From a virus (taxonomy: Duplodnaviria; Heunggongvirae; Uroviricota; Caudoviricetes), in IMG/VR virus record IMGVR_UViG_3300005323_000036: DNA of 35,305 nucleotides. One strand, given 5' to 3'. The notes below the pieces were generated by a model, which was not told where the DNA came from, did not search any database, and worked only from the letters and a program-made list of their open reading frames with translations. Of the stretch, positions 1 through 35,305 are shown one piece after another. Position numbers and translations under genes: made by a program. Numbering within the stretch: position 1 is the first letter of the stretch; each line of letters starts with the position of its first letter.

Positions 1-8618: not shown

Positions 8619-9206
8619 TTATGCCTTTGTATACTGACTTAATACTTTAACAAATACAGTCTTTGCACCTGCAGCACCTGCACTATTATCGACTGAATAT
8701 TCGCATTTTCCAATTACAACGTCACCGGTTGTTGCCGGTTCTGCATATCCACCAGTTGCTGATGCAACTTCATCTCCTACAACGAATGTAGTTGATGCTG
8801 CTACTGGAACACCGATTACACGCCCTGTAATTAGTGGTTCTACTGTTACAATTGGGAATTTCTTGTAGTCTTCTGCGTAAGTTGAACCACCACCAGTTCG
8901 ATCTGCTACTGCCGGAAGATAGATATCTGCTGCTGCAAGTAGAGACTGATTTCCATAGTATTCAGGATCTTTGGTAGTTACATATGCAAATCCTTCTGCT
9001 CTTCCACCATTTGTACATGGAATTGCTACTGGGAAGGTGGGTGCATCAGCATCGTAGGTTGTGCTTACTGCGGTCTTGAGTAGTAATCCAGAAAACTTTA
9101 CTGGGTATGGCGTATAGTAACCATCAGGATAGATCGCAGGAGAGATTTTTCCTCCCTGTGTATCATAGATCTGGTTATACGCAGTTCCTCTAATATCGGT
9201 TGTCAT
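8619..9206 (-). CDS. Capsid decoration/cement protein
   Basis: 195 aa, A/G/T/V-rich; FVVGDEVAS..VIGKC..VFVKV pattern; between protease and capsid. Confidence 0.6.
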   Translation of the reverse strand: MTTDIRGTAYNQIYDTQGGKISPAIYPDGYYTPYPVKFSGLLLKTAVSTTYDADAPTFPVAIPCTNGGRAEGFAYVTTKDPEYYGNQSLLAAADIYLPAVADRTGGGSTYAEDYKKFPIVTVEPLITGRVIGVPVAASTTFVVGDEVASATGGYAEPATTGDVVIGKCEYSVDNSAGAAGAKTVFVKVLSQYTKA

Positions 9207-9208
9207 TT

Positions 9209-10402
9209 TTAAACACCTATTTTTGTATTAAATTTCGCTGCAATTTTTTCACGAATGTGCGCTGGAATGTTTCGTAGATGCTGATCAATTCCTGCAAGTC
9301 GTGCTCTATCCATTAGAGATTCCGGGCTATTAGGTTGGCCTCCCTCACTTCCAATTTTAATGTCTGATGTAGATGAGGAGGTCATAGGCTGACTCTTAAT
9401 AACCTGTTCTCTATATGCTCGTAATGCAGAAATCTGGTCTTCAATTTTCATACCCTTTAGTGGAGTAATGAAACTTTCAACACTTGCATTACGATTTTTT
9501 AGTTCAGATACAAGATCGTCGAACTGTTTCTGATGAATAGATTCTACTCTCTGGCGTTCCTGTTTTAGAAGATTATCCTTTTCCTGAAGTGCAATCTGAA
9601 CCTTTGCATATTCATCAAACACTTCCTTTCCTACAGGATCAACATACTGCGCCTCGGTTAGAATAGATTCACCGTCTTCAGATTCTTCATTAGATTCTTC
9701 ATTGACAATATTAGTTACTTTCTTTGGTCTACCGCGTTTTCCTGGTGTTTTAGTTAGGAATTCTTTACCAGGATTGCTTTTAAGAGATTCGATTTCATTT
9801 TTTAGAACATTAATCTGTTCTTCATATTTCTTTGAAATACCAGCACTAACTTCCTCTACAATTTTAGTAATATCAAGTGTAGAAGGAGTTGCTGTAATTT
9901 CGGTTTTTGGTTCTTGTGAAGTTGTAGTATCTTGTGATTCTGTTTCTGTCATTATTACCTCTGGAGCAGAAAATTTAAATGTTGAAATTTCAGTTTCTGT
10001 TCCATCTATTGCTGGATTTGGAACAAAACAAACACGTTTAATACGTTTACCTATAATTTTTCCAGTTGCACTATCTCCAAAATTACTAATTTCAGCAGAT
10101 AATGCTCTGGAATTACCATTCATTATTGCTTTCTTAAATGACTCTTCATTGAAGACATAGCCATTATGTTCAATGGTATCTCCATTACGTGTTAATTTTG
10201 TAATATATCCAATAGTAGGAGAATTATCATCATGACCAATTGCAAGTGGAATACTTCCATTGCTGTTATTAAATAGTTCAGTTAAATCTTCTTCTGTAAT
10301 TCTGACAGGTATTCCGGGTTTTGATGGAATCCACTCTCCAACACCAAGTATAGATCCCGATGTAGTGAAAATGTTCCCAACATCCTTTGACACTTCTGCC
10401 AT
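9209..10402 (-). CDS. Prohead protease-scaffold fusion (Mu gpI-like)
   Basis: N-terminal IPLAIGHD, RALSAEI and VCFVPNPAI motifs; C-terminal coiled coil; contains AT-hook-like PGKRGRPKK. Confidence 0.7.
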   Translation of the reverse strand: MAEVSKDVGNIFTTSGSILGVGEWIPSKPGIPVRITEEDLTELFNNSNGSIPLAIGHDDNSPTIGYITKLTRNGDTIEHNGYVFNEESFKKAIMNGNSRALSAEISNFGDSATGKIIGKRIKRVCFVPNPAIDGTETEISTFKFSAPEVIMTETESQDTTTSQEPKTEITATPSTLDITKIVEEVSAGISKKYEEQINVLKNEIESLKSNPGKEFLTKTPGKRGRPKKVTNIVNEESNEESEDGESILTEAQYVDPVGKEVFDEYAKVQIALQEKDNLLKQERQRVESIHQKQFDDLVSELKNRNASVESFITPLKGMKIEDQISALRAYREQVIKSQPMTSSSTSDIKIGSEGGQPNSPESLMDRARLAGIDQHLRNIPAHIREKIAAKFNTKIGV

Positions 10403-10419
10403 TGCGAAATAAAAAGTAG

Positions 10420-10435
10420 TTTACAGTATATAAAT
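10420..10435 (-). promoter_or_regulatory. Late promoter
   Basis: Perfect ATTTATATACTGTAAA, 25 nt before ATG 10402. Confidence 0.8.
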
Positions 10436-10563
10436 GAATTGATGGAAAAGAGGAATGGATCGGTTATAGATCTATTATATTTATTTATATTATTAAATTA
10501 TTTTATTAAATATAATGTTAAGATGACAGTGGATCTATTATTGACACATCTTCTTTCTCCCCA

Positions 10564-12198
10564 TTAACTATAATTTTCTTGGTCTTCTAAATCTTTACTT
10601 ACTGCTTCCCCCATGTCGGTTGGCTGTGTTGATGCACTTCGGGATGTTGTTGGGTATTGTGTAGTTCCATTAGAACGATTGCCTTGGATTCCTCCAAAAT
10701 TTGTAGATGGATTAGATTCAGTCATTTCTTTTTCAGATCCATCTTTAAATAGATTTTCTTCACCTACTATAATTCCATCAGGTGTAACAAGCCCTTCTTC
10801 ATTAATTTGCTCACTTGTTAGAGCAGGATGATCTACTTTTGCACGAATTTCAGTAGGTGTAAACAATCCAGTTGCTTTTTGCATAGTAATTATCTTGTAA
10901 TTTTCAAGTTCACTCTGTGCGAGTTTGAATGATATCTTGATATCTAGATATCTAACTGGAAATTCTGGATTAATTTCAATTAAACGTTCTTTTATATTTT
11001 CAAGGACAACTTTACCAATTTTACTTGCAATTTGCTCAATACGAAGTGATACGCCGGATGATGTGATTAGTTCACTAGCATATGAACCATCAGATTTCCC
11101 TCTTATTACAGATGCTGGCGTACATAACCCATCCCATATTGAGTTTTCTATCTGATTTAACAGATTGTTACTATCCATGTAATCAGACGATGAGTGTTCC
11201 ACTGATTTAATTGATACATTAGAAGATGTAACATAATGCTGATCTGGATTTTTCTTTGATATTGCATCTGCATGTGCTGCAATTGCTCTTGACATTTGAG
11301 CATTAGCATAATCTACAAGTTTATCTTTACTTACCATCCCTTTATACTGTAATGGATCAAATGCTTCTGCTGCAAGTGTATGGTGCTCTCGTGGAACATT
11401 ACCCCATCTCCATAATGTTTCAGTAATTAAAACCTGACCTTTAAGCCATATTGAAGATAGGCATCGTTGAAGTGGGCTCACTGCATAAATTCCAAATGTA
11501 TATCTTCCCCATGAATCTTTTAAATTAACAGGAACATCACTTAATTTAATATGAATAAACTCATTTTTATTTAATACTTTTTCGGTATGAAGTCCCTCGT
11601 CAATGATGAGATAATTTTCTTCAGTAATTAGATGATCTATTGGAGTTCCATTATTTTTATACTGTAGTTCATCGATAATAGTTACACGATTATTTGGAAT
11701 TACAGTGAGTGAAAAGTTTGCATTCTTTTTTAGAAATATTTCACCTTGTGTAAGGATAACCGCAGCCCATGTTTCAAAGCATTTAGTTTTAACATCATTT
11801 CTTCGTGCAATATCATTAGCGGTATCCTTCATTTTGTCAAGAAGTTTCTTTTCAACATCTTCATCAGACTGAATTTCACCGGTTTCATCATCTTCATATT
11901 CTTCTATATTATCAAATTCAGAACTATCAATAAGTCTAAAGTAATCGAATGAAGATCGAATCATTTCACTCATTTTAGTGACATATGAAGCAATTTCTGG
12001 TTCATGAATCAAAAGATGTTCATATAGATCCTGCGCACACATCCCATTCCAGTCATACATGTCAATGAGATATTTAGCAGAATTATTCATTATTTTAGAT
12101 GCTGGGGCACCATCATGAACTCTTATGCTAGTAATATCTGCTGGAGCATTATAAGCAAATCTTGAAAATTTCTCGGTGATGATATCGAAAAGTTTCAT
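10564..12198 (-). CDS. Portal protein
   Basis: About 545 aa between terminase and protease; GIYAVSPLQRC clip-like motif; disordered acidic tail. ATG 12198 fits TATA spacing better than 12210. Confidence 0.75.
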   Translation of the reverse strand: MKLFDIITEKFSRFAYNAPADITSIRVHDGAPASKIMNNSAKYLIDMYDWNGMCAQDLYEHLLIHEPEIASYVTKMSEMIRSSFDYFRLIDSSEFDNIEEYEDDETGEIQSDEDVEKKLLDKMKDTANDIARRNDVKTKCFETWAAVILTQGEIFLKKNANFSLTVIPNNRVTIIDELQYKNNGTPIDHLITEENYLIIDEGLHTEKVLNKNEFIHIKLSDVPVNLKDSWGRYTFGIYAVSPLQRCLSSIWLKGQVLITETLWRWGNVPREHHTLAAEAFDPLQYKGMVSKDKLVDYANAQMSRAIAAHADAISKKNPDQHYVTSSNVSIKSVEHSSSDYMDSNNLLNQIENSIWDGLCTPASVIRGKSDGSYASELITSSGVSLRIEQIASKIGKVVLENIKERLIEINPEFPVRYLDIKISFKLAQSELENYKIITMQKATGLFTPTEIRAKVDHPALTSEQINEEGLVTPDGIIVGEENLFKDGSEKEMTESNPSTNFGGIQGNRSNGTTQYPTTSRSASTQPTDMGEAVSKDLEDQENYS

Positions 12199-12279
12199 AA
12201 TGAGATACATGTTGAATTTACATTATTTAAAAGAAGAGAGAAAGAAAGATTTTTATAGTTTTAAGTTTAATTAATAGTA

Positions 12280-12438
12280 ATGAAAATAGAAACCGTAGAA
12301 GAAGAAAATGAAATAGTTAAAATTACAATTAATAATTTAGAGAGTTTGATAAATTATTCAGTTGAAAAAGGTTCATTAAGAAAGGCATCTAAATATGCCG
12401 ACGTATTAAAGATTTTTGTTGATAAGTTAGGCAATTAA
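12280..12438 (+). CDS. Hypothetical protein (52 aa)
   Basis: Manual ORF MKIETVEEENEIV..., preceded by GAAAGATTTTTATA. Confidence 0.45.
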   Translation: MKIETVEEENEIVKITINNLESLINYSVEKGSLRKASKYADVLKIFVDKLGN

Positions 12439-12450
12439 TATTATATAATA

Positions 12451-12594
12451 ATGGTTTTTAAAGAATGTATCCATTTTAACTCATGGAGTGAATGTAAAAA
12501 TGAAAATATCAATCTTAAAACATGCCCATTTAAAGATTTAGGATTAGAAAATTCATATCTTTATAAAGGGATATGTTGTAAAGGATATGAATAA
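12451..12594 (+). CDS. Cys-rich miniprotein A (47 aa)
   Basis: MVFKECIHFNSWSECKNENINLKTCPFKDLGLENSYLYKGICCKGYE; paralog of the next ORF. Confidence 0.65.
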   Translation: MVFKECIHFNSWSECKNENINLKTCPFKDLGLENSYLYKGICCKGYE

Positions 12595-12623
12595 ATTTAA
12601 ATATTTATACAGCAATTATAAAT

Positions 12624-12770
12624 ATGACAGAAAAACATAGAGATTGTAAATATTTACTTGATTTTGAAAAGTGTAACAATACTAATATAAATAGTAGGGA
12701 ATGTCCATTTATGTATATCCCTACTTACAGGGAAGAATTTATGTATAATTGTTGTAAAGGATATGAATAA
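12624..12770 (+). CDS. Cys-rich miniprotein B (48 aa)
   Basis: MTEKHRDCKYLLDFEKCNNTNINSRECPFMYIPTYREEFMYNCCKGYE; same Cys spacing and end as A. Confidence 0.65.
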   Translation: MTEKHRDCKYLLDFEKCNNTNINSRECPFMYIPTYREEFMYNCCKGYE

Positions 12771-13075
12771 AATAAATTACTCTTTTACTCTTCTATTCTT
12801 TCTACTACTATCTTCTCAAAATTGCTTAATTTAATGGTGTCTCGTATATATTTTGATAATTGACATTTACAATCTGATGTATCGTTATATTCTTGAGATT
12901 CATTATCTATTGTTATTAAAAATTTCATGTTGATTTCACATATTCAACAATACTTTCAGCCCATCGTAAAAGATTTTGTTGTTTATTTGATTCAAGATTT
13001 TCAAACTTATCATTGTATGCATATGAAATCATTTCAGCGACATTTTCTTCTAAAGTCACGATAAAAAGATAAAAT

Positions 13076-13091
13076 TTTACAGTTTATAAAT
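13076..13091 (-). promoter_or_regulatory. Late promoter
   Basis: ATTTATAAACTGTAAA, 24 nt before GTG 13059 that opens two small coupled ORFs. Confidence 0.7.
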
Positions 13092-13129
13092 ATAAAGAGT
13101 AGGAAATAAAAGAAAATTATATATGTATC

Positions 13130-13453
13130 TTACTCGTCTTCGCTAGCGTCAATGTCTTTGTAATATGATTCAAGATCTAAATTTTTTAGGCGCAATCCTG
13201 TTTTCTTGAGTCTTTTACTACGGTCTTTAAATGACTGCTTTAGGCGTTTTATATTTTCAGATCTATTTTTTCTAACAAATACACAAAAATGTCTATATTC
13301 AAGATTTGTCATCTTATAAGAGCAATTATCCATCTCTGAAATTAATTTTTTATGAAACATGCAGAAGTTATATTCTCCAGTTTTCATATTCATTATACAT
13401 CCTTTACAGAGACTTGGTGGATATAATCTCTTATATCTTCTAGGTTTATACAT
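13130..13453 (-). CDS. Basic Cys-containing hypothetical protein
   Basis: Track ORF, 107 aa, CxxC..C..C pattern. Confidence 0.6.
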   Translation of the reverse strand: MYKPRRYKRLYPPSLCKGCIMNMKTGEYNFCMFHKKLISEMDNCSYKMTNLEYRHFCVFVRKNRSENIKRLKQSFKDRSKRLKKTGLRLKNLDLESYYKDIDASEDE

Positions 13454-13467
13454 AAAAATTGTGAATT

Positions 13468-15045
13468 TTATACAAATACCATTGGTCCTAATGGTGTGAA
13501 TTTAGTTTCAGTAAATGTTTCATCACTTTTTAAATACCATATGCAATTTGCTACAGTATCAGAAACATCTTTTGAAGAATACGCGGTGTGATTTGTTTTT
13601 CTTCTTCCAGAATCTGTTATTTGGACAATTAATTGGTTTGCTTCGTTTTCAAGATATTCATCATATACTACACTAACTTCATCAGCATCTTGCAATTCTC
13701 TCCATCTGTCATAATCTTCTTTAAGAACTATATGCTTGATTACATCTACTCCCATTTCATCGTCTATATATTCAACTAATTCAGGCGCTAGATCAGTATC
13801 ATAAAGAAATGTATCTACATTAAGATGATTGATTGCAGGAACAACAAAATTTCGTATATCAGATGGTTTTATAAAACTTTCATCTTTATTTGTTTTCTGG
13901 AATTTCCTCACACCATCGATAATAGGTCTTCCACTTTTACTCATATAACCGCATCCAATTCCAAATGCATCGTTTCTCCAAGCAGGATCAATTGCCATTA
14001 CATGAGGAATCATTTCTCTATTTCTTGGTTTTATGCCCAATAATTCATAATCAACTTGCAATACATTGGTTATTGATTTATCAAGTTTAACTCTTTCAGG
14101 AAACTGCAATCCACCAGATACATTAGGTTGATTTGCAAAATCTCTATAAAATTGTTCCATCCTGTATCTAAACTCTTCCATTAAATCTTCTTTCTTAATC
14201 CGTGGGTTCATTTCCCAAGTAGGAAGATCATATACAAGAGTTTTTCTTTCTTTTAAACCAGCATTATAGAGTTTTGTAATCATTCCATCAGGATACTGTG
14301 TAGATGAAATAGCAATGCATTTACCATCATCCCCGAGTGTCTGTGTAGAATTTACAAGTTTTGACCAAACAATTTCAGCGCCTACTTTTGAATCTGTTCG
14401 CTGCCATAAATCTACCTCATCTCCAAAAATAGCCTTTGATGTAGTTCCTGTACCTGCTCCAGAATCTGCTTTAGCAGCACTTACAGTAGCATATATGTTC
14501 TTTTCTTTTATTTCTATTTTATTTTCTATTACATTAACGTCAAACCATTGATTAAACCACTCATTATCATCTATATCAATCTTCATGAAATTGAATATAC
14601 CAATCATGGCTTGCTCTTTACCGGCAGATACACAACTAATACCTATCTGCTGTCCTTTCATTAAGCCATAATGTTCCGCAGGAGTCTTTGTAAATGAACA
14701 TGTTGCCAACTCAAAGAACTCATACGTGGCTATTTTTCCTCCTGTGGCAGATTTTCCGCCCCTCTGACCGATACGCCCGATTAGCTTCTTGTATTTCGGA
14801 AAAGAAGGATTATACTTGTCCCGATAGAATTCACGAATGATCTCTTCTTGCTTTGGAAATGGAACCCAACCTAACTTTTCTTCCATAAACCAAATTGGAT
14901 CAAATCTACCTCTTAATACATCGGCAGTAAAATCTTCAAAATCCTTACCAGTTAAAGTTTCTCCGGTGGTTATTTCAAAATTATCAGTATTTAATCCAAG
15001 TGCAGAATTAACAAGTTTCTGATTTTGTTTTCTAGGTCGTCCCAT
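13468..15045 (-). CDS. terL: Terminase large subunit
   Basis: Walker A GQRGGKS, Walker B IFGDE, motif III ISST, RNase H-like nuclease residues (MAIDPA..NDAFG; KDVSD). Confidence 0.9.
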   Translation of the reverse strand: MGRPRKQNQKLVNSALGLNTDNFEITTGETLTGKDFEDFTADVLRGRFDPIWFMEEKLGWVPFPKQEEIIREFYRDKYNPSFPKYKKLIGRIGQRGGKSATGGKIATYEFFELATCSFTKTPAEHYGLMKGQQIGISCVSAGKEQAMIGIFNFMKIDIDDNEWFNQWFDVNVIENKIEIKEKNIYATVSAAKADSGAGTGTTSKAIFGDEVDLWQRTDSKVGAEIVWSKLVNSTQTLGDDGKCIAISSTQYPDGMITKLYNAGLKERKTLVYDLPTWEMNPRIKKEDLMEEFRYRMEQFYRDFANQPNVSGGLQFPERVKLDKSITNVLQVDYELLGIKPRNREMIPHVMAIDPAWRNDAFGIGCGYMSKSGRPIIDGVRKFQKTNKDESFIKPSDIRNFVVPAINHLNVDTFLYDTDLAPELVEYIDDEMGVDVIKHIVLKEDYDRWRELQDADEVSVVYDEYLENEANQLIVQITDSGRRKTNHTAYSSKDVSDTVANCIWYLKSDETFTETKFTPLGPMVFV

Positions 15046-15046
15046 T

Positions 15047-15556
15047 TTATCTTTTATTGTTAAATTCCATTAATTTTTTCTGACAATTTGGGCATAATAT
15101 ATCTAATACCATTCCAGTATATTGTTTATAATCACCTTGTATCTGAACCAACTGCTGATAATATGTATCTCCTTTATTGAATTTTCCCTGAAGTTCAAAT
15201 ACAAGTTTATATGTATCACGAAGTTCTTTTACAACTTTTACAAGCCTGTCTATTGACTTTGGATCAAGATCATCTTCATTATCTGCCTGAATTTCAATCC
15301 AGTGTTCAATCATGTCTACCATGTTTCCCACCTTTTCCATCATAAATTCAGGATCTTGGATCTTTTCTGAAAATTTCTTCTTTGGAACAAGTGCTATATA
15401 TTCCATGTCATGATTTAATATGTGATTATCCACTTCAGCAACAGTCATATTAAAATGAAGTGCTGCATCCATTGGACGCTTTTCACCTCGTTGAAGTTTC
15501 TGTGTCCATTCGATACCTTGTGAAGATTCACATATTTTACAAGAACAATTATCCAT
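15047..15556 (-). CDS. Terminase small subunit (putative)
   Basis: Directly upstream of terL; CxCxxC, helix-turn-helix-like segment, coiled coil, C-terminal CPNC. Confidence 0.6.
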   Translation of the reverse strand: MDNCSCKICESSQGIEWTQKLQRGEKRPMDAALHFNMTVAEVDNHILNHDMEYIALVPKKKFSEKIQDPEFMMEKVGNMVDMIEHWIEIQADNEDDLDPKSIDRLVKVVKELRDTYKLVFELQGKFNKGDTYYQQLVQIQGDYKQYTGMVLDILCPNCQKKLMEFNNKR

Positions 15557-15576
15557 GATTTTAATCACATCTAACC

Positions 15577-15592
15577 TTTACAGTATATAAAT
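15577..15592 (-). promoter_or_regulatory. Late promoter
   Basis: Perfect ATTTATATACTGTAAA. Confidence 0.8.
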
Positions 15593-15790
15593 AAAAAAGA
15601 ATAAGAAAGGAAAGTATTAAGATAAATTAAGGATAATATAGTATATAGAAATTAAAATGAGAGAAATTATAGATAAAATCTCAAAGTGGTTTAAATCGTT
15701 AAATGAATCAAAAATAACTCAAACAAGATATGACTTCTACACTGATGGAACATATCGCAAAACTGTTACGGTTTTAAAGGAGCGCAAATA

Positions 15791-16081
15791 ATGACAGACT
15801 TAAAACTAAAAAATATATGTGCGGATGAAGTGGATTATACAACTGTTAAAATCCCATTGAAGCGTGGGGAGCCAATTAGCATGTTAACGCACGTAAGCAC
15901 ATCCGACCTCGTCCGGGAATTGGCAGGGAGAGAAGAGGTATCTAAGTTACTTGTGGAAAACTCGTTAAAATACAATATTGAGCAGGGAACTACCGATAAT
16001 AATGGAATTGGGCATTATGAAACACTATATATAGGAGAAGGCCCAGCCACTATCCTGGTCGTGAGGGGTGAGAGGGAATGA
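15791..16081 (+). CDS. Hypothetical protein
   Basis: Track ORF with GGAG RBS. Confidence 0.65.
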   Translation: MTDLKLKNICADEVDYTTVKIPLKRGEPISMLTHVSTSDLVRELAGREEVSKLLVENSLKYNIEQGTTDNNGIGHYETLYIGEGPATILVVRGERE

Positions 16082-16233
16082 GTAAACCAGAAACATGCTT
16101 CAAATGTGATTATCATGGGTATACGAGACAAAGAGTGGTTGTTTGCACTGAAAAAGACAATAAAATAATTGTTGATGGTGGATCAAAAATACAAGATTGG
16201 TGCCCGCTACCTGACGCCGGGGGGAGTGAATGA
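16078..16233 (+). CDS. Small zinc-finger-like protein (51 aa)
   Basis: MSKPETCFKC..C..WCPLP; ATGA-coupled to the previous ORF. Confidence 0.55.
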   Translation: MSKPETCFKCDYHGYTRQRVVVCTEKDNKIIVDGGSKIQDWCPLPDAGGSE

Positions 16234-16315
16234 TATCAGAAATTCTAGGTGTTGGATTGTTATTGCTAGTGATTTTTGCATATTTATTAGGGTATTTAAT
16301 TGTGAGGAGTTTGTA

Positions 16316-16510
16316 ATGACAATACCCCCTGTTTCCGTCAGGCAGGTTAGACCGTGCGACGAATGTGTATTTGCAGATTGGGAATATGAAACATGTAAAT
16401 TATTTAACCACTTTTTACAATCTCCAATATGCGAGTATAATTTTACACAAAAAGAAATGCAAGAATTAATTGAACATCATAACAAAACAGAAAAATTTAA
16501 AGGAGACTAA
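16316..16510 (+). CDS. Small Cys-containing hypothetical protein
   Basis: 3' part of track ORF 16169-16510; ATG 16316 overlaps a TAA (TAATG) and has a GGAG RBS. Confidence 0.55.
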   Translation: MTIPPVSVRQVRPCDECVFADWEYETCKLFNHFLQSPICEYNFTQKEMQELIEHHNKTEKFKGD

Positions 16511-16514
16511 AATT

Positions 16515-16787
16515 ATGGGACATTTTAAAAATGGTAAATATATACCGGTTGATTATGAAATAAGAGAATACCCAAAAGACAAGATATATGTTACACGTAA
16601 AGGAACAAAAACTACTAAAACAAAAGATATATTGTCTCTTGGAATTTCAGAATTCGATTCAATAGATAGAGATGATTTTAACAAACTTACATACGAAGAA
16701 CAAGTGAAACTTACAAATACATATTTTGCAGACTATAATGATCTATTAAATAGAATTATTAAACTTGAATCTAAAATTGGAGTATAA
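16515..16787 (+). CDS. MGxFxKGKW-tagged protein 1 (MGHFKNGKYIP)
   Basis: ATG 16515 after AGGAGA. Confidence 0.7.
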   Translation: MGHFKNGKYIPVDYEIREYPKDKIYVTRKGTKTTKTKDILSLGISEFDSIDRDDFNKLTYEEQVKLTNTYFADYNDLLNRIIKLESKIGV

Positions 16788-16791
16788 AATC

Positions 16792-17052
16792 ATGATTGGA
16801 AAATTTGAGAAGGGGAGGTGGGTTCCAGAAGTTTATATTCATCCATCTAAAAAAGAAGGTCACATGTGCTTCAATTGCGTATTCAACATTGTAAATCTTG
16901 ACAATTATCATACAGATTCGCACATTTGCTGCAATCCATTAACACCATATCATTGTATAGAACTGTTTGAACCTGTAAATTGCATTCGTCATGCTACAAG
17001 GCACGAACTTTACAATTATTACCATCACAGAAAACAAAATGAGAACATTTAA
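16792..17052 (+). CDS. MGxFxKGKW-tagged protein 2 (MIGKFEKGRWVP), Cys/His-rich
   Basis: ATG 16792 after GGAG. Confidence 0.7.
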   Translation: MIGKFEKGRWVPEVYIHPSKKEGHMCFNCVFNIVNLDNYHTDSHICCNPLTPYHCIELFEPVNCIRHATRHELYNYYHHRKQNENI

Positions 17053-17209
17053 AATAAGTTATATAAAAACTAAAACAATTATAACAGATCAAAAAGAATT
17101 AATAATTAATTCAGACGATGCAAATGATGCAGTTATAATTGGATATGAACAACTAGATGATTCTGGTTGGGACTTTGATAGATGCATTGAAATAATAAAT
17201 GAGGACTAA
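17039..17209 (+). CDS. Hypothetical protein (56 aa)
   Basis: MRTFKISY start within track ORF 16991-17209. Confidence 0.55.
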   Translation: MRTFKISYIKTKTIITDQKELIINSDDANDAVIIGYEQLDDSGWDFDRCIEIINED

Positions 17210-17215
17210 TATAAC

Positions 17216-17506
17216 ATGACAGGAAAATTTGTAAAGGGTAAATGGGTTGATATGAATCAAACATTAGTTCCATCTAAATACCAACAAAAAATTAAAGTTG
17301 TTCAAAATTTATTTCCGTCTCAATCATATATTGAAGTTAACGGACAGACTTTAAAGTGCAATGGAATAGAAATACATACAGGACAACAATCAAAAAGTTA
17401 TGGATATATAACTATTACAATACCACTGCGCGATTTTGAGTTTGAATCAGATTCAAGTGTATTGAACATTGAATGGAACGGTATGAAATTTAAAAGGGTG
17501 GAATAA
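17216..17506 (+). CDS. MGxFxKGKW-tagged protein 3 (MTGKFVKGKWVD)
   Basis: Track ORF, GAGG RBS. Confidence 0.7.
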   Translation: MTGKFVKGKWVDMNQTLVPSKYQQKIKVVQNLFPSQSYIEVNGQTLKCNGIEIHTGQQSKSYGYITITIPLRDFEFESDSSVLNIEWNGMKFKRVE

Positions 17507-17509
17507 ATT

Positions 17510-17971
17510 ATGGGACATTTTAAGAAAGGTAAGTGGATAGAAGAAGAACCACAAATGACACTAGATAATTATAATGAATCTACTGCTACAACTACAGTAA
17601 CAGATTGCAGTGAAAAAACGTCTTCTCATTCTTATGTAATTAAGGATGGAAAATGTGATAATAAATGGGAGTATACAACAACTAGACCCAATCCATCGAT
17701 AGTTAAAACTTTCATTACTCCTAAAGAATGTATTGATATTTATGATAATGGAACTACAATACATAGAAAAGCAAAGGATAATAAAGAATTTGCTTATCAA
17801 ATGGCCATTAAGCAAGCATATAAAACAGGCATATTTGAAATCCCATCAGACGACTACATTCCAGAAGATCTGTCAATTAAAGTAGATAGTGATGGGAATA
17901 TAATCAATGAAGAATATAATAATATGAAAAATGGAATTATTGATAGAATTAAGAAATTCATAAACAGATAA
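17510..17971 (+). CDS. MGxFxKGKW-tagged protein 4 (MGHFKKGKWIEE)
   Basis: Track ORF, GGTGG RBS. Confidence 0.7.
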   Translation: MGHFKKGKWIEEEPQMTLDNYNESTATTTVTDCSEKTSSHSYVIKDGKCDNKWEYTTTRPNPSIVKTFITPKECIDIYDNGTTIHRKAKDNKEFAYQMAIKQAYKTGIFEIPSDDYIPEDLSIKVDSDGNIINEEYNNMKNGIIDRIKKFINR

Positions 17972-18256
17972 ATTTAATTATTTCCCTTTAAACTACTACC
18001 TTTATATAATTACAAAATAAACATGTATTGATGACATATGATCCCATTTGGTTTGCAACTGATGAATTAAATGATAAACCTTATGCTAAATGGTATGTTC
18101 AATTTGAAACACATGAATATTTAAAAACACACTATCCACATGTAAATTATACATTTGTCTATAACACAAACTATTTCGGAGATGAAGGTGAAGAAGAAGA
18201 GTAGATAAGATTAATTATACATAAACACAATAATCTTTCCTCTTCTTATCATTATG

Positions 18257-18440
18257 TTTATATACTGTTAATTACAAACTATATTTTATCCTAGTGAGGA
18301 CGGGATTGGAACGAGGATCTGACAAATCCTATAAAGCATAGAAAGTCAAGGAACCTGATGACAAGGGTTTCTTCTTTCTTTCTTTTTGTTTCAGCAGTGG
18401 TCGTTCGCTTCGCTCTCTGGGGAAATTGTGACGGCGTGCT
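18257..18440 (+). ncRNA. Candidate small RNA behind a late-type promoter
   Basis: TTTATATACTGTTAA at 18257; GC-richer segment from about 18290 with hairpin AGGAT-CTGACAA-ATCCT; T-tract at 18369-18391; only a 15-codon ORF. Confidence 0.3.
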
Positions 18441-18573
18441 ATTTTAATCTGTTTATCTCATTTAGGTGCTATATCTTCTTGTGACGATGTGATATCTTAA
18501 CTCTGTATTTAAATACTGTAAATTGCATAGTTCTTTATACTTTTACGTCATATTAATAGTTTAATTAGATATT

Positions 18574-18981
18574 ATGAATTCTGAACATTTGTTTTTATAT
18601 AGTGACGGAGGATATCGGCAATCTATCAATAAAGGCGCGTGGGCATTTATTATTATGAACGATAGTGGTGAGGTTGTGAAAAGTGGGTCAGGTGAAATGG
18701 TTGACTCGTCAAATAATATCTGTGAATATAGTGGACTATTGAATGGATTAAAGGCTGTGATTAATTTAACGAATAATATAACGTGTATTTCTGACAGCCA
18801 ACTTATGATTAATCAGATGAACGGTTCATATAGAGTTAAAAATGGAAAACTAAAGGTGTGTAAACGGCGTGCTGATATTTTGTGTAGTTGCTTTGAAAAA
18901 ATTGAATTTATTTGGATGCCTAGAGAAACACCATCCATAAAAGCATGTGACAAAATGTGCGATGATATTTTAGGATATTAG
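18574..18981 (+). CDS. rnhA: Ribonuclease HI
   Basis: All four acidic catalytic positions present: YSDGG, NNICEY, ISDSQL, WMPRE..ACD. Confidence 0.9.
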   Translation: MNSEHLFLYSDGGYRQSINKGAWAFIIMNDSGEVVKSGSGEMVDSSNNICEYSGLLNGLKAVINLTNNITCISDSQLMINQMNGSYRVKNGKLKVCKRRADILCSCFEKIEFIWMPRETPSIKACDKMCDDILGY

Positions 18982-19032
18982 GATTTTGCCAATAGCGACA
19001 GATTTATCTATTTTTAGATACATACTATAGGT

Positions 19033-19308
19033 ATGGTATTGGGTAGATTGTTGGATATTATAAGGTTTATACGTGAACCAAAAGAAGACATAGATTATAT
19101 TAGGGTTTCATTTGGTAAATATAAACAATTACAAGGGATTCCCGCCAGAGAAGGCCATAATAGACTTGATATTGAAATAGAAAAAGATGATGAAATGTTT
19201 TCAGATTGTTTGGAACTTTGCAAATTAATAGAATCTAAATATAAACAAAAATCTAAAAATGATAGATATAAAAGATATTTAGAACTTAAATCTGAATTTG
19301 AGGAATGA
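19033..19308 (+). CDS. Hypothetical protein
   Basis: Track ORF, 91 aa. Confidence 0.6.
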   Translation: MVLGRLLDIIRFIREPKEDIDYIRVSFGKYKQLQGIPAREGHNRLDIEIEKDDEMFSDCLELCKLIESKYKQKSKNDRYKRYLELKSEFEE

Positions 19309-19377
19309 TATAATAAGAGATTGTATATAATTTTATTTATTTCTACTTTACTTCTTTTCATTGTTTAATTATATAAG

Positions 19378-19989
19378 TTAACTGCGTTTGGTGAAGTGAG
19401 TGAGGTGGAGTTTGCGTTCTGCTTTTTTGACATCATTTAGGGTTATTGATTTGCGGTTGCCTTTTGTTTCGCTGCACGTTACGAGTATTTTTTCAATGAT
19501 GGAGAGGATGAGGTTTTCTATTTCTGGATAGGCATGGAACGAGAAATATAGGTCGGGCTGTTGGTATAGGGCACGTGCATATATCATGAATCGATTCTTA
19601 AGTATGATGGGCTTTTTAAATGGTCGTTTTGGCCCATATATTCCTCTGGATTTGCGTCGCTCTAGAAAATTGTTGATTGAGTCTTTGTGTTGTGGATAGG
19701 AATATTCTGCGTGGTATTTGTCAACAAGTTCGGCCGCGTGTTTGGCTACTGTTTTTGGTGACGGTGGTAATGGTAATGAAGGTGGTTCCCTGGATTTAGC
19801 ATATTCTTCTATCTCCTTGAGTAGTTCTTGTTCCCATGCATCATCCGAAGGTTGAGGATTGGTGAATAGTAGTGGGTCTACCTGATCAATAAATGATGTT
19901 GGTTTAGGCAGATCTGGATCACGTGGTTTACGCGGTACAAGTTTTCGCTTTTTTGAACGCTTACGTGCTTTCGGATTAGATTTATACAT
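19378..19989 (-). CDS. Histone-fold protein (H3-like core) with long basic/proline-rich N-terminal extension
   Basis: Residues about 127-195: IILKNRFMIYARALYQQPDLYFSFHA...NRKSITLNDVKKAER, with the RK[ST]IxxxD L2/alpha3 signature (R179/D186). Confidence 0.65.
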   Translation of the reverse strand: MYKSNPKARKRSKKRKLVPRKPRDPDLPKPTSFIDQVDPLLFTNPQPSDDAWEQELLKEIEEYAKSREPPSLPLPPSPKTVAKHAAELVDKYHAEYSYPQHKDSINNFLERRKSRGIYGPKRPFKKPIILKNRFMIYARALYQQPDLYFSFHAYPEIENLILSIIEKILVTCSETKGNRKSITLNDVKKAERKLHLTHFTKRS

Positions 19990-20011
19990 GGTATAGTTAA
20001 TTTATATAAGT

Positions 20012-20317
20012 TTATTTATTTTCTGAATTATATAGATTTGGTTTGGAGTTACTGATATATTCATTATATTCGGAAGTTGTTATTGGTATGCCTGTTGTTG
20101 CCGCACTACCACAATTAGATGATATTTCTTTAATTGATACTATATGTTTTTGATTTTCGATGAATCTCATTACTAGATTCATTAGTTCTACTGAATGGTA
20201 ATTGTAAGTTTGTATATCTGATATATCAAAGAACATAAAGTCAATTTTTGATGCAATTTCATCTTTTATGTTGCGGGAGATTTGGAATACTTCATCTTGT
20301 GTTTTCATATTAATCAC
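20012..20317 (-). CDS. Hypothetical protein
   Basis: Track ORF in the same late operon as the histone-fold gene. Confidence 0.55.
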   Translation of the reverse strand: MINMKTQDEVFQISRNIKDEIASKIDFMFFDISDIQTYNYHSVELMNLVMRFIENQKHIVSIKEISSNCGSAATTGIPITTSEYNEYISNSKPNLYNSENK

Positions 20318-20371
20318 ATGTTTAAGTTATATTTATTACCTTTAGAATCAACTACTTTCATACTCCCCTCT

Positions 20372-20740
20372 TTAGTCTTCATAGGCGCGTTTGGGTTGTT
20401 TGGGGATTTTGAAGCGTGGTAAACCGAGGTCATAGTTTTCAAGGTTGTGGCGGCAATTTTTCTTGTTGTAACCATTGTAGGCAAATTTTTTACCTTGTTT
20501 ACATTCTTCACAGCAATAGATTTCTTTTGGATCAGTTGTTTTGAAGTAACAGTTGCAATTGGGACATAAGTGGTAGTAACGGGCATCCCATCGGTGAGAT
20601 TGAGCGCAATCACCACAATACATTCCACGATATCGACCTACAGATGGATCGTCGGGATTGATGTTGTTAGGTGTTATTTCAGTCTTATGATATTCAAGCC
20701 ATTTACCACAACCAAGGCATTTTCGGTGAACGAGAACCAT
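20372..20740 (-). CDS. Multi-Cys zinc-binding protein
   Basis: CLGC, CGDC, CPNC and YCCEEC motifs; leaderless start 24 nt from a late TATA box. Confidence 0.7.
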   Translation of the reverse strand: MVLVHRKCLGCGKWLEYHKTEITPNNINPDDPSVGRYRGMYCGDCAQSHRWDARYYHLCPNCNCYFKTTDPKEIYCCEECKQGKKFAYNGYNKKNCRHNLENYDLGLPRFKIPKQPKRAYED

Positions 20741-20756
20741 TTCCTTATAGGTTGGT

Positions 20757-20772
20757 TTTACAGTATATAAAT
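20757..20772 (-). promoter_or_regulatory. Late promoter driving the zinc-finger/histone operon
   Basis: Perfect ATTTATATACTGTAAA. Confidence 0.8.
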
Positions 20773-20854
20773 AGAGAGATTACGGGAGAAAGGTTTATGA
20801 TGGAGTAAAGACAATAGATATGCATGTGAATACTAGATAACTTAAGGGGAATAT

Positions 20855-21220
20855 ATGAAGAATAATAAAATAGTTAAAGATATAAGTTATATGTTAGATC
20901 GTGTGAAGTATGATGGAGATTATAATAAATTAAATAAATGCGAGTCGAAGATATTAGAGACATTATTCTTAACACCACAGTTTAAATTACCACAACTAGT
21001 AAAGGATTATATTACTGCATATTCACGGGAAATGGGATATTGTGGAGAAGTTGCCGTATCTGCAATGAGTGAATATGTTAAAAATGAAGGGTATTCTATA
21101 AATTCGTATTCTAGTTGTATATTTCACCCATCATATAAGTATTTAGAATTAGATCAATGTAAATATTATAAAGATAAGAAATGTAGAAAAGATAAATGTA
21201 GGTTTGTAAATAAGAAATGA
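20855..21220 (+). CDS. Hypothetical protein with C-terminal Cys cluster
   Basis: Track ORF, 121 aa. Confidence 0.6.
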   Translation: MKNNKIVKDISYMLDRVKYDGDYNKLNKCESKILETLFLTPQFKLPQLVKDYITAYSREMGYCGEVAVSAMSEYVKNEGYSINSYSSCIFHPSYKYLELDQCKYYKDKKCRKDKCRFVNKK

Positions 21221-21469
21221 AAAGTTAAAATGGATATATAGAAAGTATTATGTTATATTAGAGACAATATATAAGATTAATAGTTGAAATAGGATCATGA
21301 TTAGGAATGAGATTGGATTGTATAATAGATGGGGTAGATTTGCGTTTAGGTGGAGGAGTTATAGAGCGATGCATCATTGGATTAGAGATTTGAAAGAAGC
21401 AAACTGTTGGAAAGGATATGGAGAATTTAAAAGATTTGATACGATGTTCAAAGAAACGTTTGGATAACT

Positions 21470-21658
21470 ATGATAAATAAAAATGATGTTATAACAATTG
21501 AATTTGATCCTGATGAGTTGGATCAATTTTTGAAAGATATTGAGGTGGATGCTGAAGGATTAAAATATGAAGGATTTAAAAGTGATGCTATTGACAATGG
21601 CGTTTATAGAATGTTGTGTTATGAGTTATGTGAATATTTGCTTAAAAGGACAAAATAA
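21470..21658 (+). CDS. Small acidic hypothetical protein
   Basis: Track ORF. Confidence 0.55.
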   Translation: MINKNDVITIEFDPDELDQFLKDIEVDAEGLKYEGFKSDAIDNGVYRMLCYELCEYLLKRTK

Positions 21659-22005
21659 AGGTGAATTTAAATGACTAAATATAAATCGTTTGATGAAGTT
21701 AGAATGGAACCTGGAGAGTATCATGAATTTATACAAGAGTGCCCATTTTGTAAAAATAGTATGCACGTGACACAATATAAAAATGATGTAGTGAAGGAAA
21801 GGTGCATTCACTGTGGATATAATGATGAGTATTGTTTAATGTGAATATAGTTATTTAATAATAAAAAGGTGAATTGAAATGAGTGGGCTATATAGTATGT
21901 CAAGTGTAATGGAAATGGCAGGAGTAATAATAGTATTAGTTCTTATGGTAATTTTGTTCTGGATATGGTCAGATTTATAATCATTATAATTAAAGAGGTT
22001 TAATC

Positions 22006-22197
22006 ATGAGATATAGGCATGTGTTGGAATGTAATAACTGTTTCATGAATCATTGTGAAGTAAGTTTTGAGTGTGATAAGATGTTGAGTGTTGAAGAACT
22101 GAAAATGTTTAGTTGTGAAGTTTGTTGCAGGAAAGCAAGTTCAGAAAAAGCAAGGTGGAAAATATCGAAGGTTAAAGTGTTGTGGTGGAAGAGATGA
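22006..22197 (+). CDS. Small zinc-ribbon-like protein
   Basis: CNNC and CEVC; GAGG RBS. Confidence 0.6.
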   Translation: MRYRHVLECNNCFMNHCEVSFECDKMLSVEELKMFSCEVCCRKASSEKARWKISKVKVLWWKR

Positions 22198-22232
22198 AGA
22201 TAAGAATTGGGATATTTATTTGGTGAATTATT

Positions 22233-22463
22233 ATGAAGTATGAAAATTTTATATTAGAATGGATAGATGAAAATGATAACTGCTTATTTGAAGAGCCGTT
22301 TTGTGGATTTAAACATATATACAATTTTCCAAAAATACAATGTGTAAAGAATGTAAATTCCAATGATATAATTAGCGACAATGTTGTAAAAGATGTTAAT
22401 AAATACTTAAAAAATAGAATTGTAGCATTTAGATTTAGAAAAGGGAAGGACGAATTATTATGA
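22233..22463 (+). CDS. Hypothetical protein
   Basis: Track ORF with GGTGA RBS. Confidence 0.6.
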   Translation: MKYENFILEWIDENDNCLFEEPFCGFKHIYNFPKIQCVKNVNSNDIISDNVVKDVNKYLKNRIVAFRFRKGKDELL

Positions 22464-22589
22464 AGTATTATAATGTTGTGGCTAGTGTTGATATTATGGA
22501 AGTTGTTGAGATAGAGGATGATGAAAATATTGATGATGAAATAGATAGAATTATTTTAGATAGGGTTGATATTTGGCGTGAAGAAGTAG

Positions 22590-23645
22590 ATGAAAAGGAA
22601 TTGTTTGGCGAAGAGTGATATAATACTAACTATACGGAATGATATAATGAGGGTTGTTAAGGTTCCTACGGGAAAGATTGCTATTATTGATGGGAGATAT
22701 GGAAAATTGGAATGTTTGAGTCTTGGTGATTATGGACAGGATAAAAATATAAAGGCCGATTTTTTTGGATTAGATAGAGAAATTAGTGGTGTTGATAATT
22801 GTAATGAAGTTATGCCACTTGAGAAGAAATGGGTCATTACACTATCTACACAATATGGATGTAGCATGGGATGTAAGTTTTGTGACGTTCCTAAAGTTGG
22901 ACCAGGAAGAAATGCATCAGTTGCAGATTTAAATAGGCAGTTGTTTGTGGGATTGTTATTGGGTAATGGGGTTGAGTATACTGAAAGGTTGAATGTGCAC
23001 TATGCCAGGATGGGAGAGCCTACATTTAACTTTGATAATGTTATGACGCATGCTATTGAGATGAAATATAATATTGAAACAATTGTTGGCATAAGAGCAA
23101 AAACTATTCATCCCGTGCTGTCAACGATGATGCCGTGGAGAAATAAAAAGTTGGAAAGTAATATTCATGATTGGGCATATGTAAAGAACTCGGTATATAG
23201 AGGAGAAGCAGGATTACAACTGTCCATTAATACTACCAATGAGAAAGAAAGGAAAGTGATGTTTGGTGGTAATGCCATTAAACTAAATGATATTGGGAAA
23301 TTGATGGATGGGGTAGATGATCCTGTTGGAAGGAAATACACATTGAATTTTGCAGCATACAAGGGAACAGAAATTGATGCTGATGCATTGGTAGATTTGT
23401 TTCCGGTTGACAAGTTCATGTGCAAGATTACACCAATACATGTAACAAATAGAGCAGTTGATAATGGTTATATAGATAGTGAGAGAGATTACTTTGACAC
23501 ACTGGAAGGAGAGTTGAAAAATGCGGGGTATGATGTGCTGTTGTTTTACCCATCAGATAATGAAGATTTAGGAATGATAACATGTGGTAATGCAATATTG
23601 TCGGGAAGATTACCGGAAGTAGGGTATGAAGAAGTGGTAGTGTAG
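22590..23645 (+). CDS. RlmN/Cfr-like radical SAM protein
   Basis: LSTQYGCSMGCKFC (CxxxCxxC), RMGEPTFN, LQLSIN and C-terminal ITCGN parallel RlmN VSSQVGC, MGMGEP, LAISL and AACGQ. Alternative start at 22647. Confidence 0.8.
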   Translation: MKRNCLAKSDIILTIRNDIMRVVKVPTGKIAIIDGRYGKLECLSLGDYGQDKNIKADFFGLDREISGVDNCNEVMPLEKKWVITLSTQYGCSMGCKFCDVPKVGPGRNASVADLNRQLFVGLLLGNGVEYTERLNVHYARMGEPTFNFDNVMTHAIEMKYNIETIVGIRAKTIHPVLSTMMPWRNKKLESNIHDWAYVKNSVYRGEAGLQLSINTTNEKERKVMFGGNAIKLNDIGKLMDGVDDPVGRKYTLNFAAYKGTEIDADALVDLFPVDKFMCKITPIHVTNRAVDNGYIDSERDYFDTLEGELKNAGYDVLLFYPSDNEDLGMITCGNAILSGRLPEVGYEEVVV

Positions 23646-23730
23646 GGTTAAATGATTGAGAGGGGTTTAAATTCTAATGATATTTTGAACTATAAAGGAT
23701 TGTTTAATAGTTTGGAGTATAGGGTTAAAT

Positions 23731-24321
23731 ATGAAATATGAATTTACAGAAGAAGAGATGAATGAAAAAATATATACATCGTCTATTAAATTATTACCTG
23801 ATAACATATACGATATATTGTCATCTAATTTTTTCAATTATATAAAGAAGATTGTAGAAAGTAAAATATTTAATGTCCATGCGTGTTGGCATTCAGATAC
23901 TAATGTGTTTTTATATAATGGATTATGTATAGAATTTCATGACAGTTATTATACTACCAGCGTTAGTGTGTGGCTGTGTGAAAGTCTTACTCCTGATTTT
24001 AAATATCCATATGATGAGAATAAGATTGATATAGATTGTAATAAATTAATGGTGTTATATTTTAATGATAAATATGAATATCGTAAAGATAAACATTCTT
24101 CTAAAATTGTAGCATCTTCATATGAGTGGTTTGTAGATGGAAATCTTAAAAATATAGCAATGGAAGAATTAGAAGATCTGTTTAGATATGCAAACTTGAT
24201 AATTGAAGAAAACTCAAATCGTAAAAAACGAGACGAAACAATACGCATTAGAAGTGAGAAACGGAAGAACGATTCAATTGCTAAAAATATATTAAAAAGT
24301 AGAGGGTGTGGTTGGGATTAG
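23731..24321 (+). CDS. Hypothetical protein
   Basis: Track ORF, 196 aa. Confidence 0.65.
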   Translation: MKYEFTEEEMNEKIYTSSIKLLPDNIYDILSSNFFNYIKKIVESKIFNVHACWHSDTNVFLYNGLCIEFHDSYYTTSVSVWLCESLTPDFKYPYDENKIDIDCNKLMVLYFNDKYEYRKDKHSSKIVASSYEWFVDGNLKNIAMEELEDLFRYANLIIEENSNRKKRDETIRIRSEKRKNDSIAKNILKSRGCGWD

Positions 24322-25051
24322 TGATAAATAGCATTATTTTTGAGAGATTGATATGAAATTGAATGAATTTATTGAACAGTTGCAGAATCTTGAGATTAAA
24401 ATGGGGTCAGATTTTAATATTTATCTCAAGGGATCGATACCTGATTATTCTGGTATATCTGGAGTTGACATTATAATAGGAGATTTCTATATTGGAATGA
24501 AAGATTATGCATAACTCGGTTGGTTTTTGGTAGGATATGGGATAGATTTTTTATTTGTGGTAGGGCTAGGGGAATTTGGGTATGGAATTGTCGGTTGGTT
24601 TTATTTGAAATTTTTTATATTTTAATATATACACCAGGTAACTAAAAATCCGCCTCCATATAGCCGTTATTTTTATTCCATATTACGTGGCAATTCTCAA
24701 TACCTCGCAATTTATTTCTATTGCTGACTATATAAATGCTGCTTACTATATTACGCCTAAAATTTCTCAATATCTATATCCCATCTATATAGAAAATAAA
24801 TATCTCTATATTTATTCAACTTACTATATTCCTTCCTATACTCCCTACTTTTATCTCACATCTTGGATATAACTTTATATATCACTACATGGAAACTATA
24901 TTCAGAAAAGTTTATATACTACTTTTAAGCGATAACTTTATATACTATACTAATCAACTTCCTTCCACAAAGTTTATATATACTTCCTGGATATAATATA
25001 TTAATAAAAATATAAAACTATTAATATAAAAATAGTTTAATAAAACAAATC

Positions 25052-25086
25052 GATAGTTATATATACTTATACGTCCTATATAGTAT
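25052..25086 (+). promoter_or_regulatory. Early-type promoter block
   Basis: AGTTATATATAC-TTAT-ACGTCCTATATAGTATG; same block as in the minus-strand early array. Confidence 0.7.
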
Positions 25087-25296
25087 GTGGACAACATGAC
25101 TGAAGAACTTGTAACGATGGTAAGACCAACACCTATACCACAAGGTGTTATAGATGCACGCAAGAGAGCATCACAAGCAACATGTTTCAATGACTATGTT
25201 AAGGCAATGATTGAACAAGAGCAAGCATGGAATAATGCACAAGACATTTTAGACCTGGAAGCATTAACCGAACTTGAAAAACTCTGTGAACAATAA
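25087..25296 (+). CDS. Isolated hypothetical protein
   Basis: Track ORF; lone gene in a non-coding region behind an early promoter block. Confidence 0.65.
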   Translation: MDNMTEELVTMVRPTPIPQGVIDARKRASQATCFNDYVKAMIEQEQAWNNAQDILDLEALTELEKLCEQ

Positions 25297-25617
25297 ATGC
25301 ATCTATTTTTACATTAAAAACAAATAAAAATTGTATTGCTGATCATTAAATAATATTATTATATAAAGTTATAGAAAAGTTTGTATAATAACTTTATATT
25401 ACCTGGAAAAATACATTACCTCGCAATTTTATATCGATTTTATGCCTTATTTTTATCACTTCTCATCACACTGTCATATCGTGATGCTATTCACTTTTAC
25501 ATGTTAGACAATGAAATACATGAACGACAATGATATAATGTAATAGTGTTGTGATGTAACAACGTTTTTCCAGGAAGATCATGATAAAAAAGTTAATGTT
25601 ATTAAAATAGTTTGTGG

Positions 25618-25797
25618 TTAAATGTTTATTAACAATCTCATATCTTTTATATTGTAACTTGCGAATGGAATAGACATTATATCCATTTTGAAAAATGAAA
25701 GGGTGACATTGTTATTATTAACTATTGTGACCTTCTCAACATTCTCAAATACTATACTCATAGCAGTTTCAAGTGAGCAATTTATACATTCGACCAT
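25618..25797 (-). CDS. Hypothetical protein
   Basis: Track ORF; ATG 25797 after GAGG. Confidence 0.5.
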   Translation of the reverse strand: MVECINCSLETAMSIVFENVEKVTIVNNNNVTLSFFKMDIMSIPFASYNIKDMRLLINI

Positions 25798-25808
25798 GAT
25801 CAAACCTC

Positions 25809-25955
25809 TTAAAATTGTCCCTGCATTTTCATGATTGCATCGTTGTCAAATACACGATAGACATTTCGCTCATACTGGTTGTAGGTCATTGTGCCGTCAC
25901 ATGTAAGTTTATAATCTATCCAGGCTGTAAGGATAGGTGTTTGTGGCTTTTGCAT
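25809..25955 (-). CDS. Hypothetical protein (48 aa)
   Basis: Manual ORF MQKPQTPILTAWIDYKLTCDG...; early promoter block at 25958-25990. Confidence 0.55.
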   Translation of the reverse strand: MQKPQTPILTAWIDYKLTCDGTMTYNQYERNVYRVFDNDAIMKMQGQF

Positions 25956-26810
25956 AATACATATAGGTCGTTTGAAAATATATAGTTATTTGTTAATGAT
26001 TAATAATTATAATTATTGTTAATGATTTTACATTATGGTTAGGTTGATACTAATTAATTATAGTTTAGGTGCTTTACTATTTATCATTATTGTTAATGAT
26101 TTATCATGATTCTACATTTTTGATGAATATCGGTGGAAAATTAGTTTGATGATCAAATAGTTTTATGTGTGAACTATATTATATAGTATTGTTTAGTAAC
26201 TTAATTGTTTAGTAACTTAACAATATTGGGGTAGATAGAAACTTTTATATAGTGGATTATTTTGAGAATTAGGGGTAGGATTAGAGGAATTTAATTGTTG
26301 TCATGACAATAGTTTACAGTGTGAATAGTTTTATATCGAACTATTTTTACATTGACCGGTGGTCAAAAAGTAACTGACAGTTAGTTAGGTATAACCTAAC
26401 AATTTCCACCACTACATTCCAATATCCCCATATTTCCCCTCTTTCCCATTTCAATCTCTCCTAATCTATCCCTTTCCAACCATTTTCATTTTTCCACCAA
26501 AAATCACCAATTTTTAACCATCCACTTCCAACATTTTTAATACAATAAGGTAAATAAAAATAATAAATTAATACCATTGTACAATAATATACATTAACAA
26601 TAAAAATTAGGATAAATTAGATTAAAACATATACAAAAATTAATACAATAATACAAAAAATAAAATTTCCTATTCTTATCAGTCTTCTATTTCTAGTATC
26701 TCCTTCAATACATATATCTTATCATCCTCATATTCGGTTCTCCTAAAACAGGGAATACTCTCCAATACATCTAATTCTTCTCTTATCCATTCTTCAGACT
26801 TCATTTTACT

Positions 26811-27068
26811 TCACCTGTTTTTATTTAACATATCTCTCCTTTCTAGTTCTCTAATCGTATCGGAAAATGTTTTCCAATATAATTTTTCGTTAAGACGTTC
26901 TAATTCCTGATCTGTTAAGACAAGTAAATTTTTATCAGGAAACTCAATCCTATTCATAAACACGTCATAGACTCCTAAAATTGGAAATCCAGGGATTAGT
27001 TCAACTTCAAGATACATATCATCATATGGATCTTCAGTCATTCCTCTAGTTATAAGATAATTAGACAT
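26811..27068 (-). CDS. Hypothetical early protein
   Basis: Track ORF; ATG 27068 after GGTGA; early promoter block at 27122-27155. Confidence 0.6.
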   Translation of the reverse strand: MSNYLITRGMTEDPYDDMYLEVELIPGFPILGVYDVFMNRIEFPDKNLLVLTDQELERLNEKLYWKTFSDTIRELERRDMLNKNR

Positions 27069-27393
27069 TTGATTCACCTTTTTCTTATCGATATAGTTTT
27101 CTCGAATCTATCGCTTCTTACACTACTATATAGGTAATAATACTATAAATAATTTACTGTCTAACATTAAAAATAAAATTATATCTTACTCTTCCTTTAA
27201 CGCACTACAATTCATTAGATCCAATAGATACCAATTTTGAATTATTTACCACTTGATTCATATGATCGGTGAATATACTCTTAAATGCCTGTTCTGAAGT
27301 TTTTGCTTCTATATCAACATATGATGATATTCTAATTCTAAATTTTACCATGTTTATACCTCAAAAAATAAAATTAATCTTCCTTTATATTCT

Positions 27394-35305: not shown

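Follow-up and report, generated by a model that had tools for sequence, protein, structure and literature searches.

We found, in the genome of a tailed virus that we read as archaeal, a gene (P0001) whose product is probably, taking the evidence together, a dimeric histone-fold protein serving as a non-nucleosomal architectural DNA-binding protein. Structure prediction makes it very likely that a histone fold is formed by its C-terminal ~75 residues, two copies of which would associate in a symmetric handshake homodimer, and we lean, if only slightly, toward a function as a dimeric architectural protein that binds DNA without forming nucleosomes. The gene is an intact ORF of 203 aa (19378..19989, minus strand), the last of its operon, and lies in a window, the whole 35,305-nucleotide stretch of DNA that was analyzed, corresponding to bases 15339-50643 of a 127,255-bp virus record. 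Its ORF, translation and quoted C-terminal string are exactly as given in a preliminary description of this DNA, whose central claim of a virus-encoded protein with a histone fold is borne out by structure prediction and library matches. On the same strand, the protein divides into an N-terminal extension (aa 1-126; 19612..19989), in which model confidence is low and no match to a known domain was found; a histone-fold core (aa 127-194; 19408..19611), delimited by the predicted structure and by the register with archaeal histones; and a short, conserved C-terminal tail of the H-L-T-H-F-T-K type (aa 195-203; 19381..19407), whose predicted small helix takes part in the dimer interface through residues 96-97 and 100-102 (numbering of the models, to which 99 is added to obtain P0001 numbering).

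The protein belongs to a small and divergent family that was encountered only in large tailed viruses related to one another. An exhaustive HMMER search against 1.84 billion representative proteins returned two sequences that are true homologs, at E = 7e-5 and E = 4e-4, and the addition of a profile search and of scans of viral and metagenome contigs brought the family to eight sequences, which are 28-38% identical to P0001 and all originate either on short contigs of metagenomes or in a related virus of 136 kb. A repeat protein (P0002) that also surfaced in the exhaustive search was discarded as a homolog, its match being confined to the low-complexity N-terminal region. A word-indexed protein search recovered only the self-match, GenBank phage records gave no DNA or protein match and a species-representative collection of prokaryote genomes yielded no cellular homolog. 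Although the family alignment is shallow (eight rows), its last ~80 residues are strongly conserved, with P127, I128, I129, R133, Y137, F149, A153, Y154, E156, E158, L162, E166, K167, I168, R179, I182, D186, E191, K193 and L194 invariant (P0001 numbering). Because the homologs share this conserved C-terminal ~80-aa region, sequence comparison indicates that the gene is real and under selection. Two complete or near-complete viruses each carry one copy of the family gene and neither encodes a canonical histone; consistent with the earlier remark that no H4-like partner was to be seen, no second histone-type protein was found in the genome. One family member is represented by its 3′ half on a 1.2-kb ENA contig (L006; OGVN01010250.1), where it is joined to a 301-aa ORF (31-936, minus strand) resembling a cellular metabolic enzyme. 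This contig is probably a chimeric assembly because the first ~25 residues of the 301-aa ORF equal the antisense reading of the viral gene.

The record encoding P0001 is complete, with 30% G+C and terminal repeats of 122 bp, and codes for tail-tube, tape-measure and terminase proteins. It additionally encodes a PCNA clamp, a family whose Pfam model matched only the archaeal ones among the control genomes. Leaderless transcription in archaea has its TATA box 23-27 nt ahead of the start codon, and it is this promoter geometry (see below), together with the clamp, that leads us to read the genome as that of an archaeal tailed virus. A scan for sigma-70 promoters gave matches no more frequent than in shuffled sequence. 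The window also contains two adjoining paralogous tail-tube genes of the Phage_tube_2 type (3511-4341 and 4415-5518, both on the minus strand) and an open-ended ORF (1-1926, minus strand) that displays an N-terminal HD phosphohydrolase domain (Pfam E = 1.4e-8) and, further along past that domain, matches to tape-measure PHROGs.

For the core, AlphaFold2 (AF2) run with the eight-row family alignment predicts three helices (29-43, 54-77 and 85-94 in model numbering, of 15, 24 and 10 residues) separated by loops of 10 and 7 residues. In P0001 numbering, these elements are α1 (~128-142), L1 (~143-152), α2 (~153-176), L2 (~177-183) and α3 (~184-193), so that the predicted core has the histone topology of α1-L1-long α2-L2-α3; the three-helix fold on which the preliminary description had staked its reading is thus indeed predicted. 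Both monomer models are modest in confidence (pLDDT 48.6 and 62.8), the higher value being the mean of the AF2 model, which rises to ~80 over α2-α3 (the last 50 residues) and falls below 50 in L1. Searches with the AF2 model nevertheless converge on the same fold. Almost all of the best 50 Foldseek matches in the PDB are histone folds (E at least 0.23), the fold clusters of the AlphaFold database (AFDB) bear mostly histone, NF-Y and TAF names and the Swiss-Prot subset of AFDB gives a histone fold in 30 of the 30 best matches. In the last of these, the compact fits that rank best are those to HMf-2, over 64 aa at an rmsd of 3.6 Å, with probability 0.93 and TM by hit 0.67, and to A. fulgidus A1-1, likewise at 3.6 Å, with probability 0.91. 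The M. kandleri histone is the best VIA match, and giant-virus histones rank highest in the viral BFVD library. In the ESM Atlas, searched with its own ESMFold model, all 10 of the 10 rows match histone-fold clusters over residues 120-202, at a TM by query of 0.65-0.75, and its language-model neighbors of the protein are PF00808, TAF and CENP-S clusters, of which several come from tailed viruses, with scores of 0.86-0.90 that the tool rates as leads only. The structural support is hence consistent across searches with no strong single score, five structure libraries agreeing that residues ~127-194 form a histone fold.

Histone folds are obligate handshake dimers, and two copies of the C-terminal domain were therefore modeled as a complex. 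The homodimer scored ipSAE 0.80, 0.80 and 0.81, against 0.00 for the best of three controls; among proteins of solved structure, 20 of the 30 that are pairs of one chain attain this mark, as does 1 of the 23 that are single chains. At least 84% of the contacts are common to the runs, and the partner pLDDT is at least 75. In the predicted complex (all in model numbering), α2 crosses α2′ at 62/65/66, L1 (48-51) pairs with L2′ (81-84), α1 (38-42) lies against α2′ (66-71) and α3 (85-92) against α2′ (54-61). The two hallmarks of the handshake, the antiparallel crossing of the α2 helices and the L1-L2′ bridge, are thus both present in the model. Since many histone dimers have already been solved, this result may stem from the memory of the predictor, and the predicted dimer shows a likeness to histone dimers rather than proof that the protein dimerizes.

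To place the family relative to cellular histones, we used archaeal genomes found through a 16S probe site, from which 32 histones were extracted by a PF00808 scan and 16 aligned. Profile-profile alignment by hhalign of the viral family with these 16 sets F149-S150 against the archaeal V-S that closes L1, A153 against an invariant Ala, R179-K180-S181-I182 against the archaeal R-K-T-V, D186 against the invariant Asp and A190 against a further invariant Ala; a predicted contact between F149 and I182′ is consistent with this register. It thereby reproduces the match of R-K-S-I and the following Asp to the archaeal RKT[VI]...D pattern that had originally been drawn by eye. An extension of the alignment, which is of low confidence, equates P127-I128...R133 with the P-I...R of α1 in archaeal histones. 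A universal histone signature has been described as comprising RKT[VIL] in L2, an R-D clamp with the Asp exactly at +7, an RV motif in L1 whose Arg is the minor-groove ‘sprocket’ and an RT pair, and nucleosomal histones additionally form tetramers through a bundle of four helices (PMC13260811; Nat Commun 2026). Measured against this, the L2 half is partly retained: P0001 has R179-K180-S181-I182, and the other seven members show a degenerate version of RKT, R-T-[RK]-[RQ]-I. The Arg and Asp columns of the clamp are both invariant, with a spacing of seven in P0001 and of eight in the other seven of the eight members, so that the R-x6-D pattern previously noted is found in P0001 itself but not in its relatives. 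Of the residues that had been expected to persist in homologs, R179, D186 and F149 do so, whereas D146 and L147, the first half of the proposed DLxF loop, do not. At the RV position of L1, P0001 has Y148-F149, and the family as a whole [YF]-F; the sprocket Arg is absent, the RT pair is missing and the homologs have an R/K two residues before the [YF]-F position. The hydrophobic residue of the motif is kept as F149, which contacts I182′ in the predicted dimer. The His at the end of α2, invariant in the 16 archaeal histones, is aligned to N178 in P0001 and to variable residues elsewhere in the viral family. Because the sprocket Arg and the tetramer-interface His are lost and the L2 signature is partly kept, the protein is a member of the histone-fold class that lies outside the HMf-type nucleosomal family. 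The Tyr/Phe at the sprocket position, the R-D spacing of eight with its degenerate RKT and the lack of the His disfavor canonical DNA wrapping, and they also weaken the case for DNA binding.

The N-terminal region comprises 126 residues in P0001 and 148-182 in the homologs, with a net charge of +11 over aa 1-126 of P0001 and of +8 to +11 across the family. As had been reported, the N-terminus of P0001 has 12 K/R in its first 23 residues and, further on, stretches that are acidic or rich in Pro. The description of the whole as a long basic tail is apt only in part: the region is indeed basic, but the dense K/R cluster at its start sets this virus apart, 13 of the first 30 residues being K/R, versus 5-6 in the homologs. 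The N-terminal regions of the homologs share motifs, including an I-K-L-T-P-E-L-G-P-R-P start and an N-P-L-L-T, and because these are conserved the region would be better termed an extension than a plain tail. The core of the family is likewise basic, with a net charge of +2 to +9 and a pI of 8.8-10. Compared with host-type archaeal histones, whose mean net charge is +0.4 (n = 32), the viral core and extension are far more basic.

The genomic context links the gene to a conserved neighbor and to the structural program of the virus. A perfect copy of the 15-mer TTTATATACTGTAAA (20757..20771, minus strand) contains a TATA octamer (20771-20764) 23 nt from the ATG, at 20740, of the first gene of the operon (20372..20740, minus strand). 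This distance implies a leaderless mRNA for the operon. The first gene codes for a Cys-rich protein of 122 aa with four CxxC-type pairs and two predicted zinc ribbons, which gave no match in Pfam or the PDB. It is followed by an ORF of ~98 aa (20012..20308, minus strand) and, after a gap of 22 nt, by the P0001 gene, beyond which a convergent gene (19033-19308, plus strand) faces the end of the latter. Homologs of the zinc-ribbon gene lie directly upstream of the histone-fold gene in the related virus (L002; 7125-7397) and in a further contig (L004; 1516-1788), the protein of the related virus being 36% identical (E = 1e-20). In that virus, a TTTATATA box is found 22 nt ahead of the zinc-ribbon ATG, and no TATA box occurs in the 70 nt that separate the zinc-ribbon gene from the histone-fold gene. 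The ~98-aa ORF is absent from the related virus; considered as a partner histone, it was rejected, being unconserved in relatives and having no detectable histone signal. A promoter of its own for the P0001 gene, for which CTTATATAA just upstream is the candidate, is unlikely, since this element ends 12 nt before the ATG, in contrast to the recurrent spacing of 23-27 nt, and since the relative has no TATA box there.

Genome-wide, TTTATATACTGTAAA occurs in 29 copies at up to two mismatches, concentrated in the structural arm, and in those copies that are followed by an ORF its TATA octamer is mostly 23-27 nt ahead of the ATG. Copies of this type within the window are at 3147, 6038, 7557, 10434, 12231, 13090, 15591, 18257, 18508 and 20771. 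Those at 7557, 10434 and 15591 are perfect and precede structural or packaging genes, and a CTG-type extension of the promoter is enriched in the structural arm. The placement of the gene at the end of an operon behind a perfect promoter, as first proposed, is upheld, the copy in question being a perfect one of the promoter that structural genes use. The accompanying proposal of late control fares less uniformly: the motif is common to the structural genes, but one further perfect copy lies in the other arm of the genome, at genome position 79140. Since the promoter of the operon is that of the morphogenesis genes of the virus, we suggest that the protein is probably made late in infection.

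We posit a symmetric homodimer of histone-fold subunits with two long basic extensions, which may bind DNA through the retained basic residues of L2 and α1, through main-chain contacts of the L1L2 sites and through the extensions, and which would act as a non-wrapping architectural protein. The family keeps, in part, the L2 half of the signature (R-K-S-I and the Asp at +7 in P0001), as well as the hydrophobic F149 and the P-I...R of α1; its L1 has no sprocket arginine, and the tetramer-interface His is gone. The protein would be made, when the virion genes are on, from a leaderless mRNA, bicistronic or tricistronic, that also encodes the zinc-ribbon protein. Computation supports the reality of the gene, its family, the synteny, the promoter copy, the class of fold and a predicted dimer; we infer the binding of DNA, the timing and the possible roles in condensing viral DNA or on host chromatin, and the more specific proposals of genome condensation for packaging or of poisoning of host chromatin are speculation. 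A more elaborate scenario, in which a tailed homodimeric viral histone, having preserved its dimer and L2 surfaces but not the sprocket arginine or the tetramer contact, joins its zinc-ribbon partner in building a late, virus-specific, non-nucleosomal chromatin on the 127-kb genome, or else itself caps or disrupts host histone polymers, strikes us as decidedly unlikely.

The alternative that survives best, which we consider rather unlikely, is that the histone fold serves solely as a module for protein-protein dimerization in a regulator or adaptor that does not coat DNA, with the activity residing either in the conserved motifs of the N-terminal region or in an assembly formed with the zinc-ribbon protein. 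The absence of a sprocket Arg, of an RT pair and of the tetramer His speaks for this alternative, and the frequency of TAF, CENP-S/T and NF-Y neighbors, which matches that of nucleosomal histones, points the same way, as do the conserved pairing with the zinc-ribbon gene and the presence in the homologous N-terminal regions of motifs that amount to more than charge. The L2 R-K-S-I motif and the α1 Arg are, however, positions of DNA contact in histones, and both are kept in a protein that is strongly basic in its core as well as its extension (pI 8.8-10), which counts against this alternative and gives indirect support to DNA binding.

A second alternative, that the core is a generic three-helix domain drawn as a histone on account of its RKSI...D motif and helix lengths, is very unlikely. 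It draws on the weakness of the sequence signal. Neither PF00808 nor PF00125 matched at E up to 10 in P0001, its C-terminal domain or the eight family members, nor in the whole virus genome in six frames; neither P0001 alone nor the family profiles had a meaningful match in Pfam, PHROGs or the PDB sequences, and the family profile found no histone among all PDB sequences. The hhalign probability is ~2% with a shallow family alignment, and histones are abundant in the training sets of structure predictors, making memory effects possible. Against it, AF2, the ESMFold model of the Atlas and ESMFold2 (for the complex) agree with one another and with five libraries, some of them non-redundant, and the contact map and the independent profile register assign the same L1 and L2 residues. 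Moreover, the hhalign comparison of the viral family with the 16 archaeal histones (P = 0.041; 0.024 for the trimmed core) scored 15.4, compared with 9.8 ± 1.9 for column-shuffled templates, only 3 of 200 of which reached that score, and with 8.8 for a reversed archaeal template. These controls suggest a match between the family and archaeal histones that is weak but non-random, and we retain the histone fold as the assignment of the core.

That the protein is a tailed histone of eukaryote-like H3 type, with a bearing on how tailed H3 originated, is extremely unlikely, for, even though H3 chains lead the Foldseek PDB list (E = 0.23) and a helix is predicted ahead of α1 where H3 has αN, those H3 chains align loosely (TM 0.33-0.35; probability 0.2-0.35; rmsd 10-12 Å), the H3 rows compared with HMf-2 are long, loose alignments with probability 0.23-0.30 and rmsd of 9-12 Å, archaeal histones, H4 and H2B fit the core better in the fold searches, the helix ahead of α1 is not kept in the homologs and an H4-type partner is absent, with a homodimer predicted in its stead. 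The core had been called H3-like in the preliminary description, and its α1/L1 more so than HMf-like; R139, Q143, D146 and L147, on which this was founded, vary within the family, and the compact fit is the one with HMf-2. As R139 and Q143 are not conserved, the by-eye alignment with H3 is no better than chance, and the suggested relevance to tailed H3-type histones falls with it, leaving the protein uninformative on the origin of H3.

Among known systems, those closest to the dimeric histone-fold protein proposed here include the HMf-type archaeal histones (HMfA/HMfB, A. fulgidus A1-1 and M. kandleri; PF00808), with which it shares a three-helix fold of the same size, the (predicted) handshake homodimer, the L2 R-K-[ST]-[IV] with the Asp seven residues on in P0001, the hydrophobic L1 residue packing on L2 and the P-I...R of α1. 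It differs from them in having no sequence match at the HMM level, in the family-wide Tyr/Phe in place of the L1 sprocket Arg and lack of the tetramer-interface His, in an α1/L1 that is ~6 residues longer and in being far more basic. HMf histones are, in addition, tailless proteins of ~68 aa, whereas the viral family has an N-terminal extension of 126-182 residues and a C-terminal tail of 9. TAFs, NF-YB/C, NC2, CHRAC and CENP-S/X, which obtain comparable scores in the fold searches, likewise use the fold as a dimerization unit and are without the full nucleosomal signature; unlike the viral protein, which has a single gene in each genome and is predicted to pair with itself, they are eukaryotic and mostly obligate heterodimers.

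Histone-fold proteins of tailed viruses are already known, and the present family is a divergent addition to them. Liu et al. (hLife 2025; PMC13681535) surveyed the histone-fold proteins (HFPs) of Caudoviricetes in IMG/VR with HMM profiles and describe HMf-like viral HFPs and face-to-face HFPs with Lys-rich N-terminal tails of 5-40 aa, some of the viruses encoding HFPs being predicted to infect Methanobacteriota. Those proteins resemble P0001 in being encoded by tailed viruses and, in some cases, in their basic N-terminal tails. They were found by histone HMMs, none of which the P0001 family matches; the P0001 extension is 3-4 times longer and has conserved motifs; and the pairing with a zinc-ribbon gene found in the P0001 family does not figure in the available text of the survey. 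What is new is accordingly a family invisible to histone HMMs that has a long and conserved extension, lacks the sprocket arginine and keeps a fixed zinc-ribbon pairing. As viral histones are used in reasoning on the evolution of chromatin and on the management of large viral genomes, it matters that HMM-based surveys miss some of them, archaeal tailed viruses holding predicted histone folds that histone HMMs do not see. P0001 offers a small, expressible test case for a histone dimer without the sprocket arginine or the tetramer contact, and for whether archaeal viruses produce their own DNA-architectural proteins alongside the virion genes.

Further observations concern the surroundings of the gene. 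Close to it lies an RNase H gene (18574-18981, plus strand; RVT_3/RNase_H), and RNase H is also kept in the neighborhood in a related contig (L007; 3580-4020, minus strand). A 351-aa protein (22590-23645, plus strand) has a very strong match to phrog_24834 (E = 1.6e-111) and a weak one, under the cut-off, to the Pfam Radical_SAM model. The palindromic 10-mer ATAGATCTAT is the commonest 10-mer genome-wide, with 30 counts when both strands are summed, and might serve in regulation or be connected with restriction.
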